A DNA stretch of 64,000 nucleotides from contig JBPOGI010000001.1 of the NCBI GenBank assembly GCA_051251855.1, positions 1,376,001-1,440,000 of the forward strand, given 5' to 3'. Below the pieces are notes generated by a model. It saw nothing but the letters and a program-made list of their open reading frames with translations, searched no databases and was not told the DNA's origin. The number at the start of each line of letters is the position of its first letter. Position 1 is the first letter of the stretch. The stretch comes from Roseibacillus sp. Lineage in GTDB: Bacteria; Verrucomicrobiota; Verrucomicrobiia; Verrucomicrobiales; Akkermansiaceae. Both the position numbers and the translations under genes were made by a program. This document shows positions 1-64,000 of the stretch, piece by piece.

Positions 1-38
1 TTCTTAGCTTTTTGAATTTCTGCAACAGAGTCAGCCAT
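1..38 (-). CDS. 5' fragment of a probable cytochrome c oxidase subunit IV-like protein (runs off the window)
   Basis: ATG at 38, 6 nt after the subunit III stop, reading MADSVAEIQKAK. The identity is inferred from position only. Confidence 0.4.
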   Translation of the reverse strand, partial: MADSVAEIQKAK

Positions 39-44
39 GGTGAA

Positions 45-1790
45 TTACATCAAGTAAAGGATTGGGAAGAGGAAGATCCAGACGAGGTCAACGAAGTGCC
101 AAAATAAGCCTCCAACCTCGACTCGGTTCGCGAGACGCTCGGGATTGTTCAAATACATTTTCTTTCCGAAGAAAAGAAAATGACCTAGGACAATGATACC
201 ACCGATAACGTGGAGTCCATGCAGTCCGGTAATAAGGAAATAAATAGCGTAGTAGTTATTCCAACGGGGGGTGAACTTACTTTCCAAGTTCACCTCTTCA
301 CGAGGAACGACTACTTCCGGGAAATGCTTCGCATAATCTTTCTTGTGGTTAGGGCCCGCAAATCCACTAAAGACACCCTTCTCATCATTACCCTCCCCCA
401 TGTTCACCAATTCCTGCCATCCCATACGGTAGCGTTCAGTGTCGGTAGGAACATGCGTCGGCTTGCCATCTTTCCCCAACCCATGCTTTTTGAGAAGTTC
501 CTTCTCCAACTCCCCGATGTGCTTTATATGTTTCTCCCAAAGCGCTTTCACCTCTGGATTATTCTTAATAATCCATGTGGACTGAATCGCAACCTCGGGG
601 TCGATGCCCTTCTCCTCTGCTCGCTGAGCAACGAACCGAAAATCTACAGCATCAGCCGCCATCTCAATCTGGCTATGCTTGCTGTCCATCTCACCTCCAA
701 GAAGAGTACCATCCTTAAAGCTAGCCGAAGAAGCCGTTTCGAGAACATCACGTGGCTTGAGAACAAAAGTTACCTTCGGCTCAATATTGAAAGTGACGGA
801 TGAAGGAGCCCTAACGATAAAATCATCAAAAGCAGGGTTAAGCTCAAGTTTGTCCTTAATCTTGTAGGAAGGCTCATTACGCATGTCCTTAGGAAGATCC
901 TTCCTAAGACGCGCCCATGCATCGCGATTTTGCTTTGTGCGAATAGCAGCATTGTGCGCTTTCGCATCGAGATGCACTTCACGGAGTTTCTTGAGAAGTC
1001 CCAAGGTAAGAAGCTCACCCTCTTTCGCCAACTCAGTCTCGGCAACTTCGGGGTTGCTTCGACCACTCACGGTTGAAGCGAGCTTCACGTCACGCTTCTG
1101 AGATTGAGCCTGTAGCATCAAATCCTGAATAGTCGGGTCGTAAAAACGCTCAAGGTCGATCGTAATCGTGTCTGCGTTGAAGATTACCTGATTGAAGTAA
1201 TGCTTCTCTTTCTTACCCTTGGATTTGCCACCATGATCGTCGGCAGACTCTTCCTTGTCGGCAACAAGAATCATGCCACTAGATTCGAAGGAGCCATTGG
1301 CATGTTCCTCGGCTTTTTTGGCGTGGGAGTCCCCATGCCCTTCGGGGTGGTAGTGTTCAATCTTCCCCTCGGAATCGATAGTGAATTTGTGAGTGTGGCC
1401 TTCCAAGACAACAAAGTCTTTCATGCGCACCGCTTGGTGACTCCACTTTGCCTTATACTCGATCCCTTTGAGGACCATAAAGAGACCAGCACAAAGTAAT
1501 GTGATCACCATGTAGACCTGAAACTGACGCCACTTGCGCATCTTGAGAGAAGCCCAAGCAAAGACGATCGTAACTGAAGAAAAGATGAGAATGAAGGTAT
1601 TGATCAAACCAGGCACCACAGGCAACGCCCGCTCTGGCCAAGGAAAGTCAGCATAGACTCGCAAGAAAACGTATCCGGAGAAGAGACCTCCAAAGAGCAT
1701 CACTTCCGATGCAAGGAACAACCAAAGGCCTACTTTTGCATTGTAAAGGCCGGTGTCCTTGCGGGCGGTAACAGTATAGGGAATATCCAT
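45..1790 (-). CDS. coxC: Heme-copper oxidase subunit III with a ~390-aa soluble insertion
   Basis: N-terminal WLFLASEVMLFGGLF and C-terminal TGLHGLHVIGG...GLFWHFVDLVWIFLF are COX3 signatures. 581 aa against ~200 aa for short bacterial subunits III. Confidence 0.9.
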   Translation of the reverse strand: MDIPYTVTARKDTGLYNAKVGLWLFLASEVMLFGGLFSGYVFLRVYADFPWPERALPVVPGLINTFILIFSSVTIVFAWASLKMRKWRQFQVYMVITLLCAGLFMVLKGIEYKAKWSHQAVRMKDFVVLEGHTHKFTIDSEGKIEHYHPEGHGDSHAKKAEEHANGSFESSGMILVADKEESADDHGGKSKGKKEKHYFNQVIFNADTITIDLERFYDPTIQDLMLQAQSQKRDVKLASTVSGRSNPEVAETELAKEGELLTLGLLKKLREVHLDAKAHNAAIRTKQNRDAWARLRKDLPKDMRNEPSYKIKDKLELNPAFDDFIVRAPSSVTFNIEPKVTFVLKPRDVLETASSASFKDGTLLGGEMDSKHSQIEMAADAVDFRFVAQRAEEKGIDPEVAIQSTWIIKNNPEVKALWEKHIKHIGELEKELLKKHGLGKDGKPTHVPTDTERYRMGWQELVNMGEGNDEKGVFSGFAGPNHKKDYAKHFPEVVVPREEVNLESKFTPRWNNYYAIYFLITGLHGLHVIGGIIVLGHFLFFGKKMYLNNPERLANRVEVGGLFWHFVDLVWIFLFPILYLM

Positions 1791-1811
1791 GATATCAGGA
1801 AAGTCGACAGG

Positions 1812-3713
1812 TTAGGCAACAGTAGGCTTAGACTCCTCTTTGGTTGGAGCGGACTCGGGTGCAGCCTTAGAAGGCTCATGCCACTGTGGCATGTAATCTT
1901 CATCACAATCAGGACGAGAATATTCGTAAGGACCGCGATAGACTGAAGGCTCGGTAAGGAAGTTTCCATGCCCTGGAGGCGTTGGAGTCGCCCACTCAAG
2001 GGTCGTCGCATTCCAAGGATTGTCGTTCTCAACCTTCTTACCACGGCGCCATGCGAAGAAAACGTTAAGGATGAAAGGAATCTGTGCCAGCGCGAGCAAG
2101 AAAGCGGCATTCGACATCGTGATATTGAGAGGCATATACTGCTCAACCGTATTGCCGAAGACGTTTGCACTCTCGCTCGCTTGGGCCAAGTAAGCGTCTC
2201 CTCCGTTATACCAACGACGATGGAAACCAGCCATTCCCTGCACCAACATTGGGAAGAAGAGCAAGTTAACGAAAATCAACGAAGGCCAGAAGTGAAGGTG
2301 CCCCAGAAGGTTGTTCATGTATCGGCCAGTAATCTTTGGATACCAGTGGTAGACGCCTGCGAAAAGACCAAAGAGAATACCAGGTGCTACCACGTAGTGG
2401 AAGTGACCAATCACGTAGTAGGTGTCGTGAAGGTGAAGCCCCACAAGGTTGAAGGCAAGAGGCAGACCGGTAAGGCCACCAATTCCAAACATAGGAATAA
2501 ATGCAGTTGCCCAAAGCATCGGCACTGTGAACCGAATCGAACCACCCCACATCGAGATAATAAGTGAAGTCAGAAGAATCACCGACGGAATCGAAATCAA
2601 TACCGTCGTTGTCTGGAAGAAGGTCGAAATCACGGGACCCATTCCGGTGAGATACATATGGTGAGCCCAAACAATGAAACTCAAGAAACCGAGGATAATT
2701 ACAGACCAAACCATGGGACGGTATCCCCAGAGAGGCTTACGAGTATTGCAGGGAATAATTTCCGCGACACAAGCAATGGCAGGAAGGAGAAGAACATAAA
2801 CCTCGGGGTGACCTAGGAACCAGAAAAGGTGCTGATAGAGAAGAGGACTACCACTACCAGCAACCTCCAAAGCACCACTACCTGTCACCAAACCAGAAGG
2901 CATGAAGAAAGAAGATCCAAAGACACGGTCACTCAGCTGCATCAGAGCTGCTGCTTCAAGGGGTGGGAAAGCAAGCAAAAGAAGAAAACCGGTCACCAGC
3001 ATGGCCCATACGAAAAACGGCAAACGCATCCAAGTCATCCCCTTCGCTCGAAGGTTAATAATGGTGGTCAAGAAGTTGACCGCACCAAGGAGCGAGGAAG
3101 AGATGAGAAAGACCATCGCTAGTAACCACCAAGTCTGTCCGGTCATCCACTGGTTGGGAGCACCCGCCTGTTGCAGACCAGCAAGAGGAGAATAGTTTGT
3201 CCAGCCTGATTGAGCTGCACCGGTATTGAGGAAGAAACTTGCCAACATCAACATACCGCCAACGAAGTAGAGCCAGAAACTCCACATGTTCAACTTAGGG
3301 AAAGCCATGTCGATTGCTCCAATCTGAAGGGGCATCACGTAATTACCGAAAGCGGCGAATCCAAGAGGAACCACTCCCAAGAAAACCATAATCGTTCCGT
3401 GCATCGCACCGAACATATTGTAGGTCTCCCCCTTCACCATTCCGTCCTGAAGCCAACGAGCCTTCCAGTCTGCGCTGAAAAAGAAAGACATCCACTCGGG
3501 AAGTGGCTCATGAGGATAGGCGATTGACCAGCGCATCACCATCATCAAACAGAATCCGATGAGAAGAAAAATTAGGGAAACTAATCCGTATTGGATGCCG
3601 ATCGTCTTGTGGTCAGTCGAGAAAAAATACTTCTCAAGAAAGCTCGGATTATGATGGTCATCATGGTGATGATCATCGTGAGAATGGTCTGCGGTTGGTG
3701 CTGCTGCGCTCAT
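1812..3713 (-). CDS. coxA: Cytochrome c oxidase subunit I, A1-type
   Basis: MHGTIMVF, FLGHPEVY, WAHHMY, HDTYYVIGHFHYV and RR pair are all present, as is the D-channel segment GNY...IGAIDMAFP. Confidence 0.95.
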   Translation of the reverse strand: MSAAAPTADHSHDDHHHDDHHNPSFLEKYFFSTDHKTIGIQYGLVSLIFLLIGFCLMMVMRWSIAYPHEPLPEWMSFFFSADWKARWLQDGMVKGETYNMFGAMHGTIMVFLGVVPLGFAAFGNYVMPLQIGAIDMAFPKLNMWSFWLYFVGGMLMLASFFLNTGAAQSGWTNYSPLAGLQQAGAPNQWMTGQTWWLLAMVFLISSSLLGAVNFLTTIINLRAKGMTWMRLPFFVWAMLVTGFLLLLAFPPLEAAALMQLSDRVFGSSFFMPSGLVTGSGALEVAGSGSPLLYQHLFWFLGHPEVYVLLLPAIACVAEIIPCNTRKPLWGYRPMVWSVIILGFLSFIVWAHHMYLTGMGPVISTFFQTTTVLISIPSVILLTSLIISMWGGSIRFTVPMLWATAFIPMFGIGGLTGLPLAFNLVGLHLHDTYYVIGHFHYVVAPGILFGLFAGVYHWYPKITGRYMNNLLGHLHFWPSLIFVNLLFFPMLVQGMAGFHRRWYNGGDAYLAQASESANVFGNTVEQYMPLNITMSNAAFLLALAQIPFILNVFFAWRRGKKVENDNPWNATTLEWATPTPPGHGNFLTEPSVYRGPYEYSRPDCDEDYMPQWHEPSKAAPESAPTKEESKPTVA

Positions 3714-3737
3714 CGTCGGAATCTAGATCAAGTTCTG

Positions 3738-4523
3738 TTAGTTTCCACCAGCATTTGCAACTGGAAGGTATGTTTCGAAGTCAATGATGGTTGCGGGATC
3801 CATCGTTTCGCCTGGAAGAAGTTTCATATGGCCGTCCAAAAGCTCTTGAGCACTCGTAGCCTTGCCGGCTCCACGCGCTTCGTAGGCATCAATTGCAACT
3901 TGGGCCTGCTCGATGGTGACGACATCACCAACGTTGTTTAGTCCATTGCGAAGATATGTCATCAAAGGTGCGAGCTCTTTCGCTGAGAGAGGTCCTTGTG
4001 CGGGCATCGCCCCATTCCATGTCTTACCAGCCACCTCGATAGGTCCTTGGACTCCGTTAAGAATAATCATTCCTAGAGCTTCGGTATTATCACCAACCAC
4101 CCACTCAGAATCAGCAAGTGGAGGAAAATTCGCTCCATCACCTTTACCGTCAGCGCCGTGACAACCAGCGCACTTACCGTAGGTTTTAGCTCCTTGCTTC
4201 ACGAAGAAAGGAAGCATCTCTCCTTCAGTAACTTCTTCGACCCCACCGGAAGTGTCTGGCTCGAAGTCATTCGCCCACATAGTGCTCTCATCGTATGCAA
4301 AGAGAGCTCCACCCTTACCGAGCACACCACCACCTACCAAAAGAGCTATACCAGCGCAAAGGAACAGCCAGAGCGGCACGGGCTCCATACCGTTTTCGTG
4401 AAGACGACGCTCACGAATCGTCGCAGGGGTCGCCCCCTCAAAAACAGCGTGCGTCTCAGCTACGTTGATCTCCTCGTCGAGGTCAGGTCGAAGCCGGGCG
4501 TTAGGTTCTTGCTCAGAAGACAT
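3738..4523 (-). CDS. Membrane-anchored monoheme cytochrome c
   Basis: One TM segment, CAGCH heme motif, FPPLA, distal Met in WNGAMP. Confidence 0.9.
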   Translation of the reverse strand: MSSEQEPNARLRPDLDEEINVAETHAVFEGATPATIRERRLHENGMEPVPLWLFLCAGIALLVGGGVLGKGGALFAYDESTMWANDFEPDTSGGVEEVTEGEMLPFFVKQGAKTYGKCAGCHGADGKGDGANFPPLADSEWVVGDNTEALGMIILNGVQGPIEVAGKTWNGAMPAQGPLSAKELAPLMTYLRNGLNNVGDVVTIEQAQVAIDAYEARGAGKATSAQELLDGHMKLLPGETMDPATIIDFETYLPVANAGGN

Positions 4524-4541
4524 GGTTAAATTCGTTAGCGC

Positions 4542-5174
4542 TTACTTTTTGCGAGGGTTAAGAGAGGTCGGAATGGTATTATCCTTCCGCATCGAAAGGA
4601 GGTAGGCCGCAAGTGCTTTCGCCTCAGGCTTAGGTTTACTGGCACTTCCATTGAACATGAAAGAAAGTGACGGGCACACGGACTTGTAGTCGTAGTCGCG
4701 TGGATTGTAGAGGTGATTGAGTAGCCACTGCTCGGGTGTAATCGCCTGCTCTGCCCCTTGACGCTGTGCGCGAATCGCAACATTACTTAAGTCCTGACCG
4801 ACTCGGCCCTGACCAATGTAGGCAAACTTTTCGCCGGCAAAATCGAAAGGATTGGTCTCGCGACGGGAATCTTCGATACCTTCCGCTGCATTCGAGGGAA
4901 CACCCGCCCAGTCTTCGCGATACATGTCTGTCCCCGCATAGCTTGGACGAATCAATTGAGTGTGGCAAAGAGCACATCCATTGGCGGCATAGATGGGAGC
5001 GCCGTCAGTGCGGCCGGTCCGCTGAAATTCGTAGACACCGTCGAAGCCGTCCTGTGCCTCGTTAAAGGTAGGAGCCTCCAGATTGGCCATCTGAACATAG
5101 GGAATCGCAATTGCGAAAACCCATGGAAGTCCAAAGGCGGCGCTGAGACCGATGAGAAAAGTTTTAAAGTTCAT
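4542..5174 (-). CDS. CcoO/FixO-like (cbb3 subunit II-like) monoheme cytochrome c
   Basis: N-terminal TM, Y...GCALCHTQLIRP, G.GRVGQDL and HLYNPR match the FixO family pattern. Confidence 0.8.
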   Translation of the reverse strand: MNFKTFLIGLSAAFGLPWVFAIAIPYVQMANLEAPTFNEAQDGFDGVYEFQRTGRTDGAPIYAANGCALCHTQLIRPSYAGTDMYREDWAGVPSNAAEGIEDSRRETNPFDFAGEKFAYIGQGRVGQDLSNVAIRAQRQGAEQAITPEQWLLNHLYNPRDYDYKSVCPSLSFMFNGSASKPKPEAKALAAYLLSMRKDNTIPTSLNPRKK

Positions 5175-6667
5175 TATGCCTTGGCTGCTTGAAGTTCTTC
5201 AATATCACCCTCTGGGCCGTGAGGAGAATTCGCATGATGTCCCCCATCAAGCAATGTGGGATGGGTGCTTCGGCGACCAAGCCGTGCCCACATCAAAAGG
5301 AGGTGAGAGAGAAAGATGAAGTTAGCAAGGGCGATGAAGAGCCATGCGAGAGTCGTTCCCACCGCATAAGCCTTACCAAAAGTCGCAGCATCTGCCCAGG
5401 GGGCACTGGAATCATTCTGAGCACCTCCTTGGAAAGCTCCCCCAATAATGGAACACAACACGACGGCTGCGACACCATAGAGAGACAGGAAGAAATGGCT
5501 CTTGATGAATCGCTTAGACAACCACTCGCGACGAGTGACGCGAGGCACCACAAAGTAGATGAGTCCGAAAATGCACATGCTGAAAAATCCGTAAATCGCA
5601 AGAATATCGAAACCGTACCCTGTGAGACTAAATTGAGTCGCGGCAAGGCTCCCGCTCGTGTTTAAGAAGAGGCCAAAGATTCCCAAAAGAAGCATCCCAA
5701 CCATACCACCTAAGGTGAAATGAAGAGAGGGACTATTGCGAGCAGCTCCACTTTCATCCTGAAGAATCGTGCGTAAAATATTTACTGCAACCGCCAGCGC
5801 AGGAATCAAGAAAAGAACAGTCGCAGCAGCACCAACATAAGGCAAAAACTGGGGAATGGGTGCACCAGCCAATTTTTGGAAGCCAGCCCATGGCGCAATG
5901 ACCATCAAAGACCAAAAACCGAAAAGCGCCAGGTGGTAGCTGTGAACCGGCCGACCGGTGACCTTAGGTGCCAAGTAGTAAGCCGAAGAAATGGCCACCG
6001 GTGCGAGGAAGAGGAAGAGCATTCCAGAACGGAACCATTCTGAAACAGCAGCCTTCATCAAGGGATGTCCATCGAGAACGAAGACAAATAAGTGAGCGCT
6101 GAAGAAGATCCATGGAAATGCAATAATCGCGGCCAACAAATACCATTGAGAAACATAAATATGCCCCTTTTCGCGAACCTGGAACTGAATCCCCGACCAA
6201 ATGGTGGTCAAGATGTAACTAATGAGAAGCATAGGCCAAACGAAAGTAGGAAAAGCCATCCAAGTCACCCCAGTGCTACCACCCAAAAGAATACCAACAA
6301 GACCAAGACTGATAGCGATATTCCAAATGTGACCAGCAATCAAAATAAGAACACTGTTCTTCGACTCTTTGCGACAAAGACGAGCCATGAGCCAAATAAT
6401 GGCACCAAAGGCAGCCTGACAGGCCCATCCGTAAAGAAGGATATTCTGATGAGCGAGAGAGAGACGACCAGTTGTTGCCCATGCCGCATCTCCGAGGAAA
6501 TCCGGTGAGTGGCTCTTGAAAGAGGAAGCAAATCCAAGAAGCACCGCAACGAAAAGCCAAAGGGCTCCGCTGGTGAAAAAGAACATCACCGGGTGCCGCA
6601 GCGAGCGGTCGATATCGGCGCGCAATTTGGCGTCCTTGGGATCAGAATTCTGTGCAGTTGCAGACAT
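5174..6667 (-). CDS. CcoN-like (cbb3 subunit I-like) membrane protein, degenerate active site
   Basis: About 12 TM segments, GRL..AH.N..LYGW, HIYVSQWY, YYLAPKVTGRPVHSY.L..FGFW. The CuB and heme b3 histidines are absent. Confidence 0.75.
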   Translation of the reverse strand: MSATAQNSDPKDAKLRADIDRSLRHPVMFFFTSGALWLFVAVLLGFASSFKSHSPDFLGDAAWATTGRLSLAHQNILLYGWACQAAFGAIIWLMARLCRKESKNSVLILIAGHIWNIAISLGLVGILLGGSTGVTWMAFPTFVWPMLLISYILTTIWSGIQFQVREKGHIYVSQWYLLAAIIAFPWIFFSAHLFVFVLDGHPLMKAAVSEWFRSGMLFLFLAPVAISSAYYLAPKVTGRPVHSYHLALFGFWSLMVIAPWAGFQKLAGAPIPQFLPYVGAAATVLFLIPALAVAVNILRTILQDESGAARNSPSLHFTLGGMVGMLLLGIFGLFLNTSGSLAATQFSLTGYGFDILAIYGFFSMCIFGLIYFVVPRVTRREWLSKRFIKSHFFLSLYGVAAVVLCSIIGGAFQGGAQNDSSAPWADAATFGKAYAVGTTLAWLFIALANFIFLSHLLLMWARLGRRSTHPTLLDGGHHANSPHGPEGDIEELQAAKA

Positions 6668-6670
6668 GAC

Positions 6671-7318
6671 TTAGAGAGCAGAAGGGTCAGCGGGTTTAAA
6701 GAGAGTCTCCGGGCGAGGGGCTTGCGGAGCTGGAGCGGGAGATTTCTTAGCAGCGGGAGCTGGCTTCACTTCGGGAGCTGGTTTCGCTTCAGGAGCTGGT
6801 TTCGCTTCGGGAGCTGGCTTCGCTTCGGGAGCTGGTTTCGCTTCAGGAGCTGGTTTCGCTTCGGGAGCTGGTTTCGCTTCAGGAGCTGGTTTTGCTTCAG
6901 GAGCTGGTTTCGCTTCGGGAGCTGGCTTCGCTTCAGGAGCCGCAGCCTCGTCCGAGCTCTCCCCTTCTTCTGCGGGAGCCTCCTCGGCAACTGTCGCAGG
7001 GTCGCGGAACATGTCGTTCTTCATTGCCAAAGGCTTGCTGCTCACCCACTTGGCTCCAACGAGGGCAAAAACCTCTGAGGGAGGAACTTGAAGCTTGTCG
7101 CCATTCTCAACACGCTCAAAATTTTTGAGCTGCTCAGCTTCTACAAGCTCCCTTACCGCAAGACGGCGAGTCGCGCCGGCCTCATCAGCGGCAGTCACTT
7201 CAGGGGAACTGACCATAGGAGCTAGAATGAGTGCAATAATACCGAAGAGCAGAAAGGCTCCCAGCACGAGCCAAAAGGCCGTGAATCGCTTGATTGGTGT
7301 ATCGTTCGTAGCAGACAT
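6671..7318 (-). CDS. Single-TM membrane protein with a PEAKPA-repeat tail (possible accessory subunit)
   Basis: ATG abuts the actF stop. One TM helix and 10 hexapeptide repeats. Confidence 0.75.
   Translation of the reverse strand: MSATNDTPIKRFTAFWLVLGAFLLFGIIALILAPMVSSPEVTAADEAGATRRLAVRELVEAEQLKNFERVENGDKLQVPPSEVFALVGAKWVSSKPLAMKNDMFRDPATVAEEAPAEEGESSDEAAAPEAKPAPEAKPAPEAKPAPEAKPAPEAKPAPEAKPAPEAKPAPEAKPAPEAKPAPEVKPAPAAKKSPAPAPQAPRPETLFKPADPSAL
6756..6940. repeat. 18-bp coding tandem repeat, 10 units
   Basis: Unit GGAGCTGG(T/C)TTCGCTTC(A/G), with mostly synonymous variation. Confidence 0.95.
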
Positions 7319-8671
7319 TTAGTTGTGAACGTTGGCAGATTCGAGAATACGAGGATCGCGATGCGGATAGAGCGAAACCGAGGTGATATTGCGGAGCAAG
7401 AAGAAGACAAATCCACAGCCGACAATGAAGAAGGCAATTAAGTCGCCAATCCAAGCACCGGGCATCCAGAGCTTAGGGTCGTGAGAAACAACATTTCCAA
7501 CCGAAGGACCGCGCTCAGGAATGATCATGTGGTAGATATCGAGGAAGTGCATGAAGAGAAGGTATCCCGCAATCGCCAACATGAAGTTATTCTTCTTCTT
7601 CAGGTCTGAACGAAGAAGCAACAAGAACGGCGCCCCAAAATGCCCTAAGACGAGAACGTAACTGAGAACATTCCAGTTTTCAGTGTTCCGAAGAATGAAG
7701 TAACGGGTCTCCTCCGTGACATTCGCATACCAGTAAAGAAAGAATTGTGAGAACGAGATATAGGCCCAGAAGATGGTAAAAGCGAAGATGAGCTTACCCA
7801 TTAAATGGTCGTGCTCAGCAGTGACCACCTTCTTCATGAAGCCAGCCTTCCGAAGAAGAATACTGACTATCAAAATGACCGCCATGGAGTTCAAAGCACT
7901 ACCAGCGAAGATGTAAACACCCCACATGGTAGAGAACCAAGTGTAGTCGAGGCCCATCACCCAATCAACACCGATAAAAGTGAGAGTCACTCCAAAGATT
8001 GCGATTCCCCAGGAAGACATCGAGCGAGCCTTAAAAAGGCGGTCAGTTCCTGGCGAAGGACAAGTATCTTGGTCGACTGACAACTTACGGAGCTTCCAAA
8101 TCACGAAGCCGAGACCAAGGAAGAAGATCACGAAGCGAGCGTGCCAGAATTCAAGGCTGAGATACCAAATCTTGGCAATCAACATTCCGTCATGTTTAGC
8201 AGCGCGAGCTTCAAGTCCTGCTGCCGCACTGGTATCTTCAAGACCATAGTCCTTCGCATACTGAATTGCGGTTTTGTGCTCAGTCATCCACTCGAAAAGG
8301 AATGTCTGAACACTTGGGAAAAGAAGAGGAAGGGCGAAGATGAACATGAACGGGAAAACAAAGCCCACGTTCTCAAAAATACGGCGAACTGAAGTCCCCC
8401 ACCCTGAATTCGACACGTTGTGAAGCAGCGTCCAAAAACAACCACCCAAAGCAATCGTGAAAAAGTAGAAAACGGCAAATAACCAAGAGAAGGAATAGTT
8501 ACCTTTCAGTTCGCTAGGTTTCTCTGGATTATGTCCCCAAAGGAAAACTGCGCTGGCAAGCAAGCCGATCAAAGCGACCGCTCCACAAACAAGCATCATT
8601 AGCTGAACCTTGCTCTTCGGCAATTGTTCTCCATTAACCGGAATATCGGCGGATGTTACTCTATGTCCCAT
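7319..8671 (-). CDS. actF: Alternative complex III subunit ActF
   Basis: Polytopic membrane protein with DWVMGL...WFSTMWG and FWAYISFSQF..YWYANV.EET motifs, located after actE. Confidence 0.85.
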   Translation of the reverse strand: MGHRVTSADIPVNGEQLPKSKVQLMMLVCGAVALIGLLASAVFLWGHNPEKPSELKGNYSFSWLFAVFYFFTIALGGCFWTLLHNVSNSGWGTSVRRIFENVGFVFPFMFIFALPLLFPSVQTFLFEWMTEHKTAIQYAKDYGLEDTSAAAGLEARAAKHDGMLIAKIWYLSLEFWHARFVIFFLGLGFVIWKLRKLSVDQDTCPSPGTDRLFKARSMSSWGIAIFGVTLTFIGVDWVMGLDYTWFSTMWGVYIFAGSALNSMAVILIVSILLRKAGFMKKVVTAEHDHLMGKLIFAFTIFWAYISFSQFFLYWYANVTEETRYFILRNTENWNVLSYVLVLGHFGAPFLLLLRSDLKKKNNFMLAIAGYLLFMHFLDIYHMIIPERGPSVGNVVSHDPKLWMPGAWIGDLIAFFIVGCGFVFFLLRNITSVSLYPHRDPRILESANVHN

Positions 8672-9327
8672 TACTGTCCTTCCCCTTTCTGTCCCAAATC
8701 TTCTGCTGAAACCTCGCGGGCTTCTTGCATCGCACGCACATAAGCGACAATCGCCCAGCGGTCTTCAACTGGAATGTTCATGCCGTAGGCACCCATCATT
8801 CCCTTACCGTGAGTAATCACGTGATAAAGCATCCCATCAGGGTAGCTCTCAGTTTGAAACGTTCCTTCGTGCAAATTACGCACTCCGGTCAAACCCAACT
8901 TTGAAACAGTGCCGCCTCCGTCGCCGGACTCACCGTGACAAATAGCACAGAAGATTCCGTAGCGGTCATGGCCACGAGCAAAAAATGCTTCTGCAGTCTC
9001 TGCCGTGAGCGCTAACTCTTCGGGCATCCCTGTTCCGTAATAACCTTCCGTCAAACCGGTGTAGTAGTAGCCGGTGCGACCTTCGCCGAACTCCACCGAA
9101 AAGACACCGTCATCACCTGAATTAGGAATGGTGCCCACTACTGGGAGGCGTGAGCCTTTGCCATCTTCGAAAAAGTCGTTTGGCTTTTGCCCCTTGACCT
9201 TATCCTGCTCGTCCATATCTGGGAAGAGACGGAAAGGTGGACGCTCGAACTTACTGCCCGGAATCCCGAAGATTCCGACAACCGCCAAAGCGATGAAGGC
9301 GTAGACTATGAAAAAGTATTTGAGCAT
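8671..9327 (-). CDS. actE: Alternative complex III monoheme subunit ActE
   Basis: FPDMDEQ, CAICH, HGKGMM, DRWAIVAYVRA. Confidence 0.88.
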   Translation of the reverse strand: MLKYFFIVYAFIALAVVGIFGIPGSKFERPPFRLFPDMDEQDKVKGQKPNDFFEDGKGSRLPVVGTIPNSGDDGVFSVEFGEGRTGYYYTGLTEGYYGTGMPEELALTAETAEAFFARGHDRYGIFCAICHGESGDGGGTVSKLGLTGVRNLHEGTFQTESYPDGMLYHVITHGKGMMGAYGMNIPVEDRWAIVAYVRAMQEAREVSAEDLGQKGEGQ

Positions 9328-9336
9328 GGTTTTGCT

Positions 9337-9891
9337 TTAGTTTTCGTCTTCGACCAGTTCGATGTTAGCTCCGCCGATTTCGTCGAGGAGCGCCTTTGTT
9401 CCCTCCGCAGAGAACTTGGGGTCGCGTGCTTCGATAGAAATAAAGAATCCATCGTCGGTTGCGCGGGCGAACTGCTTACTAGCAAACAAAGGGTGATTAA
9501 GGCGTGGCAACTGCATCAGACCAAGAAGTCCAAACAAAGTAGTGAAACCTGAGAAAAGAACCGTCAGCTCGAACATGATCGGGAAGAAGGCTGGGACGGT
9601 GAAGATGTTTGCGGGTTTTCCCTGAACCACCGTGGGATAAATCTCGACTTGAGTAATATAGGCAAGGGCAAGAGCGGTACAGAAACCAGTCAACCCTCCA
9701 AAAAAGACGAAGTAAGGAAGGATTGAGCGCTTAATCCCCATCGCATCATCGAGACCGTGAATAGGATAAGAAGAGTGGCAATCCCACTTCTCGAAACCCG
9801 CATCGCGAACTTTCTCTGCTGCCTTGTAGAGCTTCGAGGCACTCTCGAATTCTGCCAAGTAACCGTAAACTCGTTTGACCGTGGTGCTCAT
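9337..9891 (-). CDS. actD: Alternative complex III subunit ActD (DUF3341)
   Basis: YPIHGLDDAMG, PAFFPIMFELTVLF, two TM segments. Confidence 0.9.
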   Translation of the reverse strand: MSTTVKRVYGYLAEFESASKLYKAAEKVRDAGFEKWDCHSSYPIHGLDDAMGIKRSILPYFVFFGGLTGFCTALALAYITQVEIYPTVVQGKPANIFTVPAFFPIMFELTVLFSGFTTLFGLLGLMQLPRLNHPLFASKQFARATDDGFFISIEARDPKFSAEGTKALLDEIGGANIELVEDEN

Positions 9892-11381
9892 CAGACTTTT
9901 GCCTCCCCATTTTCAATTTCAAGTTGATAGGCAGGGATAACCTCTGTGCCTTCGTCAACATGCTCTTCGTTATCTTCGAAGTGCGGGTCGCTTTCCAGCT
10001 TGGTCCACTTCACCTCCGCAATGTTAATGCAGGGCAAGAATCGGAGGAAGAGAAGGAAGAGCGTTAGGAACATTCCAATCGTGCCCACGAAGAGCATAAT
10101 GTCGTTTCCGCTTGGGTAGAAATACTTCCAGTCGCCAGGCAACCACATGCGGGAAAGAGTCGTGACAATAATCACAAAGCGTTCGAACCACATGCCGATG
10201 TTCACACACATACAAACTGCCATCACAACCCAGAGATTCTCGCGGCATTTTTTCCACCAGAAAATCTGAGGAGAAATTACGTTACAAGCCATCATGGTGA
10301 AGTAGGCCCAGTTGTAGGGACCAGCGATACGGAACTTGAAGGCTTCCATCTCATATTTAGCCGCTCCGTAGAACGCCATGAAGAGCTCCATAAGATAGGC
10401 GTATCCAACAATGGAACCGGTCAGGAGGATGATTTTCGCCATGTTATCGACGTGCTTCATCGTGATGAGGTCACTGAGGCCGTAGATGAAGCGAGCAGGA
10501 ATCATGATGGTCAATACCATCGCAAATCCGCCGAAAATCGCACCAGCGACAAAGTAAGGTGGGAAAATGGTGGTGTGCCATCCGGGAACGACAGAGGTCG
10601 CGAAGTCAAACGATACCACGGAGTGAACCGAGAGAACGAGTGGTGTCGAAAGAGCAGCCAAAAGCAAGTAGGCCATCTCATAGTGAGACCAGTGACGGTT
10701 CGAACCACGCCAGCCCAAACTGAAGACTCCGTAAAGAAGCTTACGAATCTTTCCAGTCGCTCGATCACGAATAGTCGCAAGGTCAGGAACCATTCCGAGA
10801 TACCAGAAGATAAGAGAAATGGTAAAGTAAGTCGAAACCGCGAAAACGTCCCAAAGAAGCGGAGACTTGAAGTTCTGCCAAATCGCGTTCGGGTTTGGAA
10901 TAGGAGCTAAATACCAAGCCATCCAAACACGACCAACGTGGAAGGCTGGGAAAATACCTGCGCACATCACCGCAAAAATGGTCATCGCCTCAGCGGCTCG
11001 GTTAATCGAGGTCCGCCAGTTCTGACGAGTCAGGAAGAGAATGGCCGAAATCAGCGTTCCTGCGTGACCAATACCAATCCAGAAAACGAAGTTTACAATC
11101 GGCCAACCCCACATCGCACGGTTGGAGTTTCCCCAAACGCCTACTCCAGTAGAAACAAGCTGGAACAAGCCCCCTCCCACTCCGATGGCTGCGATAAGAG
11201 CACAAGGAATGAAGAGCATCCACCAAAGCATAGGCTGGGGATTTTCGACCACTCCACAGATCCGCTCCGTGATCCAATTGTAGGACCGCTTGTTGAGAAT
11301 CAACTTCTCACGTTCAAGAACGGGCAACTTGGGCCCTTCTCTCTTCGCTGAAGTCTCGTTACTGACTGTTGCTTCCGCCAT
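9891..11381 (-). CDS. actC: Alternative complex III subunit ActC (NrfD family quinol-binding subunit)
   Basis: [56 protein letters not shown]. Confidence 0.95.
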
Positions 11382-11387
11382 GCCCTA

Positions 11388-14300
11388 TTAGTGAATGTTG
11401 ATGGTCGCTTGTCCCACGCTCTTCGCGTCGGGCATTGCTGTGTTAGGATTTTTCACCCGCGCCAGGTAACTGGTCCGTGGCAAGGTGCCGATATAGTTCA
11501 AAAGGTCGTAGTTGCGCTGCGAGTTCTTAGCGCGCACCATGGCAGACTTGTCGCCGTCAAGCTTGTTACCGAAAGTAATGGCTCCTGCTGGACAAGCGTC
11601 CTGACAGGCCACCTTCGCAGAATCAACCTTGATGCGAAGGTCTTCGTTAGAAATCTCAACGCTAGTAGAAGCGACTCCAAGAGACTTCTTCCGAGTAATT
11701 TGTTTCTGCTTAATTTTAGCATTCTCAAGACGCTGCACGCAATAGGTGCACTTCTCCATCACCCCGCGCATGCGCACAGAAACGTTCGGGTTACGTTGAA
11801 GAGAGCGAGAATCACCCACCTGCTTCTCGCCCCAAGGACCCTTGTAGAGATTCTTCTCAACAAGAGGATTGCGCTTGTTGTAGTCGAAGAAGTTGAAGCG
11901 ACGTGCCTTATAAGGACAGTTATTCGCGCAGTAGCGGGTTCCGATACAGCGGTTGTAGGCCATCGCGTTGAGACCTTCCTCGGTGTGAACCGTTGCGTTG
12001 ACGGGGCAAACTACCTCACAAGGAGCAAGCTCACACTGCTGGCAAGCAACAGGCTGAGGAATCATCTCTGGATTATCCTCATCTCCATCAGGAGTCGCAG
12101 CATAGTAGCGGTCCATCCGAATCCAGTGCATTTCGCGACCTTTCGCGACTTGCTCTTTACCAACGACAGGAATCGTATTCTCAGACTGACAAGCGACCAA
12201 ACAAGCGTTGCAACCCATGCAAGTATTGAGGTCAATCGCCATCGCCCACTGGTGAATTTCATCCGAAATCAGTGGCTTACCCTCAGTATCGTTGGGCTTG
12301 TAGATGGAGTGATTCTTCGGCATGTGCGAATCCATGCCTTGCTTCGCGACCTTCTTGAGTTGGGTCTTGAAGTCCTTGGTGCCGTGACCTTTTGTCTCGA
12401 CATCAGCGGTAGAAATTTCACGAGCGAGCGCGCGACCATACATCGCGTGGTGCTCTTGGGTAAGCGCTACCGGATAGCGACCTGAATTCTTAGCAACCTT
12501 GGCACCGGTAGCGGCCCAAAGAGCGTCGAAGTTGCGGAGAGGATAAACGTTGAAGCCAGCATTGAGCCCCACATCACCAACCGTTGGCTGAGCAGAATTA
12601 AACTGAATGGCTCCACTACGGTCTTCATCGTCTGTTGCCTGCCCATAACCCACTGGAAGAACGATGGTGTTTTCAGCGAGACCAAAAGAAACAAGGACAG
12701 GCAGCTTAACTGATTTGCCACCGAGCGTGACATCGATCATGTAAGCACGAGCCTTTTCCCCTTCTCCAATCTCAGGACGGGGAGAGTTCTTAACGTCGAC
12801 CCCTGCCACATTGTTAATGGGCTCGAGCTCAACCAACTCCTTAGAAATTCCCAAAGCATCGGCTGTTTTGGGAGAAATGTAAGCGACGTTGTCCCAAGTG
12901 AGCTTGGAAATCGGGTCGGGAGCCTCTTGCAACCATGAGTTATCGATGTAGCGACCGTCCCAAACGGAAGCATCAGCTGCGAAAATCACATCCAAGGCAT
13001 CTTTGGTCGGAGCAGCTGCCTCGAGAGCTTTGCCAGGGTTAGCATTTACGTTAGGAGCCTTAGCTTCGGGATAAGTAGCATCAACGAAACCTTCTTGAAG
13101 AGCCTTTGCCCAAGAAGAAGCGTCTTTGCCAACAGCGGCATCAAAGGTCTTGCGAACTTCATCGTAGCCCGCAGAAGGAGTCGTTTCGTCACCCAGCTTC
13201 AGCTCGCCTCCATTAAGAAGTGCGCTCAACAATTCTAGCTCGCCCACTCCGTCATAGAGAGGAAGAATCAGAGGTTGAATCAGAGCATGGGTTCCTTTTG
13301 CCGTTTTGGCATCCGACCAGCTTTCCAAGTAGTGAGCGGCAGGAACGTGCCAAGTGGTAGCGTAAGAAGTTGCATCGGTGCGAAGACCCAAATGAATGGA
13401 AGTCTTCACCTTGCCGAGCAACTCCTTGAAATTAACATCCGCAGGAGAATCGTAAACAGGGTTACTAGGGGTGAGGAGAATGAGAGTCTCCAGCGCGCCT
13501 CCCTCAAGGTCCTTCACCAACTGAGTGAATCCAGCAAAGTTCTTCGTTCCGGTTTGAACGAGAGTGGCAGGCTTTCCTTTTCCAACGTTACCAAGAGCAA
13601 CGTTGATAGCGGCAACCACCTCATGGAGTTCTTTGGACTGACGGCTACCCGCAAGAACCACAGACTTGCCCTTGTTAGACTGTAAGTCCTTCGCACACTC
13701 AGCGACCCACTTGGCATCGGACTCTGAAAGAGAAACATCTCCTTGAACCTTCGCTCCAACAGCCTTGCCAACTGCAGTTGCGATCTTAATAAACTGACTT
13801 GGAGCGATGCGAAGACGATGATCAGCTACCCCACCAGTGAGAGAGTAGGCTGCCTCTACCTGGTAGAGACGGTTCATCTCCTCCGCCTTCATCTCGTGGG
13901 CGTAAAGCTTGTCCTTATCGTGCGCACCACCTTGACGGCGGTCGAAGAACGGCTTCACAGGACCAACTTGGTCAAGTGAGGTGAAATCGCAGTCGAAAGA
14001 AAGAATGCGGTCCGCTTTTTCGAAATCAACCACCATGCGAACTCCAGCGCCAAGAACCTCTTCAGAAGCGTGACTCTCTAGAGCCTCGTAACGGTAGGCC
14101 TTGGCCGCGGGAAACTTCTTTTTAATTTCGCCCCAAACACGATTGCGGGTCGGGCTGTCATCTTCTCCAAAAACAAAGCCTACTTTACCAGGATTCGCAG
14201 AGAGCTCCTTGAGCGCAGCATCCAATTCGGCACGAGTAGACTTTTTACCGTCCTTGAGGACATCCTTGGAACGGAAGGGATCGTAAAGATTGAGAATGGA

Positions 14301-14738
14301 AGCCTGAGTGAAAGCATCAGTTCCGCTTGCGTCTGCAAAAGCGTTGTTAGGCTCCAACTTGGTGGGGCGACCCTCGAAAGTGGTCACCACCAAAGGAACC
14401 GCTCCTCCTGGACGAGGCATGGTGGTCGCGTAATAGAGAGCCTTTCCGGGAATCACCCACTCAGGAGCCTGGGTATAAGGAACAATGTAAGTCTCTGGGC
14501 GACGACAAGACGCCAAACCAAAACCGGCAAGTGCTGAGGAAGCACCCATCAATTTGACGAAACTACGACGGGAAAGCTCGCGCTCTTCTTCGGTCAACTC
14601 GCCGCTTTTCTCGGGAAATTCGCGATGCAGCCAATCCTGAAACAGAGGATTACCTTCCAACTCGGCGGGACTGCGCCAAACCTGAGTCTCCAGCTCGTCA
14701 GCGGGCACTTCAGGATGATTCCAAACTCGTTTACTCAT
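11388..14738 (-). CDS. actB: Alternative complex III subunit ActB (molybdopterin-oxidoreductase-like plus Fe-S domain)
   Basis: Tat motif SRRSFVK with lipobox LASC. Fe-S motifs CMGCNACLVAC, CQQCELAPCEVVCP, CIGTRYCANNCPY, CTYC...CQDACP. Confidence 0.95.
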   Translation of the reverse strand: MSKRVWNHPEVPADELETQVWRSPAELEGNPLFQDWLHREFPEKSGELTEEERELSRRSFVKLMGASSALAGFGLASCRRPETYIVPYTQAPEWVIPGKALYYATTMPRPGGAVPLVVTTFEGRPTKLEPNNAFADASGTDAFTQASILNLYDPFRSKDVLKDGKKSTRAELDAALKELSANPGKVGFVFGEDDSPTRNRVWGEIKKKFPAAKAYRYEALESHASEEVLGAGVRMVVDFEKADRILSFDCDFTSLDQVGPVKPFFDRRQGGAHDKDKLYAHEMKAEEMNRLYQVEAAYSLTGGVADHRLRIAPSQFIKIATAVGKAVGAKVQGDVSLSESDAKWVAECAKDLQSNKGKSVVLAGSRQSKELHEVVAAINVALGNVGKGKPATLVQTGTKNFAGFTQLVKDLEGGALETLILLTPSNPVYDSPADVNFKELLGKVKTSIHLGLRTDATSYATTWHVPAAHYLESWSDAKTAKGTHALIQPLILPLYDGVGELELLSALLNGGELKLGDETTPSAGYDEVRKTFDAAVGKDASSWAKALQEGFVDATYPEAKAPNVNANPGKALEAAAPTKDALDVIFAADASVWDGRYIDNSWLQEAPDPISKLTWDNVAYISPKTADALGISKELVELEPINNVAGVDVKNSPRPEIGEGEKARAYMIDVTLGGKSVKLPVLVSFGLAENTIVLPVGYGQATDDEDRSGAIQFNSAQPTVGDVGLNAGFNVYPLRNFDALWAATGAKVAKNSGRYPVALTQEHHAMYGRALAREISTADVETKGHGTKDFKTQLKKVAKQGMDSHMPKNHSIYKPNDTEGKPLISDEIHQWAMAIDLNTCMGCNACLVACQSENTIPVVGKEQVAKGREMHWIRMDRYYAATPDGDEDNPEMIPQPVACQQCELAPCEVVCPVNATVHTEEGLNAMAYNRCIGTRYCANNCPYKARRFNFFDYNKRNPLVEKNLYKGPWGEKQVGDSRSLQRNPNVSVRMRGVMEKCTYCVQRLENAKIKQKQITRKKSLGVASTSVEISNEDLRIKVDSAKVACQDACPAGAITFGNKLDGDKSAMVRAKNSQRNYDLLNYIGTLPRTSYLARVKNPNTAMPDAKSVGQATINIH

Positions 14739-14757
14739 CTTGGGCGTAAAATTCTAA

Positions 14758-15486
14758 TTAGCGGTGACAGGTAGCGCAGCTCTCTTTGGGCTTCACATTC
14801 CAGTGTGCCTTCAGGTAATTCCCGAAATCGGTCTGGGACTCAATGGCGTTGCCTTTCGCATCCTTGATGGGATTGGCCTTCAAATACTTCTCAACGTCGT
14901 AATCGAGGTTAGTCACCTCTTCAATAGGACGAAGATGCTCCTCGGGGGCTCGGTGACAATCAAGACACCATCCCATTGAAAGAGACTCTTCATGATGAAC
15001 AATCTTCATCTTATCAACGTCACCGTGACAACTCTGACAAGAGACCCCGCGGTTTACGTGTGCAGAGTGGTTAAAGTAGACATAATCGGGCGCCTTGTGA
15101 ACACGCACCCACTCAAGAGGAACCGGCGTCACTTCAGCACCGCTTTTTTGGTCAATGCCCATTGCAGCGTAGAGAGGAGAAAGCTTTGGACTATCCGACT
15201 TTACCTTGTTGGGTCCGTGGCAATTCCAACAGACATTCGCCGATGGCACATTCGCGTGGGAACCATGCTCTACAAAACTGTGACAGTAACGACAATCCAT
15301 CCCCAACTGGTTCACGTGAATCTCGTGACTGTAAGGGATTGGTTGGGTGGGTTGGTATCCGACCCGTAGTGAGCTTGGGTTAATGTAGACCGCAAACACA
15401 AACGTCACTCCGAACGCAAGAGCCCCGAGGCAAATTGCGAGTTTGAGTGGTGTAAAATTGGACCAACGAGGAAAGAAATTCGCCAT
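14758..15486 (-). CDS. actA: Alternative complex III pentaheme cytochrome ActA
   Basis: One TM and five CxxCH motifs (CRYCH, CWNCH, CQSCH, CLDCH, CATCH). Confidence 0.93.
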   Translation of the reverse strand: MANFFPRWSNFTPLKLAICLGALAFGVTFVFAVYINPSSLRVGYQPTQPIPYSHEIHVNQLGMDCRYCHSFVEHGSHANVPSANVCWNCHGPNKVKSDSPKLSPLYAAMGIDQKSGAEVTPVPLEWVRVHKAPDYVYFNHSAHVNRGVSCQSCHGDVDKMKIVHHEESLSMGWCLDCHRAPEEHLRPIEEVTNLDYDVEKYLKANPIKDAKGNAIESQTDFGNYLKAHWNVKPKESCATCHR

Positions 15487-15507
15487 GGACGGACTGAGGT
15501 TACGAGC

Positions 15508-15550
15508 TTGTGAAATTTTTCACAAGCTCAGTTTGTGAAATTTTTCACAA
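15508..15550. promoter_or_regulatory. Two identical palindromic operators TTGTGAAATTTTTCACAA (Rex-type; also fits the CRP consensus)
   Basis: Copies at 15508-15525 and 15533-15550, 21-64 nt upstream of the actA ATG. Confidence 0.8.
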
Positions 15551-15800
15551 AGTTTGTGACAGCCCGAAAGAGTGTCCTCGTTCGTGCTGCGCGGACGGTG
15601 TAAGACCCAATCGAACCTTCACGCAACTGCTTTCTGCAAAAAAGTCTGACTGTGAGATCGAGTCTCAATAACAAGTGGATTTGGGAGTAATTTTAGTCCC
15701 GAATCAGAGTCCACTCTTCGAGCCCTTTCAAGGAACCTCTATTAGTCTGCCTTCTTCATAAGGATCGATGTCAGCGAAAGAACAACACCTGCGGCAGGTC

Positions 15801-16847
15801 CTATCTTCCCCGACGCCCTCGCCCTGGTTTCTCGTCGATGACCCCGTCTCCATCCCGATCCTCGCCGTAAGGAATCTCATTCTTAAAGTGGACCCCCTTG
15901 CGGCGCCCTTCCTGAACATGCTCGCGATAGACCTTGCGCTGCTCAGCCTTTGCAAAGACTGCGTTCGCCTTTTCCAGAGCCTTCTTTAATTCTCCACTCG
16001 TCGCTGAGAGAGAGAATTCACCCAAAACCTTTCCTTCTTGGCCAAAAGCATCTGCCTGAATCACAAAATACCCTGCCTGAGACTTCTCCCCTGCCACCAA
16101 TTCAGCCCAATCAGCATCCGAACTCTTTTCCGCAAAATCATGATGAAAACGCCCCACAACCTCGGAATCATTAAGAACCGCCTGCAACACCTTGGTTACT
16201 CGCCTACGCTCCTCTTTGCTTGATACAGTCAAGAGCAAGAGCCGTTGGTCTCCCGAAGCCACATTGAGCGCCTGCCGTGAGGTATGAAAGTCCTGAACGA
16301 CGGCTTCACTGGCAGCTCCCTTAGCTCGGTAGTCTCCCGCTATTTTCTTCAAAACCGTGATGAGAGCCTCAGGATCATCGGCAGCCCCTCCTCGACGTCC
16401 TAACAACGAACTCGGGCCACGGCCACTTTTCGAGAGTCGCGTTTCACCATCAGGAGCAAGAATACAAAAAGCGGTATTCGCAAAGGCTCCTCTCAAGAAA
16501 GTGCGAACCATCTCTTGATGCTTCTCGGACTCATAAGATTCCAAGCGAACACACACGAAGTCGCGACTGGAGGCGATAAAGTCATCTTGCGAGAACAAAC
16601 TGTTCTGCGTAGCGGTATAGCCCGGTCAGAAAACCCCAGGGATGCCATTACAAGTTGCCGCTGCAGCCATAAAAAATATCGGCCGCTGGGAACGCTTGGC
16701 CTCAGCCAAAGCCGAATCCCAAGTAGTATACCAAGCCACCCCTGGTGCGCCTACAGCCTGAGGCGAGGCCGTCAGGTCCTCTGGACGCGGGCCTTGCGAG
16801 AAAACAAGTGCACTACTACTGAATAGAAGGAAAAATATTCTTTTCAT
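15801..16847 (-). CDS. Exported thioredoxin-like putative selenoprotein (Sec at TGA 16626-16628), 348 aa
   Basis: ORFs 16626..16928 and 15801..16598 are in the same frame and separated by one TGA (TCNGIPGVF-U-PGYTATQNSLFSQDDF). Signal-peptide-like start MKRIFFLLF, Trx-like W..TWDSALAEAKRSQRPIF segment, downstream hairpin. Confidence 0.7.
16589..16608 (-). promoter_or_regulatory. Candidate bacterial SECIS hairpin
   Basis: GCAGAACA-GUU-UGUUCUCGC begins 17 nt 3' of the UGA, with G at the loop start. Confidence 0.55.
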
Positions 16848-16938
16848 CACTCCTACTAACCCCGCCTTTCCAAGAGAGTCGCGCTGATTCTTGTTAAGAA
16901 TCGGACATACACTCCTCACTCTCGCCACCCCTCAGCTT

Positions 16939-18894
16939 CTAAGCAGAAATCTGACGCGGTATCTCATCGGTATTTTGCGGTTTCATCGGCCCATTCAACT
17001 CCCCCATGCGACGAAGAAACTCGGAATAGTAGAGCACTTCCAAGCGCCCGTCGGCGTGCTCAACCACGCAACTCATACTCTCTACCCAATCTCCCGAATT
17101 AAGATAACGAATATCCTCCATCGTCTTATCTTCTGCGGTATGAATATGCCCGCAGATGATTCCATCGCAACCCCTCTTGCGAGCTAGACCCACAAGCTGT
17201 TCTTCGTATTTACCGACAAAGCTCACCGCATTCTTCACCTTCTCTTTAATCCTTTTGCTGATGGAGTGATACTCTTGACCCCGCCACCTGCGGTAACGAT
17301 TGTAGACCCGATTGACCTTTAGCAAGGAATCATAACCAAAGGCTCCCAACATCGCCACAAAACGAAAATTGGACGCAATATGATCGAAGCCATCTCCGTG
17401 AATCACGAGATATTTTCGTCCATCCACCCCTTGATGGATCGCCTCCTTCCTCAACTTTATTAGCCCGAAGTCGATGGGAAAAAAGCGCTCCAAAACATCA
17501 TCATGATTTCCTCGAAGATAGGTCACCTCGGTCTCCTCCTTCTCGCTCTTTTTTAGTATCGTTCGAATTACGCGAGTATGGCGCTTGCTCCAGATAGTTC
17601 CCCGCTTCAAAGCCCAGCCATCAATGATATCACCATTTAGGTAGAGCTTCTTGCAGCGGGTATGCTTCAGGAAGTCGACGAGTTCCTTTGTCTTGGACTC
17701 TGGTGTTCCTAAATGAATATCAGAAATAAAGATACTCTCGAAACGGAGAACGCTACTCCCCGTCCGGACTTTCTTGGGGGCACCGTATCGTTCGGCAGTT
17801 GCCGAAAGCAAAGACTCAAAGGTGTCGACAATCTGACTCCAGCCATTCTTCTCGCTGTGAGAGCGCGCCATTTGGCTCAAATCCCTCCAACTGGAAGCCT
17901 TTGCTAACACTTTCGCACGGCGCACAAATCCCTCCTCGTCACCTCGTGGCACTTTCAAACCATTGCCCCCATCGACAACATGAATCCTCGAAGCCGCATA
18001 ATCGTAGCTCAAGGTCACAAGTCCACTGGCCATCCCCTCTAACAAAACATTCCCGAATGTCTCTGTTTCACTCGGAAAGAGAAGAACATCAGCTGAAGCA
18101 TAGTGCCGCGCCAACTCCTCCCCACAAAGAACCCCAGCGAAGATCACCTCAGGGAACCCTCGCTCAAGCTTAGCCCTCAATGGACCATCCCCCACCACCA
18201 CGCACTTCGCCTCCTCACACTCCTCTCGCGCCCGTCTAAATGCCTCTAACCCGAATTCCAGATTTTTCTCCGCCGCCAGGCGCCCAACGATCAGATAGAC
18301 TGGTTCATCTTCATTGACTCCCCACTCTCGCCTTAAGCCCGCATCTCTCTTCTCAGGATGAAAAAGAGCAGCGTCCACCCCTCGCCCCAACACCTCCACG
18401 TTCTCAAAGGCATGCATCCGCAGGGTCTCCGCGACATCAGCCGAAGGAGTCACCGTTAAATCCGCTAACTCATGAATCTTCCGCAACCAAGCTAACATCG
18501 GAGCCTTCAGCCCGCCCAATCGATACTGCTCCAAATAGTCGTGAAAACAGGTATGAAATCCTATTACAGACGGAATACCTAAACTCTGTGCGGCTTGCAA
18601 AGCCGAAAGCCCCATCGGACTCTCCGTCGCGACATAGACCACGTCTGGCCTCTTCCGAAACCAACGCTTCCGGAACTTCACCGGCCGAGGCAGACCAATG
18701 CGAATCTCTTTATACCCCGGCATGCGAAAAAACCGCGCTGTAGTATCGCCCCCTTCTTCCGGCTTCTCATCCGCAGTGTGAATCACGTGCACTAGGTGCC
18801 CCTTGAGACGCAAGCCTTCCACCAAGCGGCCAATCGTCATAGCCACTCCATTGACGTCCGGAGTAAAAGTATCTGTTACAATATCAATTCTCAT
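16939..18894 (-). CDS. Fusion of GT4 glycosyltransferase and PlcP/LpxH-like metallophosphoesterase
   Basis: N-half DTFTPDVNGVA...ETFGNVLLEGMASG. C-half ISDIHLG, GDIIDGW, GNHD, HGD, CGHIH, NSGDWVES. Confidence 0.88.
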   Translation of the reverse strand: MRIDIVTDTFTPDVNGVAMTIGRLVEGLRLKGHLVHVIHTADEKPEEGGDTTARFFRMPGYKEIRIGLPRPVKFRKRWFRKRPDVVYVATESPMGLSALQAAQSLGIPSVIGFHTCFHDYLEQYRLGGLKAPMLAWLRKIHELADLTVTPSADVAETLRMHAFENVEVLGRGVDAALFHPEKRDAGLRREWGVNEDEPVYLIVGRLAAEKNLEFGLEAFRRAREECEEAKCVVVGDGPLRAKLERGFPEVIFAGVLCGEELARHYASADVLLFPSETETFGNVLLEGMASGLVTLSYDYAASRIHVVDGGNGLKVPRGDEEGFVRRAKVLAKASSWRDLSQMARSHSEKNGWSQIVDTFESLLSATAERYGAPKKVRTGSSVLRFESIFISDIHLGTPESKTKELVDFLKHTRCKKLYLNGDIIDGWALKRGTIWSKRHTRVIRTILKKSEKEETEVTYLRGNHDDVLERFFPIDFGLIKLRKEAIHQGVDGRKYLVIHGDGFDHIASNFRFVAMLGAFGYDSLLKVNRVYNRYRRWRGQEYHSISKRIKEKVKNAVSFVGKYEEQLVGLARKRGCDGIICGHIHTAEDKTMEDIRYLNSGDWVESMSCVVEHADGRLEVLYYSEFLRRMGELNGPMKPQNTDEIPRQISA

Positions 18895-19024
18895 AATTTG
18901 AGAGGCCCACTGGTCTCTTCGTAGTGTTCTTTTTCATGAAACCTAAGGAATTCAAAACAACCTGAGGTGAAGATTTCGTCACACAGAGACTTATAAGGTT
19001 TCCCCCACAAGAGCTGAGCAACCG

Positions 19025-20755
19025 CTATCTCATGACACTTTCAATCCCCATCGCCGACTTCCTCACAAACTTAGGCAGCGCTTTTTCACCATGCCTACCC
19101 ACCAGTCGATAAGCGAACGATAGCAGACTCAGAACCACTAAATGGTCGAGCAGACGATAGCCTCTCCGCTCACGTAGGAGAACACTACTAACGAACCCAA
19201 TTGTCCGTCGCTTGAGCCGAAAAGGTTCGAAATCGATCTTAATTCGGTAGCGAGAACGCTCACTGCGCGGCCATTTCTCCTTATACTCAGCCTTCACCAC
19301 CTTGATTGCATTAACAGTCTCTGGATTCCATTCCTGAAAGTAGTACCTTCGCACCAAAGCCATGACTTCAAAGGTATCCTGCATAAACTCGATATCGCCT
19401 ACTGGCAGTTCAGCCTCCCGTGCTAAGGCTTTCATTTCATCAAACAGCGGCAAGATCTCTCCCGCATCCCGAAGGGCTGCTTCGTGGTCGGGAACGAAAT
19501 AGCGCATCAACTTGCGCACCGAAGAGGTGCAGAAAATACAATCCCAATAGACATGGAACAAAGGAGGAACCCTCACCCTTCGAAAGAACATTTCTTTGCA
19601 CGCAAAACTAGGAATGTAGAGCAAACGACGAATTACGGTCTCGGAGAGCCTCAACAACTTGATTGCGGCCTCCGCTCGCAAGTCTCCCATATAAAGTCGA
19701 ATCGACTCTTCACTTGTCCAACCATGCCGAAAGCTTCCGATCGCGCTTACGCAATTCAACACAATCCAAACTTCTTCATCGGTTGCCTGCTCGCTCACAA
19801 AAGGGCGACGACGGAATCCATGCCATCCACCCGTTTGGCACCACATCGAAAAGCCCACAAGACTCTCGTCGCCAGCCAATTCTCTTTGAAACTCCTCACA
19901 GTCCCACCCAATGAAGGATGGATATTCCCCCGCACCCTCATACTCACGCCGCCCCTGAAATTCAATAATCTTTGCCTGCTTTGTCTTCGCCAAGACCTCG
20001 CTCAATGGCAAATAGCGAAAGAAATCTGAGTCTCCATGCTTGAATGATAATATCAAGGCATTGGACCGAACACCCTTCACCACCTGAGCCACTCGATCCC
20101 GATGCCAAATCAAGTCTCCAATCGGATGAGCTCCCACCGTCCAGGTCCGCAGAATCAGAGTCTTCCCCAACTCCTCAAAGAGAGGCAGCAGCCGCTGTAA
20201 CAAAACACGTGCGTCTCGTGCTGTTCGCACATGTAGTCGCGACCGAATTGCATCCTTCACATCCAAGCCATCACTCTCCCCTATCCGCAGCACCAAACCC
20301 GACACTTCGGGAAAATCCTCAAAGAAGCCTCGTATCATCTCCCCATACCATTCCTCGATAGCCTCTCGAGAATTCCCCACCCGCTCGTCTATTGCCGCAC
20401 TCGTGCAAATCACATCCGAGGTCACGAACACTCTCAGCCCTCTGTCCAAATGAAAGCGCATCACCCTCCTTACCCGCTCGCCGAGCCTACCATTACGCTT
20501 TCGCACCTCCTCCTCAAACCAATGATGAACACTCAGATGCGCCAAGTCATCGAGGGTCACCGCATTGTAACCCAGCTCCCCAACCCTGCGCGCAAAGTGC
20601 TCGCTTTCCCGCTCAATCATCTCCCACTGCGCCTCCGCCTCCAAGCCATCCGCTTTCAAATGGTCGAAAGGAATCTTTGACCAATTGATTCGCCTCTTCA
20701 AGTAGCCCCGAAAGAACGGTGCGATAGCATCAATGAGAAAGAGCTTCTCCACCAC
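19025..20755 (-). CDS. Uncharacterised glycoside-hydrolase-like protein (weak GH67-like resemblance)
   Basis: 576-aa ORF with GYNAVTLDD, FPEVSGLVLRIGESDG, IIEFQGRREYEG. The family assignment is uncertain. Confidence 0.5.
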   Translation of the reverse strand: MVEKLFLIDAIAPFFRGYLKRRINWSKIPFDHLKADGLEAEAQWEMIERESEHFARRVGELGYNAVTLDDLAHLSVHHWFEEEVRKRNGRLGERVRRVMRFHLDRGLRVFVTSDVICTSAAIDERVGNSREAIEEWYGEMIRGFFEDFPEVSGLVLRIGESDGLDVKDAIRSRLHVRTARDARVLLQRLLPLFEELGKTLILRTWTVGAHPIGDLIWHRDRVAQVVKGVRSNALILSFKHGDSDFFRYLPLSEVLAKTKQAKIIEFQGRREYEGAGEYPSFIGWDCEEFQRELAGDESLVGFSMWCQTGGWHGFRRRPFVSEQATDEEVWIVLNCVSAIGSFRHGWTSEESIRLYMGDLRAEAAIKLLRLSETVIRRLLYIPSFACKEMFFRRVRVPPLFHVYWDCIFCTSSVRKLMRYFVPDHEAALRDAGEILPLFDEMKALAREAELPVGDIEFMQDTFEVMALVRRYYFQEWNPETVNAIKVVKAEYKEKWPRSERSRYRIKIDFEPFRLKRRTIGFVSSVLLRERRGYRLLDHLVVLSLLSFAYRLVGRHGEKALPKFVRKSAMGIESVMR

Positions 20756-20900
20756 CCCGTCCTACTCTCTAAGCCCGTCCAACACCCACGAATCTCAGTG
20801 ACAAAACCGTCACTCTTCTTCCATAGCAGCAGCCGGTTCATCGCCGAACCATAAGAGGGAGCATCAGGCTTTAGCCTGATTCAAATTCAGAAAAAGTCCT

Positions 20901-21263
20901 TCACATTCTCGAAGTCCCCCGTCCATCACCGGCACGCTTCGATGCCGGAATCTCTGGGAGCTCCACCATCTCAGCCCCAACAAGCTTCTTCCCAGTCCAA
21001 GCGAGGAGATAGTTTGCGATTTCGGTCTCATCCAAGTCCACCTCAAGCATCTTAGGATCGCGAAACCACTCAGCCGGCCAGAGAATCAGATCCGCAACTT
21101 CCCCGCCAGGCAAAGTCATCTCGATGAGCTCCCCATAGTAGCCAGCCACCTCTTCTTCGGTGTCAGGATCGCTGATCACTTCGATCATAGCGACAAGCTC
21201 GTGATATTCGAGGTCCTCGACCGCATGAGGAGGACTCTCTACATTAAATTCAGGCCGAATCAT
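20901..21263 (-). CDS. Small acidic protein resembling colicin/pyocin DNase immunity proteins
   Basis: Likely start MIRPEF just after the aroA stop. Pattern ELVAMIEVI..PDTEEE......LIE...P..EVADLILWP. Confidence 0.55.
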   Translation of the reverse strand: MIRPEFNVESPPHAVEDLEYHELVAMIEVISDPDTEEEVAGYYGELIEMTLPGGEVADLILWPAEWFRDPKMLEVDLDETEIANYLLAWTGKKLVGAEMVELPEIPASKRAGDGRGTSRM

Positions 21264-21267
21264 GATG

Positions 21268-22605
21268 TTAAGAGAACTTTTCGCCCTTCCAACCTTCGAG
21301 GTTCTTCCAGAAACTTGGCCAGGTCTTCGCCACGCACTCTGGCTCACCGATCTTAAATAAATCCTCCTCCGCTGGAGCATCATCATTCTTGTCCTTAGCC
21401 CGAATCGCCAAAGCCGAACGCATTACTCCGAAACACATCGCGATACGATGATCGTCGAACGAATTCGTCTCCACTTTCCGCGCAACCATTTCAACCAACT
21501 TCTCAGGAGTCATCCAATACTCTCCACCGCGAACTATCATATCATCCTCTTTTACCGTCACCTCCACGCCTAACAGCGCCAGGCCCAAACGCATGGCTTC
21601 GATTCGGTCACATTCCTTGACCCGTAGACTCTCCAGCCCCGTAAAGGACCACTCCCCTTCATAAAAGGCCGCCATTACCATCCCCGTCATGGCCACATCA
21701 GGCATCGCCGAAAAATCGAATCGCTTCTCCTCCTCTTCATCCACCTTTTCGAAATCCTCTAACTGAAACCCATCCCCCGAGCGCCCAAACCGCGCACCGA
21801 AGGACCGACACACCTCTACAAATCCCTCGTCTCCTTGAAGCGTCTCTTCTCCCCATTCCGCAATTTGCAAGGGTTGCTTAACCAGAGTAGCCCACGCACA
21901 GGGATAACTCGCCCCGCTCATATCCGCCGGAATCAAGTAACGCGCCGGCGCCGTCAAACCTTCCGCCACCTTCATCATCCGACCCTCATCTTGCACCTCA
22001 ACCACCACTCCCCATTGCCGGAGAATCTCCAAAGTCATCTCCACATAAGGCTGCGACGGCGGAATCTCCTCCATTTTCACAACCAAACCACCCGAAACCC
22101 TTGGTGCAACCAACAAAAGGGCGCTCACAAACTGAGAGGATACCTTTCCTGAGAGAACTATCTCATTCCTCTTCAACTGCCCTCCCAAGCCAGTAAATCT
22201 CACCGGCAAAAAGCCATGTCTTCCACTACATGTCAGGGGGACACCCAACTCCATTAAGGCTGAGAACAAGTCCTCCTGTGGGCGCTCATGCATTCGACTC
22301 ACCCCCTTCAAACCATACTCTCCCTCGACGACCAAACTCGCCGCCGACATAAACCGCGCCACTGTTCCCGCGTTCCCAATGAACACTTCCCTGTTCGCGA
22401 CTTGCAACCGTTCCGGCGGACGCACCAGCAACTCCTCCCCGACCTCCTCAAACTCTACACCAAAAGCCGACAAAACGGAACGCATGTGCACCGTATCATC
22501 ACTCTCCAACAAATTCGCCAACGCCACCTCCTGTCCACTCAGCGCCGCCAAAAACAGCACTCGGTTCGTCACCGACTTCGACCCTGGAATCCTAATCATC
22601 TTCAA
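21268..22605 (-). CDS. aroA: 3-phosphoshikimate 1-carboxyvinyltransferase
   Basis: PGSKSVTNR, GNAGTVARF, SSQFVSALL, LRVKECDRI, DDHRIAM. Confidence 0.95.
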   Translation of the reverse strand: MKMIRIPGSKSVTNRVLFLAALSGQEVALANLLESDDTVHMRSVLSAFGVEFEEVGEELLVRPPERLQVANREVFIGNAGTVARFMSAASLVVEGEYGLKGVSRMHERPQEDLFSALMELGVPLTCSGRHGFLPVRFTGLGGQLKRNEIVLSGKVSSQFVSALLLVAPRVSGGLVVKMEEIPPSQPYVEMTLEILRQWGVVVEVQDEGRMMKVAEGLTAPARYLIPADMSGASYPCAWATLVKQPLQIAEWGEETLQGDEGFVEVCRSFGARFGRSGDGFQLEDFEKVDEEEEKRFDFSAMPDVAMTGMVMAAFYEGEWSFTGLESLRVKECDRIEAMRLGLALLGVEVTVKEDDMIVRGGEYWMTPEKLVEMVARKVETNSFDDHRIAMCFGVMRSALAIRAKDKNDDAPAEEDLFKIGEPECVAKTWPSFWKNLEGWKGEKFS

Positions 22606-22731
22606 AGCATTCTAGATAAACGACCCTTACTAAAAAGGAAAGCCTTGCCTACAATTCTAGCCTAGCTAGCGCAATCGAAGCTTAGCAATCCATCCAACTC
22701 ATCGCTAAGGAAGAGCGCCCTTCGCAGATAC

Positions 22732-22817
22732 GAGGGTCGACTTCAGCCGCCCACCATCAGTCTGGCCCAATCAAAACGTCGCCTAATACAGCGCCCTCCG
22801 ACTAAAGTCGACGCCTC
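22732..22817. repeat. REP-like imperfect inverted repeat
   Basis: GAGGGTCGACTTCAGCCG ... CCGACTAAAGTCGACGCCTC, with a related half-copy at 34875-34895. Confidence 0.5.
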
Positions 22818-22856
22818 TTATCTCCCCCCTTCGGTCGCAGCCTTGACAGCGTATAA

Positions 22857-23504
22857 TTAGCGTACCTCCGGCAACTCGATAGCAGCAATCTCGGACATCA
22901 CTTTGTCGGCAATCGATTGGTAGACTTCGCGGCCCTTGCCCTTCAAGTCCTCCGCATCGAATTCGATGGGCTCACCAACCACAAGAGTGACTTGGTGAAT
23001 CTTCCAAAAAGCAGCTCCTCGCGGAAGAGCTTCGTGTGCGCCGAAAAGACGACAAGGAACAACCGGAACCTTGGCCTTAGAGATAATGAGGCCTACCCCA
23101 GCCTTCGCATCTAACATCTTACCATCCCAAGAGCGTTCACCCTCGGGAAACATGACCACCCGCTCGCCCGACTTCAGGATCTTGATCACATTTTTAAGAC
23201 TACTCATATCAGGATTCTCCTGATCGATAGGAATCGAATTCCATCGAGGATAAAGCCAGGCACAAAAGCCCGTGAAGAGGGTTTTGCGAGCCAAATAAAA
23301 GACACCGTTCTTGTGAGCAATCCCTACCAAAGGAGGATCAAGAAAACTGACATGGTTACAAACGATCAAGGCACCCCCTTCTTCGATGAGATGCTCTCTT
23401 CCGACCACTTCATAGTTAAAGGACGCCTTCGCCACTCCACGGAACCAGCTCCAGCCAGCCCAATAGACCCAATTCATATCTTGCAACAATTTCATGACTA
23501 CCAA
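22857..23504 (-). CDS. plsC: 1-acyl-sn-glycerol-3-phosphate acyltransferase
   Basis: NHVSFLD and FPEGERS motifs. Confidence 0.9.
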   Translation of the reverse strand: MVVMKLLQDMNWVYWAGWSWFRGVAKASFNYEVVGREHLIEEGGALIVCNHVSFLDPPLVGIAHKNGVFYLARKTLFTGFCAWLYPRWNSIPIDQENPDMSSLKNVIKILKSGERVVMFPEGERSWDGKMLDAKAGVGLIISKAKVPVVPCRLFGAHEALPRGAAFWKIHQVTLVVGEPIEFDAEDLKGKGREVYQSIADKVMSEIAAIELPEVR

Positions 23505-24142
23505 CCTAGTTTCTTAAGTTCATTTTTCACTTCGACCACTACATCTTCAATGTCCATTTCCGAGCTATCGACCTCAACGGCTCCATCCGCTTTTCTTAGG
23601 GGAGAAGTCTTACGCTCTGAATCGTGCTTATCTCTCTCCGCCACTGCATCATCTGCTCCTTCTGCCTCCCGACGCTTACGCCGTATCTCTTCACTTGCAG
23701 TGACAAAGACTTTAAAAGGGGTGTCAGGAAAAACCACCGTGCCGATATCCCGCCCCTCCATCACAAGGTTACTGTGATTCAAAAACTCTCTTTGCTTAGC
23801 GACCAAGAGTTCACGCACTTCAGGAATGGCGGCCACATGTGAGACCGCCGCATTCACCTCATCGCTCTTAAGCTCCTCGATGCTTGGCTCCACTTCGTCG
23901 ACCTTCATCACAGTCTGGCCATCACGAACAACACAGCCCCACTCCACATTGGGAAGCAGAGCAACCACCTCATCCGGCTTAGTGGGATCGACTCCGCGCT
24001 GCAGAACTTCCCAAGTGACAGCTCGATACATTGAACCGGAGTTCACCATCGTCATCCCCCAGTCTTCGGCCAGTCGGCGAGCAACGGTACTTTTCCCGGA
24101 TGCAGCCGGCCCATCAATCGCGATCGCTCGATAAGAGCTCAT
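23498..24142 (-). CDS. cmk: Cytidylate kinase
   Basis: IAIDGPAASGKST, SGSMYRA, MEGRDIGTVVFP. Likely start MSSYR. Confidence 0.95.
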   Translation of the reverse strand: MSSYRAIAIDGPAASGKSTVARRLAEDWGMTMVNSGSMYRAVTWEVLQRGVDPTKPDEVVALLPNVEWGCVVRDGQTVMKVDEVEPSIEELKSDEVNAAVSHVAAIPEVRELLVAKQREFLNHSNLVMEGRDIGTVVFPDTPFKVFVTASEEIRRKRREAEGADDAVAERDKHDSERKTSPLRKADGAVEVDSSEMDIEDVVVEVKNELKKLGW

Positions 24143-24454
24143 CAAAGTTGAATCTCCCCTCCACAAAAAAGAGCTTTGAAAGCCTCATCTTCCTTTCCCT
24201 CCAATTCCAACCATGATCGCACCGTCAACATACTTGCGTTGAACATGCCCCCACCTTTAGAGAAAAATCAACCCCAACTCCTTTTGCACACGCTCTTTTC
24301 CTTCGAGAAAGACTATCAAGCCAACCTGCAGGCGAGTGACTCCGAAAAAAAGCCCCTCTTTTTCCTCATCGAATGCGCAAGCAGCCTCCAGCAAAGACGA
24401 CTTTGAGCCCCTTTGTCGCTTGCTTGATTTCACTAGTATGTCTTTATTATTCCA

Positions 24455-26158
24455 ATGACTGGAGCGACCGACGAAGAGCTGATCGAGCACTGGAAAAAGG
24501 AGCCCGCGCCTTTGCTCCCCCTTTTGCACGCTTTTCATGATCGGGATGGCTATCTCTCTGATGACGCCTTGCGCGCAGTCTCGGAAGGCCTCAAGACTCC
24601 CTTGGCCGATCTCTTTGGGACCGTTACGTTCTACCATCACTTCTCAAGAACACCCGGTGGCTTGGAAGCCCCTCGCGTCTGTACTGGAAACATTTGTTGC
24701 TTCCACGGTGGAAACGAAATCCTCGCCACTCTGAAAGCCCAGGGCCAAGCGGCCAGCGCCATGCCTTGCAGCGGACGTTGTGATGGCCCCGTCCCCGTCT
24801 TGCAAGGGCACACCACTCTCATCGGAACCTCTGCAGATAATCTGACCCCGACACCCAGCGCAGTCCCAGTCGCCAATCCGGGCGGTATCGAGGAATGCGT
24901 TTTCGCAAAAATCCGCGAGCCACAACGCAACACCCTCGACGGCTATCGTAACTCAGGCGGATTCGAAGCTTTAACAAATGCTCTCAAGGGCACACCCGAG
25001 CAAGTCATCGAGACCGTCACCGCCAGCAAACTCGCAGGACGTGGTGGAGCAGGCTTCCCAACCGGAATCAAATGGAAGGCCGTCGCCGACGCTCCCGGAG
25101 ACCCCAAATCCATTGTCTGCAACGCGGACGAAGGAGAACCCGGCTGCTTCAAGGACCGCGCAGTGATGGATTACGATCCCTATGCTCTGTTAGAAGGTAT
25201 GATTATCGCCGGATTCGCCACTGGAGCACCACAAGGTTTTGTCTATCTGCGGTACGAGTATCCCGAGACCAACGAACTTTTAGAGCAAGCAATCCTCGAC
25301 CTGAATGCAGGTGGACTACTCGGAGAAAACATCTTGGACAGCGGGTTCACCTTCCAACTCTACGTCCGCCGCGGAGCTGGCGCCTACATCTGTGGTGAGG
25401 AAGGCTCTCTTCTGAATAGCCTAGAAGGCAAACACCCTTTCCCTCGCAACAAGCCACCCTTCCCCGTCACTCACGGCTTTAACAACAAGCCCACCGTCGT
25501 CAACAACGTCGAAACCCTCGCCTCCATCCCTCCCATTCTCGTGAACGGGGCCGACTGGTATCGCGGACTCGGCTCCGGCGAACATCCCGGCACCAAACTT
25601 ATCAGCCTTTCCGGAGATATCGAACGTCCAGGTAACTACGAGGTGCCCATTGGTCTTCCACTCAAAACCCTCCTCTACGAATGGGCTGGCGGACCAAAAG
25701 ACGGTCGCTCCATCCAAGCGGTCACCATGGCCGGTCTTTCAGGGGGCTTCCTTGGACATCAAGTTCTCGACGATATCACTTTGGACGAACCCTGCATCCG
25801 CTCTCACGGTTCTTTCCTAGGTGCTGGGGGAATCATGGTCTTCGATGACACCCGCGACATAGTTCAGGTTGCTCATGATGCCATGGCTTTCTTTGCGCAC
25901 GAAAGCTGCGGCAAGTGTTTCCCCTGCCGCATCGGAACTCAGCGCCTCACCGAGCGTCTCGACGACCAAATCGTCCAGACCAAGCCCGAGGCATGGAAAG
26001 CCGAGGTCAACGACATCGGCGACGTCATGAAAGCGACCAGCGCCTGCGGCTTAGGTATGGCAGCCCCTAATGTGACCGAAAGCCTCCTCAAATACTTTCC
26101 CGAAGAAGTGGAACGAAGCCATCTAAAAACTGATAGCGAACAACCAGCCTTGACGTAG
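24455..26158 (+). CDS. NAD-linked formate dehydrogenase diaphorase subunit (NuoE-NuoF / FdsG-FdsB fusion)
   Basis: TFYHHF, CTGNIC and CSGRC 2Fe-2S domain. GRGGAGFPTG, NADEGEPG, GAGAYICGEE, ESCGKCFPCRIG...CGLG. Confidence 0.9.
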   Translation: MTGATDEELIEHWKKEPAPLLPLLHAFHDRDGYLSDDALRAVSEGLKTPLADLFGTVTFYHHFSRTPGGLEAPRVCTGNICCFHGGNEILATLKAQGQAASAMPCSGRCDGPVPVLQGHTTLIGTSADNLTPTPSAVPVANPGGIEECVFAKIREPQRNTLDGYRNSGGFEALTNALKGTPEQVIETVTASKLAGRGGAGFPTGIKWKAVADAPGDPKSIVCNADEGEPGCFKDRAVMDYDPYALLEGMIIAGFATGAPQGFVYLRYEYPETNELLEQAILDLNAGGLLGENILDSGFTFQLYVRRGAGAYICGEEGSLLNSLEGKHPFPRNKPPFPVTHGFNNKPTVVNNVETLASIPPILVNGADWYRGLGSGEHPGTKLISLSGDIERPGNYEVPIGLPLKTLLYEWAGGPKDGRSIQAVTMAGLSGGFLGHQVLDDITLDEPCIRSHGSFLGAGGIMVFDDTRDIVQVAHDAMAFFAHESCGKCFPCRIGTQRLTERLDDQIVQTKPEAWKAEVNDIGDVMKATSACGLGMAAPNVTESLLKYFPEEVERSHLKTDSEQPALT

Positions 26159-26168
26159 ATTTTAAGAA

Positions 26169-28886
26169 ATGACCATGCAACAATTGACGATGACCATCGA
26201 TGGTCAGGAAGTCTCCTTCTCCGAAGGCCAAACTATTTATGAGGTCGCGACCCAGATGGGGAAAGACGTCCCCACTCTTTGCTACGACGACCGCCTCGAA
26301 GCCTTTGGCGGCTGCCGCCTTTGTGTCGTGGAAGTGGAAGGTATCCGCAACCCCGTCGCCTCCTGCACCACCAAAGCCACCGCCGGCATGGTAGTGAAGA
26401 CCGCTCCTCAAAAAATCGAGAAATATCGCAAGACTCTTCTCGAGATGGTCAACTCAGAGAATCCCGAGTTAGAGGTCAGCCCTCTTCGAGGATACGCCAG
26501 TCAGCAACTCACCGGGCTGGTCAATCGTTACGATGCCAATCAGGGACGCTTCAAAGGAAAGACTTCTGGAACCAGTAACAAAAAAGATCTCAACCCTTTC
26601 ATCCTGCGCGACTACAACCTCTGCATCTCTTGCTACCGCTGTGTGAGAGTTTGTTCAGAGCAAGAAGGTGATTACGCCATCAGCGTGATGAACCGTGGTT
26701 TCGACACCCAAATCACCACCGAGTTTGGCAACGACCTACGTGACTCCGATTGCACCTTCTGCGGCCAATGCGTGCAGACCTGCCCTACTGGAGCTCTTGC
26801 CGACAAGAAAGCTCTCCGAGACGAGGACACTCCAGGCGAAGTCAAGAAGACGCGCACCGTCTGCCCTTTCTGCGCTGTCGGTTGCTCCATCGACCTGATG
26901 AGCAAAAACGACAAGATTGTCGGAGCACAGCCCGCCATGGACGGCCCAGCCAACAAAGGAGCACTCTGCATCAAAGGACAATTCACTTACGACTTCATTC
27001 AACACGAAGACCGCCTCAAGAAGCCTCTTATCAAACAAGCGGATGGCAGCTTTAAGGAAGTGGAATGGGATGAAGCTTTGAAAAAGGCAGCCGAAGGCTT
27101 TGCTAAAGCCAAAGATAAATACGGCCGCCATAGTATCTTCGGTATCGCCTCCGGTCGCGCTCCTCACGAGGCCGCCTACACGATGCAGAAGTTCATTCGA
27201 GCCGGCTTCGGGACGCATCATATCGATAACTGTTCGCGTGCTTGACACGCTCCCACGGTCGCCGGTCTGGCGGCCCAAATCGGAAGAGGCGCAATGTCCA
27301 ATCCTCTGGAGGACATGCAAAAGCCCGACACTATTTTTGCTATCGGCACCAATATGACCGAGTGCCACCCCGTCGCCGCGACAGGACTCAAAAAAGCACT
27401 CACTCAAGGAGCCAAGCTCATTGTCGCCGACCCGCGCAAAACGCGCTTGGCGAAGTTGGCCCATCTTCACTTGCCCATTCGGGTCGGTTCAGATGTCGCC
27501 CTTCTCCTCGGCATGGCTCACGTGATTGTCCGTGAAGGTCTCGCCGACACTGAGTTCATCGAAGAGCGAACCACCAAGTTCGAAGACTTTGCCGAACACC
27601 TCAAAGAGTTCACTCCCGAGTGGGCCTCAGAAATCTGTGAATGCCCGGCCGCCGATATCGAGCAAGCCGCCATTTGGTATGGCCAAGCCGACCGCGGAGC
27701 CATCTATTATACCCTCGGAATCACGGAGCACATTTGTGGTGTTGATAACGTACAATCTCTCTGCAACCTCGCCCTCATGACCGGAAACCTCGGTCGCGTA
27801 GGAACAGGCATCAACCCCATGCGTGGCCAGAATAATATCCAGGGTGCCGGAGACTGCGGGGCCGTCCCTGCTAACTACCCTGGGTTCCAACCTGTCAAAG
27901 ATGAGAAATTCCAAAAGAAGTTTGCTGAACTCTATCAGCAGCCTGACATGGACCTCGGCAATCACATGACCAAGGTCACCGCTCTCAACTTGTGCGGCGC
28001 CGAGGAGAACGGAATTCACGCCATGCTCATCAATGGCGAAAACACCGTCGTTACCGACCCCGATCGCAAGCACTGCGAACACGCTCTCAAATCTCTCGAT
28101 CACCTCGTGGTAGTCGACATTTTCCTAACAGAAACCGCTCAACTCGCCGATGTCGTGCTCCCCGCTTCGGCTTGGGGTGAGACCGATGGCGTGCAGGCCA
28201 ATACCGAACGCCGGGTGCAACGACTTCGCAAAGCTGTCCCCAGCTACGGAGATTCGATGCCGGACTGGTGGATTCTTTCAGGCATTGCCAAAGAACTCGG
28301 CATCCCCGGGTTCGAATACGAAAGCGCAAAGGACGTCTTCAACGAACTCTGTTCACTAAGCCCCATCTATGCCGGACTCGACTGGGACATCATCGGAGAC
28401 GGCGAATACCAGTGGCCAGTGCCCCACAAAGGACACCCCGGCACGCCTATGCTGCATGAGAACGAATTCAAAGACGGTAAACCTGGCCTCTTCCGCCTGA
28501 TAGGCTACCGCGACCCAGCAGAAGTCATTGATGCCGACTACCCCGTTTGGCTCACGACCGGACGCCGACTCGAAGCCTATCACACTCGCACTCAAACTGG
28601 TCGGGCCTCAGGAATCGACTACCTTCTTTCCCGCGAAACCCTCGAAGTCCACCCTGACGACGCGCGCGATTGGGGCCTCAGCGACGGAAGCCGAGTTAAG
28701 ATGGCGAGCCGCCGAGGCGAGATTGAAGTCGAAGTGGAAGTCACCACCCAAAGCCCACGTGGCACCGTCTTCACCTCCTTTAGCTTCGCTGACACCCAGG
28801 TCAACATCCTCACCGGTTCAGGTTACGATCCCGTCACCCAGACCGCCGAGTTAAAGGTCTGCCCCGTGCGTATCACGCCGGTCTAG
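26169..28886 (+). CDS. fdhF: Selenocysteine-containing formate dehydrogenase alpha subunit (Sec at TGA 27243-27245), 905 aa
   Basis: The two ORFs are in frame and join as HIDNCSRA-U-HAPTVAGL, the FDH active-site motif. Also PMRGQNNIQG, 2Fe-2S and 4Fe-4S motifs and a C-terminal molybdopterin-binding domain. Confidence 0.92.
27257..27275 (+). promoter_or_regulatory. SECIS element
   Basis: GGUCGCC-GGUCU-GGCGGCC, 11 nt after the UGA, closely resembling the E. coli fdhF SECIS upper stem-loop. Confidence 0.85.
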
Positions 28887-28888
28887 TC

Positions 28889-28958
28889 TGAGGGAGCAAG
28901 GACATTCCCACCCTTGAATTCCAACCGAGACTCAGGGACAGAAATGTCCCTGACCCTC
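28889..28958. repeat. REP-like inverted repeat / hairpin after the fdh genes
   Basis: TCAGGGACA-GAAA-TGTCCCTGA hairpin, with an upstream imperfect complement TGAGGGAGCAAGGACATTCC. Confidence 0.5.
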
Positions 28959-29108
28959 AAAAAAAACAAACTAGGTAATTAGCCGTGACGCAGAACTCTG
29001 GGATGGGATGAATGCGAGACTTGCGCCTCGGCGCTTTCTCTTGCTGGACAGCACACCTTTTTCCTCAGGAAACTCACAATAAGTCCCTCGAGACGAATGG
29101 CTTCACAA

Positions 29109-29630
29109 CTATAGCCCAGAAGACTGCGCTACTTGCTCCGACTTCTTGAAGAGTGAAACGACAGCCTTCACCATCACCCCAAGTCCCCCCACCAAAAACA
29201 AGATGGGAAACCAAATGGAATATCCCGGCGCCTTAGTCTCCTTCTTAAGGACAGCCATCTGAGGGTCCTTAGGATTCACCCAACAGACTTGCTTACTTCC
29301 GACAGGATACTTCGTAACTAAACCGCCAATACGCTGGGCATCCTTCAGCCAAGCATTGCCACGAAGGTCATAATTCTCCGAACTATAGGGCTCCCCATTG
29401 AAGTCGTATCCGAACAGAATTCCTAAGCGGTAATCCATTGGAACCTCCGGCCCTATTCTTCTTTCTCGAATCTCAGACTCGAGGATGAAACAAGGAGTCT
29501 CCTTCCAACCGTCCATCTCTTTGGCACGACCAAAACTGGTTCCAAGTAGCCATGTAAAAACAGCGCCTGACAGAGCCAATAGCAATCCAATCCCTATTAG
29601 GTAAAAACTTCCAGCGGCTCCTTCTTTCAC
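29109..29630 (-). CDS. DUF3592-like membrane protein
   Basis: Two TM segments flanking W..TPC.ILES...YPVGS...CWVNPKDP..AVL. Confidence 0.7.
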   Translation of the reverse strand: MKEGAAGSFYLIGIGLLLALSGAVFTWLLGTSFGRAKEMDGWKETPCFILESEIRERRIGPEVPMDYRLGILFGYDFNGEPYSSENYDLRGNAWLKDAQRIGGLVTKYPVGSKQVCWVNPKDPQMAVLKKETKAPGYSIWFPILFLVGGLGVMVKAVVSLFKKSEQVAQSSGL

Positions 29631-29692
29631 GAGCGGAAACTAGGCTGCTTGCTGAGCTCTGACGAGTGATATTCTCACCTACTCTAGACAAT

Positions 29693-29722
29693 AAAAAAGG
29701 CACCGAATGAACTCGGTGCCTT
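29693..29722 (-). terminator. Rho-independent terminator
   Basis: AAGGCACCGA/TCGGTGCCTT stem with a T-run on the minus strand. Confidence 0.75.
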
Positions 29723-29753
29723 CTGAAATCTTCTGGTTAGACAAAAATGAACT

Positions 29754-32375
29754 TTAACCCTTAGCGGCCTCGCGAAGCTTTCTAATCGCTTCCTTAGCTC
29801 GCTCTTCAGGAGTCATCGGACCGTCTGCCTTCTCCACCTTCTCTTGCTCTTCCGCAGGAGCCACCTTCTTCACCTCTTTCTTCGCGGGAGGCTTTGGAGC
29901 ATCCACCTTCTCAGGAGTAGGAGCTGGGGCAGCTGCTTTTTTGACTTCCTTCTTTTCTGGAGCAACCGCAGGGGCAGCTTCCTTCTTCTCAGGAGCCTTC
30001 ACAGCCTTCTTCACTTCCTCCTTTTTTTCGGGAGTCGGTGCAACCTTCTCTACAGTCTCCTTTTTCTCAGGTGTTGGAGTTGGCTGAGCTACTTCCTTTT
30101 TCTTAGGGGTGGGCTCGGCTGGCACCGCTTTTGGCTTCTCTTCCTTTACTTCCTCTGGCTTTTCTTCGTCAGCTTTGGGAGCAGGGGCTGGCTTGGCCTT
30201 AGGAGCGTCCTTCTTCGCAGGAGCTTCCTCGACCTTCTTCTCAGGGGCTGGCTTGGCCTCAACCTTCTCTTTTGGAGTCGGAGCCGGCTCAACGACCTTC
30301 TTCTTATCCTCTGGCGCTGGGGCAGCCTCAGCTTTTTTCGCTGGGGCAGGTACGGGTTTTACTTCCTCTTTCTTAGACTTCTCTTCGGCCTTGGGCTGCG
30401 CCTTTGCCTTTTCTGCCGGAGCTGGCTTCGCGCCCTCTTTCTTGGCCGCTTCTTTCGGAGCATCCTTCTTTGGAGCTGGAGCCGCCTCAGGCTTTTTCAT
30501 TTCGGCTTGCTTGAGAGCAGGTGCATCTTTCCCCTTCGCCTCTGCAGGCTTCTTGCCTGGCACAGGAAGAACCTTAGGAGTCGCCGCTTTCGCTTTAGGG
30601 TCTTCCTTCTTGGGCTCCTCTTTCTTGGGCTCGGCCTTGGGCTCGGCCTTGGGCTTAGGAGCAGGTGGTTGAACGAACTCCACTTTCGCTTCCGGAAGAT
30701 TCTTACTCAACTCCTCAACGCCAGCCTTGGTCACTTTCGTATTGCTCAGGTAAACATTCTTGAGAGTCGCAGTCTTAGCGAGTTCAGCGATTCCCTCGTC
30801 GGTAACGTCTGTCCCAAAAAGAGAGAGACTTTCCAAATTAGGAAGAACCGCGAGCGTCTTGAGTCCAGCATCGGTCACCTTGGTCTCGTTAAGCATCAAC
30901 TTCTTCAAGTTGATCATGGTGGCCACAGACTTCATTCCCTCGTCCGTTACCGCCGTCTTTTTGACATCCAAATCAACGATGGCGCCCGAGACCGGCTCCA
31001 GTTTGGCCAGACCTTCGTCGCTAAAATCCTTTCCTTGGCTCACAGCTGTGAAGAAGAGATCTTCGGAGTCCTTCGAAGAAAAAGTCAATGCCCCGGGCAT
31101 TACCTTATCAATCGCTCCCTTCGCTTCTTCAACTTGATCGCGACGACTGACCTTTGGCTCTTCTTCTTTTTTCTCAGCGTCTTCAGCCGGTAGCTCTTCA
31201 GAAGCGGCTTCTCTCGCAGGCTTAAAAGCTTCCACATCCGCTAAGATGGTTTCATATCCTGCAACCTCAGAGAGAGGCTTATCCCCCTCTTCGTCAATGA
31301 GAGGAGTGCTATCAATCCACCAAGCGAGAATGCGCTTTTCGCCGTCGGTAAGATGCATTTCAGGCTCATCCTCTTTGCCAGTCGGCATGAACTCGTCATC
31401 ATCAAGATCGAGATGAACTCGAACGATCATCTCACTGTCTTTCGAATTTCCAGGGATGAGAGTCGGGAAGTCTTCCCCTCCTTTTCCTCCTTCGAGGAGC
31501 TTGGCAACCGAAGTCATTTCCAAGCCACCTTTAATCTTCTTCTTACCCAGAGGATTGAGTTCCGCTGGAGCGTGGCACTCCCAGCATTTGCCATACAAGA
31601 TAGGCTTCACCACTTGTGAGTAAACCAAGCGTTCGTTAGCAGGAATATCAGTAACCGCAGGCAACTTGGTAACTTCGTCTTCAGCCACTCCTAGAGGCTC
31701 GCCATTTTTGAGCTTCATGAAGTCGCCCGCAATATCCTTGTCGGTATGAACCATCTCGCCGCCCTTGTGCGCGCCAATCCCCATTGAAACCGCGGCAACG
31801 ATGATAAAGAGAGGGTAAAACGGAGACCACTTCTTTTGGTGATGAGCCCACATCTTCGAGACGAAAGCCAGAACTACGAAGGCCACAAACATGATGGAGA
31901 GCCACATGTGCATCCCCATGCGATTGCCTTCGGCAGCGAACTCAAGAGGAGCGTTCCCGTAGTCACCGCGCAAGAAGTGCAAGTAACCGAACCCTACAGC
32001 AACGATTCCAGATATCGCAGTGAGAAACAGCGCGCCCCGAAGCTGAGGTTTGAACTTCCCGAAAGACAGAATTCCAAAGAACTCCATTGCGAGGACGTAG
32101 ACAAAAAGACCAATCGGAACGTGAAGAACGAGGACGTGCAAGTCGCCGAGCCAAAGCATCCAATCATTAAGAACTGAGGAGTCTGGGGAAACGGCTTTTC
32201 TATCTTCCAAGCCCCAAACATACGGAAATACAAAAAGCCCCACAGCAGCAATAAGCATGAGCAGGGTTAAAAACTTCAGGCCTCCTGAAGATTTCTTAGG
32301 GGATGAATTTTCGTCTTCGGGCTCTGGCACTGCGGCAGCAAAGTCCTCTTCTGGGGTGTCATTTTCTTCGGACAT
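29754..32375 (-). CDS. Membrane protein with planctomycete-type cytochrome c domain, LRRs and a long P/A/K/E tail
   Basis: His-bearing TM domain, CWECH...MP...WWID cytochrome domain, L.L..T.VTD.G LRR units, ~300-aa low-complexity C-terminus. Confidence 0.8.
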   Translation of the reverse strand: MSEENDTPEEDFAAAVPEPEDENSSPKKSSGGLKFLTLLMLIAAVGLFVFPYVWGLEDRKAVSPDSSVLNDWMLWLGDLHVLVLHVPIGLFVYVLAMEFFGILSFGKFKPQLRGALFLTAISGIVAVGFGYLHFLRGDYGNAPLEFAAEGNRMGMHMWLSIMFVAFVVLAFVSKMWAHHQKKWSPFYPLFIIVAAVSMGIGAHKGGEMVHTDKDIAGDFMKLKNGEPLGVAEDEVTKLPAVTDIPANERLVYSQVVKPILYGKCWECHAPAELNPLGKKKIKGGLEMTSVAKLLEGGKGGEDFPTLIPGNSKDSEMIVRVHLDLDDDEFMPTGKEDEPEMHLTDGEKRILAWWIDSTPLIDEEGDKPLSEVAGYETILADVEAFKPAREAASEELPAEDAEKKEEEPKVSRRDQVEEAKGAIDKVMPGALTFSSKDSEDLFFTAVSQGKDFSDEGLAKLEPVSGAIVDLDVKKTAVTDEGMKSVATMINLKKLMLNETKVTDAGLKTLAVLPNLESLSLFGTDVTDEGIAELAKTATLKNVYLSNTKVTKAGVEELSKNLPEAKVEFVQPPAPKPKAEPKAEPKKEEPKKEDPKAKAATPKVLPVPGKKPAEAKGKDAPALKQAEMKKPEAAPAPKKDAPKEAAKKEGAKPAPAEKAKAQPKAEEKSKKEEVKPVPAPAKKAEAAPAPEDKKKVVEPAPTPKEKVEAKPAPEKKVEEAPAKKDAPKAKPAPAPKADEEKPEEVKEEKPKAVPAEPTPKKKEVAQPTPTPEKKETVEKVAPTPEKKEEVKKAVKAPEKKEAAPAVAPEKKEVKKAAAPAPTPEKVDAPKPPAKKEVKKVAPAEEQEKVEKADGPMTPEERAKEAIRKLREAAKG

Positions 32376-32432
32376 AAGGGGTGATTGATTTGTTACGGGC
32401 TATATTTCTCTGACCTTACCAAATCGAACAAG

Positions 32433-32636
32433 CTAATTAATGTCGATGGGCTTTTCCGTGCCCTTTTTCTTGCTGCTTTTCATTCCGACAAAGCGCTTCA
32501 AGTCGAGACCGAGCATTGAAAGCGAATTGATTAGGATAATAAACAAGAGTCCCTCATCAATAAAAGGAACAGGATCAGGGATGGCCAATCCGAAGACGGA
32601 AGCTAAGAGCAAGAGAACGGCAAATACTTTTTTCAT
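32433..32636 (-). CDS. Small membrane protein
   Basis: 67 aa with an IPDPVPFIDE hairpin motif and a basic tail. Confidence 0.6.
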   Translation of the reverse strand: MKKVFAVLLLLASVFGLAIPDPVPFIDEGLLFIILINSLSMLGLDLKRFVGMKSSKKKGTEKPIDIN

Positions 32637-32817
32637 GTCGATAATCTGGGTGATTTCGAGCCTTTAGACAAACAGAACTCCTGCCAAGGCACTACAAATT
32701 CGTCGAAAAATTGCATCGAATCGTCCGATTCAACCAATTGCCGTCGTTTTTTCATTTCACAATGGCCAATTTTACCTCAGTTTCCGCGCCCCGCCGGTGA
32801 GAGCCCGGCCCGTCTTT

Positions 32818-34164
32818 ATGAATATCTCGGTTCAAAAACAGCCCCAATGCCAAGCGACCCTCGAAGTGGAAATCCCAGCCGATGTGGTCTCCACCGAACG
32901 GAAACAGCTTTTGCAGAATTACGTCAGTCAGGCCAGCATCCCAGGCTTTCGCCCTGGCAAAGCCCCACTGAAGGTCATCGAAAAGCGCTTCGGTGCCTCC
33001 ATCAACGAAGAATTGGATGGTCGCCTCATGGACAAGGCCTTTCAAACGGCCCTCAAGGAGGACGAAAGCCTTAAGGTAATCGATGTCAAATGGCCCGACA
33101 CTCTCGACCATAATGACAGTGGTTCTGCGACCCTCAAAGCAAACCTGATTCTCGCTCCTGAGTTCACTCTTCCCCCTTACACAGGCCTCACCGTCGAAGT
33201 CCCTAAACAGGAAGTAACCCCTGAGTTAGTCGAGCAAGAGCTCAATACTCTCCGTGAGCGTCACTCCGACTTCGCCGATGTTGAAGATCGCGCGGTGCAA
33301 GAAGATGATATTGTCGTCATCGACTACACCGGCACTTGTGACGGTAAGCCTGTCTCAGAAGTCGCTGGCCAACCCGTCCCTCAAGTCGAAACCGGTGAAG
33401 ACTTTTGGCTCAAGGTCGACGAGGAATCCTTCCTTCCCGGCTTTGCAACCCAACTTGTCGATTTGAAAGTCGGCGATAGCAAAGAAGTCACCGTCTCCCT
33501 TCAAGAAGACTTCCCTCTTGAACCTCTTCGCGAAAAAGACCTCGTTTTCCAAGTCACCGTCAAAGGTATCAAGGAGCAGAAGCTTCCCGAAGACGACGCC
33601 CTTGTCGAAGCTCTTATGCCTGGTGGCTCAATGGATGACATCAAGGAGACCATCGAGTCCCAGATGCGCTTCCAAATCAACAAGCAGTTGGAAGAGTTCA
33701 AGGAAAGTAAACTCCTCGAACAGATTGCCACAGCTGTCGACTTCGAGCTTCCAGAAGAATACGTTGCTTCCGAGACTCAAGGCCAAGCTGATCGTCTCGT
33801 TGAAGACGCGGTGAAGCAAGGAATGAGCGAGGAGCAACTCCAAGCAGAGCAGGAGAAAATCTTCGAAACCGCCGGTGAGCGCGCTCGCAACAATCTCAAG
33901 GTTCAGTTCCTCCTCGGCGAAATTGCCCAAGAGGAAAAAATCAAAGTGCCTGAGAACGAGCTACTGCAAGCCATCACTAGTATGGCCAAGCGCGAAGGCA
34001 AGCCCCTCAAGGCATTTATCAAACAATTGCAGCGTGAGCGCCGTATTGATTCCCTCCGAAACCAAATGCTGATCGGCAAGACCGTTGACTTCTTGCTAGA
34101 GAGCGCGAACTTCGTTGAAGTTGAACCAACTGAAAATGACAGTGAATCAAAATCCGATGACTAA
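32818..34164 (+). CDS. tig: Trigger factor
   Basis: [10 protein letters not shown] signature and FKBP domain. Start MNISVQ. Confidence 0.95.
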
Positions 34165-34801
34165 TTCCTCCGCCGGCGTCCCTAGTAACAACTACTACGT
34201 CCCTACTGTAATTGAGCAAGATGGCCGCGGTGAGCGTGCCTTCGACGTTTACTCGCGCCTTCTCAAGGACCGCATCATCTTTATCGGCGTCGGTATCGAT
34301 GACTACGTGGCCAACTCAGTGATTGCTCAGTTGCTCTTTTTGCAGATGCAGGATCCTAAGAAGGACATCCACATCTACATCAACTCCCCCGGCGGCTCCG
34401 TAACCGCGGGCCTAGCCATCTACGACACCATGCAGTTCATTACATGCGACGTGAACACCTATTGCATCGGAATCGCTGCTTCTATGGGAGCAGTCCTCCT
34501 AACAGCCGGAACCAAGGGCAAGCGCTTCTGCCTTCCTAACTCTCACGTCATGATTCACCAAGTCTCTGGCGGAGCACAAGGCACCGCTTCAGACGTAGAG
34601 CGAACCATTGGCTTTATGTTCAACTTGAAGCAACGCCTCAATCGCATTCTTTCTGAGCATACTGGGAAGACAATTGAAGAAGTAGAGCGCGATGCAGACC
34701 GAGACAACTATATGACCAGTGAGGAATCAGCTGCATACGGACTTGTCGACAAAGTTCTCGAAAATCGAACCGAGCATCCCGTGATCGCTCCTGCCGAATA
34801 G
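34157..34801 (+). CDS. clpP: ATP-dependent Clp protease proteolytic subunit
   Basis: [35 protein letters not shown]. Confidence 0.97.
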
Positions 34802-34828
34802 AGCGAGCTCCAAGACCTTACTTTTAAG

Positions 34829-34858
34829 AAGCCCGGGCATCACGTTCGGGCTTTTTTT
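34829..34858 (+). terminator. Rho-independent terminator
   Basis: AAGCCCGG...TTCGGGCTTTTTTT. Confidence 0.75.
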
Positions 34859-35188
34859 GATCCCCGATTCCGCCGGAGGCTCGACTTCAGACGACTGGCT
34901 CTGGTTTGATGGCACGCATTTGTTTGATGGCACGCATTTCTCTCAAGCCACAAGAACCAATCCGAGTAGAGAGCCCGTCTGGACATCCTGAATGGGGAAG
35001 GTCGGCAACCTTCGAGACCTGCAACCCACGAGGTCGCCTAGCTCAACTCCTACGAATCGTAGTCCGCAGGAAATCATCCTAGCCTGAATTCGAAAATCGA
35101 AACAATGGTCGACAACTAAAGTCGCCCTTCCCTTCCACAAAAGGCGAATCTTAGCCTATCGGGATCGGACAACCATCGAAATATTCGA

Positions 35189-35548
35189 CTACCACTTCAG
35201 CTCGATAAACTCAGCCTGATTGATTCCATCAGTTACGTTAGGCTGAATATTCTCAGGAACCTCAAAACGAGGAATCTCAGCAATTTGAGTAACCTGAGTT
35301 GGATCCGGAGTGAGCGGGTCAAATGCCTTCTCCTTAGGAGTCGTCGGAGTCGGAGTCGGAGTCGAAGTCGGGGTGGTCTTCGGCTTCGTAGTCTTCTTTG
35401 GGCGATAAGTTCTTTTCTTTGGCTTACTGACCACGGTCGGGGCCTTTTTCTCTACCACTGGAGGAAGTGTTTTCACTGTTGGAGTGTTTTGCTGACAGCT
35501 TGTGCCTAAGAAGGCTACAAGGGGGATGACTGAGAGGAGTTTTTTCAT
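35189..35548 (-). CDS. Putative lipoprotein with a Pro/Thr/Lys-rich linker
   Basis: MKKLL...LGTSC lipobox-like signal, TPTPTPT run. Confidence 0.65.
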   Translation of the reverse strand: MKKLLSVIPLVAFLGTSCQQNTPTVKTLPPVVEKKAPTVVSKPKKRTYRPKKTTKPKTTPTSTPTPTPTTPKEKAFDPLTPDPTQVTQIAEIPRFEVPENIQPNVTDGINQAEFIELKW

Positions 35549-35616
35549 AAGCAACTGTCGTTAAGACGAAGGACCCAAGTAATGAATTCAATCTTTCATA
35601 CCAGTAAAAAAAGTAA

Positions 35617-36132
<516 letters not shown>

Positions 36133-36156
36133 TTTTCCTTTCCTCTATTTTCGAAG

Positions 36157-36187
36157 AAGGCCAACCACTGCGGTTGGCCTTTTTTTG
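36157..36187 (+). terminator. Rho-independent terminator
   Basis: AAGGCCAACC-ACTGC-GGTTGGCCTT followed by a T-run. Confidence 0.85.
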
Positions 36188-36321
36188 TGAGGGTGGAAGC
36201 CCGCTGCTCAACGAGACTGAGAATGGAAGACAACCAAGCTGGTCACTTTCTGACCACCGCTAGGTCAAGGAACATCCAAAATCCATTTTCCGATTGCCAA
36301 AGAATGGCATAGTCTCTCCCC

Positions 36322-36741
36322 GTGCTCGGTTCCGATCCCATCAATCTCCATTTTCACATTCCTGCTTCTGACCATCTCGGACGTGAGGAAGTACAAGGAC
36401 AGCTGCGCTTTCACGCCGATCACATCGACCTTCACTGGCGACTCAAAGGCAACGTCTTCACCGGCGGACCGGGAGAGATGAAACTCATCGAAATCCCCTA
36501 TCCCGTGGTTGCCGAAGTCACCATGAAACGGCGCTGGTTTCGACCCGCACTACTCATTCTTAGGCTCGACACCCCCGAACTCGTGGCTGAAATCCCAGGC
36601 ATCGAGGTAGGAAGGATGACCCTTCATATCGACCCTCAATCCAAAGAAGCCGTCAGCAAAGTCCACGACCTCATCGACTATCGGCGCTCTCTCTTTGTCC
36701 TCGATGAGACTAACAAGCGCCTCGATTCCATGCGCGGCTAA
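36322..36741 (+). CDS. Hypothetical protein
   Basis: 139-aa ORF filling the gap, same codon style as neighbours. Confidence 0.6.
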   Translation: MLGSDPINLHFHIPASDHLGREEVQGQLRFHADHIDLHWRLKGNVFTGGPGEMKLIEIPYPVVAEVTMKRRWFRPALLILRLDTPELVAEIPGIEVGRMTLHIDPQSKEAVSKVHDLIDYRRSLFVLDETNKRLDSMRG

Positions 36742-36756
36742 TCGCACTAAAAACCC

Positions 36757-37767
36757 GTGTCCATTCTTCGCCTCACCCTCAGCCTTAGCCCTCTGTTTCT
36801 AGCTAGCTGTAGTTCATTCTCTTTTTATACCCAAGCATTTCGCGGTCAGACCGAGATCACCTTCGGACGCCGCGCAGTTGCCTCAGTCATCGCCGACCCC
36901 GCGACCGACGCTAAGCTTGCAGCCAAACTTAGACTCACGCAAAAGCTCGTCGATTTCGCGGAGCAGGAACTCGCCCTCGACGCCTCCGGTTCCTATCGCC
37001 ACTACCGAGACCTCAAGCGTGATCACGTCGTCTATATCGTTCATGCAGCCCCCGAGTTCTCGCTCGAACCCAAAACTTGGTGGTATCCCGTTGTTGGAGC
37101 CCAAGATTATCGGGGTTACTTCAAAAAAGAAGACGCTCAATCTCTTATCAACGAGCTCAAGGCAGAAGGCCTCGACACCTACACAGGCGGCGTCAATGCC
37201 TACTCAACTCTCGGATTTTTCAACGATCCCATCCTCAACACTTTCATTGATTACCCCGAAGTTGACCTTGCCGAGCTCATTTTTCATGAACTTACCCATC
37301 ACCGATATTACGAGAAAGACGAAACTCCTTTCAACGAAGCCCTCGCCGAAGTCGTAGCCCGCGAAGGCACCCGCCGCTGGCTCAAGCAAAAGGGAGACGC
37401 CAAAGCCCTTGCCAAGTATGAACTCAGGTTGGAGCGACGCTCCCAAATTCGGAAAGCGATCGAGAACACCGTCGTCGGCCTCGAAAAAATCTACCAATCG
37501 CTTACAACGACCGACGAAAAGCGCCGCCAGAAGAACGCTGAAATCGAAGCGCTCCGCAAGGCTGTCAAACAACTCTACGCCGGCTGGCAGCAAAAGCCCT
37601 CCAACTTCCTATCCACCCCTCTCAACAATGCGCGCCTCAACGCCTTCACCACCTACGAATCACTTGTTCCGCCGCTCAAAAAACGACTTGCGAGCCACAA
37701 CGGCGACTTAGAAGCCTTTTTTGAGGATATCCAAGCCAACGGTAAAGAGCCGAATCCCCGCCCCTGA
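36757..37767 (+). CDS. Putative zinc aminopeptidase lipoprotein
   Basis: LASC lipobox, WWYPVVG...YRGYF, AYSTLG.F.DP, FHELTH...FNEALA. Confidence 0.8.
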   Translation: MSILRLTLSLSPLFLASCSSFSFYTQAFRGQTEITFGRRAVASVIADPATDAKLAAKLRLTQKLVDFAEQELALDASGSYRHYRDLKRDHVVYIVHAAPEFSLEPKTWWYPVVGAQDYRGYFKKEDAQSLINELKAEGLDTYTGGVNAYSTLGFFNDPILNTFIDYPEVDLAELIFHELTHHRYYEKDETPFNEALAEVVAREGTRRWLKQKGDAKALAKYELRLERRSQIRKAIENTVVGLEKIYQSLTTTDEKRRQKNAEIEALRKAVKQLYAGWQQKPSNFLSTPLNNARLNAFTTYESLVPPLKKRLASHNGDLEAFFEDIQANGKEPNPRP

Positions 37768-37800
37768 CTTGACAGAACCGAGTTTCGCGCAAGACTAATG

Positions 37801-40111
<2,311 letters not shown>

Positions 40112-40147
40112 TTTCCTCGAAAGAGGAAGCATTGATTAACAGATAGA

Positions 40148-40173
40148 GGGGCGGCATTTATTGCCGCCCTTTT
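40148..40173 (+). terminator. Rho-independent terminator
   Basis: GGGCGGCA/TGCCGCCC followed by TTTT. Confidence 0.65.
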
Positions 40174-40266
40174 CACTGCAGAAGACAACAGTGAACAAAA
40201 AAGCCATCTGCAGCTCATCGTAGGCGCACCCCAACGGAATCTGCTCATCACCTCACGGCTAGACCT

Positions 40267-40644
40267 CTAGTCGAGAATCACGACCTTGCCCTGCACTCCT
40301 TGAGCGGCAGCTTCAGCGCGTGCTTGAGCTTCGTGTTGCTCAGGAGAACAAGATGAATCAATCGGCGCATCTGCAGCCTCTTCACTGTGAGAAATCAAAT
40401 TTTGCTCTACCATCCAGCTCTCCACTTCTTCTCCGCTCACATCAGCCAGCATCGTTCCGTTCACCTCCACACAAGGAGAAAGAGGCTGCCCACTCTTCAT
40501 CTCCATCTCCATGCGCATAGCTGGATTCTTAATGATGTCCTTTTCTTCCCACTCAAGGCTATATTTACGGAGGACAGCGCGCACGCCTTCACTCCAGCCA
40601 CAGTAAGTCTTCAGATAACACACGATTTTTGGTTGGTCGCTCAT
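40267..40644 (-). CDS. Monothiol glutaredoxin-like protein
   Basis: YLKTYCGWS, SGQPLSPCVEVNG. Confidence 0.75.
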   Translation of the reverse strand: MSDQPKIVCYLKTYCGWSEGVRAVLRKYSLEWEEKDIIKNPAMRMEMEMKSGQPLSPCVEVNGTMLADVSGEEVESWMVEQNLISHSEEAADAPIDSSCSPEQHEAQARAEAAAQGVQGKVVILD

Positions 40645-40727
40645 GAGGACTAAACTACCCCGATTTTAGAAAACCTCAAGCGTGCTTCCCGCTCGTTTCC
40701 CCACAAAAAATAACTACCCTTCTTCCC

Positions 40728-41381
40728 GTGGACCGACCTCGTATTCTCATTAATTTCGCCATCTCAGCCGATGGCAAGATCGGAACCTCACAAAAAGGCC
40801 CTTCCCGCTTCACATCCAAAGCCGATCTCGACCGTTTGCTCCAGATACGGCTCCGGGCCGACGCCATTCTTGTGGGGCGCGGAACCTTGGAAGCCGACGA
40901 AATGTCGATGACCATCCCCGCTGAACTCAACCCTCCCAAACAACCTCTCCGTTGCATTATCTCCCGCTCAGGAAAGTTCGATTCCGCCCACAAAGTTTTT
41001 CATAGCCCCGGTGGCGATATTCATCTCATTGCCACAGACACCAAAGAGCCCTTCGACGAAATTCCGCACACCATCCCGCATCTTTGCTCTCTCGAGGACT
41101 TTCTCGCCCGAGCAAAGAACGAACTTGGAGTAGAAACTCTCCTTTGCGAAGGCGGTGGTTCACTCGTCAAAGACCTCTTCGCCATCGACGCTATCGACGA
41201 AATCAATCTCACCCTCGCCGGCCACTCCCTCATCGGCGGAAAAAACGCACCGACCATCACCGGAATTCCTAGTGACTTCCTACCCACCTCTCGCGACTTC
41301 AAAATCACCCACTTCGAACCCACCGAGGACGGTGAACTCTTTGCAACTTGGTCTCGAGAGGAGACGACTACTTCGCCTTGA
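40728..41381 (+). CDS. RibD C-terminal-like reductase
   Basis: AISADGKI, DAILVGRGT, LLCEGGGSL. Confidence 0.85.
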   Translation: MDRPRILINFAISADGKIGTSQKGPSRFTSKADLDRLLQIRLRADAILVGRGTLEADEMSMTIPAELNPPKQPLRCIISRSGKFDSAHKVFHSPGGDIHLIATDTKEPFDEIPHTIPHLCSLEDFLARAKNELGVETLLCEGGGSLVKDLFAIDAIDEINLTLAGHSLIGGKNAPTITGIPSDFLPTSRDFKITHFEPTEDGELFATWSREETTTSP

Positions 41382-42645
41382 TCTGCCCTTCACCGCGCAA
41401 GCGATACTGGTAACTCGTCAACTCACGTAGAGCCATCGGCCCACGCGCGTGAAGTTTGTCGGTCGAAATTCCAATCTCGGCCCCGAAACCAAACTCTTCC
41501 CCATCACTAAACCGAGTGGAAAGGTTATGAAAAGCACACGCCGAATCCACACCACGCAAGAAGCGCTCCGCCTCATCATGGTCTTCCGTGACAATGCAAT
41601 CACTGTGCTTGGAGCCATATTGATTCACATGTGCCATCGCCTCTTCCACTGAGCTCACCACTTTCACTGCAAGAATGTAATCGAGATACTCCATCTCCCA
41701 ATCCTCTTCCGTCGCCAGCTTTACGCGCTCGCCAAGAATCGCCTGCGTCTGCTCATCACCACGCAACTCGACCTTCTTCGCCTCAAGCGCCGCTGCCACC
41801 AGTGGCAAAAATTCTGCCGCCACTGACTCGTCAACGAGCAAGGTCTCCAGTGCATTGCAAACACTTGGCTTCTGAGTCTTGGAGTCTACCGCGATATCCA
41901 CAGCCTTCGCAAAGTCAGCCTTCGCAGCCACATAGACATGGCAGATGCCATCGTAATGCTTAATCACCGGCATTCGCGCTAAGGAAACAACCGTCTCAAT
42001 GAGACCCTTGCCACCGCGTGGAATAATCAAATCGAGATACTGGTCCATACCCGCCATCACCTTCACACTCTCTCGGTCAGTAAAGGGAATAAGCTGAATC
42101 GCATTCGCAGGAAGCCCCGCCTTCTCACCACCCTCTTGCAGAGCCTTCGCAATGGCACGGTTCGAGTGAATCGCCTCACTACCACCTCGCAAAATCGTCG
42201 CATTTCCACTTTTCAAGCAAAGCACTGCCGCGTCACTCGTCACGTTAGGACGACTCTCATAAATGATTCCAATCACCCCAATCGGCACTCGAACCTGCTC
42301 AATCGAAAACCCCTGAGGATGTTCCCACTGTGCCAGTTGCTCACCCACCGGATCATTCAGACCAGCTACCTTCTCGATGCCCGCGGCGACTGCCTCCAAG
42401 CGAGCCTCATCAAGCCGCAATCGGTCTAGCATCGCCGAAGAAAGCTCCCGCTCTTCTCCTGCTGCAATGTCCTTGGCATTCGCAGCCAAAACCTCAACCG
42501 CGTGCTCTCGAAGCTCCCGCGCCATGGCTCGCAAGATCTCGTTCTTCTTATCCGCACTTAGAATTGCCAACTCCAAAGCCGCTGCGCGCGCCTTCTTCCC
42601 CATCGCCAAAACCTGTTCTGTTACTTCTTCCGTGGTCATCGCCAT
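41368..42645 (-). CDS. proA: Gamma-glutamyl phosphate reductase
   Basis: IYESRPNVT, VCNALETLL, GAEIGISTDKLHARGPM. Confidence 0.97.
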   Translation of the reverse strand: MAMTTEEVTEQVLAMGKKARAAALELAILSADKKNEILRAMARELREHAVEVLAANAKDIAAGEERELSSAMLDRLRLDEARLEAVAAGIEKVAGLNDPVGEQLAQWEHPQGFSIEQVRVPIGVIGIIYESRPNVTSDAAVLCLKSGNATILRGGSEAIHSNRAIAKALQEGGEKAGLPANAIQLIPFTDRESVKVMAGMDQYLDLIIPRGGKGLIETVVSLARMPVIKHYDGICHVYVAAKADFAKAVDIAVDSKTQKPSVCNALETLLVDESVAAEFLPLVAAALEAKKVELRGDEQTQAILGERVKLATEEDWEMEYLDYILAVKVVSSVEEAMAHVNQYGSKHSDCIVTEDHDEAERFLRGVDSACAFHNLSTRFSDGEEFGFGAEIGISTDKLHARGPMALRELTSYQYRLRGEGQIKAK

Positions 42646-42646
42646 T

Positions 42647-43405
42647 TCAATCTACTAAAAATCTCGTACAAACTCCTCCACCGCTCACAATCTCATTCAA
42701 TCGTTCAGGATAACGACCGTTTCCAATCACCACCTGAACTCCTGCCAACAAAGCCAATTCCACCGCACCCAACTTCGAGCGCATGCCCCCGATGGAAAAC
42801 TTACCGGAAGCATCACCCACCTGCGCCTTAGCTTCCGATAAATTACGCACCTCAGGAATCAACTCACCGCCCAGTCCTTTGCAGAGGCCATCCGCACTCG
42901 TCAACATCACCAGCAATTTAGCCTCCATCAATTCGGAGACCCTGACCGAGAGCATATCATTGTCTCCTTGGCTCAACTCCTCAACCGCTACCGAATCATT
43001 TTGATTCACAATCGGCACTACCCCCCCTTTGTCTAACAAGCAGTTGATCGTATTCTTCACCCGAGCCCGGACTTCCTCATTCTGCAAATTATCTCCCGTC
43101 AAAAGAATCTGAGCCACACTCAAACCAAATTGCGAAAAAAGATTCTCGTAGGTATGCATCAACCTCGCTTGACCCACTGCTGCAGCCGCCTGCTTCTCGG
43201 ACAACTCACTCGGATACTGTTCTAATCCTAACGCCGAAACTCCCGAGCCCACCGCACCGGATGAAACTAAAACGACCCGCTGACCACCATTCACTTGTTC
43301 CGCCAGCGCCGTCACTAGCTTCACCAAAGAACCGCCGTCGATGCGGCCATCACTGACGCGCGTCAACACGCCCGTTCCAACCTTAACCACAATCAAATCG
43401 CTCAT
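42647..43405 (-). CDS. proB: Glutamate 5-kinase (no PUA domain)
   Basis: VVKVGT, VSSGAVG, AAVGQ, GDNDMLS, GGMRSKL. Confidence 0.93.
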   Translation of the reverse strand: MSDLIVVKVGTGVLTRVSDGRIDGGSLVKLVTALAEQVNGGQRVVLVSSGAVGSGVSALGLEQYPSELSEKQAAAAVGQARLMHTYENLFSQFGLSVAQILLTGDNLQNEEVRARVKNTINCLLDKGGVVPIVNQNDSVAVEELSQGDNDMLSVRVSELMEAKLLVMLTSADGLCKGLGGELIPEVRNLSEAKAQVGDASGKFSIGGMRSKLGAVELALLAGVQVVIGNGRYPERLNEIVSGGGVCTRFLVD

Positions 43406-43406
43406 C

Positions 43407-45110
43407 TCAGGAAGACGCTGATAACTTACTCGCAGCCGATCGGCAAGCCCCCCAAACCGCAGGAAAGACCTGCTTCTTACGGCTCACAACTCCAGGAGCA
43501 ATAAAGACCCCATCTTTATTCTCGTAGGGCAAAGCTTCCAGAAGAGCAGGATCACCGCTCGCCAGAATCAAACTGTCGTGCTTCGAGATATCCGTAATCA
43601 CCAACAAGGCAAAGTCACAGCTCTCCTGGATACGCAGCGCCTCCAAGGCACTCACCAGCTTGCTCTTCCGTTTGGTAAAGCCACCCAAACCACGCTCCTC
43701 AATTTGGGAAATACTGATCTTGATGCCGTCCTCGAAGAACTCTTTTCGATCCGTAGTCAGAATATCAGTAGGAGTTCCTCCACCGAGCAAAGAACCCACC
43801 GCAAAAAACTCATCTGTGAAACTCTCGGGGTCAACTCCCGCAATCGGTGCGAGCCAAGCCAACATCTCACGATCCAACTTCGTGGTCGTGGGAGAGGTCA
43901 GCATTAACGTATCGGAAATCAATCCCGCGCACAAACACATCGCTACCCCTGGAGTCGGCTCTAGGTCGCGATGCATAAACTTGCGTGCGACCAGCGTGCT
44001 CGTAGAACCAACCGGCTCATTTAAAAATCGAATCGGTTCCCGTGAGGCTAAGTCACCCGCCAACCGGTGATGATCAATGACTTCATAAATCTCCGCTTCA
44101 TCCACCCCCGTCACTGCCTGCGCATATTCGTTGTGGTCCACCAGCACCAAACGCGTGCGCTTCGGCTCCACTAAATCACCCTTCGAAAGCACTCCCACCA
44201 TCGTTCGCGTGCCTCGCCTAACAACAGGAAACAAATCTTGCTTCTCAGCAGAGAGACGCTTGCGCAAAAGAGAAACAACCTCTCCCTCTTCGACTACCAT
44301 AAAGTCACCAGAAACCACACAACTCACCTTACGCGAACACTGAATCAGCTTCGCCACACTCGCTGTATCGAGGCTCGCCATGAGAATCGCGACACCCTTT
44401 TCACGCGCCAAAGCCAACAGCTCAGTTGAAACTCCAAACCCACCCGTCACGACCAAAGCACGGACGCCATGCTCAATCGCAAACTCCTGAATCCCCGGGC
44501 GGTCTCCACAAATCACAAGATATTTGTCAACGATGCCATCATCCTCGGCGGATTGAAGACGCTTCTTCACGGTCTTCTCACTCGAAGCTCCTACCAGCAA
44601 ATGCAACTCCTCCTCGTTCCCATCACAATCATCACAAGGTGCCCCCATCGACTCAGCCTGCAAAGTCAGACAAATCTTCTGTAACGAAGCTTGAACCGTC
44701 CTCACCGCAATCCCCTCCATTTGGGCAGGTAGAAGCAACTGCAAAAGGTCGAGATAGCGAAGCAAGCCCTTCACCTCCCCATCCCTATCAACGACGGGCA
44801 CGCTTTTCACCCCACTCGCCAACATCCGGCGATAAACCGTCAAAAAACTGTCTTCCGTCGAAACCGAGATGACCTCCTTGCGAGCAATCTGTCCCGCAGT
44901 CACCCGCACATCCGTCACCAACCTTGGGGCCTCTAAGCCAGCCTTCTCCAAAACCCAAGCCGTCCGCGACGGAACCTCACCACAGCGAATCGCCTCCGCA
45001 TCTGAGCCCGTCATTCGCAACAACTCAGCCTGCCCAATCGCCGAACAAATGGCATCAGTATCAGGATTTTTGTGGCCAACCACCAGGAGCTTAGATTCTG
45101 AACTTTTCAT
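43407..45110 (-). CDS. CBS/DRTGG-domain manganese-dependent inorganic pyrophosphatase
   Basis: GHKNPDTD, LVDHNE, IDHHR, VVSRKKQ with an inserted CBS-DRTGG-CBS region. Confidence 0.92.
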   Translation of the reverse strand: MKSSESKLLVVGHKNPDTDAICSAIGQAELLRMTGSDAEAIRCGEVPSRTAWVLEKAGLEAPRLVTDVRVTAGQIARKEVISVSTEDSFLTVYRRMLASGVKSVPVVDRDGEVKGLLRYLDLLQLLLPAQMEGIAVRTVQASLQKICLTLQAESMGAPCDDCDGNEEELHLLVGASSEKTVKKRLQSAEDDGIVDKYLVICGDRPGIQEFAIEHGVRALVVTGGFGVSTELLALAREKGVAILMASLDTASVAKLIQCSRKVSCVVSGDFMVVEEGEVVSLLRKRLSAEKQDLFPVVRRGTRTMVGVLSKGDLVEPKRTRLVLVDHNEYAQAVTGVDEAEIYEVIDHHRLAGDLASREPIRFLNEPVGSTSTLVARKFMHRDLEPTPGVAMCLCAGLISDTLMLTSPTTTKLDREMLAWLAPIAGVDPESFTDEFFAVGSLLGGGTPTDILTTDRKEFFEDGIKISISQIEERGLGGFTKRKSKLVSALEALRIQESCDFALLVITDISKHDSLILASGDPALLEALPYENKDGVFIAPGVVSRKKQVFPAVWGACRSAASKLSASS

Positions 45111-45198
45111 GAAATTACGGTTTCCCGTTGGGTAGAAACTTTAAGCCAAAGCCCCCCTGCAAACAAGGAAAGACTAACAAGGGACCCGAACCTCGGAA

Positions 45199-46959
45199 CT
45201 ACATCTTTTCGGGGACTTGAATCCCCAACAACCCAAGCCCTTGCTTGAGAACCCGCGCCGTCACCTCACACAAAGTCAATCGCGAAGCCTTCGTAGGCCC
45301 TTCCGACTTCAACACGGGACAACTCTGGAAAAAGGAGTGATAAGCCCGGGCCAAGTCCAGCAAGTAACTCGCCAACACATTGGGCCTTAAATCCTCCAGA
45401 ACCTGCGGCACCACTTCACCATAACGCGCAATCATCCGCGCCAGGTGAACTTCTCGCTCATCTTCCAGAATTAAATCATCGCCCGCCAGCGCCACTTCTC
45501 CCTCTAACTTCCTGAAAATACTACGGCAGCGGACATAACTATACTGCAGATAAGGGGCGGTGTCTCCTTCAAGAGCCACCATCTTCTCGAGGTCATACAT
45601 GTAGTCCGACTCACGACGATGGGAAAGCTCCATGAATTTGATCGCACTCAAGCCAATCAATTCCGCCAGTTCTTCCTTCTCCTGAGCATCTTCCAAGAAA
45701 CTTTTCTCCGCCACCGACTTGCGCGCCGCTTCCACAGCATCATTGATGACATCCTGCAACTCCGGCAAATCGCCCGCACGCGTCTTCAGCGGCGTGCCGT
45801 CCTTACCGAGAATCGTTCCAAACTTCACATGCTGTAGCTCAGCCTCGCACCCCCGACGCTTCGCCACTTCAAAGAGCCTTGCAAAGTGCTCCTCCTGACG
45901 AAAGTCCACCACATACCAAATCACCTCCGCCTGCCACTCCTTCAAGCGGTAGTCGATGGTCGCGATATCGGTCGTAGCATAGTTAAAGCCGCCGTCACTC
46001 TTCCGAATAATAAAGGGATAATCCTCCACCCCCTCCTTGGTCGTCTTCAAGAACGGATCCTTCTTCGGAGGCAATTCACCTGCGGAAAAGACACAAATCG
46101 CCCCTTCGCTCTCACGAGCCATCCCCGAAGCCACCATCTCATCCACCACGGGTCCAAGCTGGTCATTATAGAAACTCTCGCCCAACCAGTGATCAAAACT
46201 CACATCCAAACGGTCATAAATCGCATTCAGACCCGCCTTCGACAACTCGATACAGCGCTGCCAAATGGCGGTATTCTCCTCATCGCCGCTCTGTAGCTTC
46301 ACCAACTCAGCCCGACACAAATTCGCAATCTCCTCGTCGGCCTTCGTCGAACTACTGCCCAGACGATACAAACGCAGCAGCTCACGCAACGGCTCTTCCT
46401 CCAGCGCCGCCTCATCCAGCTCCTTCTTCCAGGCCCACAAAACCATTCCAAATTGCGTGCCCCAATCCCCGATATGGTTATCCCGAATCACCTCATGACC
46501 CACGAAGCTCGTGATCCGTGCCAAAGACTCCCCAATCACCGTCGACCGGATATGGCCCACGTGCATCGGCTTGGCTACGTTCGGAGCAGAAAAATCTAAC
46601 ACAATCCTTTGAGGCTCTGCAACTAAAGGAATTCCCAACCTTTCATCCCGAAACGTCGCCCTCAGATGCTCCGCAAAGAAGGTCGGCTCCAGCTTAAAGT
46701 TGATAAAACCAGGCCCCGCTAAAGAGCAAACAGCCTTCCCCGCCAACTCAGATTCCAGCAATTCCAACACCTCTTCAGCCAGCACTCGTGGATTCTTCTT
46801 CGCCGCTTTCGCCAACATCATCGCCGCGTTCGACTGATAGTCCCCATGACGAATATCAGACGCCGCAACCACAGCCACGCGCCCAAGGTCATCGCCCTCA
46901 ATTCCCGCTTTCTCAAATGCCGCTACTAAAAGCCCACGCAAGGTGTCCGCCAAAGTCAT
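45199..46959 (-). CDS. argS: Arginine--tRNA ligase
   Basis: HGDYQSN, PNVAKPMHVGHIRST, GDWGTQFG, GDTAPYLQY. Confidence 0.97.
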   Translation of the reverse strand: MTLADTLRGLLVAAFEKAGIEGDDLGRVAVVAASDIRHGDYQSNAAMMLAKAAKKNPRVLAEEVLELLESELAGKAVCSLAGPGFINFKLEPTFFAEHLRATFRDERLGIPLVAEPQRIVLDFSAPNVAKPMHVGHIRSTVIGESLARITSFVGHEVIRDNHIGDWGTQFGMVLWAWKKELDEAALEEEPLRELLRLYRLGSSSTKADEEIANLCRAELVKLQSGDEENTAIWQRCIELSKAGLNAIYDRLDVSFDHWLGESFYNDQLGPVVDEMVASGMARESEGAICVFSAGELPPKKDPFLKTTKEGVEDYPFIIRKSDGGFNYATTDIATIDYRLKEWQAEVIWYVVDFRQEEHFARLFEVAKRRGCEAELQHVKFGTILGKDGTPLKTRAGDLPELQDVINDAVEAARKSVAEKSFLEDAQEKEELAELIGLSAIKFMELSHRRESDYMYDLEKMVALEGDTAPYLQYSYVRCRSIFRKLEGEVALAGDDLILEDEREVHLARMIARYGEVVPQVLEDLRPNVLASYLLDLARAYHSFFQSCPVLKSEGPTKASRLTLCEVTARVLKQGLGLLGIQVPEKM

Positions 46960-47021
46960 GAGGGGTAGTTGCCTCCATTGCCTCTCTTTTTCAAGTCTTG
47001 CGTGAAGCGGAGAAGATGAGA

Positions 47022-47188
47022 ACCGCAGATGAACGCTGATAAACGCAGATTTGACGAGGTCGTATCATTTTTTGAAGAATATTGAATGAATCAGATTGAA
47101 GCTGAAATTCCGCTAAGACCCCATTCAATCCAAATTCCAAATAAGCAATGGTTCGTCAAATCTGCGTTCATCTGCGTTCATCTGCGGT
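47022..47188. repeat. 36-bp inverted repeat built from 10-bp GAACGCAGAT units (REP/MITE-like)
   Basis: Arms 47022-47057 and 47153-47188 are reverse complements with 2 mismatches. Confidence 0.85.
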
Positions 47189-47242
47189 AAAAAAGACCAA
47201 AGAATCTTAGCCATTCCCAGTATCACTCCTCATACTTCCTCA

Positions 47243-48619
47243 ATGAAAACTCTCCTCATCCTCTTTCTCACCACCCTCCTCTGCTCCGCAAAGACGCCCC
47301 TCAACGTCATCGTCATCTTCACCGACGACCAAGGATACAACGACCTCGGCTGTTTCGGCTCCAAAATCATTAAGACCCCCCACCTCGACCAACTCGCCAA
47401 AGAAGGCAAAAAATTCACTTCCTTCTACGTCGCAAGCCCCGTGTGCTCCCCCTCCCGCGCCGCCCTCCTCACCGCCTGCTACCCCAAGCGCGTCGGCATG
47501 CATCGCCACGTCCTTTTCCCCAAATCCACCTACGGACTCAACCCCAAGGAACACACCCTCGCCGACCACTTCTCCTCCCACGGCTACGCCACCGCCTGCG
47601 TCGGCAAGTGGCACCTCGGCCACCTTCCCGAAGTCCTCCCCATTACCAACGGTTTCGACAGCTATTACGGCATTCCCTACTCCAACGACATGAATCACCC
47701 CGACAACAAGGGGAAGCCCAAGGGTGGCCATGACGGCATGGATGCCCTCTGGAACGATCCCGAAAGCACCCTCACCGCTTGGAAGACCCCGCTCATGGAG
47801 AACGAAAAAATCATCGAGCTCCCCGTCGACCAACGCACCATCACCCGTCGCTACACCGACAAGGCCATCGAATTCATTGAGAAAAACACCGCCGAAGAAA
47901 AGCCCTTCTTCCTCTACCTTCCTCACTCCATGCCCCACATCCCCCTCTACGTTCCCGACGAGATTCAGGACAAAGACCCCAAGCGCGCCTACATCAACGT
48001 CATCGAACACATCGACACCCAAGTCGGCCGCATCATCACCACCTTACGCGAGAAAAACATCGCCGAAAACACCCTCGTCATCTTCACCTCCGACAACGGC
48101 CCCTGGCTCCGCTTCAAACACCATGGCGGCTCTGCCCTCCCGCTCCGTGACGGTAAAGGAACCACTTTCGAAGGCGGCCAACGCGTCCCCTGCATCATGT
48201 GGGCTCCCAGTCGCATCGAACCCGACACCACCTGTGACCAAATCCTCTCCACCCTCGACCTTCTCCCCACCCTCGCAGCCCTCAGCAAAACCGAACTTTC
48301 GGTTGAACATAAAATCGACGGCCTTGACGCCTCCCAAACCATCCTCGCCAACGAGAAGTCACCTCGCGACGAATTCGTCTACTACACCTCTAGAGGCGAC
48401 CTTGCTGGCATCCGCAATGACCATTGGAAACTCCTCCAAACCGGCTCCGCCAGCAAGAAGAAGACCCTCCTCTTCAACCTCGCCAAAGACCTCTCCGAAA
48501 CCACCAACCTCGCCGCTGAGCACCCCGAAATCGTCACCCGCCTCACAGCCCGCATGATCGAAGTAGATGCCGAAATCACCACCAACGCCCGCCCAGTCTG
48601 GGGAACAATGAATCGGTAA
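47243..48619 (+). CDS. Formylglycine-dependent sulfatase
   Basis: Signal peptide, DDQGY, CSPSRAALLT, GKWHLG, TSDNG. Confidence 0.93.
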   Translation: MKTLLILFLTTLLCSAKTPLNVIVIFTDDQGYNDLGCFGSKIIKTPHLDQLAKEGKKFTSFYVASPVCSPSRAALLTACYPKRVGMHRHVLFPKSTYGLNPKEHTLADHFSSHGYATACVGKWHLGHLPEVLPITNGFDSYYGIPYSNDMNHPDNKGKPKGGHDGMDALWNDPESTLTAWKTPLMENEKIIELPVDQRTITRRYTDKAIEFIEKNTAEEKPFFLYLPHSMPHIPLYVPDEIQDKDPKRAYINVIEHIDTQVGRIITTLREKNIAENTLVIFTSDNGPWLRFKHHGGSALPLRDGKGTTFEGGQRVPCIMWAPSRIEPDTTCDQILSTLDLLPTLAALSKTELSVEHKIDGLDASQTILANEKSPRDEFVYYTSRGDLAGIRNDHWKLLQTGSASKKKTLLFNLAKDLSETTNLAAEHPEIVTRLTARMIEVDAEITTNARPVWGTMNR

Positions 48620-48630
48620 CCGGGACCGTC

Positions 48631-48737
48631 ACTGGGACCGCTGGTCTTCGACCGGCCCCAACGGTTGATTATTGCGGCTGCGAACAGGAGAGTTTTGACG
48701 ATGGCAGCGGGGCCGGTCACAGACCAGCGCTCCCAGT
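48631..48737. repeat. 29-bp inverted repeat (REP-like)
   Basis: Arms 48631-48659 and 48709-48737, 3 mismatches. Confidence 0.75.
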
Positions 48738-48804
48738 CCGAACCCAACAGACAGAGAACCTTCGTGCCCTTCGCCCCCTTCACGGTTAATCATCAGAACA
48801 GCGC

Positions 48805-49827
48805 ATGACCGACCCTTTCGACCCCAAAACGGCTCCCGAAGAAGACACCCCCTTCGACGTCTCCCTGCGCCCCCCCGACTTCGACGACTTTCACGGTCAG
48901 GAAAAAGTCAAAGACCGCCTCATCCTCATGGTCGAAGCCGCCAAGCAACGCGACGACGTCCTCGAACACGTCCTTCTCTCCGGCCCTCCCGGACTCGGCA
49001 AAACCACCCTCGCCAACATCATCGCTGCCGCCACCGGCACCACTCTCCACACCACCTCCGGCCCGCAAATCGAAAAAGCCGGAGACCTCGCCGGCATCCT
49101 CACCAACCTGCAAAAAGGCGACCTCCTCTTCATCGACGAGATTCACCGCCTCCACCCCGCCATCGAGGAATACCTCTACCCCGCCATGGAGGACTACCGA
49201 CTCGACATCATCATCGACTCCGGCCCCTCCGCTCGTTCCATCCAACTCAACCTTCCCAAGTTCACCCTTGTTGCCGCCACCACCCGCGCTGGCAAACTCA
49301 CCGCCCCTCTCCGCTCCCGCTTCGGCCTCATCAACCGCCTCGACTACTACACCGCAGAAGAACTCGCCCACATCATTCGCCGCACCGCCGACATCATCGA
49401 CGTCCCCATCGACACCGAAGGCTCTGTCGAAATCGCGCGCCGTTCCCGAGGCACCCCGCGCATCGCCAACAACCTTCTCCGTTGGGTACGCGACTATGCA
49501 CAAGTCCGCGCCCAAGGCGACATCACCGGCCCCGTCGCCATCGCCGCCCTCGGCATGATCGACATCGACTCCGACGGCCTCGACGAAATGGACAAGCGCC
49601 TCTTAGAAGCCCTCATCTACAAATTCCAAGGCGGACCCTGCGGTCTGAAAACCCTCGCCACCGCCCTCGGCGAAGACGAATCCACCCTAGAAGAAGTGCA
49701 CGAACCCTTCCTCATCATGCAAGGCTTCCTCAAACGCACCCCCCGCGGCCGCGTCGCCCTCCCCCCCGCCTACCAAAAAATCGGAGCCGAACCACCCAGC
49801 CCCGATGGCCAAGCAGCTCTCCTCTAA
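48805..49827 (+). CDS. ruvB: Holliday junction branch migration helicase
   Basis: [36 protein letters not shown]. Confidence 0.97.
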
Positions 49828-49910
49828 AAAACGGACAGTACGGAACGCAGGTTGATATGCCCTTTGGGTGCTTCAGCACGCCCCGCCGGTCCGTTCACGA
49901 AAAAGTCAGC

Positions 49911-50249
49911 CTACTTCTTTTTTGAGTCCTCAGCCTTGACCTTCTTCTTCAACACCAGCATTCCCGTCTTCGTCTCAGAGACCACCCGATCCACTGGCAC
50001 TTTCGCGAGCGGCTTGCCTTTCGGATTTTTGGGATCTTTGGCAAAGTAATACATCGTCCGCACCTTCGTTGAATTCTTAAGCTTCACCTCTGTTGAAAAA
50101 AGGTAGTATGTCTTGCCCTTCGAATTGGTGTGCGCATACGGACCGGCAGCCTTTGCTGATTCGGGTGCCTGCTTGGATTCCTCAGCCTGTGAATAGGACG
50201 CGGAACAAACGAGCACCAGGATGACTAGGAGGTTTTTTAATGAGTTCAT
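49911..50249 (-). CDS. Small exported basic protein
   Basis: Signal peptide from MNSLK, then a YAHTNSKGKTYYLF...YYFAK domain. Confidence 0.65.
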   Translation of the reverse strand: MNSLKNLLVILVLVCSASYSQAEESKQAPESAKAAGPYAHTNSKGKTYYLFSTEVKLKNSTKVRTMYYFAKDPKNPKGKPLAKVPVDRVVSETKTGMLVLKKKVKAEDSKKK

Positions 50250-50402
50250 CGTCTCGAGCTTATTCCCAAGCGCCTTAAAAGCGACTACCATTTTCAGAGC
50301 TCATCTACTAATCCACCTGCAGAGCGCCCACACAGCACAGAGTTTCTACATTGCAAAATGGGTCAAAGAAGAGAGGCTTTTCTCACCCAATCATCATATT
50401 CC

Positions 50403-51230
50403 ATGAACAACCTTTTCCCCGTCTTCATTCTCGTTTCGCTTTCAATGGTCGCGAAATCACAAATCCAAGTGGCTTGGCAATATGATTTCGATGTGAGCCA
50501 AACTGACAACCCCACCTTGGAATTTTCCATTTCGCAGATTCGAACCTCAGCATCGAATTACTGTTTGGCCGAGTATCGAGCCAGTGATGGCGACACTCCA
50601 GTGGAACAGCGACTCGTGTTCTTGGACCCTGCGGGCAATCAGCTTTGGATGAGCGAAAACATCACTACTACCTATGGGCTCCCCTTATCCTCATCCTTCA
50701 ATGATATTGAGATCCAACGTGTCGGAGCAGGGTCACTCACGGTCGGAATCCTCTCCATTTTTGAGGAAAGCGATCTGTTTGCAAGCGAGAGCATCCTTCG
50801 ATTCGCTCAGGATGCCAGTCCTCAGGTTTTGACCCTAGACCTCGCTCCGGGAGAATATCTAGCGCTTCAAAAAGTAGATCCCGTCCAAGACTTCACTTAC
50901 GATGTTCCCGCTTCTACCTCCGGAGAAAACGGATTTTTCACGACCGGATTTTTAGCTGAATCAGCAAGCGCTGAAAGCATTCGCCGCTACCTATTCTCAG
51001 CAACTCCTTCCTTGGATATCGTCACCACCGCAGGTGTTTCCTCTGGAAGCGCAGTTCTGGTTTGGGAGGGAGAGGCAGGAGCCAGCTACCAAGTTCAAAG
51101 AACAACCGACCTGTCGGACTCCGAGTCTTGGGTCAATCTGAGCGGCTTAATTTCTGGTAACGGAGCGACTCAAACCTGGGCCTCAGAAATCCAAAGTGCG
51201 AGTGCGTTCTTCCGCTTGATCCAATTATAG
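50403..51230 (+). CDS. Exported protein with a Verrucomicrobia-style C-terminal domain
   Basis: Signal peptide MNNLF. C-terminal W...GASYQVQRTTDL...W...FFRL pattern. Confidence 0.7.
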   Translation: MNNLFPVFILVSLSMVAKSQIQVAWQYDFDVSQTDNPTLEFSISQIRTSASNYCLAEYRASDGDTPVEQRLVFLDPAGNQLWMSENITTTYGLPLSSSFNDIEIQRVGAGSLTVGILSIFEESDLFASESILRFAQDASPQVLTLDLAPGEYLALQKVDPVQDFTYDVPASTSGENGFFTTGFLAESASAESIRRYLFSATPSLDIVTTAGVSSGSAVLVWEGEAGASYQVQRTTDLSDSESWVNLSGLISGNGATQTWASEIQSASAFFRLIQL

Positions 51231-51310
51231 CTTGCGAAACGTGGATTTCCAAAAAAGAGCAAGCCAGAGCCTTAGCTCCAACTTGCGCTCGTATTCAAGA
51301 AGGTGGTTCT

Positions 51311-51682
51311 CTAGCTCAGGCTATGCAGCCCCACATTGTTCCCCTCGCTGTCCTCGAAGACCGCGATGAAGCCATGGGGAGGAATCGCCATTTTTTCTAA
51401 TACAATCTTCCCTTCCGCCTCTTGGATCCGCGCGACCACCGCGTCGAGTTCACCCTCTACATTCAAGTAGATCAGAGTTCCACCCGGTCCCGGCTGACAA
51501 TGCTCAATCTTCATCAAGGCTCCACCCACGCCCTCCTTCTCATCGCAAGGAAAAGCAGCCATCTCGCACATTTCCGATGGCATATCGGTCAAGGTCACGC
51601 CCAAAATCTTCTCATAAAAGGCCTTCGCTCTCTCCAGATCAGCCACATAAATCTCAAACCAATTCAACGCATTCTTTTTCAT
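51311..51682 (-). CDS. VOC/glyoxalase family protein
   Basis: WFEIYVADLERAKAFY...GFIAVFEDSEGN.VGLH. Confidence 0.9.
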   Translation of the reverse strand: MKKNALNWFEIYVADLERAKAFYEKILGVTLTDMPSEMCEMAAFPCDEKEGVGGALMKIEHCQPGPGGTLIYLNVEGELDAVVARIQEAEGKIVLEKMAIPPHGFIAVFEDSEGNNVGLHSLS

Positions 51683-51739
51683 AATCTGTTTCTATTTAGA
51701 ATCCACTCAATGAATTCGATTCCATAGAAACATATCCCA

Positions 51740-51757
51740 CTGACAACCCTATGTCAG
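51740..51757. promoter_or_regulatory. Palindrome CTGACA-N6-TGTCAG, candidate WYL-regulator operator
   Basis: Perfect 6-bp arms 57 nt upstream of the VOC ATG, overlapping the regulator stop codon. Confidence 0.55.
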
Positions 51758-52734
51758 GAGGATTTCACCGACTTCAATCCTTCAACATCCTCAGTGAAAT
51801 ATTGGGCAGCAACCTCCTGCGCATTCAACTTCACCTTTTCCACCAACTCATCGGGAGAAATCGCTCTCACCCCTGTCCCCAAGCCCAGCAGCCACGCCGC
51901 GAGCCAATCAATCGAATAAGCCCCTGCACGCAACCGAGCCCCTCCATTTGGCAAATCCTCTCGTTCGATAAGGCGCGCAGGCATCTCCGACAGTAATCTC
52001 TCCAAAGCCCATCTCTCGCACTCAAGGGTCACCTCCCTCAGCGCATCTGCATGGACATCACCCTCAAGAAACTCCATCACCGAGAAATCCTCATGCCCTA
52101 CGAACCCTTCTTCCATGACCTCCCAGCTTCGAACCCGGTCCAAGCGAAAATTCCGCATCGCCTGCCGCATTCGACACCAAGCTAACAAATGCCAACACCC
52201 ACCATAGAAGACCACCCCCAGCGCCTCTACCACTCGTTCCGAAATTTCTCCCTTCGAAGCGGTATCATAGCGCAACGAAAGACACTTTCTCCGCACCACC
52301 GCTTCCTGCACCGACATCAACGACTGCACCTCCTCCAAGGTTCTATTTCCGCCCCAAACACTCACCGAATTCCCCAGCCGCGATAAGTAATCCTTCTTCT
52401 CCTCCGGAAGAACTGACCGCACCTTCAACAACGCCCCTTGCAGCGAACGCTTCAAAGATTCATCTCCGAACTGCTCCACCAACTCACCGCTCATAAAGAG
52501 AGCGGCAGCTTCCTCTTCAGTGAACATAATGGGTGGCATGTGATAACCGCGCATCAAACTATAGCCCACCCCCGCCTCTGCCACGATGGGAACTCCCACT
52601 TCCCCCAACGAAGCAATATCGCGGTAGACCGTCCTGACCGAAATTTCAAAATGCTCTCCAATCTGGTCAGCCGTCACTACGCGCCGCCCTTGCAGCATCA
52701 GAATCATCGCAGTCAGACGGTCAATACGATTCAT
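51754..52734 (-). CDS. YafY-family HTH-WYL transcriptional regulator
   Basis: Start MNRIDRL, ISVRTVYRDI, WHLLAWC..R...RNFRLDR. Confidence 0.92.
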   Translation of the reverse strand: MNRIDRLTAMILMLQGRRVVTADQIGEHFEISVRTVYRDIASLGEVGVPIVAEAGVGYSLMRGYHMPPIMFTEEEAAALFMSGELVEQFGDESLKRSLQGALLKVRSVLPEEKKDYLSRLGNSVSVWGGNRTLEEVQSLMSVQEAVVRRKCLSLRYDTASKGEISERVVEALGVVFYGGCWHLLAWCRMRQAMRNFRLDRVRSWEVMEEGFVGHEDFSVMEFLEGDVHADALREVTLECERWALERLLSEMPARLIEREDLPNGGARLRAGAYSIDWLAAWLLGLGTGVRAISPDELVEKVKLNAQEVAAQYFTEDVEGLKSVKSS

Positions 52735-52986
52735 CGTATCTATACTTTCCCCATCATCCCTCCATGAGGCAACGAAAATCTCACTCTCCGCCATGAAAGA
52801 ATCGAGCAGCAAAAAACTGGCTAGATAGGAGAGGACCTCTTTTTCTTCCAGCAAGAATCCTAAGCCTGAAGTTAGAAGAAAGTTGCAAGAATCAGCTTAA
52901 GTATCAAATCCGCATAAGAACGATTTTCCTCATCCCATGAGGCGATCAGCCTCGGATCGAGTAATCAACCAAAGCCAATTTTTTCC

Positions 52987-54054
52987 ATGTCTCATATCCT
53001 TCCAAATACAAGCAGAGCATTCGATGTCCCTCGTCGCAGTTTCCTTTTCAGCACTCGACTCAGACTCACTTGCCTCCTTCTCGCTGGACTGGGTTTTACG
53101 AGATTCGTCTCAGCAGAGGATTCTCAAACCATCCTGAAACCGCGACTCGCTGGCGACTATGTAAACATCTATCAACCCGTTGGAGACGTATTCCCCGGAC
53201 CATCGACAGAAGAATTGGAGGCCGGAAAATTTTACAAGGAATGGGTGCCAAACGACCATTGTTTTGTTCGAAGCAAATCAGGACGCTGGCACTCTTTTGG
53301 AATCACCCACCCTCGTACGAGTCTCGACCGAATTCACGATGGTGAAGTGCTTTCTTTTCATGCCTTGGCACCCGAAGGTCCCTTGTCCGCTATTCTCGAA
53401 GAGGGCAGCTGGGAAGATCAACCGAAAGTTCTTCCCCCCTCGCAGCGACCGGGAGAACCCTTACCGAATCACGCACCCTACATCATTCGCCGCGAAGGCC
53501 TCTTTCATATGATTTACGGTCCCACCCCGATGCGGCTAGCCGTTTCTGAGGACCTGAATCAGTGGACGCCCAAGGGAAATTTGGAAAACGCGCCCGAAGG
53601 TCGCGATCCCAGTATCTTCATCCACGATGGCACCTACTATCTCGTGGTGTGCGATGAGGGCAAAGTCCACGTCTCGACTTCCACCGATTTCAAGTCGTGG
53701 AAACGGCAAGGAGTAATCGTCGAAATGCCCGAGGGAACCGATCCCGAATCACCCTCGATCATTCAACTTGGCGACCGCTTCTACCTTTTTGTCTGTGGCT
53801 GGGACGGAAACTGGGACAAGAAAGAATTACAGGGTGCCTATCAACACAAAACATACGTCTACATGTCCCGCAACCCATTGCTCTTTGAACAGCAAATCGC
53901 AGTGCTCGATGCTCACGCACCCGAGATTTTTCAAGACGAAGTGGGAGATTGGTTTATCTCAAGTGCAGAGTGGCCATATCGCGGAGTGAGTATTGCCCCC
54001 TTGGCTTGGGACTCTATTCCAGCGCCAGATTCTTCTCCGTCTCTCGATAAGTAA
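52987..54054 (+). CDS. Exported five-bladed beta-propeller glycoside hydrolase (GH32/43/117-like)
   Basis: NDH, HAP, GRDPSIF, PESPSI and AHAPEI blade motifs. Confidence 0.7.
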   Translation: MSHILPNTSRAFDVPRRSFLFSTRLRLTCLLLAGLGFTRFVSAEDSQTILKPRLAGDYVNIYQPVGDVFPGPSTEELEAGKFYKEWVPNDHCFVRSKSGRWHSFGITHPRTSLDRIHDGEVLSFHALAPEGPLSAILEEGSWEDQPKVLPPSQRPGEPLPNHAPYIIRREGLFHMIYGPTPMRLAVSEDLNQWTPKGNLENAPEGRDPSIFIHDGTYYLVVCDEGKVHVSTSTDFKSWKRQGVIVEMPEGTDPESPSIIQLGDRFYLFVCGWDGNWDKKELQGAYQHKTYVYMSRNPLLFEQQIAVLDAHAPEIFQDEVGDWFISSAEWPYRGVSIAPLAWDSIPAPDSSPSLDK

Positions 54055-54112
54055 AGCCGAGGTCTCTTTTGAGAAAGACCGACTCAACTCTTCGATTAAA
54101 CCAGACGCTTCT

Positions 54113-54604
54113 TTAAGGCCCCTTTCTCCGCTGACTCGGAGAAACCGGTCCTCTCATCTGCACCACATTCCGTTCATTCGCGATTCGCAGGTTTTCAGCT
54201 CGATCCCGCTGTATTCCTTGCACCGCAGCCCCCACTCCAGCCCAAAAAACGGAAATCAACAATACGAACGGATTCCAAAACACTCCCCACAATGCCAGAA
54301 CCGGCGAAGCCATCGCTAAAATCACCAGTCCGCTTAGCAGCAGCATCACCCTACGCCCCGTCCCCGGAGTCCCATCCAGCGCGAGAACAATGCCAAAGGT
54401 GAAAATCACCAACGCCAACAACGAAGCCGGCGAACTCGAGCCCATTGCCTCCATCTTAGGAAATCCCCGCCCCTGGTAAGCAGCCAAAAGACCTTCTCCA
54501 AAATGAGACCCCGCGCCCAACAAGAGACATACCAATCCAACTACGAGCCCCATTCCGGCAGCGAGCCAAAGAGTCGGAGAAATGAGTGGATTGCGTGAAT
54601 TCAT
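54113..54604 (-). CDS. Hypothetical membrane protein
   Basis: Four hydrophobic segments; ATG overlaps the upstream ATPase stop. Confidence 0.65.
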   Translation of the reverse strand: MNSRNPLISPTLWLAAGMGLVVGLVCLLLGAGSHFGEGLLAAYQGRGFPKMEAMGSSSPASLLALVIFTFGIVLALDGTPGTGRRVMLLLSGLVILAMASPVLALWGVFWNPFVLLISVFWAGVGAAVQGIQRDRAENLRIANERNVVQMRGPVSPSQRRKGP

Positions 54605-56229
54605 GAGTCGTTCCCAGAATCCTCATCAGACTCTGTTTCACGACCATAGCTCAAAACCACCATCTGACTCAAGAACTTGTCTGGGTCCTCAACCGACTCA
54701 GGATTTAGCTCGAACTCTTTCCGCCCCGTATTCTTCTCAATCAGCTTCAGCCCGAACTGATAGTCCTTAAATCGCTCTCGGCAAACCTGTAACACGCTCC
54801 GGCCCTGCTCACTCGCCCTTTTAGCCAACGCCAAGACCGCCTGATCATTCAGCTTCACCTCCAATTCGTGCTTCTGATTGAACTCCTTTTCCCAAATACC
54901 AACTTCGGAACGAGTCTTTTTCACATCCACCCTCTTCCCTAGCTCCGCGAATTCCTTAAGCTTCGCGTCCCGATTCTCTAATAGCGCTCGGTCAATCACC
55001 AGCTCACTCACTGATGTCCCTGGCAGGTCGAACTTAAAGTCGCGCAACTGCTTTTCCAAAACAGTCATTAACGCGCGCGCTCCAGTCTCCTCTCTCTCCG
55101 CCAACTGAGCGATCATCTCAATCGCATCAGGCTGAAACTTGGCATCAATACCATAGGCCTCAAATTCACGCTCATACTGCCGCAAAATACTCCCCTCCGA
55201 ATCGTTGAGAATTTTTACAAAGTCATCCGCGGTTAGCTTCTCACAAATCACCCGCACCGGCAGGCGCCCCACAAACTCAGCCTCAAACCCAAACTCCACA
55301 AAGTCCCGGGTCTCCACCTCTCGGAATGACTCCCCATCGAGCACCGCTTCCGAAATCTCGGCCCCAAAGCCCATCTGACCACTCTTCAAGCGCGCTTGCA
55401 CCACCTTCTCCAAACCAGAAAAAGCGCCACTCACAATGAACAAAATATTCCGCGTATTGATCGTCTCTTTCGCTGAATCTGCGCCTGAGCGCATCTGCAT
55501 CATCGCCTTCATCTGAGCACGCATATCGGTGGGATTCGTCATCGGCACCTCGGTCTCTTCCATCAGCTTAAGCAAAGTCGTCTGCACTCCCCGCCCACTT
55601 ACATCGCGGCCACCCATTCCCGCCTTGCTCGCCAACTTATCCACCTCATCGATGTAGATAATCCCACACTCGGCTAGGTCTACATCGCCATCCGCCTTCT
55701 GCACTAGCTCACGAACGAGGTCATCAACATCCCCTCCCACGTAGCCGGTCTCGGAAAACTTGGTCGCATCCGCTTTCACAAACGGCACCCCCATCAGCTC
55801 CGCAATATGCTTCACCAGATACGTCTTCCCAACTCCAGTCGGTCCCACGATCATCACGTTTTGCTTCTGATACTCCATTCCATCCGGCAACTGCCCCCCA
55901 TTCTCTTGCTCTAACACCCGCATCTGCTTGGCATGGTTGTAGTGATCGCATACCGCGATCGCCAAAGCCTTCTTGGCCTCATCCTGACGAATCACAAACC
56001 GGTCCAAATGCCGTTTCACATCACGCGGTAATAGGTCGAAGTCAAAAATCGACGAACTTTCCTCCACCACAACCTCCGGTTCACCCTCAACATCTGGCGT
56101 CGCCTCCATGCCCATTCCTCCAATATCGAAACTCACATTCCCAAACTTCCCGAAAAAATCCTGAAAAGCCTTCTGCAGCTCCTCAGGGGTCTTAGGATTC
56201 TTGGGATCATTTGGTTTATCGTCTGCCAT
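54601..56229 (-). CDS. ClpX-like AAA+ ATPase lacking the N-terminal zinc finger
   Basis: GPTGVGKT, ETGYVGGDV, YIDEVDK, RDVSGRGVQ..LLK, MGF loop, TGARAL. Confidence 0.85.
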   Translation of the reverse strand: MADDKPNDPKNPKTPEELQKAFQDFFGKFGNVSFDIGGMGMEATPDVEGEPEVVVEESSSIFDFDLLPRDVKRHLDRFVIRQDEAKKALAIAVCDHYNHAKQMRVLEQENGGQLPDGMEYQKQNVMIVGPTGVGKTYLVKHIAELMGVPFVKADATKFSETGYVGGDVDDLVRELVQKADGDVDLAECGIIYIDEVDKLASKAGMGGRDVSGRGVQTTLLKLMEETEVPMTNPTDMRAQMKAMMQMRSGADSAKETINTRNILFIVSGAFSGLEKVVQARLKSGQMGFGAEISEAVLDGESFREVETRDFVEFGFEAEFVGRLPVRVICEKLTADDFVKILNDSEGSILRQYEREFEAYGIDAKFQPDAIEMIAQLAEREETGARALMTVLEKQLRDFKFDLPGTSVSELVIDRALLENRDAKLKEFAELGKRVDVKKTRSEVGIWEKEFNQKHELEVKLNDQAVLALAKRASEQGRSVLQVCRERFKDYQFGLKLIEKNTGRKEFELNPESVEDPDKFLSQMVVLSYGRETESDEDSGNDS

Positions 56230-56390
56230 AGGGGAAGGTTCGACCACCTTCTAAAAATTTCAACTCTCTTCCCAAAAAAGGCTACACCGACCCCTCATCC
56301 ACAAGCATCTCCTATCCATCGTCTCTCACTCCACCGATCAATGGAAAAACTGATCAAGCAGAGAGGAGAGTCGACTTCGAAACTTAACAG

Positions 56391-57299
56391 CTAGCTTCCG
56401 CCTTTTTCAAAGTCCAAACGCAACACCTCCTTCATCAAGCTATCCGCGCTCGGCTTTAGCTTCTTCCCCCTCCTCTTCAAGGTATTGATGGCCCGAGTCG
56501 GAACCGGATCTTTAATGCGTAAATAGCTCACTCCCGCAATCGCATGATGTTCCCGAAACATCTGCGGGATAAAGGCCACACCCAACCCAGTCGCAACTAA
56601 AGCCTGCAAAGTCGTCAACTGCTCGCACCGAACCTGCTGAGACGCTCCTTCCACCTGACAAACTTCCAACGCCTGCTCCCTCAAACAATGCCCTTCACCT
56701 AACATCAATAACTCCGCCTTCGGAACATCCTCTAAGGAGATCACCATCTGCCGCTGTGCCGCCAAAGGGTGATGACTCGGAACAGCTAACAGCAAAGGCT
56801 CTCGAAAAAGCGTCTGCAAATGCAACGACCAGCGGTTCAAAATACTCTTCGCCAAGTCGCTCATCACCGCAAAGTCCACCTCCTCCGAAACAACCATTTC
56901 CACCAACTCCAAAGTCTGAGCTTCCCGAACATTTACCAGAACATTCGGAAATTCCTCCCGAAATGCTCCCAAAAGCTGTCCCAACAAAAATGGAGCAATC
57001 GTCGGAATCACCCCCAAGGTGACCTCACCGCTGCGCGCCTCCTCCCTCTCTCGGAAAGTCTCCACCAAACCCTCGCGCCCCGCCAAAAGCTCCTTCGCCT
57101 GCTCATACACCCGCTGCCCACTCGCCGTCAGCGAAACACCACGCGGCTTCCGCAAAAGCAAGGGCTCCCCCAGTTCTTCTTCCAACTTCTGAATCTGCGC
57201 GCTTAACGAAGGCTGTGCAACTGAGCACTTACGCGCCGCCGCCGTAAAACTGCCCTGCTCCACAATCTGGGCAAAATACTCCAATTGGCGAAACTCCAT
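56391..57299 (-). CDS. LysR-family regulator, OxyR-like
   Basis: LysR HTH, GVIPTIAPFLL, and GHCLREQALEVC with two Cys spaced as in OxyR C199/C208. Confidence 0.85.
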   Translation of the reverse strand: MEFRQLEYFAQIVEQGSFTAAARKCSVAQPSLSAQIQKLEEELGEPLLLRKPRGVSLTASGQRVYEQAKELLAGREGLVETFREREEARSGEVTLGVIPTIAPFLLGQLLGAFREEFPNVLVNVREAQTLELVEMVVSEEVDFAVMSDLAKSILNRWSLHLQTLFREPLLLAVPSHHPLAAQRQMVISLEDVPKAELLMLGEGHCLREQALEVCQVEGASQQVRCEQLTTLQALVATGLGVAFIPQMFREHHAIAGVSYLRIKDPVPTRAINTLKRRGKKLKPSADSLMKEVLRLDFEKGGS

Positions 57300-57303
57300 G
57301 GAT

Positions 57304-57320
57304 GATAGCTAAAACCTATC
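57304..57320. promoter_or_regulatory. OxyR/LysR box GATAG-N7-CTATC
   Basis: Palindrome immediately upstream of the regulator ATG in the divergent intergenic region. Confidence 0.65.
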
Positions 57321-57399
57321 GCAACTCACATCGCAATCACTTTCACCCGCTCAAAAAAAAGCAATCGAACCCGCCTATCTTTCACGCTAGTCTCATCCT

Positions 57400-58536
57400 A
57401 TGAACGTTGTCAGCAACATCGGATGGTTTGGTCGTATCGGGCGCTCGCTCAAAGGTATCTTCGTCGGACTCGTCCTCGCCCTTATTTCTGTGGTCCTCCT
57501 CATCGCCAACGAGCGCAATGCTGTTCGCGATATCCGCGCAAATAAGGAACTTGATAAAAATGTCGTTTCCGTGGGCAACGACAAAGTGGATTCCAATAAA
57601 GAAGGCCAACTCATTCACCTCAATGGCCCCTCAGTCACCAACGATCGGGTGACAAACCCGCAATTCGGCATCGACGAAAATGCCATTCGCCTCAATTGGT
57701 CCTCCGAAATTTATCAATGGAAGGAACGCAGTGAGAACAAAACAGAGAAAAAAGTAGGCGGCGGTGAAACCACTACCACTAGCTATTCATACGTTAAAGA
57801 ATGGGGCCCCGACCCTGTCGACTCCTCTCAGTTTCAAGAGCCCACCGGACATCAGAACGGATCCACCCAGCAATTCACCTCGGGCCAGTCCCAAGCCAAA
57901 AACGTCACCGTAGGCGTCTTCACCCTTCCTGAAACTCTCATTAACAAAATCTCCTCCAGCGAACCCTATCCCCTCAAAGAAATCCCCACCGATCTCACCA
58001 CCGAAACCTCCAACATCTTCGGGGGTGCCTTCTACACTGGCGATGCCAACGCACCCATCGTCGGCGACGAGCGTGTCACCTTCAGCCTTACCCAACCCGG
58101 CGATGTTTCCGTTATGGCCGTCCAAAACGGTAACACCTTCGAGCCTTGGCGCGCCAAAAACGGCAAAACTAGATTCATCCTGATGGAAGGCCTCCTCAGC
58201 GCGGACGAAGTAATCATGGCCGAGGAGCAAAAAGCAAAATTCCTCCGTTGGGCCGCACGAATCGGTGGCTTCATCCTCATGTCCATCGGACTGGGACTCG
58301 TCCTCAAGCCCCTCTCCGTTTTAGCTGATGTCATTCCTTTCATGGGTAACCTCGTCGGAACCGCCACTGGCTTCATCGCTATGATGATTGCCGCAGGAAT
58401 CACCCTCATCATCATCGCTGTTTCATGGCTCACCTTCCGACCTCTCATCGCGGTCCCCATCCTCATCATCGCTGTTGTCGCCCTCTTCTTTGGAATCAAG
58501 AAACTCACCGCCAAGCCCGCGACTGCTGCTGCGTAG
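57400..58536 (+). CDS. TMEM43/DUF1625 family membrane protein
   Basis: N-terminal TM, NE..AV, EGQLIHL.G, EIYQWKE...Y.Y.KEW and a C-terminal TM bundle. Confidence 0.8.
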   Translation: MNVVSNIGWFGRIGRSLKGIFVGLVLALISVVLLIANERNAVRDIRANKELDKNVVSVGNDKVDSNKEGQLIHLNGPSVTNDRVTNPQFGIDENAIRLNWSSEIYQWKERSENKTEKKVGGGETTTTSYSYVKEWGPDPVDSSQFQEPTGHQNGSTQQFTSGQSQAKNVTVGVFTLPETLINKISSSEPYPLKEIPTDLTTETSNIFGGAFYTGDANAPIVGDERVTFSLTQPGDVSVMAVQNGNTFEPWRAKNGKTRFILMEGLLSADEVIMAEEQKAKFLRWAARIGGFILMSIGLGLVLKPLSVLADVIPFMGNLVGTATGFIAMMIAAGITLIIIAVSWLTFRPLIAVPILIIAVVALFFGIKKLTAKPATAAA

Positions 58537-58814
58537 CCGAGTTGGTGACAACTTAGGCGGGGAAGGGCTCCTCCATATCAACCTCGCCCGAATTATCAGT
58601 AATTCCGCGCTCCCTGTCAGGAACGCGGAGCACCAGCTTCGCCCGACTCCTTAACTCTTTCCTTTTCTTGGCAAGCTGGTGATAACTTGGACGTGGACGA
58701 CGGCATTCAGGTCAACCCAGCCTGAATTATCACCAATTCAGCGACAAAGAACCTTTTCGCAGACCTGCCAGCCACTTGCACGATTTCGCTTTTTGCCCTT
58801 CATTACCCTTCGAC

Positions 58815-59501
58815 ATGAAACTAATTACTCCATTCCTCTCCCTCTTCGTTTTGGCCTCTTGCCTCGAAGCTGATGATAAAGCTCCTGCCGCAGTAGAAAA
58901 GGAAGCTCCCGCAGCCAAAGCTGAAGCCAAAAGCGCTCACCCAGCCATGAAGGACCCTTCTAAGGCCGTTGAGAAAGCTCCCGATAAATTCACCGCCGTT
59001 TTCACAACGACCAAGGGCGAGTTCGAAATCAGCGTCAACCGTGAGTGGTCGCCCCTCGGTGCGGACCGTTTCTACAACCTCATCAAGATCGGCTACTTCC
59101 AAGATGTCGCCTTCTTTCGTGCGGTCGACAACTTCATGGTTCAATTCGGCATTCATGGCGACCCAGCTGTCAACAGCGTTTGGAAAAACGCCAATATCAA
59201 GGACGATGGCAAAGCAGCTGTTACCAATGCTCCAGGCAAAGTGACTTTCGCCAAAACCGGCGCGCCAAACTCTCGTTCAGTCCAGTTCTTCATCAACTAC
59301 GGCAACAACGGCTTCCTCGACAACCAAGGCTTCACCCCCTTCGGCGAAGTCACCAAAGGCATGGAAATCGTCAACAGCCTTTACAAGGGCTACGGTGAAC
59401 GCCCATCCGGCGCTCAAGGCACCATCCAAGCCCAAGGCAACGCCTTCCTGAAGAAAAGCTTCCCTGAGCTGGACTACATCAAGTCAGCCAAGCTCAAATA
59501 A
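58815..59501 (+). CDS. Cyclophilin-type peptidyl-prolyl isomerase (lipoprotein)
   Basis: LASC lipobox, FFRAVDNFMVQFG, QFFIN, FTPFGEV. Confidence 0.9.
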   Translation: MKLITPFLSLFVLASCLEADDKAPAAVEKEAPAAKAEAKSAHPAMKDPSKAVEKAPDKFTAVFTTTKGEFEISVNREWSPLGADRFYNLIKIGYFQDVAFFRAVDNFMVQFGIHGDPAVNSVWKNANIKDDGKAAVTNAPGKVTFAKTGAPNSRSVQFFINYGNNGFLDNQGFTPFGEVTKGMEIVNSLYKGYGERPSGAQGTIQAQGNAFLKKSFPELDYIKSAKLK

Positions 59502-59527
59502 ACGGTTTTCCAATCAGTCACTTTTTC

Positions 59528-59553
59528 AAAGGCGGGGCACAACCCCGCCTTTT
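59528..59553 (+). terminator. Rho-independent terminator
   Basis: AAAGGCGGGG-CACAA-CCCCGCCTTTT. Confidence 0.75.
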
Positions 59554-59584
59554 CCTTTCCCACTCAACTACTACTCTCTCCAGC

Positions 59585-60289
59585 ATGGCCTACGTCCTTC
59601 CCATCATTGCCTTCATCATTGCCGCCACCCCATTTGGGCTCATTATTGGCAAAATGGTCAAGGGCATCGACATCCGTGACCACGGCTCTGGCAACATCGG
59701 CACCACCAACGTCTTTCGCGTTCTCGGCAAAGGGCCCGGTATTATCTGCCTCATTCTCGATATTCTCAAAGGATTCGTCCCCGTCATCCTCGCCATCAAC
59801 CTTCTACAATTCGGCGACCGCGAGCCATGGCCTCATCTCCCCTTCCTCGACTCCCTGCGCCAGACCCTGCCCGCATCACAGCAGCTCTTCGTACAAGTCA
59901 TCCACGTCGTCACCGCCCTCTTTGCCATTCTTGGCCATAACTTCTCCCCATGGCTCGGTTTCAAGGGCGGCAAAGGCATCGCCACCTCCCTCGGCGTCCT
60001 CCTCGCCCTCATGCCCTTCGGAGCCCTCATTCTCTTCCTCCTCTTCACAGTCATCTTTCTGACCACACGCTACGTCTCCCTCGCTTCCATCATCGCGGCA
60101 GGCTCCCTTCCGTTGCTCACCCTCTGGGGTTCGTGGCACCACGGCCGCATTCAAGACGGCACTTGGAACATCCCCCTCTTCGTCTTCAGCCTCGTCATCG
60201 GTATCCTTGCTATCTGGAAACACCGCTCCAACATTCAACGCCTCCGCGATGGCACCGAAAACCGCTTCTCAAAAAAGAAAAAGGCCTAA
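59585..60289 (+). CDS. plsY: Glycerol-3-phosphate acyltransferase
   Basis: GSGNIGTTN..R, D.LKG, GH.FS...FKGGKGIAT, HRSNI.RL. Confidence 0.95.
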   Translation: MAYVLPIIAFIIAATPFGLIIGKMVKGIDIRDHGSGNIGTTNVFRVLGKGPGIICLILDILKGFVPVILAINLLQFGDREPWPHLPFLDSLRQTLPASQQLFVQVIHVVTALFAILGHNFSPWLGFKGGKGIATSLGVLLALMPFGALILFLLFTVIFLTTRYVSLASIIAAGSLPLLTLWGSWHHGRIQDGTWNIPLFVFSLVIGILAIWKHRSNIQRLRDGTENRFSKKKKA

Positions 60290-60310
60290 GCTCACCCTTC
60301 ACCTCCCAAC

Positions 60311-61303
60311 ATGAAAACCACCATCATCGGAGCCGGATCCTGGGGCACGGCCCTCGGCATTCTTGCAGCTTCCAACAACCATGAAGTCACCCTTCTCGCT
60401 CGCGAACAGGAACAAGCCGACACACTTAACACCACTCGCGCAAACGAGCGCTATCTTCCCGGGGTCTCTTTCCCCGAAAAACTCTCAGCCTGTGCTACCC
60501 CCAGCGACTGCCTCCCCACCTCCGAACTGGTCCTCTTCGTCATTCCCACCGCTCACTTCCGAGCCACCGCTGAGAGCTTTAAGCATCTTATCAAACCCGA
60601 GACCATCCTTCTCTCCTGTGCCAAAGGCATCGAGCGCGGCACCGGCTTGCGCATGACTCAGATCCTCTCCGAGGTGTATCCTGACAACCCCGTCGCAGTG
60701 CTCTCCGGCCCCAATCATGCCGAAGAAATCTCTCGCGGCCTCCCCGCCTGCGCCGTCATCGGAGCTGCTGAGGAAAAATTCGCTAGCGAACTGCAGAACC
60801 AATTCGCCACCAAAACTTTCCGCACCTATACCTCAACTGACCTCATTGGCATCGAATTCGGAGGCGCCATCAAGAACGTCTACGGACTTGCCGCCGGAAT
60901 CGCCGCGGGTCTCAAACTCGGGGACAACGCCCTTTCCGCCCTCACTACTCGAGCCCTTGCCGAGATGACTCGGCTCGGAACTCAACTCGGCGGCCAACCC
61001 GAAACCTTCGCCGGTCTCTCCGGCATCGGCGACCTCATCGCCACCTGCTTTTCCCACCACTCGCGCAATCACCAAGTCGGACTCGCTCTCGCAAAGGGCG
61101 AATCCCCAGCCGAAGCCGAAGCCCGCCTTGGCATGGTCGCAGAAGGAGTGCCGAACACCCTCTCCATCTACGAAGCCTCTCAAGCCATTGGAGCCCGCAC
61201 TCCCATCCTCGATGCCATGCACGCCATTCTCTATCAGGATCAACCAGCCTCCGAGGTGCTTCACCAACTCCTCACCCGCGACCCACGACCAGAAGCAGAG
61301 TAA
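60311..61303 (+). CDS. gpsA: NAD(P)H-dependent glycerol-3-phosphate dehydrogenase
   Basis: GAGSWGTAL, KGIE, LSGPNHA, GAIKN, GIGDLIATC..HSRN. Confidence 0.96.
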   Translation: MKTTIIGAGSWGTALGILAASNNHEVTLLAREQEQADTLNTTRANERYLPGVSFPEKLSACATPSDCLPTSELVLFVIPTAHFRATAESFKHLIKPETILLSCAKGIERGTGLRMTQILSEVYPDNPVAVLSGPNHAEEISRGLPACAVIGAAEEKFASELQNQFATKTFRTYTSTDLIGIEFGGAIKNVYGLAAGIAAGLKLGDNALSALTTRALAEMTRLGTQLGGQPETFAGLSGIGDLIATCFSHHSRNHQVGLALAKGESPAEAEARLGMVAEGVPNTLSIYEASQAIGARTPILDAMHAILYQDQPASEVLHQLLTRDPRPEAE

Positions 61304-61318
61304 GCACAAAATCAGCAA

Positions 61319-63337
61319 CTAAACTTCCCGCTTTACCCCACCTGCTTCGGCATCCTTCACCTTCGCCGCTTTCGCAGCCTTCTTTTGTGAACTTTCCCAC
61401 ATGGAAAACGCAGCCCCTGTCGCAATCACGAAGATGGCAGCTCCATAGAAAATCCAAATCGCAGACTTACCGTCGGTAAAGCCGTAGGAGTGCAGACCAG
61501 TTCCCAGCATGTTCACGTGGAACCAAGAAAAGGTCACCACGATGCCACCGAACGCCGCAGCCATATTTACCCCCCACTCGCGCAACAAACCTGCCGCGCG
61601 GCCATGGAGCACGAAGAGCGACCAGAGCACAATCATTAGGGCTCCATTCTCCTTAGGGTCCCAACCCCAAAAACGGCCCCAAGAATAGTTAGCCCAAATA
61701 CCACCTAGCACAGTTCCAATCAACGAGAGCACCAACGTGAAACAGGTAATTCCATAAACCATACGCGTAATCGAGCGGCGGAAAGCCTTATCTTCCCCAT
61801 CCAAACCAAGCACTCGATAGAAAATATAGACGAAGCCAAGAATCGCGGCTCCAAGTCCCGCCGCATAACCGAAGGTGATCGTCAAAACATGGGTCACTAA
61901 CCAGAAATTCGACCGCAATACCGCCACCAACGGATCTAACGAATCCGAAGCTGCTGCCACTTCAAAAACCACTGCTAAAACCATCCCGCCCATTCCCACC
62001 ACAGGAGCGGCCAAGAGCGCAATTCGTCCTTTCGTAAAGACCTCAGTCAGTAAGAAAAGAAACACGGTCCCCGCCGTAATATATGGAATCGTCTCATAGA
62101 GATTCGTCACCGGAGGCCTCAACACCACCATGTAGCGATGAACAATTCCTGCCAGAATAAAGAACAACCCCACCGAACAAAACGCCCAAAGAATCGCCCG
62201 CAGAATCTGACCGGCTTTACCCGCAGGAACAAACAGGTAGCCCAGCAAAAAGAGAGAACCAAATCCAAAGGTATAAAGGGCTTTCTTGAACCACTCCATT
62301 CGATTGAACGAAAGCTCCACCTTTACCGAAGCAACTGCATCTTCCCCCGCTCGCTCCATCGTCGAGTCTCGAAAATCAGTCAGATTTTCAGCAAAAGCCT
62401 CTTCACCTTCTCCATAGGAATCGTAGAGTTCCTCTAATCTCTTGATATCCATCACCGCCTGATTCGGATCGGCTACTTTCCCCGTCAGGGTCGCTTCGAT
62501 CAACTCGCCCACCGAAGACCACTTCTCTTCCTTCGGGTCTGTGGGTGGAAGTGGATGGAAGTTGAATTTCGACTTCATCACCGATTGGTCAATCTGACCC
62601 AAGAGTTCCTCGATATGAGGAGGAAGCCCCCCCGCCTGCTGCCCAGCCCGAATGGCCTCCACAATCTGACGCGATGTTGCCAAGACAGTGCTCATATCCA
62701 CCCGCTTGCCTTCTCCTTCCGCCGAACGCAGGACGATTCCGTTTCTCACAAAATCAAAGTAATGCGCGAGATAGAAGTAGCTCTGCATCGATGTCGCCAA
62801 GTCCAAAGTTTGCTCCTCAATGGGTGTCAAATCCGCGCCCTTTTCCTTCAAGGCCTGATAGTCGCCCGCCTTCTGCATCACTTCTGGCAAGTGCGGCTCC
62901 AGTTCAGCGAAGGCATAGCGGTCACGCTTCTTACGATCATCAAACTCGATGCCCAGCGCCTTCAACACCTCCGCATTATCAACTCGAAAGCTCGGAAGCT
63001 CAGCTGCTATCTCAGGACGGAAAAAAACATCCATCATCCACTCCACTGGCCCAATCTTCACCTTCTCGCCCCCTTGACCAATAATCGTGAGCCGACGGTC
63101 ACCCCTCATTTGAAGCATCGCATAGCTAGCCCGCGTCTCCAAAGGCTTGATACGACCGCCCTCCTGCACCGGCAAACTCTCCGCGACCTTGAGCACTTCC
63201 TCAGACCACGGCTTGTAGTCAGGAATCTCTACTTGATGCTTCTCTGGACGAAGCTCCTTGATGCCCATGAAGAAGAGGCCCAAGAGAAGGGTAACGAGAA
63301 GAACAAGAGCAATGATTTTTCCAACGAGAATTCTCAT
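61319..63337 (-). CDS. ccsA: Cytochrome c biogenesis protein CcsA (System II) with a large N-terminal domain
   Basis: PVTNLYE, WLVTHV, WANYSWGRFWGWDPKE (WWD domain), GLHSY. Confidence 0.92.
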   Translation of the reverse strand: MRILVGKIIALVLLVTLLLGLFFMGIKELRPEKHQVEIPDYKPWSEEVLKVAESLPVQEGGRIKPLETRASYAMLQMRGDRRLTIIGQGGEKVKIGPVEWMMDVFFRPEIAAELPSFRVDNAEVLKALGIEFDDRKKRDRYAFAELEPHLPEVMQKAGDYQALKEKGADLTPIEEQTLDLATSMQSYFYLAHYFDFVRNGIVLRSAEGEGKRVDMSTVLATSRQIVEAIRAGQQAGGLPPHIEELLGQIDQSVMKSKFNFHPLPPTDPKEEKWSSVGELIEATLTGKVADPNQAVMDIKRLEELYDSYGEGEEAFAENLTDFRDSTMERAGEDAVASVKVELSFNRMEWFKKALYTFGFGSLFLLGYLFVPAGKAGQILRAILWAFCSVGLFFILAGIVHRYMVVLRPPVTNLYETIPYITAGTVFLFLLTEVFTKGRIALLAAPVVGMGGMVLAVVFEVAAASDSLDPLVAVLRSNFWLVTHVLTITFGYAAGLGAAILGFVYIFYRVLGLDGEDKAFRRSITRMVYGITCFTLVLSLIGTVLGGIWANYSWGRFWGWDPKENGALMIVLWSLFVLHGRAAGLLREWGVNMAAAFGGIVVTFSWFHVNMLGTGLHSYGFTDGKSAIWIFYGAAIFVIATGAAFSMWESSQKKAAKAAKVKDAEAGGVKREV

Positions 63338-64000
63338 GAGGTAATGGCTTTACGGGGTTTCTTTAGGAACGAGATCAACTTGTAGAGGAAGTGGCCAATC
63401 AGACCGGCCATTGAGATAAGAAGAGAGTAGAGAGGCCAGTGGTCGGCGGGGTTTCGAACCACCTCAAAGACCGAATAATACTCAGCTGGGTCCACTTGGT
63501 CCTGAGGACCCCAGTTCGCCTGGAAAAAGGTCCACCCTTCGCGACGCATGGGCTCGTTCATCTGAATCAAAACCTCTTCTGTATCATCCCCCTCCAGTCG
63601 AGTAACATCACTCTCATAGGCCGCGGCCCGATTGGTCCCTGGATCCCGCTCTACTCGAAAGTCATCCAACTGTACTCCGAATGGCAAAGGCCAAAGTTTC
63701 TTGCGCAATCGTAGGAGGTAGGGACGCCCATCCACCGTCACAGTAGCCGACTTCAGACTACGCGAAGCGAGTAGTAGCTCCTTCAAAGACTCACCCTCTT
63801 TCGTCAGAACCGAAACCTCGGCTCCCGACATATGCGCTTCCGTCTCTTTTTGACGCGCAAGCTTCTTCAAATAGAATCCATCCCGGACCGTTTCCCCCGC
63901 CATCGGAGGCACGAACTGAGCAGGGCTCACTTGCGCGTTTTCGTAAAGTTTCGTGACCTTCAAGTTGAACGGGAGGTCCGTCATCCGGAAGAGCCTCTCC
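63334..64000 (-). CDS. ResB/CcsB-like cytochrome c biogenesis protein, C-terminal part (5' end probably outside the window)
   Basis: LPFGVQLDDF...PGT..A.AYES.V, MNEPMRREGWTFFQA, C-terminal TM; overlaps the ccsA start. Confidence 0.75.
   Translation of the reverse strand, partial: ERLFRMTDLPFNLKVTKLYENAQVSPAQFVPPMAGETVRDGFYLKKLARQKETEAHMSGAEVSVLTKEGESLKELLLASRSLKSATVTVDGRPYLLRLRKKLWPLPFGVQLDDFRVERDPGTNRAAAYESDVTRLEGDDTEEVLIQMNEPMRREGWTFFQANWGPQDQVDPAEYYSVFEVVRNPADHWPLYSLLISMAGLIGHFLYKLISFLKKPRKAITS

Follow-up and report, generated by a model that had tools for sequence, protein, structure and literature searches.

Gene content of the ACIII–aa3 operon

The window, a stretch of 64,000 nucleotides from Roseibacillus sp., carries at its left end most of a 16-gene operon on the minus strand, in which the act genes come first and coxB last. 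The operon begins with actA (14758..15486), which encodes a pentaheme cytochrome c without the sixth monoheme domain; five CxxCH motifs were counted here and in all 36 loci counted. It is followed by actB (11388..14738; large Fe–S subunit with 4Fe–4S domains towards the C-terminus, assigned with synteny), actC (9891..11381; NrfD-family membrane subunit, PF03916), actD (9337..9891; PF11821, E 5e-59), actE (8671..9327; monoheme cytochrome c), and actF (7319..8671), named from position and conservation alone, with no Pfam or NCBIfam match. Together these make up, in one cluster, the gene set by which an ACIII is recognized. The next gene (6671..7318) encodes a protein with a single TM segment and an (EAKPAP)n tail, the repeat lying at 6754–6940. 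This protein is ActG-like by a weak profile match to PDB 8k9e_G (E 2.4e-4); a single-sequence PDB search yielded no match and the ESM Atlas returned hypothetical Verrucomicrobiota clusters only. Then come three Cco-derived genes, encoding a CcoN-like protein (pseudo-subunit I, 5174..6667), a CcoO-like monoheme cytochrome c (4542..5174), and a membrane-anchored monoheme cytochrome c (3738..4523), and after them coxA (1812..3713), coxC (45..1790; subunit III with a large soluble insertion), and the 5' end of coxD (1..38), which starts at window position 38 and encodes a subunit IV-like protein of 126 aa, named by position. The order from actA to coxC had already been recorded in a sequence-only reading of the window and held on reanalysis, as did the tight spacing, with gaps of -1 to 24 bp. 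Scans for sigma-70 promoters and terminators gave no excess over shuffled sequences (6 vs 10.3 and 23 vs 19.1, respectively).

Beyond the left edge, coxD is followed by two short ORFs (67 and 69 aa) and then by an intact coxB CAQLCGDQHGNM (G000:C1:1374432-1375220; window -1568..-780), which ends the operon 0.8–1.6 kb outside the window. Although its score of 122.8 bits falls below the TIGR02866 cut-off of 147.7, the product carries the CuA ligands (H177 and C212-AQLCGDQHGNM) of a CuA-binding subunit II. It has no heme c, and CxxCH is likewise missing from the operon CoxB of every locus read. The sequence-only reading was thus right that neither a CuA gene nor an SCO gene precedes coxA (the sole SCO match of the genome sits on another contig, C9), and its caveat that coxB might lie just past the edge was well placed. 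The absence of CuA that it implied did not survive, since a genome-wide COX2 search found coxB as the sole match, which is also the sole ORF with a CuA motif. As the finding that would count against its proposal, it had named a canonical coxB downstream of subunit IV that co-purifies with CoxA while the Cco-like proteins do not; the sequence half of this, the downstream coxB, is what we found.

CoxA belongs to the A family, with six His (105, 302, 351, 352, 437, and 439), Tyr306, D135, and E304. Leu380 occupies the position of the K-channel Lys, which we take to be K362 in R. sphaeroides numbering; this Lys is absent from 21 of the 24 CoxA proteins read, present in two, and unread in one. The genome also encodes ctaA (C1:1456007-1456927), and no match to cytochrome b (PF00033) was found in it. 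According to excerpts of PMC8552683, the ACIII–aa3 of F. johnsoniae (6BTM) and the ACIII–caa3 of R. marinus likewise combine actA–G with a CuA-containing A-family oxidase in one cluster; in the former the sixth ActA heme passes electrons to the oxidase, and in the latter the caa3 heme performs this step. In contrast, the present operon has neither the sixth ActA heme of the one nor the CoxB heme c of the other, and it further differs from both in its terminal coxB, in a CoxA without the K-channel Lys, and in the extra three-gene Cco-derived module.

Two perfect palindromes precede actA, one at 15508..15525, 22 bp upstream of the actA start, and a distal one, TTGTGAA-N4-TTCACAA (15533..15550), as a putative Rex-type operator. 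This box, which we take to be the Rex consensus, has eight matches at ≤1 mismatch in the genome; of those located elsewhere, five precede nuoG, nuoB, nuoD, the gene for ATP synthase subunit a, and that for a polyprenyl synthase. In 15 of 17 same-order loci, actA is preceded by a perfect box. With a rex gene at C9:225469-226122 that scores above the NCBIfam cut-offs, operator and regulator would together constitute a Rex regulon. The palindrome is common to this operon and to nuo and atp genes, which we counted in favour of the scaffold reading proposed below.

The CcoN-like subunit and its cytochrome partners

We compared the CcoN-like protein with PDB 9g6b and 3mk7 and with two intact paralogs from the same genome. 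As a result, five of the six metal-binding His were found to be lost, H73 being the only one kept. All three CuB His are gone (S214, Q264, and K265 stand in their place), the heme b3 His is replaced by F353, one heme b His by I355, and the cross-link Tyr of helix VII by A258; R57 corresponds to S70, and E122/E125 to T135/A138. The protein scores 83 bits against the ccoN cut-off of 583. With neither a heme b3 His nor a conserved ligand set, it also falls outside the NO reductases (cNOR, qNOR, gNOR, and others), which are defined in excerpts of PMC11214002 by a high-spin heme and a non-heme metal bound by His with Glu, Asp, Asn, or Gln. The CcoN-like subunit is therefore likely to be catalytically dead, a point that escaped the sequence-only reading, and we found no description of CcoN ligand loss in the open-access literature. 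With the metal ligands lost, oxygen reduction is unlikely for such verrucomicrobial genes, even where they carry the label 'high-affinity oxidase'.

The protein body nevertheless appears to be retained. The AlphaFold model (pLDDT 88.6) is predicted to have the 12-TM heme-copper fold, closest to CcoN, with Foldseek TM scores of 0.83–0.84 to 8smr and 3mk7. Among four congeners, dN was 0.07–0.11 against a near-saturated dS of 1.9–2.8, giving a dN/dS of ~0.04, indicative of strong purifying selection. The copies examined across the order were full length, except for contig-cut ones and one copy (genome G021) with two internal TGA stops. In the 120 closest homologs H73 is invariant, Q264 occurs in 117, and K265 in 105, position 265 being K or R almost without exception.

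The CcoO-like protein has the N-terminal TM helix and the CxxCH monoheme domain of CcoO (CALCH at 67; E 4e-19 to the CcoO fold and heme motif). However, Cys167 aligns with the Met of SxMP, so that the usual His/Met ligation would be lacking. The c hemes with His/Cys ligation have very low potentials. Within its own family Cys167 is fixed. The third protein (CAGCH at 118, Met173) is c552-like, its best PDB matches being the tethered cytochrome of a Cu nitrite reductase (E 7e-33) and cytochrome c552 (3e-29), with CcoP behind (2e-19). Since the c552 of Thermus is an electron donor to CuA, we propose such a role for this cytochrome. The module thus resembles the CcoN-CcoO-CcoP of cbb3 oxidases (Pseudomonas stutzeri 3MK7 and P. 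aeruginosa 8SMR) in the 12-helix CcoN fold, the CcoO fold and heme motif, and the N-O-cytochrome c order. It differs from them in apparently having neither a binuclear centre nor a low-spin heme site, in the Cys at the CcoO distal Met position, in a monoheme third subunit instead of the diheme CcoP, and in its location within an ACIII–aa3 operon.

Distribution and proposed role of the module

Among 133 related loci, 97 were ligand-less and 36 intact. All 36 intact loci keep the equivalents of H60, H207, H257, H258, H345, H347, R57, E122, E125, and Y251, while the cross-link Tyr occurs in none of the 97 ligand-less loci and 22 of these keep none of the six His; the replacing residues differ from one ligand-less lineage to the next. 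In the CcoN alignment, the two classes share 55 conserved columns, most of them structural, and a further 60 are lost in the ligand-less class only. The distal Met of CcoO is present in 36/36 intact loci vs 44/93 ligand-less loci. Cys takes this position in 37/93, including every locus of family f1 that was read as well as L042, L044, L146, and L172 outside it; in the remaining ligand-less lineages the residue is Ser, Lys, Arg, His, or Met. The cytochrome c of the ligand-less loci keeps CxxCH in 93/93 and Met in 91/93. Almost all loci of sufficient length show the three genes together in the order N-O-c.

In a tree of 45 rows, with the ligand columns dropped, canonical CcoN as root, and the longest branches (L104, L055, L056, and L103) excluded, the starred branches force four separate ligand losses, and a single ligand-less clade was rejected (p-AU 0.0067). 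A first tree of 87 rows forced two changes, with a parsimony count of four. All 21 ligand-less genomes outside the host's order have a coxB match, and seven of 33 intact genomes have none (Fisher p 0.035), an association drawn from related genomes, four of the seven without coxB being of one genus. Intact modules also adjoin a full aa3 operon (L086 and L088), so that gain of an aa3 does not force ligand loss. For 16 genomes of ≥90% completeness, the ligand-less gene is the only CcoN-like match, indicating that no working CcoN partner is needed.

From these results, a cbb3-derived heme c relay from ACIII to the A-type oxidase, working in addition to CuA, is likely and is the best reading of the locus. 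Since there are five hemes on ActA and CoxB lacks a heme c, the Cco module likely supplies the missing ACIII-to-CuA carrier through putative binding. Electrons would pass from quinol through ActC, the Fe–S centres of ActB, the five ActA hemes, and ActE to the tethered c552-like cytochrome, and from there through CuA of CoxB to CoxA and O2. On balance we favour the view that a former cbb3-type oxidase, without its metal ligands, survives as a membrane scaffold, positioning a cytochrome c between ACIII and CuA. The CcoN, CcoO, and cytochrome c genes would originally have been the terminal oxidase of ACIII itself; after O2 reduction had passed to the A-type oxidase, the catalytic site of CcoN would have degenerated in four lineages, with the body of the protein preserved. 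The CcoO heme, once the final step into CcoN, likely lies off the main path today, which would leave its distal ligand free to drift to Cys, Ser, or Lys. Against the carrier explanation, four Opitutales-side genomes in which the ligand-less gene does not precede cox genes keep the module where no carrier gap exists, the A-type oxidases read there being caa3 with fused heme c; in the fifth genome checked, the aa3 operon is separate and a B-type enzyme bears heme c.

The retained position of the CcoN-like gene even where caa3 has its own heme c would also suit an unlikely but serious alternative, that the ligand-less CcoN and CcoO have become entrenched as structural parts required for ACIII assembly or stability, with the cytochrome c as an independent tethered carrier. 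The genes actF and actG precede it almost throughout (actF at 95 of the 97 ligand-less loci), and the relaxed CcoO distal ligand fits as well, but ACIII clusters outside Verrucomicrobiota lack the module (0/40 loci, several of them incomplete; the ActC-based locus scan covered 2 of the 64 parts of the collection), and the three genes stay together in the N-O-c order. The frequent distal Cys and the near-invariance of H73, Q264, and K/R265 might instead reflect a new redox role, in which a low-potential His/Cys heme c of CcoO, perhaps with a residual heme at H73, serves as a sensor or a side branch for electrons, NO, or sulfide. We regard this as distinctly doubtful, as the varied distal residues and the 22 loci without any of the six His show that such chemistry is not common to the family, and neither R57 nor the second heme b His remains.

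The long branches of several ligand-less lineages and the stops in the G021 copy would be expected of a decaying relic, its three genes retained merely through their place inside an essential operon; the strong purifying selection contradicts this, and the full-length copies with a predicted fold make it very improbable. The proposal of the sequence-only reading that Cco-like heme c subunits replace CuA subunit II took its cue from a coxA without a preceding coxB. We reject it, given that coxB with all CuA ligands closes the operon downstream of subunit IV here and also in 18 of the 20 loci with the same gene order (contig ends cut the remaining two), and that the coxA-coxC-coxD-coxB order also exists without any Cco module (L197, L207, and L212). 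Just as little credence attaches to the idea, assumed in databases and papers, that the CcoN-like protein works as a cbb3 oxidase, or that it is a novel NO reductase in which other residues serve as ligands. It is entered in databases as 'cbb3-type cytochrome c oxidase subunit I', and one altered active-site His is tolerated in some heme-copper families (gNOR, in excerpts of PMC11214002); here, however, every CuB ligand has disappeared, as have the high-spin heme ligand, one of the low-spin heme ligands, and the Tyr, with lineage-specific replacements and a score far below the ccoN cut-off. As a separate observation on the scaffold reading, a pure scaffold has no obvious need for the invariant H73, the near-invariant Q264 and K265, or the fixed Cys167, which counts against it.

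cbb3-type genes reported beside ACIII

Refojo 2010 is cited in PMC8498564 for 'ACIII plus cbb3' clusters, which it is said to describe. Such clusters in verrucomicrobial methanotrophs and Opitutaceae appear in excerpts of PMC8498564, PMC6688271, and bioRxiv 10.1101/2024.01.15.574570, with the same neighbourhood of adjacent ACIII, cbb3-like, and aa3 genes; the excerpted texts take the cbb3 as a working oxidase, of high affinity in two of them. We found that the proteins named cbb3 subunit I of Methylacidiphilum Kam1 and M. infernorum keep one of the six His, their gene context being inferred from that of L104, a homolog with 94% identity. No intact C-family subunit I was found in two genomes that carry close homologs. 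The published high-affinity cbb3 beside ACIII in Methylacidiphilum is thus probably a ligand-less protein, judging from its residues, and the Kam1 protein challenges that assignment. If so, the oxygen affinity of Methylacidiphilum would rest on the ba3 and aa3 enzymes.

A bolder and more tentative picture, to which we would give somewhat less than an even chance, is a three-part supercomplex of ACIII, a heme-copper pseudo-enzyme, and an aa3 without the K-channel Lys. The CcoN body would be the bridge, its c552-like partner would feed CuA, and the His/Cys heme of CcoO would be a new low-potential centre; the switch from catalyst to adaptor would have occurred four times in one phylum, with the methanotroph 'cbb3' as a dead copy. 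A relay through the Cco module would offer a third testable answer to ACIII-to-oxidase electron transfer, alongside those of F. johnsoniae (a sixth ActA heme) and R. marinus (a caa3 heme). Intact versions of the cbb3-like module exist in other families (the 36 intact loci), and a metal-less heme-copper subunit I with intact relatives at the same gene position constitutes a repeated natural series from enzyme to scaffold. Physiological inference is affected in the 16 near-complete genomes, whose sole 'cbb3 subunit I' is the ligand-less one.

Gene order and the CuA subunit

The window (G000:C1:1376001-1440000) covers the 5' portion of an operon on the minus strand, with the gene order actA-B-C-D-E-F, a single-TM gene, CcoN-like (5174-6667), CcoO-like (4542-5174), monoheme cytochrome c (3738-4523), coxA (1812-3713) and coxC (45-1790), exactly as the sequence-only reading had listed from actA to coxC, and the intergenic gaps in this ACIII-aa3 operon range from -1 to 24 bp. 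Beyond the left window edge, the operon continues with coxD, two small membrane ORFs of 67 and 69 aa (G000:C1:1375446-1375649 and 1375224-1375433, respectively; locus L001) and then coxB, which is the sole COX2 match in the genome (G000) and encodes a protein that has a complete CuA motif but lacks a heme c motif. The coxD-to-coxB tail was also found in 18 of the 20 Verrucomicrobiales loci fetched, with the remaining two stopping at contig ends, and the order coxA-coxC-coxD-coxB occurs without the Cco module in three loci outside Verrucomicrobiota (L197, L207 and L212). The earlier proposal of a CuA-less chimera, in which the Cco-like module takes the place of CuA subunit II, is therefore wrong, since an intact coxB closes the operon here and in most same-order loci, and the arrangement of the cox genes is known without the module. 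Close homologs carry the database names Roseibacillus, Luteolibacter and Akkermansiaceae, which puts the genome in Verrucomicrobiales.

Several other features of the operon were observed. The single-TM gene after actF is ActG-like, and an 18-bp tandem repeat of 10.4 copies (window 6754-6940) encodes the (EAKPAP)n tail of this ActG; in another locus, L102, the gene in the ActG position bears a cytochrome c domain. Loci L043 and L048 have actE-F together with the module and the cox genes, but actA-D were unmatched in the fetched stretches, possibly reflecting a split ACIII cluster. The second small ORF between coxD and coxB has a CxxC motif at its start, and we would guess that it could be a copper-handling factor. 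CoxC (581 aa) contains a soluble insertion of about 400 aa between its membrane parts, for which no Pfam match was found. CoxA keeps the D-channel residues and lacks the K-channel lysine (Leu380), which is missing in 21 of the 24 CoxA sequences read; this loss is common to most CoxA proteins of the coxA-C-D-B type, including that of L212 outside Verrucomicrobiota. Repeated K-channel loss in A-family oxidases has already been published (PMC8239418).

Metal ligands and hemes of the Cco-like module

As compared with solved CcoN and the two intact C-family subunits I encoded elsewhere in the genome (G000:C7:581888-583327 and C9:141996-144542), the CcoN-like protein retains only the helix II histidine, H73. 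The CuB ligand positions are occupied by S214, Q264 and K265, the heme b3 ligand is replaced by F353, the second heme b ligand by I355 and the cross-link tyrosine by A258, and R57 and two loop glutamates are also missing. On sequence grounds, the protein is predicted to be catalytically dead. Its predicted structure is still that of a CcoN (pLDDT 88.6, TM 0.84), and the genes of four congeners give dN values of 0.07-0.11, with dS near saturation. While the protein scores 83 bits against a ccoN cut-off of 583, its homologs are nonetheless labelled "cbb3-type cytochrome c oxidase subunit I" in databases.

The fates of the two cytochromes of the module differ, as the last one is conserved and the distal ligand of CcoO is relaxed. 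Among 93 ligand-less loci, the last cytochrome c keeps CxxCH in all and the methionine in 91, and its profile resembles CcoP less closely than it does cytochrome c552 or the cytochrome tethered to Cu nitrite reductase. CcoO keeps CxxCH in 89 of the same loci and the distal methionine in 44, as against 36/36 intact loci; the distal position is a cysteine in 37 of the 93, including Cys167 in the window, a putative iron ligand.

Distribution, history and published cbb3 assignments

The CcoN-like gene was matched in 56 of 61 related genomes and in 59 of 251 genomes sampled across the phylum. After exclusion of duplicates, own-genome loci, those with canonical CcoN and one with a frameshift, 133 loci were kept, a sample tilted to the family of the window and with non-independent rows, comprising 97 ligand-less (0-3 of the six histidines) and 36 intact loci. 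All of the intact loci also have R57, E122, E125 and Y251. In a first, unrooted tree, the same-order sequences were ligand-less without exception (49/49), and only two losses were forced. When 45 rows were used, with canonical CcoN as the root and the ligand columns removed, the tree required four losses, each of them forced by branches supported at 95 or more, and a single ligand-less clade was rejected (p-AU 0.0067). The record titles of L147, L156 and L157 (Akkermansia muciniphila, Methylacidiphilum sp. Phi) seem at odds with the position of L147 in the tree and with the Methylacidiphilum proteins read; they are probably loose automatic labels, and nothing here rests on them. A scan of named genomes, covering 2 of 64 parts of the collection, gave 40 ACIII loci titled Verrucomicrobiota, of which 32 contained the gene (28 ligand-less, three intact and one frameshifted) and the other eight ended before its position, and 40 loci titled otherwise, none of which contained it; two Ignavibacteria ACIII loci have canonical ccoNO-P instead. 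An ACIII-linked C-family oxidase therefore appears to be ancestral in this class, with catalysis lost repeatedly.

A cbb3 oxidase adjoining ACIII is reported for verrucomicrobial methanotrophs by Schmitz 2021 (PMC8498564) and Kruse 2019 (PMC6688271), the latter tying it to high oxygen affinity. The preprint bioRxiv 10.1101/2024.01.15.574570 describes genes for aa3 as well as cbb3 adjoining ACIII and terms the cbb3 high-affinity, and PMC10205796 and PMC13608581 list cbb3 among the oxidases and for Limisphaera, respectively. The proteins named cbb3 subunit I in M. kamchatkense Kam1 and M. infernorum, picked by database name and not by the authors' locus tags, have one of the six histidines and lack the tyrosine. 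A homolog at 94% identity sits in an ACIII-N-O-c-coxA-C-D-B cluster (L104); this genome and a congener encode two subunits of the A-family, one or two of the B-family and one of the cNOR type, with no intact C-family subunit found in either. In mostly non-subscription literature, we found no published description of this ligand loss or of a His/Cys CcoO.

Apart from ACIII, the window's own genome contains another N-O-cytochrome c operon of this subtype, intact throughout (G000:C7:580597-583327) and located beside genes recognised from sequence as peroxiredoxin-, sulfide-oxidoreductase-, rhodanese- and metal-ATPase-like. This copy, which may have been acquired by transfer, branches among ACIII-linked copies from other orders. 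In addition, G000:C9:141115-144542 encodes a canonical cbb3 in which CcoN and CcoO are fused (848 aa) and the CcoP-like protein is monoheme.

Putative electron route and candidate Rex operators

The locus encodes an ordinary ACIII and an aa3 that has its CuA, with a conserved, metal-less remnant of a cbb3 joining the two. According to PMC8552683, electrons reach aa3 through a sixth ActA heme in F. johnsoniae, and the caa3 heme serves this step in R. marinus. In contrast, ActA here has five hemes, without the sixth (36/36 loci), and CoxB has no heme c; furthermore, no cytochrome b match was found in the genome. The tethered cytochrome c would fill the carrier gap between ACIII and CuA, with the emptied CcoN, together with CcoO, holding it at ACIII. 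The remnant is most likely an electron-transfer adaptor with putative binding to ACIII and aa3. A role for the ligand-less CcoN in assisting a working cbb3 is contradicted by 16 genomes, each at least 90% complete, in which it is the sole CcoN-like match. Moreover, coxB is present in each of the 21 ligand-less genomes from outside the order and missing in seven of 33 intact genomes (p 0.035, weakened by kinship). Against an adaptor, however, the module is kept in genomes whose A-type oxidases are of the caa3 kind and so have a heme c themselves, and the conservation of H73, Q264, K265 and Cys167 within the window's family exceeds what a scaffold would seem to require.

Two perfect palindromes, TTGTGAA-N4-TTCACAA, which we take to match the Rex consensus, lie upstream of the ACIII operon (window 15508-15525 and 15533-15550). 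The genome has eight matches at up to one mismatch, including these two; the others are at C1:20084, C1:1148046, C1:1344018 (one mismatch), C6:373008, C7:141412 and C7:488424, and all of these six except C1:1344018 precede nuoG, nuoB, nuoD, ATP synthase subunit a or polyprenyl synthase. Neither of the intact cbb3 operons has one. The genome carries rex at G000:C9:225469-226122. As candidate operators, the boxes mark the ACIII operon as a member of a small, Rex-type core respiratory regulon. Of 17 same-order loci, 15 have a perfect box upstream of actA; over the whole set of 62 loci examined, 28 had a box.
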